DNA of 26,272 nt. Origin: Candidatus Kaiserbacteria bacterium RIFCSPLOWO2_02_FULL_54_13. Its GTDB lineage: Bacteria > Patescibacteriota > Minisyncoccia > Phycocordibacterales > Phycocordibacteraceae. Location of the stretch: positions 702-26,973 of the forward strand of contig MFMI01000008.1 in the NCBI GenBank assembly GCA_001783465.1. The letters are read 5' to 3'. Below, piece by piece: positions 1-26,272 of the stretch. Numbering within the stretch: the stretch's first letter is position 1; every line of letters begins with the position of its first letter. A model generated the notes under the pieces. It had not been told where the DNA came from. It was given only the letters and a program-made list of their open reading frames with translations, and did no database searches. The translations under genes were made by a program, and so were the position numbers.

Positions 1-581
1 CCATTGAGCTCGGTACGCAATACCACAGTGCTTCAACCATCGCGCTCTTCGTCGCGCTCGGACTCTTCGGCTATCTCATCCTGGACCGAGTCATCTTCCT
101 CCACACGCACACGGAAGATGACGCATCTGTAACAATACCAATGCCAAGGGGCGCCCTTGGCAATCTGGGCGCGCTCACGCTCTCGGCGCACAGTTTCTTT
201 GACGGCATGGCAATCGGTGTGGGCTTCCAGGTTTCTTCTGTCGTCGGTATCGTCGTCGCCGTCGCCGTGCTGACCCACGACTTCTCCGACGGCATCAATA
301 CCGTCAATCTTGTGCTGAAGAATGGCGGGAGCTGGAGACAGGCATCCCGCTGGCTCCTCGTTGATGCGGCGGCGCCGCTTTTCGGCGCCGCCGCAACGCT
401 CTTCTTCACCATTCCCGCATCGGCCATCGGGCTCGTACTCGCCGTTTTCGTCGGCACCTTTCTCTACCTCTCGGCCGCTGACCTTATCCCCGAGAGCCAC
501 CACCGCCATCCTCGCGCGCTGACGACCGTTATGACGCTCCTCGGCGCGTTAGTGATGTACGCAGTTATTAGTCTGGTATAA
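1..581 (+). CDS. ZIP (ZupT/GufA) family divalent metal transporter, 5' truncated by window edge
   Basis: Frame is open from base 3 (IELGTQYHSAS...) into the tracked ORF 141..581; ZIP TM4/TM5 signatures 'HSFFDG' and 'HDFSDG', C-terminal 'LYLSAADLIPE'. Confidence 0.9.
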   Translation, partial: IELGTQYHSASTIALFVALGLFGYLILDRVIFLHTHTEDDASVTIPMPRGALGNLGALTLSAHSFFDGMAIGVGFQVSSVVGIVVAVAVLTHDFSDGINTVNLVLKNGGSWRQASRWLLVDAAAPLFGAAATLFFTIPASAIGLVLAVFVGTFLYLSAADLIPESHHRHPRALTTVMTLLGALVMYAVISLV

Positions 582-590
582 TTACCGCAT

Positions 591-926
591 ATGAAAATAT
601 TTTTCCATTGGCTTATCGCCGCGCTCGCCATCGGCATCGCCGCATACATCGTTCCGGGCGTCACGATAACCTTCGTCGGCGCGCTCATCGCCGCCATCGT
701 GCTCGGCGCGCTGAATCTCTTTATCCGCCCGATTCTCATGGTTCTCACTCTCCCGATAAATGTCATCACACTCGGACTCTTCTCGCTCGTCATCAATGCG
801 TTCCTCGTTTTGCTTGCAACCAAGCTCGTCCCCGGATTCGACATCGTCGACTTCTGGACCGCGCTCCTCTTCGCTCTCGTGCTCGCTATCGTGAACTGGG
901 TCTTCCACTTCTGGAATCGCAGTTAG
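591..926 (+). CDS. 4-TM phage holin family (YvlD/DUF360-like) membrane protein
   Basis: 111 aa, four hydrophobic segments, 'LNLFIRPIL..LTLPIN.ITLGLFS.VINA' family signature; TGgTATAAT at 574-582 lies 8 nt before the ATG. Confidence 0.85.
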   Translation: MKIFFHWLIAALAIGIAAYIVPGVTITFVGALIAAIVLGALNLFIRPILMVLTLPINVITLGLFSLVINAFLVLLATKLVPGFDIVDFWTALLFALVLAIVNWVFHFWNRS

Positions 927-939
927 ACCGCGCGCTTGT

Positions 940-967
940 CCCATTAGAAATCAGATTTCTAACGGGG
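940..967. repeat. Palindromic repeat copy 1 (CCCCGTTAGAAAT..ATTTCTAACGGGG family)
   Basis: On the - strand reads ccccgttagaaatctgatttctaatggg, 1 mismatch to the copy at 8812-8840; supplies the dedA stop codon. Confidence 0.9.
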
Positions 968-1573
968 CTTGCCGCGGAGGAGATTGATGAAGATGGGGAG
1001 GAAGGAGAGCACGATGATGACGAGCGAGATTGGGAGGATATACCGCTCACTGTCGGGGATGAGAGAGCCGAGGAAGTAGCCCAGCGTTGTCATCCCAATA
1101 CCCCAGAGCGCTCCGCCAATCACGTTATAGCGGAGGAAGGTGCCGTATGTCATAGAACCGATGCCGGCCAAGACCGGCGCGAGTGTGCGCACGATGGGCA
1201 CGAAGCGAGCGAGTATAACCGCTCTCCCGCCGTACTTCTGATAGAACAGCTCCGTGCGTTTCAGATATTCCTGTTTGAAAAAGAGAGAATCCTTGCGCTT
1301 GAAGAGCGGCGTGCCGACGTTCGCGCCGAACCAGTAACCGACCGAGTCGCCGACTATCGCCGCGATGACCACAATCAAGATGAGCGGACCTATAGAAAGG
1401 AACCCGCCTGCGGAGAGAAGTCCGGCGGCGAAGAGGAGCGAGTCGCCCGGGAAGAAGATGCCGATGAGGAGCCCGCTCTCGGCGAAGATGATGAGCGCGA
1501 TGCCGAGATAGCTCCCCGTCTTGATAATCGCAATCGGGTCAAGATTTATACACGCATAAATAAAATCAAGCAT
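959..1573 (-). CDS. dedA: DedA/VTT family membrane protein
   Basis: 'IIFAESGLLIGIFFPGDSLLF', 'GDSVGYW.G', 'ARFVPIVRT.AP..AG' DedA motifs. Start chosen at ATG 1573 (MLDF...) because the longer ORF start overlaps the divergent gene and a -10 box lies 8 nt upstream. Confidence 0.93.
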   Translation of the reverse strand: MLDFIYACINLDPIAIIKTGSYLGIALIIFAESGLLIGIFFPGDSLLFAAGLLSAGGFLSIGPLILIVVIAAIVGDSVGYWFGANVGTPLFKRKDSLFFKQEYLKRTELFYQKYGGRAVILARFVPIVRTLAPVLAGIGSMTYGTFLRYNVIGGALWGIGMTTLGYFLGSLIPDSERYILPISLVIIVLSFLPIFINLLRGKPR

Positions 1574-1581
1574 TCCAGTGC

Positions 1582-1589
1582 AGTATACT
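1582..1589. promoter_or_regulatory. Palindromic AGTATACT, putative shared -10 element for two divergent leaderless genes
   Basis: TATACT on + (1584-1589) is 7 nt before ATG 1597; TATACT on - (1587-1582) is 8 nt before ATG 1573. Confidence 0.6.
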
Positions 1590-1596
1590 GTATAAA

Positions 1597-4353
1597 ATGG
1601 AATCAACGCCGAAGTTGTCCACGCCCGAAGAGGAGCTTGCGTACTTGCGCGAGGCTGTGATGCGTAAGGAGGCGGAACTTGCTGGGAACGCGCCGGAGCG
1701 CGCGCAGATTATTTCAGAGACGATTTACGAGCATCACGCCGCTCCCGCCGCAATACTCGCGAAGGGGTATCGCATAAGCGAGGCGACGAAGAAGAGCGAA
1801 GCAGAGGCGATACTCGCCGAGCTGAATCTTGGCGGGGGCGAGACTGCGATACGGAGCCTGGAGCAGGCGATGGAGGAGAAGGGGATTAAGAACACGCTCG
1901 CGGTCTTGGAGAAGCTCCATGACCCGCACGTCGCCGACGACTTCCACCGCTACCTCGTGCGCCACGTTGCGGCGGGGCTCCCCGCGCCCGGCATTGATGA
2001 GAAGGCACCGCGTTTCCAGGCGCTTCATATGACGCTTTACGAGGTCGCGCTCCCGGAGCCCAAGCCCGAGGAGCCGCAGGGGCGTACCAAGACGCTCAAA
2101 GAGCTCATTTCCGGTATGGAGCAATTCTATGCGGGACTCCTGTCGGTTGAAGATGCTGAGAGCGGCGAGCCAAGCTACTTCGCGCTTGAGCTCGCGGTGC
2201 CTGAGGACAGTCCCGAGCTCCAATTCTACGCGGCGGTGCCGAACGCGAAGAAAAATCTTTTTGAAAAACAGCTCCTCGCGATATTTCCCGATGCGCATCT
2301 GGTACCCCAGCCCTACGACTACAACGTATTCGTCTCGGGCGGCGCGACGCTCGCCTCGGTCGCCCACCTCGCAGAAAATCCGGCGCTCCCGCTGAAAGAT
2401 TACACCGATTTTGATTACGACCCGCTGAACACCATCACCAATGCCTTCGCGAAGATAGAGCGCGCGGGCGAGGGTGCGGCGCTCCAGATTATCATTGAAC
2501 CGCGCGCCGAGCGGCACGTAAAGCATTATCGGAAGATTCTGCAGGCTCTGCGCAAGGGGGAGAAGCGCGCACCGGCCTTCTCAACGCCAGAGACCATGCT
2601 CGGCGAGTTCGCGCGCGACGTCGGCAAGACGCTTTTCTCCAATAAGACCAAGGACGAGAAGAAGGCGAAGGAGGCCGAGACGCGCCAGATAGAGGCGAAT
2701 AAGGCGCACATTGAACAGGTGGAGAAAAAAATCGCGGCGCCTATCGTCGGTGCGACGATACGACTCGTCGTGTCCTCTAAAGATGAACGTACGGCGGGGC
2801 TCGTGCTCGGAGAGCTTGAGTCCGCATTCAATCAGTTCGCGAATACGCAGGGGAATCGGCTTGAATTCGCACGGGCCAATGACCGACAGCTCGCGCATAT
2901 CTTTGACGACTTCTCCTTCCGCCTGCCCGCCTCCTCGGCGCTCCCACTCTCGCTTCGCGAACTCACCACTATGTACCACTTCCCGCCCTCGGGCATTGAA
3001 TCCTCGCCGCACTTGAAGCAGGCGCGCTTCACGCACGCGGCCGCGCCGCTCTCGCTCCCGCAGGAAGGCGCGCTCCTCGGCATAAATACCTATCGCGGGC
3101 AAGAAGCGCACATTTATATAAGTCCCGAAGACCGCCTGCGCCATCTCTATGTTATCGGCCAGACCGGTACCGGCAAGACGTGGCTGTTGAAGTCAATGAT
3201 TATGCAGGATATCAAGAACGGCGACGGGTGCTGTTTCATTGACCCGCACGGCTCCGATATCTTAGACGTTCTCGCGGCAGTGCCGCCCGAACGCTACAAG
3301 GACGTCATCTACTTTGACCCGGCCGACCTCTCGCGCCCCTTCAGTCTCAACTTTCTTGAGTACGACCTCTCGCGCCCCGAGCAGAAAACCTTCATCGTCA
3401 ACGAGCTCTTAATGATATTCCGTAGGCTCTACGGCGACGTGCCGGAGAGCATGGGTCCCGCCTTTGAACAATATTTCCGCAATGCGACCCAGCTCGTGAT
3501 GGAGGACCCGAGTAGCGGCTCCACCATCCTGGATATCGCGCGCGTCCTCGCCAACAGCGAGTTCCGTCGCGAGAAGCTAGCTTCGAGCATGAATCCCATC
3601 GTGAATCAGTTCTGGAATGAGATAGCGACGAAGGCGGGCGGGGAAGCATCGCTTGAAAATATCGTCCCATACATCACGAACAAGTTTGACGACTTCACCG
3701 CCAACGACTTCATTCGTCCGATTGTCGGCCAGCAGGAATCATCATTTAAGTTCCGCGAGGTGATGGACACGAAAAAGATTTTGCTCATCAATCTCTCCAA
3801 GGGCCGCCTCGGCGAGAAGAATGCGAACCTGCTCGGGCTCATCATCGTCGGGAAGCTCTTCATGGCGGCGCTCTCACGCGCCGATAATCCGCGCGCGCCG
3901 TATCCGCCGTTTTATCTCTACATTGACGAGTTCCAGAACGTCACAACCGATTCCATCCCCGGCATTCTCTCGGAAGCGCGTAAGTATAAGCTTGCGCTCA
4001 CGGTGGCGCATCAATTCCTCAACCAAATAGAAGAGAAGACGCGCGACGCGGTCTTCGGCAACGTGGGCAATATGGCCGTCTTCCGCGTAGGCGAAGAGGA
4101 CGCCGAATTCTTCGCCAAGCAATTCGCGCCAACCTTTGAGGTATTAGATTTCGTAAGTATAGAAAATTACAATGCATACGTGAAGATTCTCGCGAAGGGC
4201 GTGCCGCAGAAGCCCTTTGACATGAAAACGCCTGACCTATCGCCTCTGAATCATGCGCAGATAGACGACCTCATCCACCTCTCGTCGCTCACCTACGGGC
4301 GCGACCGTGCTACTGTAGAGAATATGATTCGCGAGCGCTACCTCTCGCAATAA
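1597..4353 (+). CDS. HerA/VirB4/TraG-D-like P-loop ATPase (DUF87-type) with long N-terminal region
   Basis: 918 aa; Walker A 'GQTGTGKT', 'IDPHG', Walker B 'LYIDEFQN', 'LSEARKY', 'AHQ..NQ', 'GNVGN...FRVG.EDA'. Confidence 0.85.
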   Translation: MESTPKLSTPEEELAYLREAVMRKEAELAGNAPERAQIISETIYEHHAAPAAILAKGYRISEATKKSEAEAILAELNLGGGETAIRSLEQAMEEKGIKNTLAVLEKLHDPHVADDFHRYLVRHVAAGLPAPGIDEKAPRFQALHMTLYEVALPEPKPEEPQGRTKTLKELISGMEQFYAGLLSVEDAESGEPSYFALELAVPEDSPELQFYAAVPNAKKNLFEKQLLAIFPDAHLVPQPYDYNVFVSGGATLASVAHLAENPALPLKDYTDFDYDPLNTITNAFAKIERAGEGAALQIIIEPRAERHVKHYRKILQALRKGEKRAPAFSTPETMLGEFARDVGKTLFSNKTKDEKKAKEAETRQIEANKAHIEQVEKKIAAPIVGATIRLVVSSKDERTAGLVLGELESAFNQFANTQGNRLEFARANDRQLAHIFDDFSFRLPASSALPLSLRELTTMYHFPPSGIESSPHLKQARFTHAAAPLSLPQEGALLGINTYRGQEAHIYISPEDRLRHLYVIGQTGTGKTWLLKSMIMQDIKNGDGCCFIDPHGSDILDVLAAVPPERYKDVIYFDPADLSRPFSLNFLEYDLSRPEQKTFIVNELLMIFRRLYGDVPESMGPAFEQYFRNATQLVMEDPSSGSTILDIARVLANSEFRREKLASSMNPIVNQFWNEIATKAGGEASLENIVPYITNKFDDFTANDFIRPIVGQQESSFKFREVMDTKKILLINLSKGRLGEKNANLLGLIIVGKLFMAALSRADNPRAPYPPFYLYIDEFQNVTTDSIPGILSEARKYKLALTVAHQFLNQIEEKTRDAVFGNVGNMAVFRVGEEDAEFFAKQFAPTFEVLDFVSIENYNAYVKILAKGVPQKPFDMKTPDLSPLNHAQIDDLIHLSSLTYGRDRATVENMIRERYLSQ

Positions 4354-4356
4354 GGT

Positions 4357-4482
4357 ATGGCCGAAAAATTCCCGCAACCCCAAAAAGAGGGAACCCCCGA
4401 TGAGGCAATAACGGAGAATGAATCTACGCCACAAGAATTGCGCAGGAAACTGCGGAAGCTCATTGAGAGCTTGCCGGAATGA
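4357..4482 (+). CDS. Small hypothetical protein (41 aa), not in the ORF track
   Basis: ATG 3 nt after the ATPase stop; MAEKFPQPQKEGTPDEAITENESTPQELRRKLRKLIESLPE*, fills the intergenic gap. No family recognised. Confidence 0.4.
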   Translation: MAEKFPQPQKEGTPDEAITENESTPQELRRKLRKLIESLPE

Positions 4483-4485
4483 CCG

Positions 4486-4494
4486 TGGTATAAT
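4486..4494 (+). promoter_or_regulatory. Extended -10 promoter (TGgTATAAT) for the FKBP-tgt unit
   Basis: Consensus TGnTATAAT 32 nt upstream of ATG 4527. Confidence 0.6.
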
Positions 4495-4526
4495 ACCTGC
4501 CGTACTTCAATTATAATTTATAGCCT

Positions 4527-5072
4527 ATGCAACCAACACAAACCGGTATCGCCACGGCGCTCGCGCTCGCTGTCGTTATTATGTTTTTCATTGTCCCGGG
4601 CCTCTGGCCGTTCGGAGCGACTGCGCCAGTAAATGAAACCGCTTCTATAAATCCCGCAAATCCGGCAGTTGCGGGAGCCTCTACCCAAATAACATCAAAC
4701 ACAACCACTATGCCCACTATTGCCGAACCTGTAACAGAATTGATGATGAAGGACGAGGTTGTCGGTACGGGCGCCACTGCGGAGGCGGGCGACACCGTGA
4801 CCGTGCATTACGTCGGCACTCTCACCGACGGCACCGTCTTTGACGCCTCGCGTCCTCGCGGAGATGAGGGCTTTACCTTCACGCTCGGGGCAGGACAAGT
4901 GATTAAGGGCTGGGATCAGGGTGTCGCCGGTATGAAAGAGGGAGGGAAGCGCGTACTCGTCATCCCCGCATCGCTTGCCTATGGCGACCAGGCGATTGGG
5001 AACGTTATCCCGGCCAATTCTACGCTCGTCTTTGAAGTAGAGCTTTTGAAGGCACAAAAGATCAGGCAGTGA
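4527..5072 (+). CDS. FKBP-type peptidyl-prolyl cis-trans isomerase with N-terminal membrane anchor
   Basis: 'GDTVTVHYVGTL.DG.VFDAS', 'F.LG.GQVIKGWDQG..GM..GGKR.LVIP..LAYG', 'IPANSTLVFEVEL'; hydrophobic N-terminus. Confidence 0.95.
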   Translation: MQPTQTGIATALALAVVIMFFIVPGLWPFGATAPVNETASINPANPAVAGASTQITSNTTTMPTIAEPVTELMMKDEVVGTGATAEAGDTVTVHYVGTLTDGTVFDASRPRGDEGFTFTLGAGQVIKGWDQGVAGMKEGGKRVLVIPASLAYGDQAIGNVIPANSTLVFEVELLKAQKIRQ

Positions 5073-6319
5073 GGTCTGACTTCAGTTTCAAGATAGAGAC
5101 CCGTTCAACTTCGCTTAAGGCAAGGGCGGGCACGTTGACCACGTCGCACGGCGTTATCCACACGCCCGCTTTTGCGCCGGTGGGGACGAAGGCGGGTGTG
5201 AAGGGTATTTTGCCAGAACAATTGAAGACGCTCGGCGCAGAAGTTGTCCTCGCAAATACCTACCATCTCTATCTCCAACCGGGCGAGAAGATAGTGAAGA
5301 ATGCCGGCGGACTGGGCAAGTTTATGGGATGGGAGGGGCCGACCATGACCGATTCGGGCGGCTTTCAGGTGTTCTCGCTCGGCGCGGCATTCGGCAAAAC
5401 CGTCTCAAAATTTACAAGGTTCAACCTTGTAGAAAATGAACCAGTAAGTACGGCGTCAATTTATGACGAAGAAATAGCGAGCCAGCACGGTCAGCTTGCC
5501 GTCATCGACGAGGAGGGTGTCTCATTCACTTCGCACCTGGACGGCTCGCTCCACCGCTTCACGCCCGAGCGCTCGGTGGAGCTCCAGCACGCCCTCGGCG
5601 CGGATATCTTCTTCGCCTTCGACGAATGCACTGCGCCAACCGAATCGTATGCATATCAGAAAGAGGCGATGGAACGCACGCATCGGTGGGCCGAGCGTTC
5701 GCTTAAGGCGCACCGGCAAAATATGAATGCCGCGGGCAAGCAGGCCATCTTCGGCATCGCCCAAGGAGGGCAGTTCGACGACTTGCGTAGGCAGAGCGCG
5801 AAAACGATAGCGGATATGGGCTTTGACGGTTTCGGGCTCGGCGGGTCATTTAGCAAAAAATACGGGGATGATTCTCTTGAATCAGCGCTTGCGATGCTGA
5901 AGAAATTGCCGGAGGAAATGCCCGTGCACGGCCTCGGCATCGGCGAGCCGAACGACCTGCTCGCGGCCATTTCTGCCGGAGTGGACCTCTTCGACTGCGT
6001 CGCGCCGACTCGGCTGGGCCGCCACGGTTCCATTTATACCAAGCACGGCCTCATCCACCTCAAGAACGAAAAATATCGCTCCGACTTCACCCCGTTACCA
6101 GATGTAAGACTTCCGATGTCTTACATGGGAACAGAAGGATTTACGAAAGCGTATGTGTCGCATCTCTTACGAAGTGGCGAGATGCTCGGTGCCATCATCG
6201 CCTCGCTCCACAATGTCAGCTTCATCCTTAATCTCGTGAAAGGTGCGCGCCAAGCCATCCTTGATGGACGCTTTGACCAATATCGTGCAGACTTCACACG
6301 CGATTATTACCGAAAATAG
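5069..6319 (+). CDS. tgt: tRNA-guanine transglycosylase
   Basis: 'TPAFAPVGT', 'LANTYHL', 'TDSGGFQVFSL', 'FDEC', 'QGG', 'DLFDCVAPTR'; GTG start overlaps the FKBP stop (GTGA). Confidence 0.95.
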   Translation: MRSDFSFKIETRSTSLKARAGTLTTSHGVIHTPAFAPVGTKAGVKGILPEQLKTLGAEVVLANTYHLYLQPGEKIVKNAGGLGKFMGWEGPTMTDSGGFQVFSLGAAFGKTVSKFTRFNLVENEPVSTASIYDEEIASQHGQLAVIDEEGVSFTSHLDGSLHRFTPERSVELQHALGADIFFAFDECTAPTESYAYQKEAMERTHRWAERSLKAHRQNMNAAGKQAIFGIAQGGQFDDLRRQSAKTIADMGFDGFGLGGSFSKKYGDDSLESALAMLKKLPEEMPVHGLGIGEPNDLLAAISAGVDLFDCVAPTRLGRHGSIYTKHGLIHLKNEKYRSDFTPLPDVRLPMSYMGTEGFTKAYVSHLLRSGEMLGAIIASLHNVSFILNLVKGARQAILDGRFDQYRADFTRDYYRK

Positions 6320-6348
6320 AAAACGGCCAGCTCTGGGCTGGCCGTTTT
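6320..6348. terminator. Bidirectional intrinsic terminator
   Basis: aaaacggccagc-tctgg-gctggccgtttt, perfect 12-bp stem between convergent genes. Confidence 0.85.
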
Positions 6349-6369
6349 AGTCGCGAACTGGAATCGATA

Positions 6370-6666
6370 CTACGTAGTCGGGAGCGAGAGTCCGCAGTTC
6401 TCGCCGATACTGAAATTCGTGACCTCATTGAGACCATGAAGATCAGTGCGTTCCCGATAAACGAAGACATGGGCAATTTTCCCCTTTCCGTTCCAGTGAC
6501 TCAAATCGATGAGCACCAGATCATTCAGCAACAGATTTTCGCGCCCCATTGCTACGTGGGGAAGAGTGAAGGACGTGCCGTCACGAAGTTCAATGTACAA
6601 ACCGTCGCGAGGAGATAGAGCTGTCGCTTCTACTCGCGAGTAAACATGCGGGATTTGCGGTTTCAT
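6370..6666 (-). CDS. Hypothetical protein (98 aa)
   Basis: ORF fills the gap between the tgt terminator and uvrB; ATG 6666 (MKPQIPHVY...) preferred over the longer track start; no family recognised. Confidence 0.55.
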   Translation of the reverse strand: MKPQIPHVYSRVEATALSPRDGLYIELRDGTSFTLPHVAMGRENLLLNDLVLIDLSHWNGKGKIAHVFVYRERTDLHGLNEVTNFSIGENCGLSLPTT

Positions 6667-6741
6667 ATGGCGTATCTCCCGAAAAAGTGAATCGGATGCA
6701 CGATTTGTGTACAATCTCCGAATTCACTATACACTTGCACT

Positions 6742-8820
6742 ATGTCCAGTCAATTCAAACTCCATCTACCATTCCAGCCGGCGGGGGACCAGCCGCAGGC
6801 TATAGAGAAGCTTGGAGAAGGGCTCAAGCGCGGTTTACGGCATCAGACCCTTTTCGGCGTGACCGGGAGCGGGAAGACCTTCACCGTGGCGAATGTTATT
6901 GCAAAGAATGATAAGCCGACTCTCGTGCTCGCGCACAATAAGACGCTCGCGGCGCAGCTCGCACAGGAGTATCGGGAATTCTTCCCCACAAACGCCGTCC
7001 ACTACTTCGTCTCCTACTACGACTACTATCAGCCGGAGGCGTATATCGCGCACTCGGACACCTACATTGAGAAAGAGGCGATGATAAACGCCGAGATAGA
7101 CCGCCTGCGTCACGCGGCGACGCAGGCACTGCTCACGCGCAAAGATGTCATCATCGTCGCATCTGTTTCTGCGATTTATGGTCTCGGTTCCCCAGAGGAA
7201 TATGAAAAGGTGCACGTTAAACTGGAAGCTGGACAGCTAGAAACTAGAGGCTCGTTAATACGCAAATTAGTGGGAATATATTTTGAGCGCACGAACGTCG
7301 ACCTCAATCCGGGGCAGTTGCGTGCTATCGGCAACTCGCTTGAATTTATGCCAGTGAACGAGCGCGTTATCTATCGCGTTATCTTCACTGGCGACGAAAT
7401 CGCGAATGTAGAAAAACTTGACCCAGTATCGCGTGCAAAGTTATCAGAACCAAAAAATGTTTTTGTATTTCCTGCCAAGCACTTCATCACGAGTGAAGAG
7501 AAGCGCAATCGCGCAATTGAAGATATTAAATTGGAATTGGAAGAACAGCTCGCCAAGTTTAAGCGTGAAGAGAAGCCGCTTGAAGCCGAGCGCCTGAAGC
7601 GCCGTACCCTTCATGACCTTGCGCTCATCCGTGAGCTCGGCTACACAAGCGGTATTGAGAATTATTCGCGCCACTTCGACGGGAGGAAGCCGGGTGAGCC
7701 GCCCTTCACCCTCCTCAGCTACTTCAAGCGCTGTGACAAAAAGTTTCTCACCGTCATAGACGAGTCGCATGTCACCGTCCCGCAGATTGGCGGCATGTAC
7801 GCGGGAGACAAATCGCGCAAGGATGTGCTTGTTGAATACGGCTTCCGCCTCCCCTCGGCGCGCGACAATCGCCCGCTTACGTTTGAAGAATTTGAAGAGC
7901 GCGTGGGTCAGGTGCTCTACACGAGCGCGACGCCGGGGCCGTATGAGAAGAAGCATTCAGAACAAACGGTTGAACAAGTCATTCGCCCGACCGGTCTCGT
8001 AGACCCCGAGCTCGTCGTGCGCCCTGTTTCCGAAGGCACGGCAAATAGTATGATATATCATACAATTCAGCCGTACAGTGCATACGTCGGTCAGATCCAG
8101 GATTTTATTGAAGAAGCAGAAAAGACTATTAAAAATGGCGGGCGCGCGCTCGCGACCACACTCACCAAACAGATGGCCGAAGACCTCTCTGCATTTTTGA
8201 GAGAAAAAGGAATAAAGGCCGAATATCTACATTCAGACGTGAAGACGATTGACCGCATTGATATCCTCACCAACTTCCGCAAAGGCGAATTTGATATTCT
8301 TGTCGGTGTGAACTTACTCCGCGAGGGGCTGGACCTGCCCGAGGTGGAGCTCATCGGCATCTTGGATGCAGATAAAGAGGGCTTCTTGCGCTCCGAGACA
8401 TCGCTTATACAGACCATCGGGCGCGCCGCGCGTAATATCCTCGGTCGCGTGATTCTCTACGCTGATGTGATGACCGACTCTTTGGAGCGCGCTATCGGCG
8501 AGACGAACCGCCGTCGGGCGCTACAGGTCGCGTACAACGAGAAGCACGGCATCACGCCGAAGACGATTAAAAAAGAAATTCACGATATCGCCGCGTCTAT
8601 ACGTACGGAGCATCAGCGTACGATTGATGAACTACTCGTGTTGGATACGCTTGCGTATAAAGACGACCCGAAGGAGTTTATTAAGAGAAAGAGGGAAGAG
8701 ATGAGTGAGGCTGTAGAGCAGTTAGACTTTGAAACCGCCGCGCTTATCAGGGACGAAATCTATAAGCTGGAGGGCATCGGTCCTCGCGCTCGCAAACCCC
8801 GCACGCGCAAACCCCGTTAG
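6742..8820 (+). CDS. uvrB: Excinuclease ABC subunit B
   Basis: 'P.GDQPQAI', Walker A 'GVTGSGKT', 'HNKTLAAQL', beta-hairpin 'VSYYDYYQPEAY', 'DESH', 'NLLREGLD.PEV', C-terminal UVR 'LDFETAA.IRD'. Confidence 0.98.
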   Translation: MSSQFKLHLPFQPAGDQPQAIEKLGEGLKRGLRHQTLFGVTGSGKTFTVANVIAKNDKPTLVLAHNKTLAAQLAQEYREFFPTNAVHYFVSYYDYYQPEAYIAHSDTYIEKEAMINAEIDRLRHAATQALLTRKDVIIVASVSAIYGLGSPEEYEKVHVKLEAGQLETRGSLIRKLVGIYFERTNVDLNPGQLRAIGNSLEFMPVNERVIYRVIFTGDEIANVEKLDPVSRAKLSEPKNVFVFPAKHFITSEEKRNRAIEDIKLELEEQLAKFKREEKPLEAERLKRRTLHDLALIRELGYTSGIENYSRHFDGRKPGEPPFTLLSYFKRCDKKFLTVIDESHVTVPQIGGMYAGDKSRKDVLVEYGFRLPSARDNRPLTFEEFEERVGQVLYTSATPGPYEKKHSEQTVEQVIRPTGLVDPELVVRPVSEGTANSMIYHTIQPYSAYVGQIQDFIEEAEKTIKNGGRALATTLTKQMAEDLSAFLREKGIKAEYLHSDVKTIDRIDILTNFRKGEFDILVGVNLLREGLDLPEVELIGILDADKEGFLRSETSLIQTIGRAARNILGRVILYADVMTDSLERAIGETNRRRALQVAYNEKHGITPKTIKKEIHDIAASIRTEHQRTIDELLVLDTLAYKDDPKEFIKRKREEMSEAVEQLDFETAALIRDEIYKLEGIGPRARKPRTRKPR

Positions 8821-8840
8821 AAATCTGATTTCTAACGGGG
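8812..8840. repeat. Palindromic repeat copy 2 (CCCCGTTAGAAAT..ATTTCTAACGGGG family)
   Basis: ccccgttagaaat-ctg-atttctaacgggg, perfect 13-bp arms; supplies the uvrB TAG stop. Confidence 0.92.
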
Positions 8841-8860
8841 CAAACCGTTTTCAGGCAGTT

Positions 8861-9038
8861 GAAAATAAAAGCCGCCGAGATCCATCTGTTGGATGAGCCC
8901 AACAATCTCGACGACTTTCTCGGGGTTCCTCACGGTAACCCATTCCTCCTCGCGGAGGTATCCATTTAACTAGCCCCTGCCGTTCTCAAGCCCGTAAGCT
9001 TGCGGGAGGGATTTCGGGTAGGAACCACCCTGCTCACC
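8861..9038 (-). ncRNA. Candidate structured non-coding RNA or leader (~180 nt), unidentified
   Basis: Upstream -35/-10 pair, two GNRA-capped hairpins, and a terminal 14-bp stem followed by a U-rich tract on the - strand. Confidence 0.4.
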
Positions 9039-9045
9039 AACGGAG

Positions 9046-9074
9046 AGTATAGGTCTAAAGATTAAAATACGCAA
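9046..9074 (-). promoter_or_regulatory. Sigma70-type promoter divergent from uvrA
   Basis: TTGCGT (9074-9069), 17-nt spacer, TATACT (9051-9046). Confidence 0.55.
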
Positions 9075-9126
9075 TAATTGTGATATAGTCATACTGTACC
9101 TGCCCCGCCACGGGCAGGAGTTTCCA

Positions 9127-11802
9127 ATGAAAAAGACAACCCAGACACCCAACAAGAAGAGCGACCCCGACGCGCGACAAGCGGTCGGGGCAGGTTGGCT
9201 CACCGTGAAGGGTGCGCGTACGCATAATTTGAAGAATATTACGGTAGAGATGCCGCGAGGCGCGATGACGGTTATCACCGGCCTGTCGGGGAGCGGTAAG
9301 TCCTCGCTCGCTTTTGATACTATCTTCGCCGAAGGCCAGCGGCGTTATGTGGAGTCGCTCTCTGCGTATGCAAGGCAATTCCTCAACCAGATGGCGAAGC
9401 CGGATGTGGACGAGATATCAGGCCTCTCACCGGCCATCTCCATAGATCAGAAGAGCCGTTCTAATAATCCGCGCTCAACGGTTGCGACGGTGACTGAAAT
9501 TTATGATTATCTACGCGTGCTCTACGCACGCGCAGGTCAGCCCTATTGCATCCACCACGATGTGCCCATAACTAGACTGTCCAAGGAGGAAATCATAAAA
9601 ATAATCTTCTCGAAGTTGGAAGCTAGGGGCTGGAATAATCCAAACTCCAGCACCCAGATTCCAGCATCCAGAGTGATGGGCGTCCCTGTTGATAGGCGCT
9701 CCATCACGATTTATGCACCGGTCGTGGTCGGCAGGAAGGGAGAGTACTATCAGCTCCTTTATGACCTTCTCGGCAAGGGGTACGAGCGAGTCGTGGTAGA
9801 CGGTAAGGTACATTCGCTCCGCGAGAAGATAGTGATGGAGCGTAACAAAGTACACAGCATTGATGCAGTTGTGGATTCTATTTATGTTACGGAGTTCGCG
9901 CGGTCTACACAGAGCGCCCGCGAGCGTCTCTCTGAAGCGCTTGAACTCGCACTCAAGCAGGCCAACGGCCTCGTGAAGATACAGCACGCCGACGGTACGA
10001 TAGAAACGCTCTCATCAAAATTTATCTGTCCGGAGGACGGCGCGTCGTTCCCCGAGGTGGAGCCGCGTCTCTTCTCATTCAATTCGCCCTACGGCGCGTG
10101 CCCCGAATGCCACGGGCTCGGGACTGAATCGCTCTTTTCGGACACATCGTGTCCTACATGCGAGGGGAAGCGTTTGCGTCCCGAAGCACTTCGTGTTTAT
10201 TTAAAGAGTAAGAAGGATAAGACACTTGGCAAATCAATAGTGGACTTCACGAATATGTCTATCCGCGAAGCAAAGGACTTTGTGGATTCTATTGAACTTT
10301 CTGAAATGAAGTTTGATATTGCGATGCCGATTTTGAAAGAGATTGAGAGCCGTCTCACCTTTATGTTGAATGTCGGTCTGGATTATCTCACGCTCAACCG
10401 TTCTGCCGCCACTCTCTCTGGCGGCGAGGCACAGAGAATACGTCTCGCTTCACAGCTCGGGAGCGGGCTCACCGGCGCTCTCTACGTGCTTGATGAACCG
10501 ACCATCGGGCTCCACCAGCGCGACAACGCTCGGCTCATTAAGACATTGCTTATTTTGAAAGAGCTCGGGAACACCATTCTCGTCGTAGAGCACGACGAAG
10601 ATACCATTTATTCTTCCGACTATATCGTAGACATCGGCCCGGGTGCGGGCATTCACGGCGGTGAGGTCGTCGCCTCGGGCTGGCTGGACGATTTATTGAC
10701 TGCGAAGAAAAACGAGTCTGATTCGGTCACGCTCTCATATCTGCGACAAGAAAAAGAGATTCCCGTGCCCGAGACGCGCCGCACGAGCGAGAAGGGGTGG
10801 CTGAAGGTGCGTGGGGCGACCCTGCACAATCTCGTGAATCAGAATATTGACGTACCGCTCGGCAAGCTCGTCTGCGTCACCGGCGTCTCGGGGAGCGGGA
10901 AGTCTACGTTTCTGTATGATATTTTGCACCGCAACATTGCTGGGCGATTCGCACGTCGTGAAGCAAAGTTAGAGCATATCGCGTCCTTGACTGGCACCGA
11001 ATACGTCGGACGCGCTATCCTCATAGACCAGTCGCCCATCGGTCGCACCCCGCGTTCTAACCCGGCGACCTACACCGGCGCGTTCACGCACATCCGCGAC
11101 CTCTTCGCCGCCACGCCGGAGGCGCGCGCGAGAGGGTGGAAGCCCGGTCGCTTCTCCTTCAACGTCCCCGGCGGTCGCTGTGAGGCCTGCCAAGGCAACG
11201 GCTCTATCGCGGTAGAGATGCATTTCTTGCCCACGGTGTATGTGACCTGCGATATCTGCATGGGGAAGCGTTTTATGAAAGAAACATTGGAGGTGACGTT
11301 CCGTGGAAAAAATATCTACGACGTGCTCCAGATGACGATTGAAGAAGCGGAGAAGTTTTTCGGCGACATTCCCGCTATCAACGAGCGCTTGATGAGTTTG
11401 AATGCAACGGGGCTTGAATACCTCACGCTGGGGCAGAACGCGACGACGCTCTCGGGCGGTGAGGCACAGCGGGTCAAGATAGCGAGCGAGCTCTATCGCT
11501 CGCAGACGATGAAGACGATTTATCTGCTTGACGAGCCGACTGTCGGCCTTCATTACGAAGATGTGAAAAAGCTTATTGAGATACTGCAGGAGCTCGTGCG
11601 GCGCGGCAACACGGTCGTGGTGATTGAGCACAATCTTGATGTCATAAAGAATTCCGACTACGTGATTGACTTCGGTCCCGACGGCGGCGCAAAGGGCGGT
11701 AAAATAGTGGCGAAAGGCACGCCTGAAGAGGTCGCTGGCACAGAAGGCTCGCACACGGGCGAGTATCTTGATAAAATTTTGAAGCGTCACAAAAAGAAAT
11801 AG
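9127..11802 (+). CDS. uvrA: Excinuclease ABC subunit A (compact form)
   Basis: Two ABC cassettes: '[10 protein letters not shown]', '[11 protein letters not shown]', 'LDEPTIGLH', 'GVSGSGKS', '[10 protein letters not shown]', 'LDEPTVGLH'; zinc-finger CxxC pairs. Confidence 0.98.
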
Positions 11803-11808
11803 TATGGT

Positions 11809-12267
11809 ATGAAAAGCAAAACAAAAAACACCTATTCGTATCCCGTGGAGATTTCGAATGAAGTCAGAATCACATACGACGAGTCGCCAGCACATGTAGG
11901 TAATCTGGCGTACTCAGTTGATTTTATTTGTAAGGAGGGAACGGAAGTAAAAGCTACAGAGGACGGTATCGTTGTAGATCTCAAATCTGATTCGGACACA
12001 GGCGGAGAGGATCAATCAATGGAACCTCTCGGAAATTTTATTGAAATCCAGCACGAAAATGATGAATATTCCGAATACGAACACCTAAAAAAGAATGGAA
12101 TGATGGTTAAAATCGGTGATCGCGTTAAGAAAGGTCAGATTATCGGTCACAGCGGTGCAACCGGTTGGCTAGCACATCTAGGTCCACACCTGCACTTTAT
12201 GGTCGGGGAATATGGGAATCTTGATGAGTACAAAACCTTGTCTATTGTATGGAAAGAAGCGAACTAA
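11809..12267 (+). CDS. M23 family metallopeptidase domain protein
   Basis: 'H....Y.VDF', 'GTEVKA..DG.VV', 'GNFIEIQH', 'Y.HL', 'V..G..V.KGQ.IG.SG.TG', 'PHLHF'; no signal peptide visible. Confidence 0.9.
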   Translation: MKSKTKNTYSYPVEISNEVRITYDESPAHVGNLAYSVDFICKEGTEVKATEDGIVVDLKSDSDTGGEDQSMEPLGNFIEIQHENDEYSEYEHLKKNGMMVKIGDRVKKGQIIGHSGATGWLAHLGPHLHFMVGEYGNLDEYKTLSIVWKEAN

Positions 12268-13547
12268 GTAAATTCGACCTGCCGGATGTGCCGGGGGTGT
12301 ATCTCTTTAAGCAGGGAAGGAAGGTGCTGTATGTCGGCAAAGCGACATCGCTGCGCGACCGCGTGCGTTCTTATTTTGACGATGATTTGATTACGACGCG
12401 CGGGCCGCGCGTGGTAGATATGGTGACAATGGCCGACAAGGTCGCGTTTGAGCCGACGCCGACGGTGCTGGAGGCGCTCGTGCACGAGGCCGCGCTTATT
12501 AAGAAATATATGCCGCACGCAAATGTGGACGGCAAAGACGACAAGACCTTTCTCTACGCAGTCATCACACAGGAAGATATTCCGCGCGTGCTCGTCGTGC
12601 GAGGCAAGAGTATCAATTTCAAGAATCGCACAGCACTACTCCCTACAACCTACAACCTACAATCTATTTTCGGTCCATTCCCGTCAGGAACGCAACTGCG
12701 CGAGGGCCTGCGCCTCATCCGCCGCATTTTTCCTTTCTTTGATACCTCCAAACCTGTAGGAGCAAAGGGGAAACACCAAGCAGCACACATAGAATTCAAT
12801 ACGCAAATCGGACAGTACCCGCGTGGCATGAGGTTTACCTTAACATCGCCTATAGGACAAAATAAGGTAAACCTCAAAATGTATCGGAAGTCAATACGGA
12901 AAGTAATGTTGTTCCTCTCTGGGCGCGGAAAAGAATTGCGGCGTAAGCTTGAACGCGAGATGCGCGAGGCCGCGCGCGAAGAACGTTTTGAGGACGCCGC
13001 CGAGGCGCGTCGCGAACTCTTCGCGCTCGACCACATCCAAGACGTCTCGCTCATCAAAGACGATGCTCGATGTTCTTATGAACAGCCGACCGTCAAAGAT
13101 AAGAATATGCGGATTGAGGCGTATGATACGGCGCATTTGAGCGGGACCAATGCGATTGGAGTGATGACTGTTGTGGTAGATGGTATGCCGGTTAAGAAAG
13201 AGTATCGGACCTTCCGCATCCGCGGAGTGAAAAAGAACGATGACATCGCGTCGCTGAAAGAAATTCTCTCGCGCCGATTGAGACACCCGGAATGGCAATT
13301 TCCAAAAGTAATCGTGGTGGACGGAGGGAAGACGCAGAAAAAAGAGGCCGAAAAAGTTATTAAAGAGGCCGGGTTCAGTATCCTAGTAGCCGCAGTCGTG
13401 AAAGACGAGCGGCACCGTCCGCGCGAAGTCATAGGAGCGCGGGCGGCCGGCATCTCCGAGGCCGATGCCGTCCTCGCCAACGCCGAGGCGCACCGCTTCT
13501 CGCTCTCTTGCCACCGCCGCGCCCGCTCACGGGCTATGCGTTCATAA
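12249..13547 (+). CDS. uvrC: Excinuclease ABC subunit C, shortened
   Basis: N-terminal GIY-YIG ('PGVYLF', 'YVGKA..LR.RV.SYF'), UVR ('ERFEDAAEARR'), RNase H-like domain ('IEAYDTAH.SG', 'YRTF.I', 'VDGGK.Q'); ends without the HhH tail. Confidence 0.93.
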   Translation: MERSELSKFDLPDVPGVYLFKQGRKVLYVGKATSLRDRVRSYFDDDLITTRGPRVVDMVTMADKVAFEPTPTVLEALVHEAALIKKYMPHANVDGKDDKTFLYAVITQEDIPRVLVVRGKSINFKNRTALLPTTYNLQSIFGPFPSGTQLREGLRLIRRIFPFFDTSKPVGAKGKHQAAHIEFNTQIGQYPRGMRFTLTSPIGQNKVNLKMYRKSIRKVMLFLSGRGKELRRKLEREMREAAREERFEDAAEARRELFALDHIQDVSLIKDDARCSYEQPTVKDKNMRIEAYDTAHLSGTNAIGVMTVVVDGMPVKKEYRTFRIRGVKKNDDIASLKEILSRRLRHPEWQFPKVIVVDGGKTQKKEAEKVIKEAGFSILVAAVVKDERHRPREVIGARAAGISEADAVLANAEAHRFSLSCHRRARSRAMRS

Positions 13548-13568
13548 GTGTTTGGTATACTTACCCGC

Positions 13569-14537
13569 ATGCAAACCATCGTCGGGGTGTTGCGGGGCGG
13601 GCCAAGTCGCGAGCATGAGATCTCGCTCCGGAGCGGAGCGGCGATGCTCGCGAACCTGCCAGAGGAGCGATACGATGCTCGCGATATTTATATTGACAGA
13701 AGCGGACAATGGCACGACCGCGGCCGCCCGACGGCGCCCGAGCGCGTCTTGCGCCAAATAGATGTCGCGCTCCTCCCGCTCCACGGAGAATATGGCGAGG
13801 GCGGGGAAGTACAGAGACTCCTTGAACGTTTCGGAGTGCCCTACAGCGGTGCCGACGCCTTCGGCTCGCATCTCGCGCGACACAAGGTTATCGCGAAGGC
13901 GCGTGCGCGCGACGCCGGATTCCTCACGCCAGACTTCCGTTACGTAGAACGCGCCGAAGATATTGAAGCGGGAGCAAAAGATGTCATCCGCAGTTTCCAT
14001 CAGCCAGTTGTCGTGAAGCCAATTGCGTGGGGCTCGTCGGTCGGCATCTCTATTGTCGGCGGCTACGCGCCAGTGCTCGCCGCCATTCGGAAACTTTTTG
14101 CCGAGAGAGCCGAGAGCGTCGTCGTTGAAGAATATATCCGCGGCAGGGAGGCGACGGCCGGCGTCGTAGAGGGACTGCGCGGTGAGACGCTCTACGCGCT
14201 CCCGACAGTTGAAATCATTCCTCCCGCCGGCGACTTCTTCTCCTACGAATCCAAATATTCTGATGAGACAAAAGAAATCACTCCCGGCCGCTTCACGCGC
14301 GTGGAGAACGAAGAGATGCAGAGAATCGCGAAGATGATGCATCGCGCGCTGGAGCAGAAGCATTACTCTCGGACGGACTTCATCGTGTCGCCGAGGGGCA
14401 TCTACTTCTTGGAGACCAACAGCGCCGCCGCGGTGGGGCTCACCGCCGGGTCGCTCCTGCCAAAGTCGCTCGCCGCCGTCGGCGTCACGTTCCGCGACTT
14501 CCTCGCACATCTGGTCAACCTCGCGTTGGGGAGATAG
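13569..14537 (+). CDS. ddl: D-alanine--D-alanine ligase family protein
   Basis: 'GG.S.EHEISL.SG', 'LHG.YGE.G.VQ.LLE..GVPYSG', 'VVKP...GSSVGIS', 'EEYI.GRE.T', 'FFSYESKY', 'RTDF', 'LETN'. ATG 13569 is 7 nt after TGgTATACT. Confidence 0.9.
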   Translation: MQTIVGVLRGGPSREHEISLRSGAAMLANLPEERYDARDIYIDRSGQWHDRGRPTAPERVLRQIDVALLPLHGEYGEGGEVQRLLERFGVPYSGADAFGSHLARHKVIAKARARDAGFLTPDFRYVERAEDIEAGAKDVIRSFHQPVVVKPIAWGSSVGISIVGGYAPVLAAIRKLFAERAESVVVEEYIRGREATAGVVEGLRGETLYALPTVEIIPPAGDFFSYESKYSDETKEITPGRFTRVENEEMQRIAKMMHRALEQKHYSRTDFIVSPRGIYFLETNSAAAVGLTAGSLLPKSLAAVGVTFRDFLAHLVNLALGR

Positions 14538-14540
14538 AAC

Positions 14541-15131
14541 ATGAAGAAACCAGATATAGAGCGCGTTGCGGAATTCATGCGTCTTCTCCACGCCTTCCAA
14601 TCAGTGGAACGCGTGATTCCCGCACCCAATCTAACTCGCAAGGAGAATGATGTTGAACATTCGTATACGCTGACGATGTTTTGTTGGTATCTCAATGATG
14701 CGCTTGAACTCGGGCTCAATAAGAACAAGCTACTCGAATACGGTCTTGTACACGATTTTGTAGAAGTATACGCTGGCGATACCTATGTGTTTGATCAGGA
14801 ACGTAAAGAAACAAAACACCAGCGCGAGGAAGAGGCGCGCATACGCATTGCGGCGGAATTCCCAGAATTCAAGAGTTTGCACAAGGCCATTGAGCGGTAC
14901 GAGAGCCAAGGAGATCCTGAAGCAATGTTTGTTTACGTCGTAGACAAATTGGTTCCTATGGTCACCAACTATCTCCAAAATGGTCACAGCTGGAAGGAAA
15001 TGAATGTACAGCACGAGGAACTTTTTGCGCTTAAGCGACGAACTATCAAAAATCATGAGCAGGTACGTGAACTACTGGAGCAACTCATCCAAGAAATCGA
15101 ACCGCGTTGGAACGATTTTTTCAATACTTGA
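14541..15131 (+). CDS. HD-domain metal-dependent phosphohydrolase (YfbR/HDDC2-like)
   Basis: 'ENDVEHSY', 'LVHDFVEVYAGD', 'K...E..A', 'EA.FV..VDK'. Confidence 0.88.
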   Translation: MKKPDIERVAEFMRLLHAFQSVERVIPAPNLTRKENDVEHSYTLTMFCWYLNDALELGLNKNKLLEYGLVHDFVEVYAGDTYVFDQERKETKHQREEEARIRIAAEFPEFKSLHKAIERYESQGDPEAMFVYVVDKLVPMVTNYLQNGHSWKEMNVQHEELFALKRRTIKNHEQVRELLEQLIQEIEPRWNDFFNT

Positions 15132-15261
15132 ATTAGCTTCAGATTATCGGCCAGAAATGATAGGGTAGAGAAGTCGGGCCCCTATCTTCGCGGACTCGAT
15201 ACATACCCTTCGTTCGGCGAAAGCGAATAATTGCGGACACTCATTCGCTTTACCTCACTCA

Positions 15262-15337
15262 GGGCCTGTAGCTCAATTGGTAGAGCGCCTCATTTGCAAT
15301 GAGGAGGTAACCGGTTCGAAACCGGTCAGGTCCACCA
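15262..15337 (+). tRNA. tRNA-Ala(TGC)
   Basis: Acceptor GGGCCTG/CAGGTCC with G3:U70, anticodon arm CCTCA-TTTGCAA-TGAGG, T arm ACCGG-TTCGAAA-CCGGT, encoded ACCA. Confidence 0.96.
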
Positions 15338-15525
15338 TGAAACCACAGCATTTTGATATTCTTGGTTCGTTAGCATTCGCGTACGTGACTGTGTTCGCAG
15401 TTTATTCGTTAACGCACGGAGGAGACGTACCGACATGGAGCATCATCCTCCTCGCTATAATCGGGATTGCTGGACTTACGGTAGATGTACTGATTGTCTA
15501 TCGTTATTTTATTCGGAAGCAATAA
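15337..15525 (+). CDS. Small two-helix membrane protein (62 aa)
   Basis: MKPQHFDILGSLAFAYVTVFAVYSL...WSIILLAIIGIAGLTVDVLIVYRYFIRKQ; two hydrophobic segments, basic C-terminus; ATG shares the terminal A of the tRNA CCA. Confidence 0.65.
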   Translation: MKPQHFDILGSLAFAYVTVFAVYSLTHGGDVPTWSIILLAIIGIAGLTVDVLIVYRYFIRKQ

Positions 15526-15529
15526 ATGT

Positions 15530-15603
15530 TGGTCGGGCCGCCGGGAATTGAACCCGGTCTACACGCACCCGAAGCGTGCGTACTACCGGCATACTCCGGC
15601 CCG
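15530..15603 (-). tRNA. tRNA-Pro(CGG)
   Basis: CGGGCCG/CGGCCCG acceptor, CACGC-TTCGGGT-GCGTG anticodon arm, CCGGG-TTCAATT-CCCGG T arm, ACCA end. Confidence 0.95.
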
Positions 15604-15628
15604 TTTACCCCGAACTCTGTCGAGGGGG

Positions 15629-15702
15629 TGCGCTCTATAGGATTCGAACCTATGACCTTCCGCGTGTGAGGCGGACGCTCTAACCAACTGAGCTAAGAGC
15701 GC
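15629..15702 (-). tRNA. tRNA-Val(CAC)
   Basis: GCGCTCT/AGAGCGC acceptor, TCCGC-CTCACAC-GCGGA anticodon arm, ATAGG-TTCGAAT-CCTAT T arm; CCA not fully encoded. Confidence 0.95.
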
Positions 15703-15721
15703 GCACAAGCACAATATCACA

Positions 15722-15883
15722 TCGGGCTATCGGGAATCGAACCCGATCTATTCAGCACCATTTTCACATGTCGGGATACCCGGAATCGAACCGGGACTAC
15801 AGCCACCCCATGGCCGCGTACTACCACTATACGATATCCCGTTCAAAATGGTGCTGGACGTACTACCGGTATACTATAGCCCG
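15722..15883 (-). other. Interrupted outer tRNA-Pro scaffold enclosing tRNA-Pro(GGG)
   Basis: 5' half 15883-15859 (CGGGCTA-TA-GTAT-ACCGGTA-GTAC-G) and 3' half 15750-15722 (TAGA-TCGGG-TTCGATT-CCCGA-TAGCCCG-A) pair with each other; no anticodon loop, replaced by a 14-nt inverted repeat and a whole tRNA. Confidence 0.85.
15771..15841 (-). tRNA. tRNA-Pro(GGG), nested
   Basis: CGGGATA/TATCCCG acceptor, CGGCC-ATGGGGT-GGCTG anticodon arm, CCCGG-TTCGATT-CCGGG T arm, A73; CCA not encoded. Confidence 0.93.
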
Positions 15884-15936
15884 TTCGCCTTTTGGAGTGT
15901 AGCAAACGTCTCTCGTTTCTGGTATTTTTATTCCAC

Positions 15937-16252
15937 GGGCCTATAGCCCCTCACACGAAACAACCTCGCTATGTTCTACGTTTATGTACTTCGCAGTCGT
16001 AAAGATGAAAAGTTATATATTGGATACACAGATGACCTACGCCGCCGATTATCCGAACATAACAAAGGGTTAAGTCGTGCCACAAAGTCGCGAATCCCGC
16101 TAGATTTGGTATATTACGAGGCGTACGCATCGCAGGCTGATGCTAAAGTGCGCGAGAAGCGACTCAAGTCTTCGGCCGGTGCGAACACAGCACTCAAACG
16201 TCGATTGCGGGACAGCCTGCGATAAGGATGTTTCGTGTGAAGGGGCCTATAG
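15937..16252 (+). mobile_element. Putative GIY-YIG mini-element with inverted repeats and duplicated tRNA 5' end
   Basis: GGGCCTATAG direct repeat at 15937-15946 and 16243-16252; imperfect 26/28-nt inverted repeat 15941-15966 / 16225-16252 bracketing the ORF. Confidence 0.55.
15971..16225 (+). CDS. Small stand-alone GIY-YIG nuclease (UPF0213/YhbQ-like), 84 aa
   Basis: 'FYVYVL.S......YIGYT.DL.RR..EHN.G', 'LVYYEAY', 'A..RE..LK'. Confidence 0.93.
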   Translation: MFYVYVLRSRKDEKLYIGYTDDLRRRLSEHNKGLSRATKSRIPLDLVYYEAYASQADAKVREKRLKSSAGANTALKRRLRDSLR

Positions 16253-16316
16253 TAAAGTGGTATTACGCGTCATTCGCATTGACGAGGCGGGAGTCCGATT
16301 CTCCCTAGGTCCACCA
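16243..16316 (+). tRNA. tRNA-Ala(CGC)
   Basis: GGGCCTA/TAGGTCC with G3:U70, D stem GTAA/TTAC, CGTCA-TTCGCAT-TGACG, T arm GGGAG-TCCGATT-CTCCC, ACCA. Confidence 0.92.
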
Positions 16317-16440
16317 CTTCGCTCGTAGAGTACTACGAGCTTCGCGGTGCAAGCACCATGTCAGAAAATTACGTAGACAAACCGTGTTCACTACTTGGCG
16401 AAGTGGTGCCCCGCGAAGCTATACTAGCGGAGTGGGGCCT

Positions 16441-16680
16441 ATGTATTACGTTTATATTTTAAAAAGTGGGAAAGATGGTAGCCGATACATCGGGGTTACT
16501 GAAGATTTGAAACGTAGATTATCAGAGCATAACAATGGTGGCTCTCGCTACTCCAGCAATAAACGACCGTATAAAATAATCTGGTATTCAGCATTTGTCG
16601 TTAAAGCCAGAGCACATGAATTTGAGAAATATCTTAAGTCGAGCTCGGGGTATGCTTTTTCTAAGAAACATTTGTTATAG
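16441..16680 (+). CDS. Small stand-alone GIY-YIG nuclease, second paralog, 79 aa
   Basis: 'YYVYILKS......YIGVT.DL.RR..EHN.G', 'A..FEKYLKSSSG'; ATG 16441 preferred over the track start. Confidence 0.93.
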   Translation: MYYVYILKSGKDGSRYIGVTEDLKRRLSEHNNGGSRYSSNKRPYKIIWYSAFVVKARAHEFEKYLKSSSGYAFSKKHLL

Positions 16681-16690
16681 TGCGACACAC

Positions 16691-16801
16691 GGGCCTGTAG
16701 TTCAGCGGTAAGCAGAGCTTTCTGCTTCGGCGCTCGGCAGAAGTAAATACGCAGACGCATTCACTTCGCCTTACTTCTTGCAGTAGAACGCATCCATAGC
16801 A
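16691..16801 (+). pseudogene. tRNA-Ala-like 5' fragment with a 75-nt insertion in the D-loop
   Basis: GGGCCTG-TA-GTTC-AGCGGT [insert 16710-16784] A-GAAC-G-CATCC-ATAGCAT; D stem GTTC/GAAC restored on removing the insert; no 3' half found. Confidence 0.7.
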
Positions 16802-16823
16802 TCATGTTATTCTTCCTCACGCA

Positions 16824-16896
16824 GGGCCCGTAGCTCACTTGGTAGAGCGCCGCCATGGCATGGCGGAGGCAAGGGGATCGTAACCCCTCGGGTCCA
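16824..16896 (+). tRNA. tRNA-Ala(GGC)
   Basis: GGGCCCG/CGGGTCC with G3:U70, CCGCC-ATGGCAT-GGCGG, T arm AGGGG-ATCGTAA-CCCCT (non-canonical loop); CCA not encoded. Confidence 0.9.
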
Positions 16897-16966
16897 CAAT
16901 CGCTTGACAGCGCATGCTATACTCTGGGACGGTCGAGATTATCAGCCATTATCTCTTACGACCACC

Positions 16967-17056
16967 ATGGAACCTGAAACAACGAATACGTGCGATAAGT
17001 GTGGCCACGAGCACGTTACAGGCGAGAAGTGCTCCGAGTGCGACTGCATGGGTTAA
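16967..17056 (+). CDS. Cys/His-rich 29-aa peptide, possible metal-binding microprotein
   Basis: MEPETTNTCDKCGHEHVTGEKCSECDCMG*; tgcTATACT at 16916-16924 upstream and a terminator directly downstream. Confidence 0.55.
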   Translation: MEPETTNTCDKCGHEHVTGEKCSECDCMG

Positions 17057-17076
17057 GGGCTGATTTCTCACAACGT

Positions 17077-17110
17077 AAAGCCCCGTCCTCCGAAGTGAGG
17101 ACGGGGCTTT
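17077..17110. terminator. Bidirectional intrinsic terminator
   Basis: aaagccccgtcctc-cgaagt-gaggacggggcttt, perfect 14-bp stem between convergent ORFs. Confidence 0.88.
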
Positions 17111-17128
17111 GCGCATACAGCTTTGCCT

Positions 17129-17380
17129 TTATTTCATGTGCGCCGAGACGAGCTTGGTCATCTCAAACATCGTGACCTCGCCCTTGCCGCCGAAAACAGC
17201 CTTCAGCTTGTCATCGGCGAGGATATTGCGCTTATTCGCCGGATTCTGAAGATTGTTCTTCTTGATATATACCCACAGCTGTTTGACCACTTCCGTTCTC
17301 GGGAGCGGACCTTTGCCCACAACCGCTTCTAGTTCGGCTGAAAGGGTAAGGGGCTTGGATAGAGCTGGATTTAGTGCCAT
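17129..17380 (-). CDS. SWIB/MDM2 domain protein
   Basis: 'S.EL..VVG...L.RTEVVK.LW.YIK.NNLQ.P.NKR.I.AD.KL..VF....VTMFEM.K'. Confidence 0.95.
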   Translation of the reverse strand: MALNPALSKPLTLSAELEAVVGKGPLPRTEVVKQLWVYIKKNNLQNPANKRNILADDKLKAVFGGKGEVTMFEMTKLVSAHMK

Positions 17381-17462
17381 AGTGAATGAATTGTGTTACG
17401 TTTAATAGACTGGGTTATAGTATATAGCATACAAGAGGGGGTATCTGCTACTATGTGTGTAC

Positions 17463-18209
17463 ATGCATTCAGGCATTGAAGTCGTTCTCAAGGCGGAGCA
17501 ACTGGGCTCCGTTTTCGGTTTCCCCATTACAAATTCGCTCATTATGGCGTGGATTGTGATGGCGCTCCTCATTGGCTTCGCTTATTTTTTCGGCCGGTCG
17601 CTCTCGCTTGTCCCCGGTCGGCTCCAAGCGGGTGTGGAGTGGGCATTTGAGGGCTCGCTTGTGTATATGACCGAGGTACTGGAGAGCAAGGCGCTCGCAC
17701 AGCGCTTCTTCCCGCTCGTCGCGTCCATCTTCCTCTTTATCGCGGTTATCAACGAGGTTGAGTTCTTCCCGGGTGTCGGTTCGCTCGGCCTCGTGCATTC
17801 GTCAGAATTCTTGCCGTTTCTGCGCGCGTCAACCACCGACCTCAATTTCACCCTCGCGCTCGCACTCATCGCCTTCTTCACCATTGAGGTTACAGGCATC
17901 ACGATGCTTGGTATTTCCACATATGCGAGGAAGTATGTTAATCTTAAATCGCCGATCGGGTTTGCCGTCGGGCTTATCGAGCTCGTCAGCAATCTTGGTC
18001 GGCTCATTTCGTTCTCGTTCCGTCTCTTTGGAAACATTTTCGCAGGCGAAGTGTTGATAATGGTCGCCAGCTACTTCGTACCGTATATCCTCCCGGCGCC
18101 ACTGATGGGATTTGAGATGTTTATCGGCCTCGTGCAGGCGCTCGTCTTCGCGATGCTGACGCTGTTCTTCATCAAGCTCGCGATCGCGGAGCCCGAAGGG
18201 GCACATTAA
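17463..18209 (+). CDS. atpB: ATP synthase Fo subunit a
   Basis: 'PGRLQ..VE', 'LRASTTDLN.T.ALA', conserved Arg in 'SFSFRLFGNIFAGE', 'E.F.GLVQA.VF.ML'; ATG 17463 is 8 nt after TGcTACTAT. Confidence 0.96.
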   Translation: MHSGIEVVLKAEQLGSVFGFPITNSLIMAWIVMALLIGFAYFFGRSLSLVPGRLQAGVEWAFEGSLVYMTEVLESKALAQRFFPLVASIFLFIAVINEVEFFPGVGSLGLVHSSEFLPFLRASTTDLNFTLALALIAFFTIEVTGITMLGISTYARKYVNLKSPIGFAVGLIELVSNLGRLISFSFRLFGNIFAGEVLIMVASYFVPYILPAPLMGFEMFIGLVQALVFAMLTLFFIKLAIAEPEGAH

Positions 18210-18212
18210 TAA

Positions 18213-18455
<243 letters not shown>

Positions 18456-18473
18456 CGTCCGTACGTTTGTAGC

Positions 18474-18920
18474 ATGCAACAGCTCCTCGCGGCATTTGGT
18501 GTAGATTGGCAACTTCTCGTCGCGCAGGCGGTGAACTTCGGCATTGTGCTCGTCGCGCTCTGGCACTTCCTCTACAAGCCGGTGCTCGCAATGCTCACGA
18601 AGCGGCAGAGAGTCGTCGCGAAGGGTGTTGAAGATGCAGAAGAAGCGGGGAGGATGCTCGCCGGAGCAGACACGGAGGTGTCAAAGCGCGTGGCCGCGGC
18701 CGACGAGCAGGCAGACGCCATCGTTTCTGCGGCACGCGAGTCTGCCAACATGGAGAAAGTGCGGCTCTTGAAGGAGGCTGAAGCGCGCGCGGCGGCAGTG
18801 ACGAAGGATGCCGAGGTGCGCGCGAGCGAGATAGCGGCTCGTACGCGGCGCGAGAGCGAGCAAGAAGTTGCGCGGCTCGCCATCCTTGCCGCCGAGAAGA
18901 TAATACGAACAAAAGTATGA
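18474..18920 (+). CDS. atpF: ATP synthase Fo subunit b
   Basis: 'Q.VNF.I...L..FLYKPV..ML.KR' followed by an Ala/Glu/Arg coiled coil; operon position. Confidence 0.93.
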   Translation: MQQLLAAFGVDWQLLVAQAVNFGIVLVALWHFLYKPVLAMLTKRQRVVAKGVEDAEEAGRMLAGADTEVSKRVAAADEQADAIVSAARESANMEKVRLLKEAEARAAAVTKDAEVRASEIAARTRRESEQEVARLAILAAEKIIRTKV

Positions 18921-19162
18921 TTAAGAATTATGACCTTTTCATCGCACACTTGAAGCGCACCGGACGTCTGAAGCTTCTCCCGCTGGTCCTTCACGAACTG
19001 CGAAGCGAGGAGGCGCGCGCGAAGAGACTCTCCTCAAAGACGGAGACTGCGGCGGAGAACCCCTCGCTTATTTCAGGATGGCGCACGCTTGAAAACGGTA
19101 TGCTCACCGACCGTTCCGGCAAGAGTGCGCTCATAGATATCTATAAAAAAATCACCGCCTGA
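18917..19162 (+). CDS. atpH: Truncated ATP synthase delta-like subunit (81 aa)
   Basis: Between atpF and atpA; 'NPSLISG......G.LTD.S.K..L' resembles the delta C-terminal 'DPSLIGG...G...D.S' motif; N-terminal helical domain mostly absent. Confidence 0.75.
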
Positions 19163-19163
19163 C

Positions 19164-20735
19164 ATGGAATCAATTATTAAAAAAATAGAGGCAGAAATCT
19201 CCGCATGGAGCCCGCAGGGCGGCTCCGAAGAGGTCGGCATCGTACGCGCGACCGGCGACGGCATCGCGGAGGTAGACGGCCTCTCAAATGCCGTTATGTC
19301 CGAAATGGTGCTCTTTGACCCTACGTTTGACCGTACGCTCGCCGAAGCGCTCAAGGACCCAAGTCCGGTCTACGGTCTCGTGTTGAATCTGGAGGAGGAC
19401 GGCGTGCGCGCGGTTATTCTCGGCGACGCCTCAAAGATTTATGAAGGGATGCTCGTGCGCCGGCTGAATCGCCTGCTCTCAATCCCGGTCGGCGAGCCGC
19501 TTGTCGGCCGCGTCGTGAATCCGCTCGGCGAACCGGTTGACGGCAAGGGGTCTTCAGGAGCGACAGAAATGCGACCCATTGAGCGCGAAGCATACGGAGT
19601 CATAGACCGCGCTCCGGTAAATGTTCCTTTGCATACGGGAGTGAAGGCGATTGATGCGATGATACCGATCGGCCGCGGCCAGCGAGAACTCATCATCGGC
19701 GACCGCGGGACCGGCAAGACCAGTATCGCGATTGATACCATCATCAACCAGAAGAACGAGCCGGCTAGCACTCGCCCCGTCTGCATCTATGTCGCTATCG
19801 GTCAGAAAGAGTCAAAGACGGCAAAGCTCGTCGCCGAGCTTGAAGAACGCGGCGCTATGGAATACACCATTATCGTTACGGCGCCCGCCTCCGCTCCAGC
19901 CGCACTCCAGTTCCTCGCGCCTTTCGCGGGCGCGACTATCGGCGAGTACTTTATGGAGCAGGGAAGAGATGCTCTCGTCATTTATGACGACCTTAGTAAG
20001 CAGGCGGTCGCGTATCGTCAGATGTCACTTCTCCTGCGCCGTCCGCCGGGCCGCGAAGCGTATCCGGGCGATATTTTCTACCTGCATTCGCGTCTTCTGG
20101 AGCGCGCCGCGAAACTCTCCAAAGAGAGGGGAGGAGGGTCGCTGACCGCGCTCCCCATTATTGAGACACAGGAAGGAGATGTCTCGGCGTATATCCCAAC
20201 GAATGTCATTTCCATCACCGACGGCCAAATCTATCTAGAAGCGAACCTTTTCAATAAAGGCCAGCGTCCGGCTATAAATGTCGGCATCTCGGTCTCGCGT
20301 GTCGGCTCTTCGGCGCAGACGAAGGCGATGAAAAAGGTCGCAGGCAAGATTAAGCTGGAGCTCGCACAGTTCCGCGAGCTGGAGGCATTCATGCAATTCT
20401 CATCCGACCTGGACGCCGAGACGAAGAAGCGCATTGATGCCGGCCGCCGTATGACCGAAGTTCTGAATCAGGGGCGCGGCGTGCCGCTCCCGTTCCATAT
20501 GGAAGCCGCAGTCATCTTTGCGGCGACGAACGGCTATCTGGACGCTTTTTCTCCCGAAGAAGTGGGCGCTGTTGAAGCAACACTGCAGGAATATTTCTCG
20601 CGAGAAGCGCCGGATGTTCTCGCCGCTATCGGCGAGTCAAAGGAGATTAGTGGACAATTGGAGAAAACGCTTCGTGAGAAATTGGATACATTTGTTGCCC
20701 GTCACGGTTCCGAGACATCGAGTGCTCGTACGTAA
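19164..20735 (+). CDS. atpA: ATP synthase F1 subunit alpha
   Basis: '[16 protein letters not shown]', '[39 protein letters not shown]', '[11 protein letters not shown]'. Confidence 0.98.
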
Positions 20736-20737
20736 AT

Positions 20738-21646
20738 ATGGCTTTACGAGATATTAAAACGAAGATACAAGCCACAGAGCGTACGCACAAGGTAACGCGC
20801 GCGATGGAAGCCGTCTCGGCGGTGAAGATGCGCACAACGCAGAGCACCGCGCTCGCCGGTCGGCCCTATGCGCGCGCGGCTCTCTCTATACTCGCGCGGC
20901 TCTCTGGAAGCGCCGATATCATGCGGCATCCGCTCGCGCATGTGCGACGGGCGGAGCGCTGTGCGCTTGTCATCCTCACAAGCGACAAGGGACTCGCGGG
21001 CGCGCTCAACAGCGGCGTCATCAAGGCGGCGGCCGAAGCGGTGGCCGCGTACCCGGTCGCGGCCGTCACGGTGTATGCCTACGGCAAGAAAGGCGAAGAA
21101 TACTTCGCACGCCGCGGCTACCGCATCGCGCGTGCATTTGAGAACAAGCAAGATGTCGTTGAGTTCTCTGTTATGGAGGAGCTTGCGGCGGAGCTCTCAC
21201 AAGAGTTCATGAAAGAAACCTATGATGAGGTGCTGGTCGCGTACAGCAACTTCAAATCAACGTTTGAACAAGTACCCGCCGTGCGCCGTTTGCTCCCGCT
21301 CACGCTCGCGAATATTGAACAACTCGTCAGAGACATCGTGCCGGTGAAAGGGAAGTGGAGCGAGCTCGGACCCATAGAGTCTCCCGCGGCATATTCTATT
21401 GAACCGGACGGAAAAGAAGTATTGAATTATCTCATCCCGCGCCTCGTCTCCGTCTCGCTGTACCACTTCTTGCTTGAAGCGAAAGCGTCAGAACATTCCG
21501 CGCGCATGGTGGCGATGAAAAACGCTTCGGATAAATCGCGCGAGGTCGCACACGACCTCACGCGCCTTTTCAACAAAATCCGCCAGGCGGGCATCACCCG
21601 CGAGGTCTCCGAGATCGTCGGCGGCCGCGAAGCCCTCACCACTTGA
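20738..21646 (+). CDS. atpG: ATP synthase F1 subunit gamma
   Basis: 'T.K.TRAME.VSA.K', 'TSDKGLAG.LNS', 'SEHSARM.AM.NAS', 'N..RQA.IT.E.SEIV.G'. Confidence 0.97.
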   Translation: MALRDIKTKIQATERTHKVTRAMEAVSAVKMRTTQSTALAGRPYARAALSILARLSGSADIMRHPLAHVRRAERCALVILTSDKGLAGALNSGVIKAAAEAVAAYPVAAVTVYAYGKKGEEYFARRGYRIARAFENKQDVVEFSVMEELAAELSQEFMKETYDEVLVAYSNFKSTFEQVPAVRRLLPLTLANIEQLVRDIVPVKGKWSELGPIESPAAYSIEPDGKEVLNYLIPRLVSVSLYHFLLEAKASEHSARMVAMKNASDKSREVAHDLTRLFNKIRQAGITREVSEIVGGREALTT

Positions 21647-21648
21647 AT

Positions 21649-22035
21649 ATGTGGAAAGATTTTACAAAATGGTTCAAGGGAAAGACGGAAGTACATAATG
21701 AAAAAGCGCGACCATTCTTTCGAGAAGGCGAAGTGTGGTTTGCGGCACTTGGTGCAAATATCGGATTCGAACAAGATGGACGCGGTGAGCAATATTTGCG
21801 ACCAGTCGTGGTCATCAGAAAATTCAATAAGGAGATTTGCTGGGGTATTCCGCTAACGAAGAATCAGAAGAAAAGTGTCTATTATTTTTCATTCACCTTA
21901 AACGATACAACAAGCACCGCTATACTTTCTCAGATTCGCCTTGTAGATGCAAAGCGCCTGTATTACCGTATTGGAACGGTTTCTGAAATTGAGTTTGTTG
22001 AAATGAAAAAACGGCTCAAAGCATTACTGCCATGA
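21649..22035 (+). CDS. PemK/MazF-like endoribonuclease toxin family protein, no adjacent antitoxin gene
   Basis: 'GEVWF..LG.NIG.EQ.G......RPVVV..K', 'GIPLT', 'AILSQIR.VD.KRL..RIG'; ATG 2 nt after the atpG stop. Confidence 0.85.
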   Translation: MWKDFTKWFKGKTEVHNEKARPFFREGEVWFAALGANIGFEQDGRGEQYLRPVVVIRKFNKEICWGIPLTKNQKKSVYYFSFTLNDTTSTAILSQIRLVDAKRLYYRIGTVSEIEFVEMKKRLKALLP

Positions 22036-22153
22036 ACCGTCTTTCATTTTTACCCCTTGCGGGGAGGGCCGAAGCCGTTTGTACCGGTATCATAGGGCAT
22101 ACAGAATGGGAAGTCAATGAACTCTGTGGACAAATCGTTTTAACTAAATAAAT

Positions 22154-24170
<2,017 letters not shown>

Positions 24171-24196
24171 CGGAGGTCCTGAACGGAGTGAAGGAT

Positions 24197-24442
24197 ATGA
24201 AAACGTTCCACCTTACGGTCGCAAAAGTCGGAGAAAATCTCTTTGACGGAAAGGTGATCTCTGTCTCTCTTCCCGGGAGCGAGGGAGTGTTCCAGGTTCT
24301 CGCCGAGCACGAGGCATTCGTTTCTGAACTGAAAGAAGGCGAGATGCATATCAGGACTTCAGATGGTCAGATATCTGATTTCCGGCTTCCAGATGGCGGG
24401 GTGGCCGAAGTCTCTCGCAACCAAGCGACTGTTCTTCTCTAG
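24197..24442 (+). CDS. atpC: ATP synthase epsilon subunit, N-terminal beta domain only
   Basis: 'LPGSEG.FQVLA.HEAFVSEL..G', 'GGVAEVS.N..TVLL' then stop; no C-terminal helices. Confidence 0.9.
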   Translation: MKTFHLTVAKVGENLFDGKVISVSLPGSEGVFQVLAEHEAFVSELKEGEMHIRTSDGQISDFRLPDGGVAEVSRNQATVLL

Positions 24443-24478
24443 CACTTGCGCATATTCCATAAAGCGTATACTGGGGGC

Positions 24479-24922
24479 ATGGACTCCGACGGGGATTCCG
24501 AGGGGGGCGGGGATACGAAAGCAAGTATCATAAGTGTTCCCCCGCGCCGCGAAATACCGCATTATCACGGCGATGAAACGCGGGTCATTTTCGTTGTGAG
24601 TGCGATTGTGCTTATCGTCGCGCAATCCACCGGCGCGGACCTCCCGCTCTCTACGGCCGGCTCGGTCATGTCCGCCGTCCTGTTGGTCATTGCGGCTGGA
24701 GTGACGAATCCGGCACAGCACGGGATACATTGGACGAACGCGTGTATCGCCACCGCTGGCACCATCCTCTTCGGCATCACCGCCATTGACCGTTATCGTG
24801 CGGGAGTGAGCATCTTTGAACCCTCTTTCATTTACGTTGAAGCGCTTGCACTCCTCTCGCTCATCGCGCTCTACTTCACCACGCGGACTATCCGCGGTAT
24901 CCGCATGCGTCCGAAGTTCTGA
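24479..24922 (+). CDS. Hypothetical membrane protein (about 4 TM)
   Basis: Hydrophobic segments after 'EIPHYHGD..R..F'; ATG 24479 is 6 nt after TATACT (24467-24472). Confidence 0.75.
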   Translation: MDSDGDSEGGGDTKASIISVPPRREIPHYHGDETRVIFVVSAIVLIVAQSTGADLPLSTAGSVMSAVLLVIAAGVTNPAQHGIHWTNACIATAGTILFGITAIDRYRAGVSIFEPSFIYVEALALLSLIALYFTTRTIRGIRMRPKF

Positions 24923-24939
24923 CGTTGTCCCCCGCACCG

Positions 24940-25950
24940 CTAATGCATTGAGGATTCATAATACTTACGAATAAATTCATGAAGACGTTTTGCCGCTTCC
25001 TTTTTGTCCGTATCTGTTCTCTGGAGCATGTAAAGATATGACACCATGATCGCAGAAGCATAGATGACAAAGAAAGAATCCAAATCATGATCAACTTTAA
25101 GCCCTCCTTCATTTTCGTAGCCAGCGACAAAAGAGTCAAAAAGTCCCTTGTCACCGCTAAGGCCCCAAATATCTGCACCGATACGGTATAGAGGCATTAA
25201 CTGATGCTCAATAAGCCACTCTTCTTTCGGAGGGAAGGTATCTATCAAATAGAGTGTCCCATTCGAAAAAATAGCATTTTGACTATGGGAGTCACCGCTG
25301 TGCGCAAGTTCATTGCTCAAACGGCCTTCAAACAGCTTACGATTCTTGTTGCGAAAGGCCTCCAAAAAATCACAATATTCCGATGATTCTTCTTTGCTGA
25401 TGTGTTCAGTTACCGACTGCATCCACTCTCGCAGATCTTTGATCCTATCGGCAAATAGCTGATGATAATTATGACCCTCCACCTTGACCGTCCTTGCCTG
25501 TTTTAGGGTTTGTGCAAGTTGCTTGCCCATGGTGAACGCCTCGTCTTTTGTTATTTCGCCGCGCATCAACTTCTCGAACAACACATCGTTCGCATCAACA
25601 CGGTTCATGACGATAAGGAGCTCCTCCGCCGCATCGATAAGTTTTGTGAACTGTAATTGGTCGTCGTGCACCCTCACCCCTTTCAGTTCAAGGTAGATAG
25701 ACGGACTGAGAGAATGATTCCATTCAAAGTCACGTTTTGTGAAGTTGAAACGTGCGTCTCTGTCTGATAGGTCGCGGAACCCTTTATTGAAAAAATCGTT
25801 GTCGTTTTTGTAAAGCTTATACACGGTGTCATCAAAAACGAACACATTGGAAATGACTGTCTCAATGTGGAGTGGCGACTTATTTTCTCCCGGTACCTTG
25901 CCGCTTTCGAGCAAGGTCAGGATATTTTTTTGAGAATACGACACGAACAT
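24940..25950 (-). CDS. Aminoglycoside phosphotransferase-like kinase fold protein (COG2187-like N-terminal domain)
   Basis: 'HIET.IS.VF......YKL.K', 'DLS....R......E/D...N..LSP.IYL', catalytic-loop variant 'SGDSHSQN', 'LIDT'; no C-terminal AAA/gluconate-kinase domain. Confidence 0.7.
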   Translation of the reverse strand: MFVSYSQKNILTLLESGKVPGENKSPLHIETVISNVFVFDDTVYKLYKNDNDFFNKGFRDLSDRDARFNFTKRDFEWNHSLSPSIYLELKGVRVHDDQLQFTKLIDAAEELLIVMNRVDANDVLFEKLMRGEITKDEAFTMGKQLAQTLKQARTVKVEGHNYHQLFADRIKDLREWMQSVTEHISKEESSEYCDFLEAFRNKNRKLFEGRLSNELAHSGDSHSQNAIFSNGTLYLIDTFPPKEEWLIEHQLMPLYRIGADIWGLSGDKGLFDSFVAGYENEGGLKVDHDLDSFFVIYASAIMVSYLYMLQRTDTDKKEAAKRLHEFIRKYYESSMH

Positions 25951-25977
25951 AGCTTAACAACTCGGTCCTAAAATAGA

Positions 25978-26017
25978 AAGCGCGGGCGACAAGGGATTCC
26001 CTCTGTCGTCCGCGCTT
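25978..26017 (-). terminator. Intrinsic terminator after the IMPase gene
   Basis: aagcgcgggcgaca / tgtcgtccgcgctt 14-bp stem, followed on - by TCTATTTT. Confidence 0.75.
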
Positions 26018-26026
26018 GGACTCGCG

Positions 26027-26272
26027 TCAATTGCAGGCCTTCACCGCTTCGACCAGGAGGTCGTGGATGTGCCCGTTGGACATCAAATGCCCGGCAATTT
26101 TGTTGTCGCTGTAGTGTAGCGGTTCGCCGAAGATGTCCGTCACCTTGCCGCCTGCCTCCGTCACGATGATGTGGCCGGGGGCAGTGTCATGATGCTTGGT
26201 GCCCGGGAAGACCGTCCCCGCGAATTCGCCCGTCGCGACCGCGACCTCGATGTAACCGATGCTGCAGATGTT
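26027..26272 (-). CDS. Inositol monophosphatase family protein (SuhB/CysQ-like), 5' truncated by window edge
   Basis: Hand translation ...VFPGTKHHDTAPGHIIVTEAGGKVTDIFGEPLHY...ACN*; matches the IMPase 'WD.AAG..IV.EAGG.VTD..G' motif. Confidence 0.88.
   Translation of the reverse strand, partial: NICSIGYIEVAVATGEFAGTVFPGTKHHDTAPGHIIVTEAGGKVTDIFGEPLHYSDNKIAGHLMSNGHIHDLLVEAVKACN

Follow-up and report, generated by a model that had tools for sequence, protein, structure and literature searches.

What are the roughly 90 nucleotides that directly precede a tRNA-Ala(TGC) gene in this genome: an RNA leader that evolved with the gene, or a separate and mobile piece of DNA? The window analysed here, by which we mean the whole 26,272-nt stretch at positions 702-26973 of contig C8, comes from a 682-kb genome assembled in 32 contigs (the source genome, G000). 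Judged by the ATP synthase alpha subunit, its nearest relatives are MAGs that bear the labels Parcubacteria, Paceibacterota or Patescibacteria. It contains an island of six tRNA genes (Ala-TGC, Pro-CGG, Val-CAC, Pro-GGG, Ala-CGC and Ala-GGC; 15262-16897, ARAGORN and Rfam) with two small GIY-YIG ORFs between the genes. A first-pass annotation of this DNA described a hairpin-bearing module before tRNA-Ala(TGC), a parallel module inserted in a D loop and a shorter end before tRNA-Ala(GGC), and read them as a family that is either mobile or acts as tRNA leaders. The quoted strings are indeed found at these places, the G of the first ...CAG (15262) is G1 of tRNA-Ala(TGC), and the short end abuts tRNA-Ala(GGC), whose G1 is nucleotide 16824. 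The resemblance between the first two modules had been overstated, as 14 of the last 22 nt are identical without gaps (the same as 14 of the 19 nt quoted) rather than 17.

Compared directly, the two intergenic stretches reach a local alignment score of 20, against 15.3 +/- 2.3 in 2000 dinucleotide shuffles (p about 0.05). The copy before tRNA-Ala(TGC), folded alone, is likewise unremarkable (z-scores of -1.3 to -1.5 against shuffles), which is explained by the decay of its first hairpin. Both results fit an explanation without any element, namely chance similarity or shared ancestry of paralogous tRNA-Ala leaders. We give that explanation hardly any credence, because it is refuted by genus-wide copies before differing tRNAs: hundreds of copies precede unrelated tRNAs with arms matched to the respective tRNA, and both empty sites and covariation are seen. 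Homology of the two window stretches can be recognised with confidence only at the level of the family, whose covariance model detects them with 89.7 and 22.5 bits, respectively.

The relatives of the element were found in a BLAST search of 150 genomes of this Parcubacteria genus with positions 15132-15264 of the window. About 25 of these genomes matched the ~88 nt that immediately precede tRNA-Ala(TGC), often multiply, and the matches directly precede Ala, Trp, Lys and Arg tRNAs. Twenty-two copies were aligned (alignments A1/A2), and a covariance model (R1) built from 22 copies in other genomes was used for a wide search. With R1, the element was detected in 95 of the 150 genomes (more than 300 matches, up to 14 copies per genome). 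In other genera of the order it was present in 9 of 150 genomes, with lower scores and with the same layout and tRNA adjacency. The source genome has four R1 matches: window positions 15175-15271 (89.7 bits), a copy before tRNA-Ile(GAT) on contig C16, a copy on contig C5 without a tRNA and the D-loop insert (22.5 bits).

For statistics of positions and ends we retrieved 105 distinct copies. As many as 83 are adjacent to a tRNA gene in the same orientation, and 82 of the 83 end exactly at the +1 position assigned by ARAGORN. The downstream tRNAs represent ten amino-acid classes (Lys, Arg, Ala, Trp, Met, Ile, Leu, Pro, Thr and Asp). Thus, the search for further copies near tRNAs of relatives, proposed together with the module family, bears the family out, and all three places named in the window are related, the short end (16813-16824) not being significant alone (7.3 bits, E 2). 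The description of the family as ending in CAG has to be revised. Most often CTTC stands immediately before tRNA base 1 (45 of 105 copies read TCACTTC, and 90 of 105 have C at position -1), and the two tRNA-Ala copies, with CA|G, represent a minority form. In Rfam searches only tRNAs reached the gathering score; the element itself remained unmatched at E-values up to 10, and no family was matched at the non-tRNA sites. Literature searches found no description of this element in CPR bacteria.

In the source genome, upstream DNA of most tRNAs is short, A/T-rich and unrelated to the element. CCTCAC was considered as a general tRNA leader motif and rejected: in this genome it occurs only before Ala-TGC, Ala-GGC and Ile-GAT and, in reduced form, at Arg-CCT. 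Upstream of the last gene (contig C14, 14248) the leader end CGTTCGG is joined directly to CCTCGCTC, and this leader looks like an element copy that is missing its long hairpin.

The 22-copy alignment reveals a common layout. Each copy begins with a duplicate of nucleotides 1-8/9 of the tRNA, followed by a small hairpin (b), an arm complementary to the duplicated nucleotides, the motif TCGTTCGG, a long hairpin (e) that starts with GG-N and ends with N'-CC, the motif CCTCACTTC and then tRNA +1. The copy before tRNA-Ala(TGC) is full-length (15175-15261), though decayed, and its parts are as follows.

15176-15184, + strand: decayed left copy (A5') of tRNA-Ala nucleotides 1-8/9, GGGCCCCTA versus GGGCCTGTA in the tRNA (alignments A1/A2)
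15183-15201, + strand: small hairpin b, TATC and GATA separated by an 11-nt loop; pairs in 19-22 of 22 sequences
15200-15208, + strand: complement arm (A3'), TACATACCC, with 7 of 9 positions complementary to the 5' strand of the tRNA; covaries with the tRNA start across tRNA types
15210-15217, + strand: conserved unpaired motif TCGTTCGG, the last GG of which opens hairpin e; (near-)invariant columns in A1/A2
15216-15254, + strand: long hairpin e, with a core stem of 15220-15228 paired to 15243-15251 and GCGGAC in the loop; from covariation and the MFE fold
15253-15261, + strand: conserved 3' motif CCTCACTCA that terminates the element; A2 consensus CCTCACTTC
15262-15337, + strand: tRNA-Ala(TGC) (ARAGORN; Rfam tRNA, 70.9 bits), the first 8-9 nt of which are the right, functional repeat copy

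The stem of hairpin b is swapped in other copies for ATATCAG/CTGATAT or CATATG/CATATG, and the core stem of hairpin e is lengthened by GG(N)/(N')CC. The ttcg/cgaa hairpin highlighted by the first-pass annotation is not the conserved one, the covarying stem being that of 15220-15228 with 15243-15251. The additional upstream structure that it reported is divided by the element boundary: ccctatc (left copy and hairpin b) and taccc (complement arm) belong to the element, and their proposed partners gataggg and gggta lie in unconserved flank. The main feature, a per-copy duplicate of tRNA nucleotides 1-8 together with the complement of those 8 nt, had been missed. Conserved terminal inverted repeats, the mark of a DDE-type MITE, were not visible on inspection of A2 (left ATC TTCG.. 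or ATG TAGG.. versus right ..CCTCACTTC). A sigma-70 promoter scan showed no promoter-like site near the element; the string TTGAAG...CTCACT inside it, considered as a -35/-10 pair, was rejected as not credible.

The covariation that had been suggested as a check is strong. In hairpin e 95% of the cells are paired, 8 of the 11 pairs change on both sides and none of 500 shuffles reaches the observed score. Averaged over 100 copies, 7.96 of the 9 positions of the left copy agree with the tRNA start. The complement arm pairs with the left copy at 76.7% and with the tRNA's own 5' strand at 75.3%, compared with only 32-50% in slid controls, and no shuffle attains the covariation observed for these pairings.

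The other family members of the window lie at the far end of the tRNA island.

16691-16709, + strand: 5' portion of a defunct tRNA-Ala(GGC)-type gene that includes the acceptor strand and D arm and runs through the T of GGT|AG (direct repeat family D5)
16710-16784, + strand: diverged 75-nt family member, lodged in the D loop of the relic behind the T of GGT|AG (R1 match)
16809-16823, + strand: probable 3' stump of an element, ATTCTT plus CCTCACGCA, abutting tRNA-Ala(GGC) (direct repeat D1; counterparts elsewhere)
16824-16897, + strand: tRNA-Ala(GGC) (ARAGORN, Rfam)

The D-loop insert scores 22.5 bits with R1 over 16705-16786 (E 3.5e-4 for a search of the window and 0.009 for one of the whole genome) and is missing four bases of the TCGTTCGG motif. 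The relic resumes at 16785 with AGAACGCATCCATAGCAT, like the Ala-GGC genes of two relatives (G050 and G045). A D-loop-type copy is also present in another genome (G141, locus L035, 33.8 bits) with an identical ...TTGCAGT end. This subfamily keeps its right end, TTGCAGT, unchanged in two different tRNAs, which means that some insertions are off-target and proceed without re-matching, so that re-matching is not universal. The stump before the intact tRNA-Ala(GGC) is probably a 3' remnant of the element, judging from its alignment with counterparts: 16813-16824 aligns with the 3' strand of hairpin e plus CCTCAC before Ala-GGC in four genomes (G023, G091, G050 and G045), where full elements precede this gene. 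The 86-nt direct repeat D1 spans 9 nt of the leader plus tRNA-Ala(GGC).

The island has further peculiarities. At 16785-16806 the relic corresponds to the 5' half of a GTTCAGCGGTAGAAC-type Ala-GGC gene, a type seen in G050 and G045; the D arm of the adjacent intact Ala-GGC is different, and the intact gene therefore looks like a replacement allele. A tRNA-Pro-like gene on the - strand (15722-15885) is split at the anticodon region by an entire tRNA-Pro(GGG) gene, which is flanked by a perfect 12-bp inverted repeat (15753-15764 and 15845-15856). At 15937-16252 an ORF for an 84-residue GIY-YIG protein lies between a copy of tRNA-Ala(CGC) nucleotides 1-10 and the intact tRNA. This cassette is closed by a 20-nt inverted repeat, the right arm of which enters the tRNA start, and thus has the same logic of tRNA-start copy plus complement as the small element, with different ends. 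Displaced 8-9-nt tRNA starts account for several signals of partial tRNAs in the window.

Filled and empty versions of the same site are found, as are dispersed near-identical copies at different sites. The tRNA-Ala(TGC) gene of a relative (G013), 100% identical to that of the window, is located 14 nt after ddl without the element. Nine copies, in nine genomes, reside within a 370-470-nt insertion at LSU model position ~2620 of the 23S rRNA gene. From an exon-pairing guide and conserved blocks we infer that this insertion is a group I-like intron; the Rfam group I model gave no match to it. In many relatives this intron is present with an empty, plain loop, GGGAAGC-GAAA-GCACCCGTAGAGACTG. Where the loop is filled, the element stands directly before a native GC(A/G)CCCGT|AG that resembles a tRNA-Lys start. 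The same peripheral loop is a hot spot for inserts in general (loci L156-L185), including the element, other hairpins and, in one genome (G100, L184), a LAGLIDADG-type ORF. The 23S gene is absent from the assembly of the source genome, where this rRNA context was also sought.

The copy on contig C5 of the source genome lies on the stop codon of an ORF of 503 aa. Empty versions of this site in two relatives (G122 and G166), anchored on the downstream gene only as the upstream gene is too diverged for a DNA match, read ...CTGT|AG. The relatives end with ...TTGCTGTAG and ...CTTCTGTAG and continue with the same downstream gene. At four further loci (L047, L048, L051 and L052, in G010, G132, G005 and G152) the element is followed by GCGCCTGTAG, an exact tRNA-Lys start. 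The DNA after it is unrelated and lies upstream of an RNase R-like gene, and no tRNA or Rfam family was found there. Tandem arrangements also occur (L100, L276 and L135), with a single target copy common to elements of clearly different variants.

These sites define the insertion point. In most copies the target is nucleotides 1-8 of a tRNA, that is, the acceptor 5' strand plus U8. The insertion point follows the T of the 8-nt target, and the target is itself followed by AG (or CG, GG). Taken together, the intron and stop-codon cases and the tRNAs with C or G at base 9 indicate that insertion occurs after the T of (G/A)T|AG, that the repeat is 8 nt long and that the element itself starts with A. 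An 8-nt direct repeat surrounds the insert, and as to its origin the stop-codon case and the D-loop subfamily point in opposite ways, one to a duplicated target and the other to a right copy borne by the element.

Based on these data, we consider it likely that the element is a target-copying hairpin insertion element at tRNA 5' ends, and with similar assurance we take 15175-15261 to be an old copy of such a protein-less, structure-bearing insertion element of ~90 nt. Of the two possibilities raised by the first-pass annotation, mobile DNA is the better supported, whereas the name of tRNA leader applies by position only. If the sequence were an evolved pre-tRNA 5' leader working as RNA, the first hairpin would mimic the acceptor stem and the arm would pair either with the mimic or with the real 5' strand. 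Such an RNA might switch between folds or processing routes, or, as a tRNA-like minihelix, attract RNase P, RNase Z or the CCA-adding enzyme and free a small RNA made of hairpin e. The junction lying exactly at +1 in 82 of 83 copies is in line with such a leader, and so are the strong covariation and the two strictly conserved unpaired motifs. However, the element is missing at most tRNAs and in 55 of the 150 genomes of the genus, it occurs in an intron loop, at a stop codon and in intergenic DNA, tandem copies exist and no Rfam family matches it.

The strand tests bear on this leader more directly. An RNA maintained by selection should show pairing preserved on the transcribed strand, but no excess of G.U over A.C is found there. 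Folding the top strand of hairpin e gives 83 G.U pairs and folding the bottom strand 87; in 71 of 101 copies it is the bottom strand that folds more stably, the opposite of what is expected for an RNA under selection. There is thus no sign of RNA-level selection.

The minihelix version makes a further prediction for alanine tRNAs. Whereas the 3' strand of the tRNA has T opposite G3 (the G3.U70 pair, ..GGTCC), the arm has C in the majority of the nine Ala copies, most plainly L058 and L056, and ends with ..CCC, the plain complement of GGG. The arm was therefore not copied from the tRNA 3' end, and we rejected the view of the first hairpin as an internally deleted tRNA copy or minihelix. Two observations remain in favor of the leader. 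Among copies with unequal left and right repeats, the arm is nearer to the right, functional copy in 28 and to the left decoy in 15, and stems are intact at apparently the same loci across genomes. The excess of 28 over 15 fits a pairing of arm and right copy that matters to the element and does not discriminate between DNA and RNA. Overall, we regard an RNA leader, in any of its variants, as unlikely.

Re-matching of the arms to differing targets can be seen from copies with closely related cores. There are 71 pairs with cores at least 88% identical, 39 of which are located at targets differing in at least 2 of the 8 nt; some with identical loop b as well occur at targets differing in 4-5 of the 8 nt. 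Visual inspection of examples such as L063 and L079 showed perfect 11-bp arms, each matched to its own target. Renewal of the arms therefore outpaces divergence of the core by far.

A guide-like complement that reads the exact insertion point could also belong to an RNA-level mobile element or a small ribozyme. The arm would then serve as an internal guide like the group I IGS or group II EBS, with reverse splicing, target-primed copying or self-cutting at the leader/tRNA junction. The conserved unpaired core nucleotides and the copies within a group I-like intron are also consistent with this possibility. Yet the element consists of just two hairpins and about 15 conserved unpaired bases, it matches no known ribozyme family at E-values up to 10 and its stems are without RNA-strand bias, so that we consider a ribozyme or RNA-mobile origin very unlikely.

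For the target-copying DNA element, we propose the following course of events. Insertion into tRNA nucleotides 1-8 leaves the gene intact and turns all that is upstream of +1 into a 5' leader, which would then be trimmed by RNase P. The source genome encodes both rnpA and a full-length rnpB (99.6 bits). The match to its RNase P RNA gene (contig C14, 5929-6400) extends over 472 nt compared with 367 model positions and scores 99.6 bits against a gathering cut-off of 100, and the gene may carry an insertion. The element itself would act as DNA, through folded single strands, with the complement arm as a guide-like part that selects look-alike 8-mers; tRNA-Lys starts are mimicked at both the intron site and the intergenic GCGCCTGTAG site. 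All three target-derived arms would quickly be re-matched to each new target. Insertion itself might copy the target as a template, or quasi-palindromes might be corrected afterwards by template switching, which is established as a source of mutations (PMC7202029).

The leading candidate for the enzyme would be a Y1/HUH transposase of the IS200/REP type acting in trans. Y1_Tnp genes are present in 80 of the 150 genomes: 67 have both the gene and the element, 28 only the element, 13 only Y1 and 42 neither, which corresponds to an odds ratio of 7.7, uncorrected for relatedness of the genomes. Against this candidate, neither of the two Y1 genes of the source genome is flanked by element copies, one genome with 11 copies (G059) has no Y1 match, and IS200/IS605 elements make no target duplication, whereas the insert here is flanked by an 8-nt repeat. 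A family of ~227-residue proteins (starting ...GEFYHVYNRG...; contig C18, 15637-15861, and contig C14, 6671-6904) matches only the C-terminal two thirds of Y1_Tnp and has up to 11 copies in some genomes of the genus; one of the genes lies ~270 nt from the RNase P RNA gene (C14, 5929-6400).

Some observations do not sit easily with mobility as the whole story. Copies at the same rRNA-intron site in different genomes keep perfect but different hairpin e stems along with intact motifs, and perfect but different stems are also kept at apparently the same tRNA-Lys(CTT) loci. Perfect, varied stems and strictly conserved unpaired motifs could reflect selection in place, i.e. a function.

A more specific version of the mechanism may be put forward tentatively, although we ourselves find it doubtful. 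The element might be a minimal programmable insertion system, in which an 8-nt arm picks the target in single-stranded DNA and is rewritten from each target, letting the element walk along tRNA 5' ends and their look-alikes with a host or trans-acting HUH enzyme. If true, nature would have a guide that retargets itself and needs neither RNA nor Cas-like proteins, of relevance to research on HUH transposases and programmable insertion. Direct and inverted copies of the target are in any case unusual among bacterial repeats and point to a guide-like choice of site and per-site renewal of the arms. If our reading is right, selfish DNA inhabits essential genes of very small genomes cheaply, the tRNA start being restored and the leader discarded by RNase P. 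Annotators of CPR genomes can easily take copies of the element for pieces of tRNAs, for introns or for regulatory leaders. What the present analysis adds are the empty sites in the intron and at the stop codon, the strand symmetry, the comparisons of arm with copy and of core with target, the G3.U70 test and the co-occurrence with Y1.

Several known systems share parts of this behavior. Tyrosine-integrase elements target tRNA genes and rebuild them following attP/attB logic. As in such integrative elements, partial duplication of the tRNA gene keeps an intact gene, and a displaced partial copy is found at the other end. Unlike them, the element uses the 5' end rather than the 3' half, duplicates 8 nt, has a total length of ~90 nt and carries no integrase inside; the Phage_integrase family has a single match in each of five genomes checked. 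Correia/NEMIS, RUP and the Rickettsia palindromic elements are MITE-like small repeats of bacteria. The element resembles these in being ~90 nt long, non-coding, multi-copy and scattered over tolerated sites, and differs from them in its lack of conserved terminal inverted repeats in A2, its inverted copy of its own target and its preference for tRNA nucleotides 1-8. With 5' leaders removed by RNase P it shares the position between a probable transcription start and tRNA +1, in a genome with genes for both the RNA and the protein of RNase P, but it is unlike the ordinary leaders, since the upstream DNA of other tRNAs in the source genome is unrelated to it.

Hairpin repeats acting as single-stranded DNA are known also from the Ssn GIY-YIG single-strand nucleases (PMC11893778). 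In this respect the similarity extends to the window, as GIY-YIG genes are present in the same tRNA island (15971-16225 and about 16441-16680), and the source genome has seven GIY-YIG matches in total. In contrast to the Ssn context, the GIY-YIG cassette found here bears ends different from those of the element.

The closest parallels are with REP/BIME sequences and the ends of IS200/IS605. Both IS200/IS605 and REPs with their TnpA-REP (RAYT) depend on Y1 HUH enzymes and single-strand transposition (PMC8266576, PMC3201880, PMC5934647). IS200/IS605 insertion occurs without target duplication, which fits the element only if the right copy belongs to the element. In a comparison made from sequence alone, the element is distinguished by the 8-nt direct repeat that flanks the insert and by its target, the 5' end of a tRNA gene. 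The likenesses are nevertheless several. REPs consist of GTAG plus a hairpin (PMC8266576) and their recognition centres on this GTAG, while the element inserts within (G/A)T|AG. As with REP and IS200, Y1_Tnp genes are common in the genus and co-occur with the element. Finally, the geometry is similar: the known small hairpin repeats have a short guide beside the hairpin that pairs with the cleavage or target site, and the element has a hairpin beside a covarying complement of its flank that may act likewise. In Y1/HUH systems this hairpin-adjacent guide is re-programmable (PMC3201880, PMC5934647), and where IS200/IS605 use a tetranucleotide (PMC3201880), the element has an 8-nt plain Watson-Crick complement.

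Follow-up and report, generated by a model that had tools for sequence, protein, structure and literature searches.

Few known genes are as strongly conserved or as compact as tRNA genes. In bacteria, they are not known to be interrupted by anything but group I introns. The locus described here is a 108-nt cassette that carries a complete tRNA-Pro(GGG) between inverted repeats and lies inside a second tRNA-Pro gene, in the genome of a member of the Candidatus Kaiserbacteria. The closest described systems share some of its features.

Integrative elements at tRNA genes, such as prophages and genomic islands, target a tRNA, often in the anticodon loop, compensate with tRNA sequence that they carry, and leave a tRNA fragment behind as a scar. 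In these respects the cassette is like them. It differs in its cargo, which is a whole tRNA and almost nothing else, with no integrase. Both halves of the target survive, rather than one duplicated segment, and there are no attL/attR direct repeats. The ends of the cassette are instead inverted repeats, and repeated insertion into the newly delivered copy is possible.

Short palindromic elements form another point of comparison. These include REP sequences and REPINs with RAYT, RPE, mitochondrial double-hairpin elements and MITEs. Like the cassette, they are short non-coding hairpin insertions that are tolerated within genes, and they form families of sequence-related copies scattered over lineages. 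The host genome also encodes RAYT-like Y1 proteins, and a RAYT might conceivably mobilise the cassette. Unlike the palindromic elements, the cassette appears to carry a functional gene with the same role as its target, is confined to tRNA loops, and shows no target duplication at its junctions.

Homing-type insertions include group I introns in tRNA anticodon loops and free-standing GIY-YIG genes. An example of the latter is T4 SegB, which lies in a tRNA gene cluster. The cassette has in common with homing insertions that it is polymorphic for presence or absence at a conserved RNA gene, that its junctions are clean, and that flank homology has apparently helped it to spread. GIY-YIG genes also share the tRNA island with the nest; across nested loci, the statistical link between the two is weak. 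Unlike homing insertions, the cassette has no ribozyme and no endonuclease gene, and rescue comes from a spare gene rather than from splicing.

Finally, archaeal tRNAs can be interrupted by introns with a bulge-helix-bulge (BHB) motif, split, or permuted. As in the cassette, a complementary helix brings two tRNA halves together. Archaeal tRNA introns are also found in the anticodon loop or close to it, and certain ones contain cargo RNAs. The cassette differs in being bacterial, in having no BHB motif, and in occurring in a genome where neither EndA nor RtcB was found. In addition, the outer gene cannot regain its anticodon arm.

Layout of the Locus

The source of the sequence is a metagenome-assembled genome of 32 contigs (682 kb, 94.6% complete). 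The window, meaning the whole 26,272-nt stretch of DNA that was analysed, comes from contig C8. Read on the minus strand, the composite at 15722-15883 consists of two 14-nt inverted arms that enclose a complete tRNA-Pro(GGG), with the halves of a second tRNA-Pro outside them (Table 1). A sequence-only reading of the window had proposed this nested layout, and it is borne out part by part.

Table 1. Components of the nested tRNA locus and neighbouring features, in window coordinates.
Feature	Position	Strand	Evidence
Outer tRNA-Pro 5' part, 25 nt: acceptor 5' strand, D arm, position 26	15859-15883	-	Pairs 7/7 with 15723-15729
Left cassette arm TCCAGCACCATTTT	15845-15858	-	13/14 positions pair with 15751-15764
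Spacer GAA, 3 nt	15842-15844	-	Direct reading
Inner complete tRNA-Pro(GGG), 71 nt	15771-15841	-	ARAGORN call; Rfam tRNA 54.7 bits
Spacer CATGTG, 6 nt	15765-15770	-	Direct reading
Right cassette arm AAAATGGTGCTGAA	15751-15764	-	Complementary to left arm; matches GTGCGGGG-type arm family
Outer tRNA-Pro 3' part, 29 nt: variable loop, T arm, acceptor 3' strand, A73	15722-15750	-	
tRNA-Val(CAC), downstream neighbour in conserved tRNA island	15627-15702	-	ARAGORN, Rfam, island comparison
tRNA-Pro(CGG), next island gene	15530-15603	-	ARAGORN, Rfam, island comparison
GIY-YIG cassette: 84-aa gene (15971-16225) between inverted repeats	15937-16252	+	Pfam GIY-YIG, E = 4.5e-16

The stems of the outer tRNA are complete: the acceptor stem pairs at 7/7 positions, all of them Watson-Crick, the T stem at 5/5, and the D stem at 4/4, including one G.T pair. 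That these stems pair despite differing from the inner ones had been noted in the same reading. It had likewise described a 14-bp helix with one mismatch, which corresponds to the 13 of 14 paired positions in the arms and their single C.A mismatch. Being inverted repeats, the arms are able to form a hairpin.

The minimum free energy fold of the composite is a cloverleaf within a cloverleaf (-66.3 kcal/mol, z = -3.6), with an energy that none of 200 shuffles matched. ARAGORN and Rfam detect the inner gene only and leave the outer halves unreported. A promoter and terminator scan of the locus was uninformative.

The same arrangement is found in sequence assembled elsewhere. Logan contigs from two sequencing runs (X1 and X5) span 15675-16272, a total of 598 nt, and a contig from a third run (X13) spans 15675-16106, in each case with 0 differences and 0 gaps. 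The runs are public groundwater and soil samples from different studies, assembled independently. Since these contigs show no difference and no gap, the arrangement is real DNA and neither a binning nor an assembly chimera.

The Resident Gene and the Inner Gene

The identity of the outer gene can be read from relatives within the genus. Its halves are identical at 52/54 positions to the stand-alone tRNA-Pro(GGG) of two genomes (G011 and G030). The 5' part matches at 25/25 positions and the 3' part at 27/29, where both differences belong to one compensated T-stem pair. The flank 3' of the outer gene, followed by tRNA-Val(CAC), is common to the Pro(GGG) locus of another relative (G013). Genus relatives have a conserved tRNA island of Val(CAC), Pro(CGG), Pro(GGG) and Ala, and plain Pro(GGG) genes hold the same position in this island, giving filled and empty alleles of one site. 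The empty form is seen most directly in a contig from run X14. Here the same halves are joined by an ordinary 17-nt GGG anticodon arm, which stands exactly in place of the 108 nt at 15751-15858.

The match of the halves, the ancestral downstream flank and the X14 contig together identify the outer gene as the resident, orthologous tRNA-Pro(GGG). By the same comparison, the 108-nt cassette took the place of exactly the 17-nt anticodon arm of that gene. With its anticodon arm replaced, the outer gene is unable to decode. Its original identity was Pro(GGG) rather than Pro(TGG). The substitute tRNA in the cassette reads in the orientation of the resident gene. A search of relatives for the outer halves with and without the insert, which the sequence-only reading had proposed, yielded uninterrupted Pro(GGG) genes in G011, G030 and the X14 contig.

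A separate orphan T arm with an acceptor-like strand lies on contig C31 (3231-3252); its 22 nt are identical to the outer T arm of the nest. Matching stretches of 20-22 nt occur in many relatives, and a search for a 5' partner of the C31 copy found none.

According to a genome-wide ARAGORN run, the inner gene is the sole Pro(GGG) of this 94.6% complete genome, and it is presumed to be the working gene. Its halves agree at 54/54 positions with a stand-alone Pro(GGG) at another locus (L104) and at 52/54 with the Pro(GGG) of a Candidatus Paceibacterota metagenome-assembled genome, compared with only 44/54 positions shared between inner and outer halves. On these alignments, the inner Pro(GGG) belongs to a sequence lineage distinct from that of the outer gene.

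The 25-nt 5' end of the inner tRNA occurs as a plain gene with unrelated flanks in three genomes. No source locus was found for the arms and spacers of the cassette: a 21-mer running from the final bases of the left arm through the GAA spacer into the first bases of the inner tRNA had no match in metagenome contigs, and a junction 16-mer, searched across the genus with 3 mismatches allowed, gave noise at control level only. Duplication of the gene together with its own flanks was considered as an origin and rejected, since the arms are unlike the flanks of the outer gene.

Nested tRNA Genes across the Patescibacteria

Nests can be recognised by two T arms spaced too closely for tandem genes. 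This pattern is present in 10 of 222 genomes of the genus and in 32 of 401 genomes drawn evenly from the phylum; the reversed control gave 0 in both sets. By this pattern, the nest described here is unique to its own genome (G000) among the 222. The identities of parsed nests include Arg, Pro, Thr, Leu, Gly, Ile, Val, Glu and Lys, and the inner and outer anticodons are mostly identical within a nest.

A second pattern, in which a new Pro gene begins 10-30 nt after the 5' part of a tRNA-Pro, was found in 58 metagenome contigs representing 43 distinct units. Some nests are recursive, with stacks of three or four levels (L131, L141, L123); in L131, decay is furthest advanced in the outermost shell.

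The helix formed by the two arms, here called the clamp, is at least 10 bp long in 75% of units. Its mean length is 12.8 bp, compared with 6.1 bp for arms combined from different units. A clamp that directly replaces the anticodon arm, abutting position 26 and the variable loop, is also present in L128, L140, L176 and L197-L199.

The arms fall into sequence families. Those of the present nest have a C-rich left end and a G-rich right end, and belong to a CCCCGCAC/GTGCGGGG subfamily. The left arm has homologues in the CCCCGCAC-type arms of L128, L106, L118, L176 and L171, and the subfamily also occurs in a further Pro cassette (L154) and in Ile, Arg and Thr cassettes of unrelated contigs. C-rich and G-rich arm motifs accompany 35-37% of clamped tRNAs, compared with 6-9% of plain tRNAs. 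Relative to L128 and L118, the arms show one covarying pair (A-T versus C-G), and the C.A mismatch is a C-G pair in L128.

Within 49 clamps, G.U pairs number 30 and A.C pairs 20, which is not a significant excess (p = 0.2). The clamp may therefore be a palindrome at the level of DNA as much as an RNA helix, and the claim that it is certainly an RNA-level helix was dropped.

Judged by sequence, CCCCGCAC/GTGCGGGG cassettes throughout the phylum bracket whole tRNAs and lie in the anticodon region of tRNA genes with the same identity. The locus fits this class in its complete same-identity tRNA within the anticodon region, its pairing outer halves and its inverted arms. Given its nearly undecayed shell, the nest is probably recent. 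A literature search found no description of tRNA genes nested within tRNA genes in bacteria.

At several other loci (L106, L140, L128, L138, L132, L143), the T loop of the outer tRNA-Pro shell often contains an additional structured insert, which in L106 and L140 is a double hairpin of 30 nt showing compensatory changes. In L118, L150 and L155, inserts lie in the variable region and are bounded by CCCCG and CGGGG ends.

A Second Nest in the Same Genome

The window contains no tRNA-Pro(TGG), and one had been thought missing. The genome-wide ARAGORN scan that had been called for located an intact copy on contig C15 (4044-4115). This gene is itself nested. At about 3960-4240 on the minus strand (locus L071), an older Pro(TGG) encloses it, and the clamp is 12 bp long. 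Downstream of the inner gene are a perfect T arm and acceptor strand, and two hairpins. Upstream is the 5' part of the older Pro(TGG), split by a 79-nt repeat element at the TA of its D loop.

Relatives display the history of this site. Five have an intact older Pro(TGG) at the orthologous position, and thus an empty site; at least six are filled or decayed. In G028 the nest is kept with its T loop deleted, G002 and G025 have partial outer shells, and in G023, G010 and G034 only a shrunken 5' remnant is left, immediately before the inner gene. Compared across these genomes, the shell at C15 decays until the inner gene alone remains at the locus. Between the clamps of G000 and G028, one pair differs with full compensation and four further changes are of the G.U type; none of these differences disrupts the helix.

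The sequence-only reading had held that an intact Pro(TGG) elsewhere, together with decay of the outer halves in relatives, would reduce the nest to a pseudogene relic. That description suits the sister nest on C15. At the locus in the window, the shell is nearly undecayed.

Other fragments and repeats lie near tRNA genes. The repeat element, 75-80 nt long, sits at the D-loop TA of redundant Pro and Ala tRNA copies: at about 4144-4222 on C15, at 16710-16784 in the window, at 418-493 in L100 (G036), and downstream of Pro(GGG) in L105. Genus relatives have up to about 10 copies per genome. At 16691-16801 in the window, a tRNA-Ala-like 5' relic with an interrupted D loop lies directly upstream of an intact tRNA-Ala(GGC). 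A Gly(TCC) gene on C15 (2480-2760) has a clamp, and its own last 16 nt are repeated downstream. The first 17 nt of a Met(CAT) gene on C23 (8552-8700) are copied 61 nt upstream, and a Ser 3'-end fragment lies near Ser(TGA) at about 11181-11199 on C5.

Proposed Mechanism

We consider it probable that a replacement cassette with a spare Pro(GGG) broke the resident gene and supplies a substitute for it, the shell being a relic. The earlier interpretation of the locus as an inverted-repeat tRNA cassette inserted into a tRNA-Pro gene is supported by the comparative data; a processing arrangement, offered beside it, is not, for reasons given below.

In the proposed scheme, the composite would be transcribed from the promoter of the resident gene, and the paired arms would set the inner tRNA apart as a domain of its own. 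RNase P and 3' processing enzymes would then free the inner tRNA, possibly following a cut of the clamp by RNase III, which the genome encodes. The released inner tRNA would do the decoding. The outer pieces, having no anticodon, would be discarded as non-functional relics and would eventually decay.

The cassette itself would have arrived as DNA. One route may be site-directed insertion into the anticodon loop; another may be recombination, through the tRNA halves, with the already filled copy of a relative. The clean junctions, the inverted ends, the recursion into the newest copy and the spread across lineages would fit either a hairpin-directed, transposition-like step or such recombination. 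The enzyme for entry might be one of the two RAYT-like Y1 transposases of the genome or one of its many small GIY-YIG nucleases.

The cassette is most likely mobile. Neither the insert nor its junctions contain a transposase, an integrase, an ORF or a target duplication. As no enzyme, excised form or target duplication was identified, it is from the distribution of the cassettes only that mobility is argued. A model based on a tyrosine recombinase, of which the genome has a single one (contig C24), was rejected: under it, an overlap would be duplicated at both junctions, which their sequences do not show. The two RAYT-like Y1 genes (on C18 and C14) score below the curated cut-off and are unlinked to the cassette. 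Three reverse transcriptases of about 330-350 aa (on C16, C23 and C14) are also encoded in this 0.68-Mb genome, and one of their genes adjoins one Y1 gene.

The GIY-YIG cassette in the window (Table 1) is docked on tRNA-Ala(CGC), and a repeat of that tRNA's initial 10 nt flanks it; its gene starts 88 nt beyond the nest. In G007 and G029, its closest homologues precede tRNA-Val(GAC) in the same layout. The family is present in 179 of 222 genomes of the genus, and a member lies within about 2.7 kb of the nest at about 6 of the 43 distinct Pro loci. Because only the closest homologues adjoin tRNAs and few nests have such a gene nearby, GIY-YIG was set aside as an established driver and kept as a candidate. 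A second small GIY-YIG gene (98 aa) lies at 16382-16700, in an inverted-repeat cassette at the 5' end of tRNA-Ala with a short repeat of the tRNA start.

A further reading goes beyond simple replacement. In it, the cassette is a new kind of selfish element that homes specifically to the tRNA anticodon loop, pays for the damage with a complete spare tRNA rather than by splicing, and is driven by a nuclease or transposase of the host. We offer this tentatively, as a real possibility that falls somewhat short of an even chance. As portable homology arms, the tRNA halves that survive would allow it to cross species boundaries. Each newly delivered copy would itself be a target, which would produce Russian-doll stacks. 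The driver would be a host-encoded, hairpin-specific enzyme, either RAYT-like Y1 or small GIY-YIG.

The 16S rRNA gene of this genome, at about 16495 on C16, is seemingly interrupted near position 1390 by an insert with a T-arm-like hairpin, and an approximately 400-nt tmRNA-like gene with G3:U70, at about 21420-21823 on C19, is missed by ARAGORN.

Alternative Explanations

Several observations do not sit easily with the replacement cassette. In many metagenome nests, the outer 3' halves, which were not selected by the search pattern, retain fully paired T and acceptor stems. Where outer genes have additional inserts, these sit in loops and not in stems. Lastly, the design in which the clamp takes the place of the anticodon arm recurs in distant lineages, which is unexpected for a random deletion derivative. 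The perfect 3' halves and the placement of inserts in loops could reflect selection on the outer fold.

These same observations speak for a reading in which the outer body and clamp are selected as RNA, for instance as a scaffold that insulates the inner pre-tRNA and presents it to RNase P, III or Z, or as a stable, tRNA-like two-piece RNA with its own role. Such a role is also favoured by the upkeep of the clamp although arm sequences diverge widely, by the compensated or G.U-type nature of the differences between the G000 and G028 clamps, by the pair that covaries in comparison with L128 and L118, and by the presence of RNase III. Against it, the ratio of G.U to A.C pairs in the 49 clamps gives no RNA-strand signature, the C15 nest loses its outer parts and its clamp through decay in several species of the genus, and relatives work with a plain Pro(GGG). 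The decay series at C15 and the plain genes of relatives argue, as far as comparison of sequences goes, against a required function of the shell here. We regard a functional scaffold as unlikely.

A one-off accident of illegitimate recombination or repair might also have placed a foreign Pro(GGG) at the site, with no dedicated element involved. In favour of this, the nest is found in one of the 222 genus genomes searched by the two-T-arm pattern, and the site has no transposase, integrase or target duplication. Against it, the same architecture, with sequence-related arms, occurs in dozens of unrelated contigs and with other tRNA identities. The same genome holds a second nest, and nests are recursive. 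This recurrence largely refutes an accident, which we consider quite improbable.

If the 108 nt were instead a true intron, their removal by splicing would be followed by ligation of the outer halves to give a working tRNA. The position of the insertion in the anticodon region is suggestive of this, and the outer exons of some other family members, among them L118, L182 and L185, would rejoin to a perfect anticodon loop. At the present locus, the arms abut position 26 and the variable loop, so that no anticodon loop is possible. Nor is there a BHB motif at the junctions: the clamp is continuous except for the one C.A mismatch, and the loops beside the inner acceptor stem are of 3 nt and 7 nt, with a helix of 7 bp, not 4 bp, between them. 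EndA (PF01974) and RtcB (PF01139) gave no match in the 94.6% complete genome, and control genomes did give matches.

Self-splicing fares no better. Between 15500 and 16100, the group I intron model RF00028 finds nothing, even at E <= 10, and an insert of 108 nt that already contains a tRNA is too small for a group I core. The same model detects the intron of a tRNA-Asn in this genome with 82.3 bits. Ribozyme or intron families were absent both from the window and from eight other nested loci. With no splicing enzymes, ribozyme or BHB motif found, the 108-nt insert is not a spliced intron, and we give the intron reading very little credence.

The processing arrangement mentioned above, in which ligation of the outer pieces would yield a tRNA centred on TGG, is not supported either. 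The resulting CATGGTG loop would have neither U33 nor a purine at position 37, Pro(TGG) is already present elsewhere in the genome, and the failure to find the splicing enzymes or any intron or ribozyme family match applies equally here.

The intron detected by RF00028 lies in the anticodon loop of tRNA-Asn(GTT) at about 18690-19030 on C13 (L200), a tRNA that ARAGORN misses.

Finally, the idea that two strain variants of a Pro(GGG) gene were wrongly joined, for which the origin of the sequence as a metagenome-assembled genome of 32 contigs might speak, is refuted by the identity of independently assembled contigs over the entire unit. The longest exact word common to inner and outer genes is only 9 nt, and we regard such a wrong join as next to negligible.

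Implications

Standard tRNA finders report the inner gene of a nest only, and the relic halves around it can be mistaken for split or intron-containing tRNAs. Annotation of tRNA genes is affected accordingly. The relic shells also offer a built-in stratigraphy, by which successive insertions can be ordered. As a design, the natural nest resembles the engineered "tRNA scaffold" used for RNA expression.

If the cassette is mobile, it would represent a third route by which insertion into an essential RNA gene is tolerated, besides splicing and the partial copies supplied by integrases. If true, this would explain the exchange and turnover of whole tRNA genes among the reduced genomes of the CPR.

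Follow-up and report, generated by a model that had tools for sequence, protein, structure and literature searches.

The Ssn nucleases, single-domain GIY-YIG proteins of 94 amino acid residues, bind hairpin repeats in single-stranded DNA only and cut a few bases upstream (Chenal et al. 2025, PMC11893778). Cleavage is retained if the two halves of the hairpin lie on separate strands, and the ssn genes are flanked by NTS/SRM hairpin repeats, an arrangement (NTS-ssnA-NTS) that the authors liken to an insertion sequence (PMC11893778). Another described GIY-YIG gene is segB of T4, a free-standing homing gene located in the T4 tRNA cluster (PMC2330249). Here we describe a GIY-YIG gene located between inverted repeats at the 5' end of the tRNA-Ala(CGC) gene of Candidatus Kaiserbacteria bacterium RIFCSPLOWO2_02_FULL_54_13 (Patescibacteriota). 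The whole stretch of DNA analysed, 26,272 nucleotides of contig MFMI01000008.1, is referred to as the window, and coordinates given without a contig are those of the window. The segment 15946-16246 very likely belongs, in our judgement, to a family of very small mobile cassettes, each composed of a single GIY-YIG gene of 80-95 residues between terminal inverted repeats, of which the right arm overlaps the end of the open reading frame (ORF). A search of the literature on GIY-YIG proteins with tRNA genes, with Patescibacteria, with inverted repeats plus target duplication and with COG2827/UPF0213/YhbQ found no description of such cassettes as mobile DNA.

Organization of the tRNA-Ala(CGC) locus

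The window includes a tRNA island composed of tRNA-Ala(TGC) at 15262, tRNA-Pro(CGG), tRNA-Val(CAC) and tRNA-Pro(GGG) on the minus strand, tRNA-Ala(CGC) at 16243-16316 and tRNA-Ala(GGC) at 16824. The tRNA-Ala(CGC) gene (plus strand) was recognized as intact by both ARAGORN and Rfam (61.8 bits), carries the G3:U70 pair, and is identical to the tRNA of a cassette-free relative (L064), in support of the proposal in a preliminary description of this locus that an intact tRNA is regenerated. The window contains exactly two copies of the first ten bases of the gene, GGGCCTATAG, located at 15937-15946 and 16243-16252, the positions given in that description; the chance expectation is 0.01, and two matches were obtained in none of 100 shuffled sequences.

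In most relatives a -10-like box, TGGTAGAAT or TAnAAT, is located 8-10 nt upstream of +1 of tRNA-Ala(CGC). In the window, TGGTATTTT plus 8 nt stands immediately ahead of the left GGGCCTATAG, and no such box is present just upstream of 16243; the left GGGCCTATAG therefore marks the start of the old tRNA gene. Judged from the relatives, the segment 15919-15936 (plus strand), made of the -10-like TGGTATTTT and the 8-nt spacer, is a putative old promoter of tRNA-Ala(CGC); a consensus promoter/terminator scan made no call at this site.

A repeat search detected an inverted repeat of 20 nt with 90% complementarity at 15947-15966 and 16225-16244. Gapped alignment gave longer arms of 26 and 28 nt, running through the palindromic CTATAG and broken by one substitution and two 1-nt gaps, exactly as had been noted before. 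The left arm (CCCCTCACACGAAACAACCT, 15947-15966, plus strand), supported by both the repeat search and the gapped alignment, has no other occurrence anywhere in the genome. The right arm (16225-16245, plus strand) corresponds by homology to the final codons of the longer paralogues and finishes in a G run shared with nt 1-3 of the tRNA. The last base of the stop codon (TAA, ending at 16225) is at the same time the first base of the arm, as noted earlier. When 15930-16262 was folded (z = -2.4), the minimum-energy and centroid structures both contained the long-range stem, and it is possible on paper that the left arm competes, as RNA, with the acceptor stem. Contigs of independent metagenome runs cover 15675-16272 with zero differences, and the cassette is therefore not an assembly artefact. 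A remnant of a group I intron was also considered and was rejected, because the 4-35 nt between the tRNA pieces and the ORF leave no room for a ribozyme core.

Other features of the tRNA island were noted in passing. At 15721-15885 (minus strand), a complete tRNA-Pro(GGG) is nested in a split tRNA-Pro-like gene, and its flanks form a perfect 12-nt inverted repeat (15753-15764 and 15845-15856). The segment 16691-16823 carries a tRNA-Ala-like 5' fragment, GGGCCTGTAGTTCAGCGGTAAG; downstream of it come a strong hairpin and, next to the intact tRNA-Ala(GGC), the leader CCTCACGCA of that gene. The segment has the appearance of another insertion layer or relic. A leader similar to CCTCACGCA, CCTCACTCA, lies ahead of tRNA-Ala(TGC) at 15253. 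Within the genus, tRNA-Ala(CGC) takes two forms, one with the D arm GTAA/TTAC, as in the window, and one with the usual GCTC/GAGC.

GIY-YIG nuclease and its paralogues

The ORF between the arms, located at 15971-16225 on the plus strand, encodes 84 residues and matches the Pfam GIY-YIG family (PF01541) with an E-value of 4.5e-16 and a score of 59.4 bits against a cut-off of 22.6. All the residues that are invariant in 25 aligned relatives (Y5, Y16, G18, R26, H30, E62 and K66) are kept, and these include the catalytic Tyr (GIY), Tyr (YIG), Arg, His and Glu of the GIY-YIG superfamily, represented by Y5, Y16, R26, H30 and E62. The assignment of this ORF as GIY-YIG, originally made from the sequence alone, is secured by the Pfam match and the kept residues. 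The protein is a stand-alone single GIY-YIG domain with no second domain, ancestrally of 89 residues: the TAA at 16223 stands where the paralogues have CAA and is a nonsense codon five codons ahead of the ancestral stop, an in-frame TGA at 16238-16240 that lies within the right arm, 2 nt ahead of the tRNA. In the paralogue on contig 27, the last residues of the protein (...SLRQGRLV) are encoded by the right arm.

The genome (682 kb in 32 contigs) contains a total of six mini GIY-YIG genes, and in four cases a tRNA in the same orientation follows directly. The copies within one genome are 37-64% identical and thus old, unlike those of an actively transposing insertion sequence. With its nonsense codon, a mismatch and a bulge in the stem, and arms that are single-copy in the genome, the window copy may be ageing and is perhaps inactive. 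A second mini GIY-YIG gene of the window (16441-16680, plus strand) encodes 79 residues, is 51% identical to the first, and lacks a clear end repeat. Its ATG is immediately preceded by GGGCCT (16434), which itself comes after a TATACT box, and its stop codon is followed at 16691 by a tRNA-Ala-like 5' fragment; the gene was found at this position in none of 20 relatives of the same genus.

The ORFs of five mini GIY-YIG genes, one on contig 5 of the window genome (G000:C5:6544-6789, minus strand) and those of L017, L091, L097 and L105, extend 10-15 nt into the downstream tRNA. The stop codon of the contig 5 copy is the tRNA's own U8-A9-G10 (TAG).

Presence and absence at the tRNA cluster

The orthologous cluster, defined as three Ala, two Pro and one Val tRNA followed by a SWIB-domain gene and atpB, was recovered in 20 genomes of the same genus with the content Ala-tgc, Val, Pro, Pro, Ala-cgc, Ala-ggc, SWIB and atpB. 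No GIY-YIG match was obtained within the cluster in any of the 20, and in several of them no more than about 25 nt separate tRNA-Ala(CGC) from tRNA-Ala(GGC). The view that the cassette is an insertion at the 5' end of the tRNA gene is borne out by this absence and by the clean filled/empty pairs of sister cassettes described below. Upstream of tRNA-Ala(CGC), the spacers of different species cannot be aligned, and the exact junction in the window is therefore without an empty counterpart; the comparison suggested in the preliminary description thus yielded cassette-free clusters in 20 relatives, but not the exact empty junction of this site. Apart from this, the order and the orientation of the six tRNAs were observed to vary among species in the same-genus clusters (L061-L080).

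Logan contigs from four metagenome runs were compared with 15100-17200 for an empty allele or an excision joint. For the source organism only the filled form was found, and the joints listed are short-sided and come from tRNAs of other organisms. This is no evidence against mobility.

Sister cassettes and the length of the target duplication

The closest homologue, L002 of the same genus (71% identity), has the ends CCTGACACAC.../...GTGTGACAGG and is placed before tRNA-Val(GAC). The tRNA-Val(GAC) locus of the window genome itself provides the empty site: the two loci align outside the cassette, which is inserted after nt 6 of the tRNA and has GCGCGG on both sides, composed of a 5-bp duplication and one G from the cassette end. 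The contig 27 paralogue (64% identity) has ends of the same kind, and in the relative G048 both flanking genes are joined at a single TATGA, revealing an exact 5-bp TATGA target duplication. L122, from a Saccharibacteria genome (69% identity), has arms nearly identical to those of the window, apart from one compensated pair, and is located at a TATGA gene junction. Four relatives with the ends GCCCCTCAC.../...GTGAGGGGC were found in genes for tRNA-Ala(GGC), tRNA-Ile, tRNA-Ala(TGC) and tRNA-Val, and three of the four show an exact 10-nt repeat GGGCnnnTAG as in the window, the repeat in tRNA-Ala(TGC) being imperfect.

The preliminary description took the 10-nt repeat as a 10-bp target duplication. 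The repeat itself is real, but the duplication is probably of 5 bp, as in the sisters with empty sites. On this comparison, the 10-nt repeat of the window is probably composed of a 5-bp duplication of CTATA (tRNA nt 5-9, ending in U8-A9), GGGC from the right end of the cassette, and one G, the first base of the cassette matching G10; this is the simplest reading common to the cassettes. By analogy with the sister cassettes, the likely target duplication within the left copy (15937-15946, plus strand), a relic of the tRNA-Ala 5' end, is CTATA at 15941-15945. The cassette would then be of 301 nt (15946-16246, plus strand), a limit that follows the homology of its ends to cassettes delimited by empty sites, i.e. 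the contig 27 paralogue, L002 and L122. Its limits range from 15947-16242 for a duplication of 10 bp to 15946-16246 for one of 5 bp, and a true duplication of 7 or 10 bp in the window is possible.

The same data bear on the idea of a free-standing homing endonuclease gene, which would make a double-strand break in cassette-free tRNA alleles and be copied by recombinational repair, the repeats being by-products. The presence or absence of the gene at a conserved gene, the weak similarity of its GIY-YIG domain to endonucleases of group I introns, and the precedent of T4 SegB in a tRNA cluster (PMC2330249) all fit such an origin. Homing, however, leaves no target duplication, whereas the sisters show exact 5-bp duplications together with terminal inverted repeats; the near relatives occupy unrelated sites rather than one cognate site; gene-less short elements share the ends of a sister cassette (see below); and a protein of 84 residues with the catalytic domain only has no DNA-binding domain for a long recognition site. 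We therefore consider homing improbable as the origin of the cassette.

Target sites other than tRNA 5' ends

Under the reading as a mobile cassette, the targets are not confined to tRNA genes. One cassette type, with the ends RYCCGTTAGAG.../...CTCTAACGGRY, is inserted precisely in ATGA stop/start overlaps. The cassette L085 (G007:C1:107343-107627) is located exactly in the ATGA overlap between the pheS stop and the pheT start, and its counterpart in the window genome (G000:C18:20480-20790) is a plain, empty ATGA. The left ATGA serves as the start codon of the cassette gene and the right ATGA as its stop codon, and since both copies supply them, the cassette has neither a start nor a stop codon of its own. 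L012 is a second cassette in an ATGA overlap, and this site is also empty in the window genome. Near relatives are thus found at unrelated sites, namely tRNA-Val, an ATGA junction and an intergenic CATAA. In some of the tRNA-adjacent cassettes, the ORF ends on U8-A9-G10 of the tRNA.

The right ends of four further cassettes (L124, L153, L154 and L086) abut AGGAAAGTCC, which we take to be a conserved motif of the RNase P RNA gene; if it is, genes for stable RNAs other than tRNAs would also be targets. Insertion at tRNA 5' ends, proposed earlier as the habit of the element, is true here and for several sisters, but the tRNA 5' ends are only a part of the target range because similar cassettes occupy ATGA/TATGA junctions and AGGAAAGTCC sites.

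End repeats and tRNA adjacency as family properties

A total of 74 mini GIY-YIG genes were collected from 41 related genomes, of which 19 are YhbQ/UPF0213-like with the signature GAxYTK and 55 are others. By setting the inverted-repeat score at 24 or more, an end repeat was detected for 22 of the 55 non-YhbQ genes, as compared with 11 of 818 control genes (1.3%) and 21 of 2870 random placements. Of the 55 genes, 16 are directly followed by a tRNA in the same orientation, as compared with 15 of 1137 background ORFs. Among the 19 YhbQ-like genes, neither an end repeat (0/19) nor a tRNA directly downstream (0/19) was found. The predicted enrichment of flanking inverted repeats and of tRNA adjacency near small GIY-YIG genes was thus obtained, far above the controls, and the end repeat is shown to be a property of the cassette GIY-YIG family that is foreign to the neighbouring YhbQ-like family. 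When the single window protein was used for the search, relatives at 50-69% identity were found in many phyla; 79 loci were fetched, and the repeat is present in 39 of the 77 that were scored. The arm sequences vary widely among cassettes, each pair staying complementary through compensatory differences. Among the mismatches in the arms, G:T plus T:G amount to 10 and A:C plus C:A to 7, counts based on few informative mismatches and over-extended alignments and compatible with a role of the stem either in DNA or in RNA.

As a separate observation, a copy of the tRNA 5' half of 29-36 nt, extending to the anticodon loop, is present upstream of three tRNA-adjacent cassettes (L022, L014 and L005). 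Two such copies are interrupted by small GC-rich hairpin inserts.

A further possibility is a resident host gene, in which the repeat acts only in RNA, as a stem between the 5' and 3' parts of an mRNA that is produced along with tRNAs and is stabilized or processed through this stem, and the repeat of the tRNA start results from local rearrangement of the shuffled cluster. The gene is indeed located between a promoter-like box and a tRNA, the stem folds, and the tRNA cluster is rearranged between species. Against this reading, 20 relatives have the cluster but not the gene, exact filled/empty pairs are found at four other sites, the arms of a sister cassette also bound gene-less short elements, no excess of G:U-compatible mismatches was observed among the few that are informative, and the Ssn enzymes bind no RNA (PMC11893778). 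A resident gene is thus a very improbable explanation, and a role of the stem in RNA may co-exist with the mobility of the cassette.

Candidate movers and gene-less short elements

Profile searches for DDE_Tnp_1, rve, DDE_3 and TnpB gave no match in the genome. A single Xer-like integrase gene and two Y1 (IS200/RAYT-like) ORFs of about 220 residues (G000:C18:15406-16062 and G000:C14:6434-7105) are located elsewhere in the genome, and the earlier statement that the cassette region is without transposase or integrase can be extended, for DDE and TnpB, to the whole genome. The Y1 ORF on contig 18 has the hairpin TACAAGGTTCAACCTTGTA on both sides, and that on contig 14 has two copies of a different hairpin upstream. 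Mobilization by these two Y1-type genes was considered and is unlikely, since they have unrelated hairpins of their own.

The ends of the GIY-YIG cassette on contig 29 are shared with a large number of short elements (RYCCCGTTAGA.../...TCTAACGGGRY). The genome contains 54 inverted-repeat pairs with these ends, consisting of the 282-nt cassette and 53 shorter units, mostly of 31 to about 120 nt and at most of 250 nt; in addition, 60 unpaired arms are present. Most of the units are flanked by ATGA...GA, i.e. located in stop/start overlaps, and three are within the window (938-968, 8811-8841 and 22720-22783). The sole ORF found inside any unit with these abundant ends is the GIY-YIG gene. In a survey of 61 genomes of the same genus, the 9-mer core of the ends was abundant (10-91 hits; control, about 5) in all eight genomes that have the contig 29 cassette type; this type was found in none of the 47 motif-poor genomes, and six motif-rich genomes are without a detected copy. 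This co-occurrence is an association and not a test because the genomes are related.

Two readings of the movement were weighed with these data. We tentatively propose, with less than even confidence, that the cassettes are self-mobile and that the GIY-YIG nuclease, acting in single-stranded DNA on the hairpin formed by the ends of its own cassette, is the only function encoded by the element; the autonomy put forward in the preliminary description is an inference of the same kind. Alternatively, the cassette would be mobile but moved by an unrelated enzyme or by host recombination at short homologies, with the GIY-YIG protein as cargo or as an Ssn-like control on incoming single-stranded DNA, which we regard as rather unlikely. 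The activity of the protein is so far only predicted, the genome does have two Y1 genes, and SsnA of Neisseria acts on transformation and not on transposition (PMC11893778), all of which would suit movement by another enzyme. The Y1 genes, however, are flanked by different hairpins of their own, and the Y1 family is one that produces no terminal inverted repeats and no target duplications; DDE_Tnp_1, rve, DDE_3 and TnpB gave no match in the genome; and the GIY-YIG gene is the only ORF found inside the units with abundant ends, this gene type and these ends co-occurring across the genus.

Model of insertion and expression

In our model of the cassette, the insertion would lie between nt 9 and nt 10 of the tRNA-Ala(CGC) gene, with a duplication of nt 5-9 (CTATA). 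The G-rich right end, GGGGC, would substitute for nt 1-4 of the tRNA, and because the right end replaces these bases, a complete tRNA would be rebuilt downstream. The old tRNA promoter would now read the relic, the nuclease gene and the tRNA as one RNA, from which cleavage by RNase P at the 5' end of the tRNA would free the message of the nuclease. The stem of the cassette may also serve the transcript, e.g. by holding the ends of the mRNA freed by RNase P. The cassette would probably move via a single-stranded form: its arms would pair into a hairpin, the encoded nuclease would recognize this hairpin and cut beside it, as Ssn does, and the joining would be left to host enzymes. GIY-YIG enzymes hydrolyse DNA without formation of a covalent intermediate, a chemistry that does not account for a joining step.

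If the nuclease moves its own cassette, it would provide a sixth enzymatic basis of transposition besides DDE, HUH, serine, tyrosine and Cas1, contained in 0.3 kb; the cassettes would then form an enzymatically new class of transposon, with no smaller autonomous mobile element known, and the newly described Ssn nucleases for single-stranded DNA would gain a natural role. Such an element would persist in tiny gene-dense genomes by landing harmlessly at tRNA starts and ATGA overlaps, with promoters, start codons and stop codons borrowed from the host. With respect to genome biology, the cassette would be a selfish DNA that lasts in genomes of 0.7 Mb with almost no spare DNA, rebuilding the gene that it strikes and riding on the expression signals of that gene. 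There is a demand for Ssn nucleases as tools that cleave single-stranded DNA at a sequence of choice, and each cassette would offer a matched pair of nuclease and hairpin. For annotation, such cassettes would account for many stray tRNA fragments and for many small genes of "GIY-YIG family protein" beside tRNAs.

Comparison with known systems

The cassettes resemble insertion sequences and MITEs in having terminal inverted repeats at the limits of the insert, an ORF that runs into the right repeat, short target duplications, empty sites and, for a sister type, gene-less derivatives. They differ from insertion sequences in the lack of a known transposase class (DDE, HUH, serine, tyrosine or Cas1), in their size of about 0.3 kb and in the strong divergence of the copies within one genome. 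As in the RAYT/REP systems, a single small gene is flanked by amplified hairpin repeats that are thought to be its substrates, but the fold and the chemistry of the Y1 HUH enzymes are different, and the Y1-type genes of the window genome carry unrelated hairpins. Integrative elements of tRNA genes likewise leave the struck tRNA whole, an element end supplying the displaced bases; these elements, however, are kilobases long, employ a tyrosine integrase and usually enter the 3' half of the tRNA, and no integrase is involved here.

Among proteins with solved structures, UPF0213/YhbQ (1zg2 and 1ywl) and SLX1 are the nearest to the window protein by sequence. The match of the window protein to 1zg2 is at an E-value of 3e-5, in contrast to 8e-13 for a member of the YhbQ-like family, and the window protein lacks the GAxYTK signature of the YhbQ-like genes. 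Genes of the segB type share with the cassette the state of a selfish GIY-YIG gene among tRNA genes that is present in some genomes only; the Seg proteins are different in that they are of about 200 residues or more, possess a DNA-binding domain and spread by break repair, without terminal inverted repeats or target duplications.

The likeness to Ssn is seen at several levels. Both proteins are composed of a single GIY-YIG domain of about 90 residues, in which Y6, Y17 and E64 of Ssn correspond with equal spacing to Y5, Y16 and E62 of the window protein, and both genes are bracketed by repeats capable of pairing. The sister cassette on contig 29 has ends that are common to dozens of short repeats, as ssnA has with NTS. 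The two systems differ in that the flanks of the window gene pair with each other, making one split hairpin, whereas a complete hairpin is located on each side in Ssn. The published SRM consensus of the Ssn repeats gave 3 matches in the genome as compared with 3-7 in shuffled sequences, none of them at the cassette. Target duplications, empty sites and tRNA targets are not shown for Ssn, and neither Patescibacteria nor tRNA is mentioned in that paper (PMC11893778). Taken by analogy, Ssn appears to be the closest known system and may serve as a model of the mechanism, the cassette family being likened, rather than assigned, to the Ssn family (cd10448).

Follow-up and report, generated by a model that had tools for sequence, protein, structure and literature searches.

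The 75-nt insert in the D-loop of a broken tRNA-Ala gene of Candidatus Kaiserbacteria bacterium RIFCSPLOWO2_02_FULL_54_13 is probably a non-autonomous, gene-less mobile DNA element, inserted at T20A21 of the native tRNA-Ala(GGC) in the context G-TA-G. The family to which it belongs is best filed as a MITE-like bacterial element with an unusual target and is found across an order of Parcubacteria (Candidatus Paceibacterota), among which ATP synthase subunit a places the organism, close to Kaiserbacteria; full-text literature searches found no description of such an element. The window, i.e., the whole stretch of DNA that was analyzed, covers 26,272 nt of contig MFMI01000008.1, and coordinates below are positions within it. 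An earlier note on this DNA, made from the letters alone, had taken the insert for a small non-autonomous element that targets tRNA genes. This main inference is partly supported, being right in kind and too narrow.

Direct reading of 16400-17100 showed that 16691-16802 corresponds to positions 1-38, the 5' half, of the genus-typical tRNA-Ala(GGC), with its D-loop split by exactly 75 extra bases and TA flanking each side. The features of the locus and of the insert are as follows.

16691..16710, + strand: relic tRNA-Ala(GGC), positions 1-21; 19 of 20 bases identical to the intact gene of relatives, in the syntenic place
16709..16785, + strand: element copy with TA at each end; covariance model R1, 91.4 bits (the copy itself is in the R1 seed)
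16710-16720, + strand: hairpin P1, AAGC/GCTT
16722-16725 with 16780-16783, + strand: closing helix, CTGC with GCAG
16726-16737, + strand: conserved strand TTCGGCGCTCGG
16736-16771, + strand: long hairpin P2, GGC-GAAGT...ACTTC-GCC
16769-16779, + strand: conserved strand CCTTACTTCTT
16786..16802, + strand: relic tRNA-Ala, positions 22-38 (direct reading, alignment, and search for the 3' half)
16803..16823, + strand: 21-nt spacer, whose last 11 nt, TTCCTCACGCA, resemble by eye the CCTCRCT strand
16824..16897, + strand: intact tRNA-Ala(GGC) (ARAGORN; Rfam tRNA, 53.4 bits)

The relic segment before the insert reads GGGCCTGTAGTTCAGCGG-TA, that is, GGGCCTG-TA-GTTC-AGCGG-TA, and contains the acceptor 5' strand, U8A9, the D stem 5' strand, and the D loop up to T20A21; these first 20 bases are 95% identical to the opening bases of uninterrupted tRNA-Ala(GGC) genes across many genomes of the genus. 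The segment after the insert reads GAACGCATCC-ATAGCAT and comprises the D stem 3' strand, the anticodon stem 5' strand, and the loop. Aligned with eight relatives, in which tRNA-Ala(GGC) is uninterrupted and reads GGGCCTATAGTTCAGCGGTAGAACGCGTCCATGGCATGGACG..., the relic carries three substitutions through position 38 (A7G, G28A, and G34A). The empty site in the relatives is GG-TA-GAAC, whereas the window site is filled and has TA on both sides, so that the net inserted DNA is 75 nt (16711-16785). Excising these 75 bases in silico restores the GTTC/GAAC D stem, as the earlier note had read directly from the sequence. The duplication of c(g/a)gta suggested there shrinks to TA alone once the empty site is considered.

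No match to the relic's 3' half (positions 39-76) was found in the window or in the genome, in agreement with the absence reported earlier. The relic occupies the syntenic place of the genus gene: the 21 nt upstream are shared with one relative, and a SWIB-domain gene that lies 18 nt past the tRNA in another relative lies ~230 nt past the intact tRNA in the window. The intact tRNA-Ala(GGC) that had been seen to adjoin the relic was confirmed by ARAGORN and Rfam. It lies 38 nt downstream of the element, is the sole intact tRNA-Ala(GGC) in the whole-genome tRNA list of the 682-kb genome, and differs in the sequence of its D and T arms from the genus-typical gene. Because the relic sits in the syntenic place and lacks its 3' half, and because the intact gene is the only one and has different D and T arms, the relic is the dead original gene and its intact neighbor the working replacement. 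The loop ATAGCAT had been said to read AGC; G34A does turn the anticodon GGC into AGC, but in a relic this reading has no significance, and the AGC anticodon and the D-loop insert are no sign of unusual decoding or splicing in the window. The spacer 16803..16823 gave no covariance-model match, and its likeness to CCTCRCT, the conserved 3' strand that precedes the tRNA in the leader-type copies described below, weakly suggests that it may be a remnant of such a copy.

An identical filled locus is present in contigs of several independent groundwater and soil metagenome runs, and the locus is therefore no assembly artifact. In the DNA contigs of the four runs examined, all alleles were filled and no empty allele was seen; no RNA run was found to contain the locus. 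Two GIY-YIG mini-genes lie within the same 1-kb stretch, each between duplicated tRNA-Ala 5' ends.

A consensus fold was derived from 14 copies, on which model R1 was built. It consists of a small 5' hairpin of variable length (P1, AAGC-loop-GCTT), a closing helix in which CTGC pairs with GCAG at the very end of the element, and the P2 hairpin, which has a conserved internal loop and whose sequence is wholly replaced between copies with the pairing kept; YGCGKCGCTCGG and CCTCGCTYCTT form two conserved unpaired strands. Across 45 copies, 92.4% of cells were paired (versus 35 to 50% with the partner slid), 16 of 18 pairs had changes on both sides, and the covariation score was 0.52 (at most 0.08 for slid controls), all in an alignment fitted to the model, so that these counts lean toward the fold. 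The compensatory support for the fold is strong and comes from the family and not from a single sequence; the window insert alone folded no better than shuffles (z = -0.78). The pairings proposed in the earlier note gave way at this point: its ttctgc/gcagaa hairpin was 69% paired over the 45 copies, no better than slid controls, and the agaagtaa/ttacttct pairing is replaced in the conserved fold by P1, CTGC/GCAG, and GGC-GAAGT...ACTTC-GCC.

Elements of this family are 75 to 105 nt long, protein-less, and 49% G+C. The two ends, TAAGC... on the 5' side and ...GCAGTA on the 3' side, do not form inverted repeats, and no longer version with an ORF was seen. An Rfam search over the window locus (E up to 10) left the element unmatched, and among 13 related loci (E up to 0.1) Rfam returned only tRNAs, one group I intron, and one group II fragment. 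No bulge-helix-bulge motif was seen by eye in the element.

At the BLAST level, the window insert is single-copy in its own genome, and full-length homologs with 76 to 87% identity occur in 14 other genomes of the genus among 221. Within the genus, model R1 matched 76 of the 151 genomes searched; elsewhere in the order it matched 25 of 150, a sample spanning >100 families. The five richest genomes carry 23, 19, 16, 13, and 11 copies. This presence in half of the genus genomes searched upholds the view of the insert as a small non-autonomous element and no conventional intron. Across the order, the sequence of the closing helix differs by lineage (e.g., TATAACCAC with GTGGTTATA), and the core GGCGCTCGG-P2-CCTCGCTTG is conserved in all of them. 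Near-identical copies were not seen in any one genome, so that a recent burst is not indicated. In viral contigs, the lone pattern match was a chance one inside a phage gene.

The homolog search that the earlier note had named as its refuting check returned homologs at the D-loop TA of Ala, Gln, Ile, Thr, and His-like tRNAs, the His-like gene with a group I intron; the check therefore does not refute the inference. Nearly all BLAST homologs lie between ...GCTCAGTTGG-TA and TA-GAGC..., i.e., at the same D-loop position. The host of a D-loop copy was a relic in every case examined, and an intact tRNA of the same kind lay ~40 to 55 nt downstream or 10 to 27 nt upstream in all but one, the exception (L038) having none in the DNA fetched. 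Among the loci examined, there was no case of an interrupted tRNA shown to be the sole one of its kind.

Leader-type copies sit at tRNA positions 8-9. In these, the element comes after an acceptor 5' strand with its TA, and the same 7+2 bases then open an intact tRNA; a complement of the acceptor strand stands just after P1 (e.g., CTCCCGC versus GCGGGAG), and units occur in tandem, up to three. Such copies leave the tRNA gene rebuilt (its first 9 nt), whereas D-loop copies rebuild nothing. A search with model R1 over 2.4 kb, with filters off, pointed to a probable diverged second copy of this form in the window genome.

15176..15270, + strand: putative diverged second copy, leader form (R1 match 15183-15270; 15.4 bits, E 0.003)

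Here, 15176-15184 reads GGGCCCC-TA, followed by the element body and then by GGGCCTG-TA, the first 9 nt of the intact tRNA-Ala(UGC) at 15262-15337; strong leader-type copies elsewhere have the same architecture.

Some broader rules were tried on these copies and rejected. The nine-base duplication is seen in the leader-type copies and in one antisense copy at a tRNA 3' end; it holds only for copies at tRNA gene ends, not for those in D-loops or at stop codons. Guide pairing between the internal strand and the left flank likewise fails for D-loop and stop-codon copies as a general rule. Taking the element and a tRNA part as one mobile unit is at odds with the window, where the piece after the insert is native and the intact tRNA is not.

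Flanks were read for 67 of the 82 R1 matches (E ≤ 0.05) in the five richest genomes and classified by a script, a heuristic that mislabels a few, so that the following counts per site class are approximate.

26 copies: on the stop codon of an open frame (≥50 codons) that runs in the element's orientation
10 copies: directly before an intact tRNA, overlapping its first 9 nt
6 copies: tRNA D-loop
4 copies: behind another copy, in tandem
21 copies: remaining copies without an assigned class

Purines stand before 61 and after 64 of the 67 copies; the element starts with TAA in 57 of them, and 59 have TA as their last two bases. On the strand of the element, the target is therefore purine-TA-purine, a motif that covers the stop codons TAA and TAG as well as the tRNA TAG at positions 8-10 and 20-22, and 16 of the 67 copies lie on these two conserved tRNA TAGs. 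The idea that the element targets tRNA genes thus holds insofar as many copies occupy the same D-loop TA, but stop codons are the commonest site and purine-TA-purine is the common denominator. Because the target is asymmetric, the orientation of the element is fixed, and transcription need not be invoked; where two copies run antisense to tRNA genes, they occupy G-TA-G on the opposite strand. Tandem copies have the TA in common. The junctions are compatible with insertion after ...R-TA of an element that ends in ...TA, with hairpins near both ends. A 2-bp TA duplication is indistinguishable here from a crossover inside TA.

In the window genome, 259 stop codons lie in a purine-TA-purine context, versus ~2,900 such sites outside long ORFs. 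Stop codons, 259 of ~3,160 nondisruptive sites there, would therefore be ~8% of the harmless sites but have 39% of the copies, and the ~90 tRNA sites would be ~3% of the harmless sites but have about a quarter of the copies. This enrichment of 5 to 8 times over the available sites may reflect either a longer recognition signal or differential survival.

At the protein-gene stop codon, the commonest site in copy-rich genomes (26 of 67 copies), the element's own first three bases, TAA, serve as the stop. C-terminal protein pieces upstream of 22 such copies were searched against the window genome, which is nearly element-free, and 16 of them have an ortholog there. Twelve of the 16 orthologs have exactly the same final residue and an ordinary stop (TAA, TAG, or, in a single case, TGA), after which the sequence is unrelated and lacks the element; three, all from one gene, end within one or two residues, and one differs. 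Such pairs represent filled and empty versions of the same orthologous sites. One gene carries copies of different subfamilies on the same stop codon in different genomes, and one of these copies has nearly the same P2 hairpin as a copy at a different gene of another genome (L203 and L075). Therefore, both movement and favored sites are indicated.

Searches for a mobilizing enzyme tied no transposase to the element. IS110 and IS630-type DDE (DDE_3) domains were found in none of the five copy-rich genomes, and reverse transcriptase, patchily distributed, was not found in the two richest. Y1 (RAYT-like) proteins of ~220 amino acids are encoded in 116 of 222 genomes of the genus. They were rejected as the partner: no convincing element copy lay within about 1.5 kb of the 13 Y1 loci, the genes were not found in 24 of 76 element-bearing genomes (including the 23-copy genome), and the genus-wide association is weak (68% versus 45%, P = 0.07, among kin that are not independent). 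Small GIY-YIG genes occur in all five copy-rich genomes and also flank the window locus. They too were rejected as the partner; among the ~60 loci of 1.5 to 3 kb that were fetched, ~40 of them around an element copy, a GIY-YIG ORF was present at only one other element locus.

In the reading that we consider probable, the element is, or was, mobilized as DNA by an enzyme acting in trans, and its insertion would duplicate the 2-bp TA or cross over within it, as in TA-ended bacterial MITEs. Insertion into the D-loop TA would have killed the native tRNA-Ala(GGC). Copies would persist where they are harmless: at stop codons the element's first A would re-create TAA and so regenerate the stop, at positions 8-9 its 3' end would supply new first 9 nt of the tRNA, and D-loop insertions, presumably lethal to the gene, would survive only beside a spare copy. 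Orthologous sites are indeed filled in some genomes and empty in others. On the other hand, the fold and the unpaired motifs are kept across the order and the enrichment is 5- to 8-fold, which fits a selected RNA role too, and harmlessness alone offers no obvious account of this conservation and enrichment. A simple TA insertion also leaves the acceptor complement of the leader-type copies and the regular ~50-nt spacing to the spare tRNA unaccounted for.

A bolder reading, which we consider rather unlikely, takes the family for a new type of mobile element with ends that repair its target, i.e., the stop codon or the first 9 nt of the tRNA. The internal segment, an exact complement of those 9 nt, would then guide target choice or would have been produced by template copying during insertion. 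Movement would proceed without a recognizable transposase in genomes of ~600 kb, possibly by a host enzyme or through an RNA or single-strand intermediate, and the structured core might double as an RNA signal at gene ends.

A different account would make the element a structured RNA selected by the host, acting in the 3'-UTR or the pre-tRNA leader as a signal for processing, stability, or termination, for example as a site for RNase III or an RNA-binding protein; spread would be secondary and the D-loop copy an accident, and such a role is compatible with mobility. The element is sense-oriented in all but two of the transcribed contexts read, but the asymmetric target already accounts for orientation. 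Its placement exactly between a stop codon and an intrinsic terminator, or directly before a tRNA, suits an RNA signal, as does the closing helix of the leader copies, which pairs with the tRNA's own acceptor strand; however, D-loop copies destroy tRNA genes, and orthologous genes lack the module in the window genome and in half of the genus. The unpaired motifs GCGCTCGG and CCTCGCTT are conserved across the order, and the helices turn over with compensation, yet covariation in a DNA palindrome can arise through template switching, with no selection needed. Similarly, G-U exceeds A-C 39 to 19 in the helices, a count biased by the model-fitted alignment. With the locus in no RNA run as a further point against it, we consider an RNA role as the primary explanation rather unlikely. 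We think it distinctly improbable that the insert is a by-product of double-strand-break repair, a homing-type cassette or scar left where tRNA genes were cut by adjacent small GIY-YIG nucleases. The paired mini-genes at the window locus, and the occurrence of such genes in all five copy-rich genomes, would fit such an origin. The near absence of GIY-YIG ORFs from the other loci fetched does not, and the stop-codon copies, the commonest class, lie far from tRNAs. Nor does GIY-YIG copy number track element copy number (4 versus 23 in genome G157 and 11 versus 11 in genome G179).

The tRNA context brings to mind two more familiar kinds of insertion. An attachment-site scar, or one end of an integrase-driven island in a tRNA gene, is very improbable: tRNA genes are classic integration sites and a partial tRNA repeat does adjoin an intact tRNA here, but the repeat is the 5' part of the tRNA and not its 3' end, no integrase ORF or island lies in the mere 38 nt between the repeats, and the unit is self-contained, 75 to 95 nt long, and also found at stop codons. 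A D-loop tRNA intron that is spliced, whether as a mini self-splicing RNA or by proteins, would be in keeping with an insertion that is precise, structured, in sense direction, and at a fixed tRNA position, and a group I intron is present in a tRNA of a relative. Yet the host gene here is truncated, with no 3' half and with its anticodon mutated, the element matches no Rfam intron or ribozyme, the D-loop copies examined are all in relics with the intact same-kind tRNA nearby in all but one case, and the same element sits at protein-gene stop codons. The relic hosts with intact spares and the stop-codon copies therefore rule out the intron reading for practical purposes.

Among known systems, the mobile-element reading brings the family closest to the small, MITE-like mobile sequences of bacteria that end in TA (Delihas 2008, PMC2229807), for instance Correia/NEMIS in Neisseria and RUP in Streptococcus pneumoniae, the latter ascribed to IS630-Spn1. 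As reviewed there, these sequences are short, carry no genes, occur in multiple copies, and form hairpins; each end is TA, and an empty site has one TA. Likewise, the elements described here are <200 bp long, have no ORF, and occur as many dispersed copies with a long hairpin in transcribed intergenic DNA; their termini are TA, one TA marks the empty site, and orthologous sites are filled or empty. Set against the size of <200 to 300 bp used to define MITEs, the family measures 75 to 105 nt and has 11 to 23 copies in each of five genomes, and its TA termini (59 of 67 copies end in TA), TA duplication, and filled/empty sites agree with the definition. In contrast, the elements have no terminal inverted repeats that match any insertion sequence, and the five copy-rich genomes have no IS630-type transposase. 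Also unlike MITEs, the left arm of the closing helix is internal, behind a separate 5' hairpin, and varies with the rest of that helix by lineage, an asymmetric internal loop is conserved, and the G+C content of 49% is not A+T-rich. Strict orientation on the asymmetric purine-TA-purine target, with a concentration on stop codons and the conserved TAGs of tRNAs, further sets the family apart.

REP/REPIN elements (Nunvar et al. 2010) and hairpin-ended IS200/IS605 derivatives form a second comparison. RAYT (Y1 HUH) transposases mobilize REP/REPIN elements, and IS200/IS605-derived elements insert 3' of a fixed short motif without duplication, with hairpins near both ends and guide-site pairing. 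The present elements resemble both in being short, structured, strand-specific repeats without terminal inverted repeats, with hairpins near both ends and the target motif reproduced at the far end, and many genomes of the genus (116 of 222) have RAYT-like Y1 genes. Unlike REP/REPIN, however, the Y1 genes here are unflanked by copies and missing from 24 of 76 element-bearing genomes, including the richest, copy numbers are in the tens and not hundreds, and there is no inverted-pair arrangement. A further comparison is with integrative elements and islands that insert into tRNA genes and use their own end to restore them. Leader-type copies do so as well, rebuilding the displaced first 9 nt and leaving the gene intact, but it is the 5' end and not the 3' end that is rebuilt, by a unit of 80 nt with no integrase and no cargo, and D-loop copies, including that of the window, rebuild nothing. 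With group I introns (RF00028) and archaeal bulge-helix-bulge introns, the D-loop copies share a structured insertion in sense direction at a fixed tRNA position; they differ in their length of 75 nt, in having no catalytic core and no Rfam match, in their broken hosts backed by intact copies, and in belonging to an element that also occurs outside tRNAs.

Patescibacteria have some of the smallest genomes among free-standing cells and few classical transposons. Half of the genus genomes nevertheless carry this element, in up to two dozen copies and on the most conserved short words of the genome. The family may serve as a tractable example of parasite persistence in a streamlined genome, through insertion at places where the sequence that it destroys is regenerated. 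The element would also explain odd tRNA loci (split, nested, duplicated, or with apparent introns) that tRNA finders and annotators miscall or miss. One relative has a nested arrangement in which the element splits a complete outer tRNA-Ala(UGC) and carries a second, intact tRNA-Ala(UGC) in its P2 loop.

The interrupted tRNA-Gln(CUG) copies combine a conserved tRNA remnant with the element, the gene-less hairpin-forming repeat. The interrupted copy retains its acceptor stem (TGCCAGA/TCTGGCA) and D-arm and, 3' of the element, runs on as a small hairpin (GGAC-loop-GTCC) whose loops vary. Because the same shell was found at tRNA-Gln(CUG) loci of seven genomes (L045, L047, L048, L051, L052, L070, and L225), it has been either inherited or maintained. 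The tRNA-Ile-like relics at loci L038, L043, and L040 carry a conserved stretch (GCGACCAGTTTTGTCCAAGAGCGAAGCGATTGGAAACAAAAC...) after the T-arm GGTCC, common to three genomes. This stretch is located in the 3' flank of D-loop copies (those at the TA of a tRNA D-loop, splitting a tRNA relic) and looks like an additional insertion into the same tRNA-Ile relic.

Leader-type copies, which directly precede an intact tRNA at U8A9 and overlap its first 9 nt, also occur in series:

L061:1150-1660 (G016:C19), minus strand: three tandem leader-type copies ahead of a single tRNA

The three tandem copies have identical 9-nt boundaries (GCGGGAG-TA) and differ in that each has its own P1 (the small 5' hairpin) and its own P2 (the long hairpin) sequences. 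A fourth element copy at this locus lies ahead of the adjacent tRNA-Met.

Nested arrangements of tRNAs were seen both in a fetched locus and in the window:

L024:1480-1760 (G077:C3): outer tRNA-Ala(UGC) split by an element copy
Window 15770-15841, within 15720-15890, minus strand: intact tRNA-Pro(GGG)

At L024, the outer tRNA-Ala(UGC) is complete, and the element copy interrupting its D-loop TA forms a long hairpin with a 15-bp stem, the loop of which consists of a spacer and a second, intact tRNA-Ala(UGC). In the window, inspection of 15720-15890 by eye indicates that apparent halves of a second tRNA-Pro stand on either side of the intact tRNA-Pro(GGG), one flank reading CGGGCTA-TA-GTAT...GTAC and the other a T-arm and acceptor 3' strand, so that this locus, too, looks like a tRNA inside another tRNA.

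The window also holds protein-coding genes beside tRNA-Ala pieces:

Window 15937-16252: GIY-YIG mini-gene, 84 aa
Window 16384-16700: GIY-YIG mini-gene, 80 aa

Each lies between two tRNA-Ala 5' ends, one a short copy and the other fuller. GGGCCTATAG occurs twice in the region of the first mini-gene (~15946 and again at 16243), and GGGCCTAT (~16434) overlaps the start codon of the second. In its logic, this layout resembles that of the small element, with insertion near U8A9 and the gene start kept.

Beside the interrupted copy at L017:1620-2211 (G101:C11), an intact, His-like tRNA (anticodon loop CTGTGG) contains a group I intron that scores 79 bits against Rfam RF00028. The 5' exon is separated from the intron core by an ORF whose Cys/His pattern is HNH-like. 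Y1 HUH proteins (~220 aa) with intact HxH and Y motifs form a diverse paralog family at L084-L096 (genomes G023, G179, and G207), with up to 8-11 copies per 0.6-0.7-Mb genome; their divergence is too high for recent IS copies.

Two tRNAs have unusual T-loops:

Window 16868-16884: tRNA-Ala(GGC), T-loop GGGGATCGTAACCCC
G000 contig C31:2057-2132: tRNA-His, T-loop GGGATCGTGACCC

Both have A at position 54 and U at position 58 instead of the usual T54/A58.
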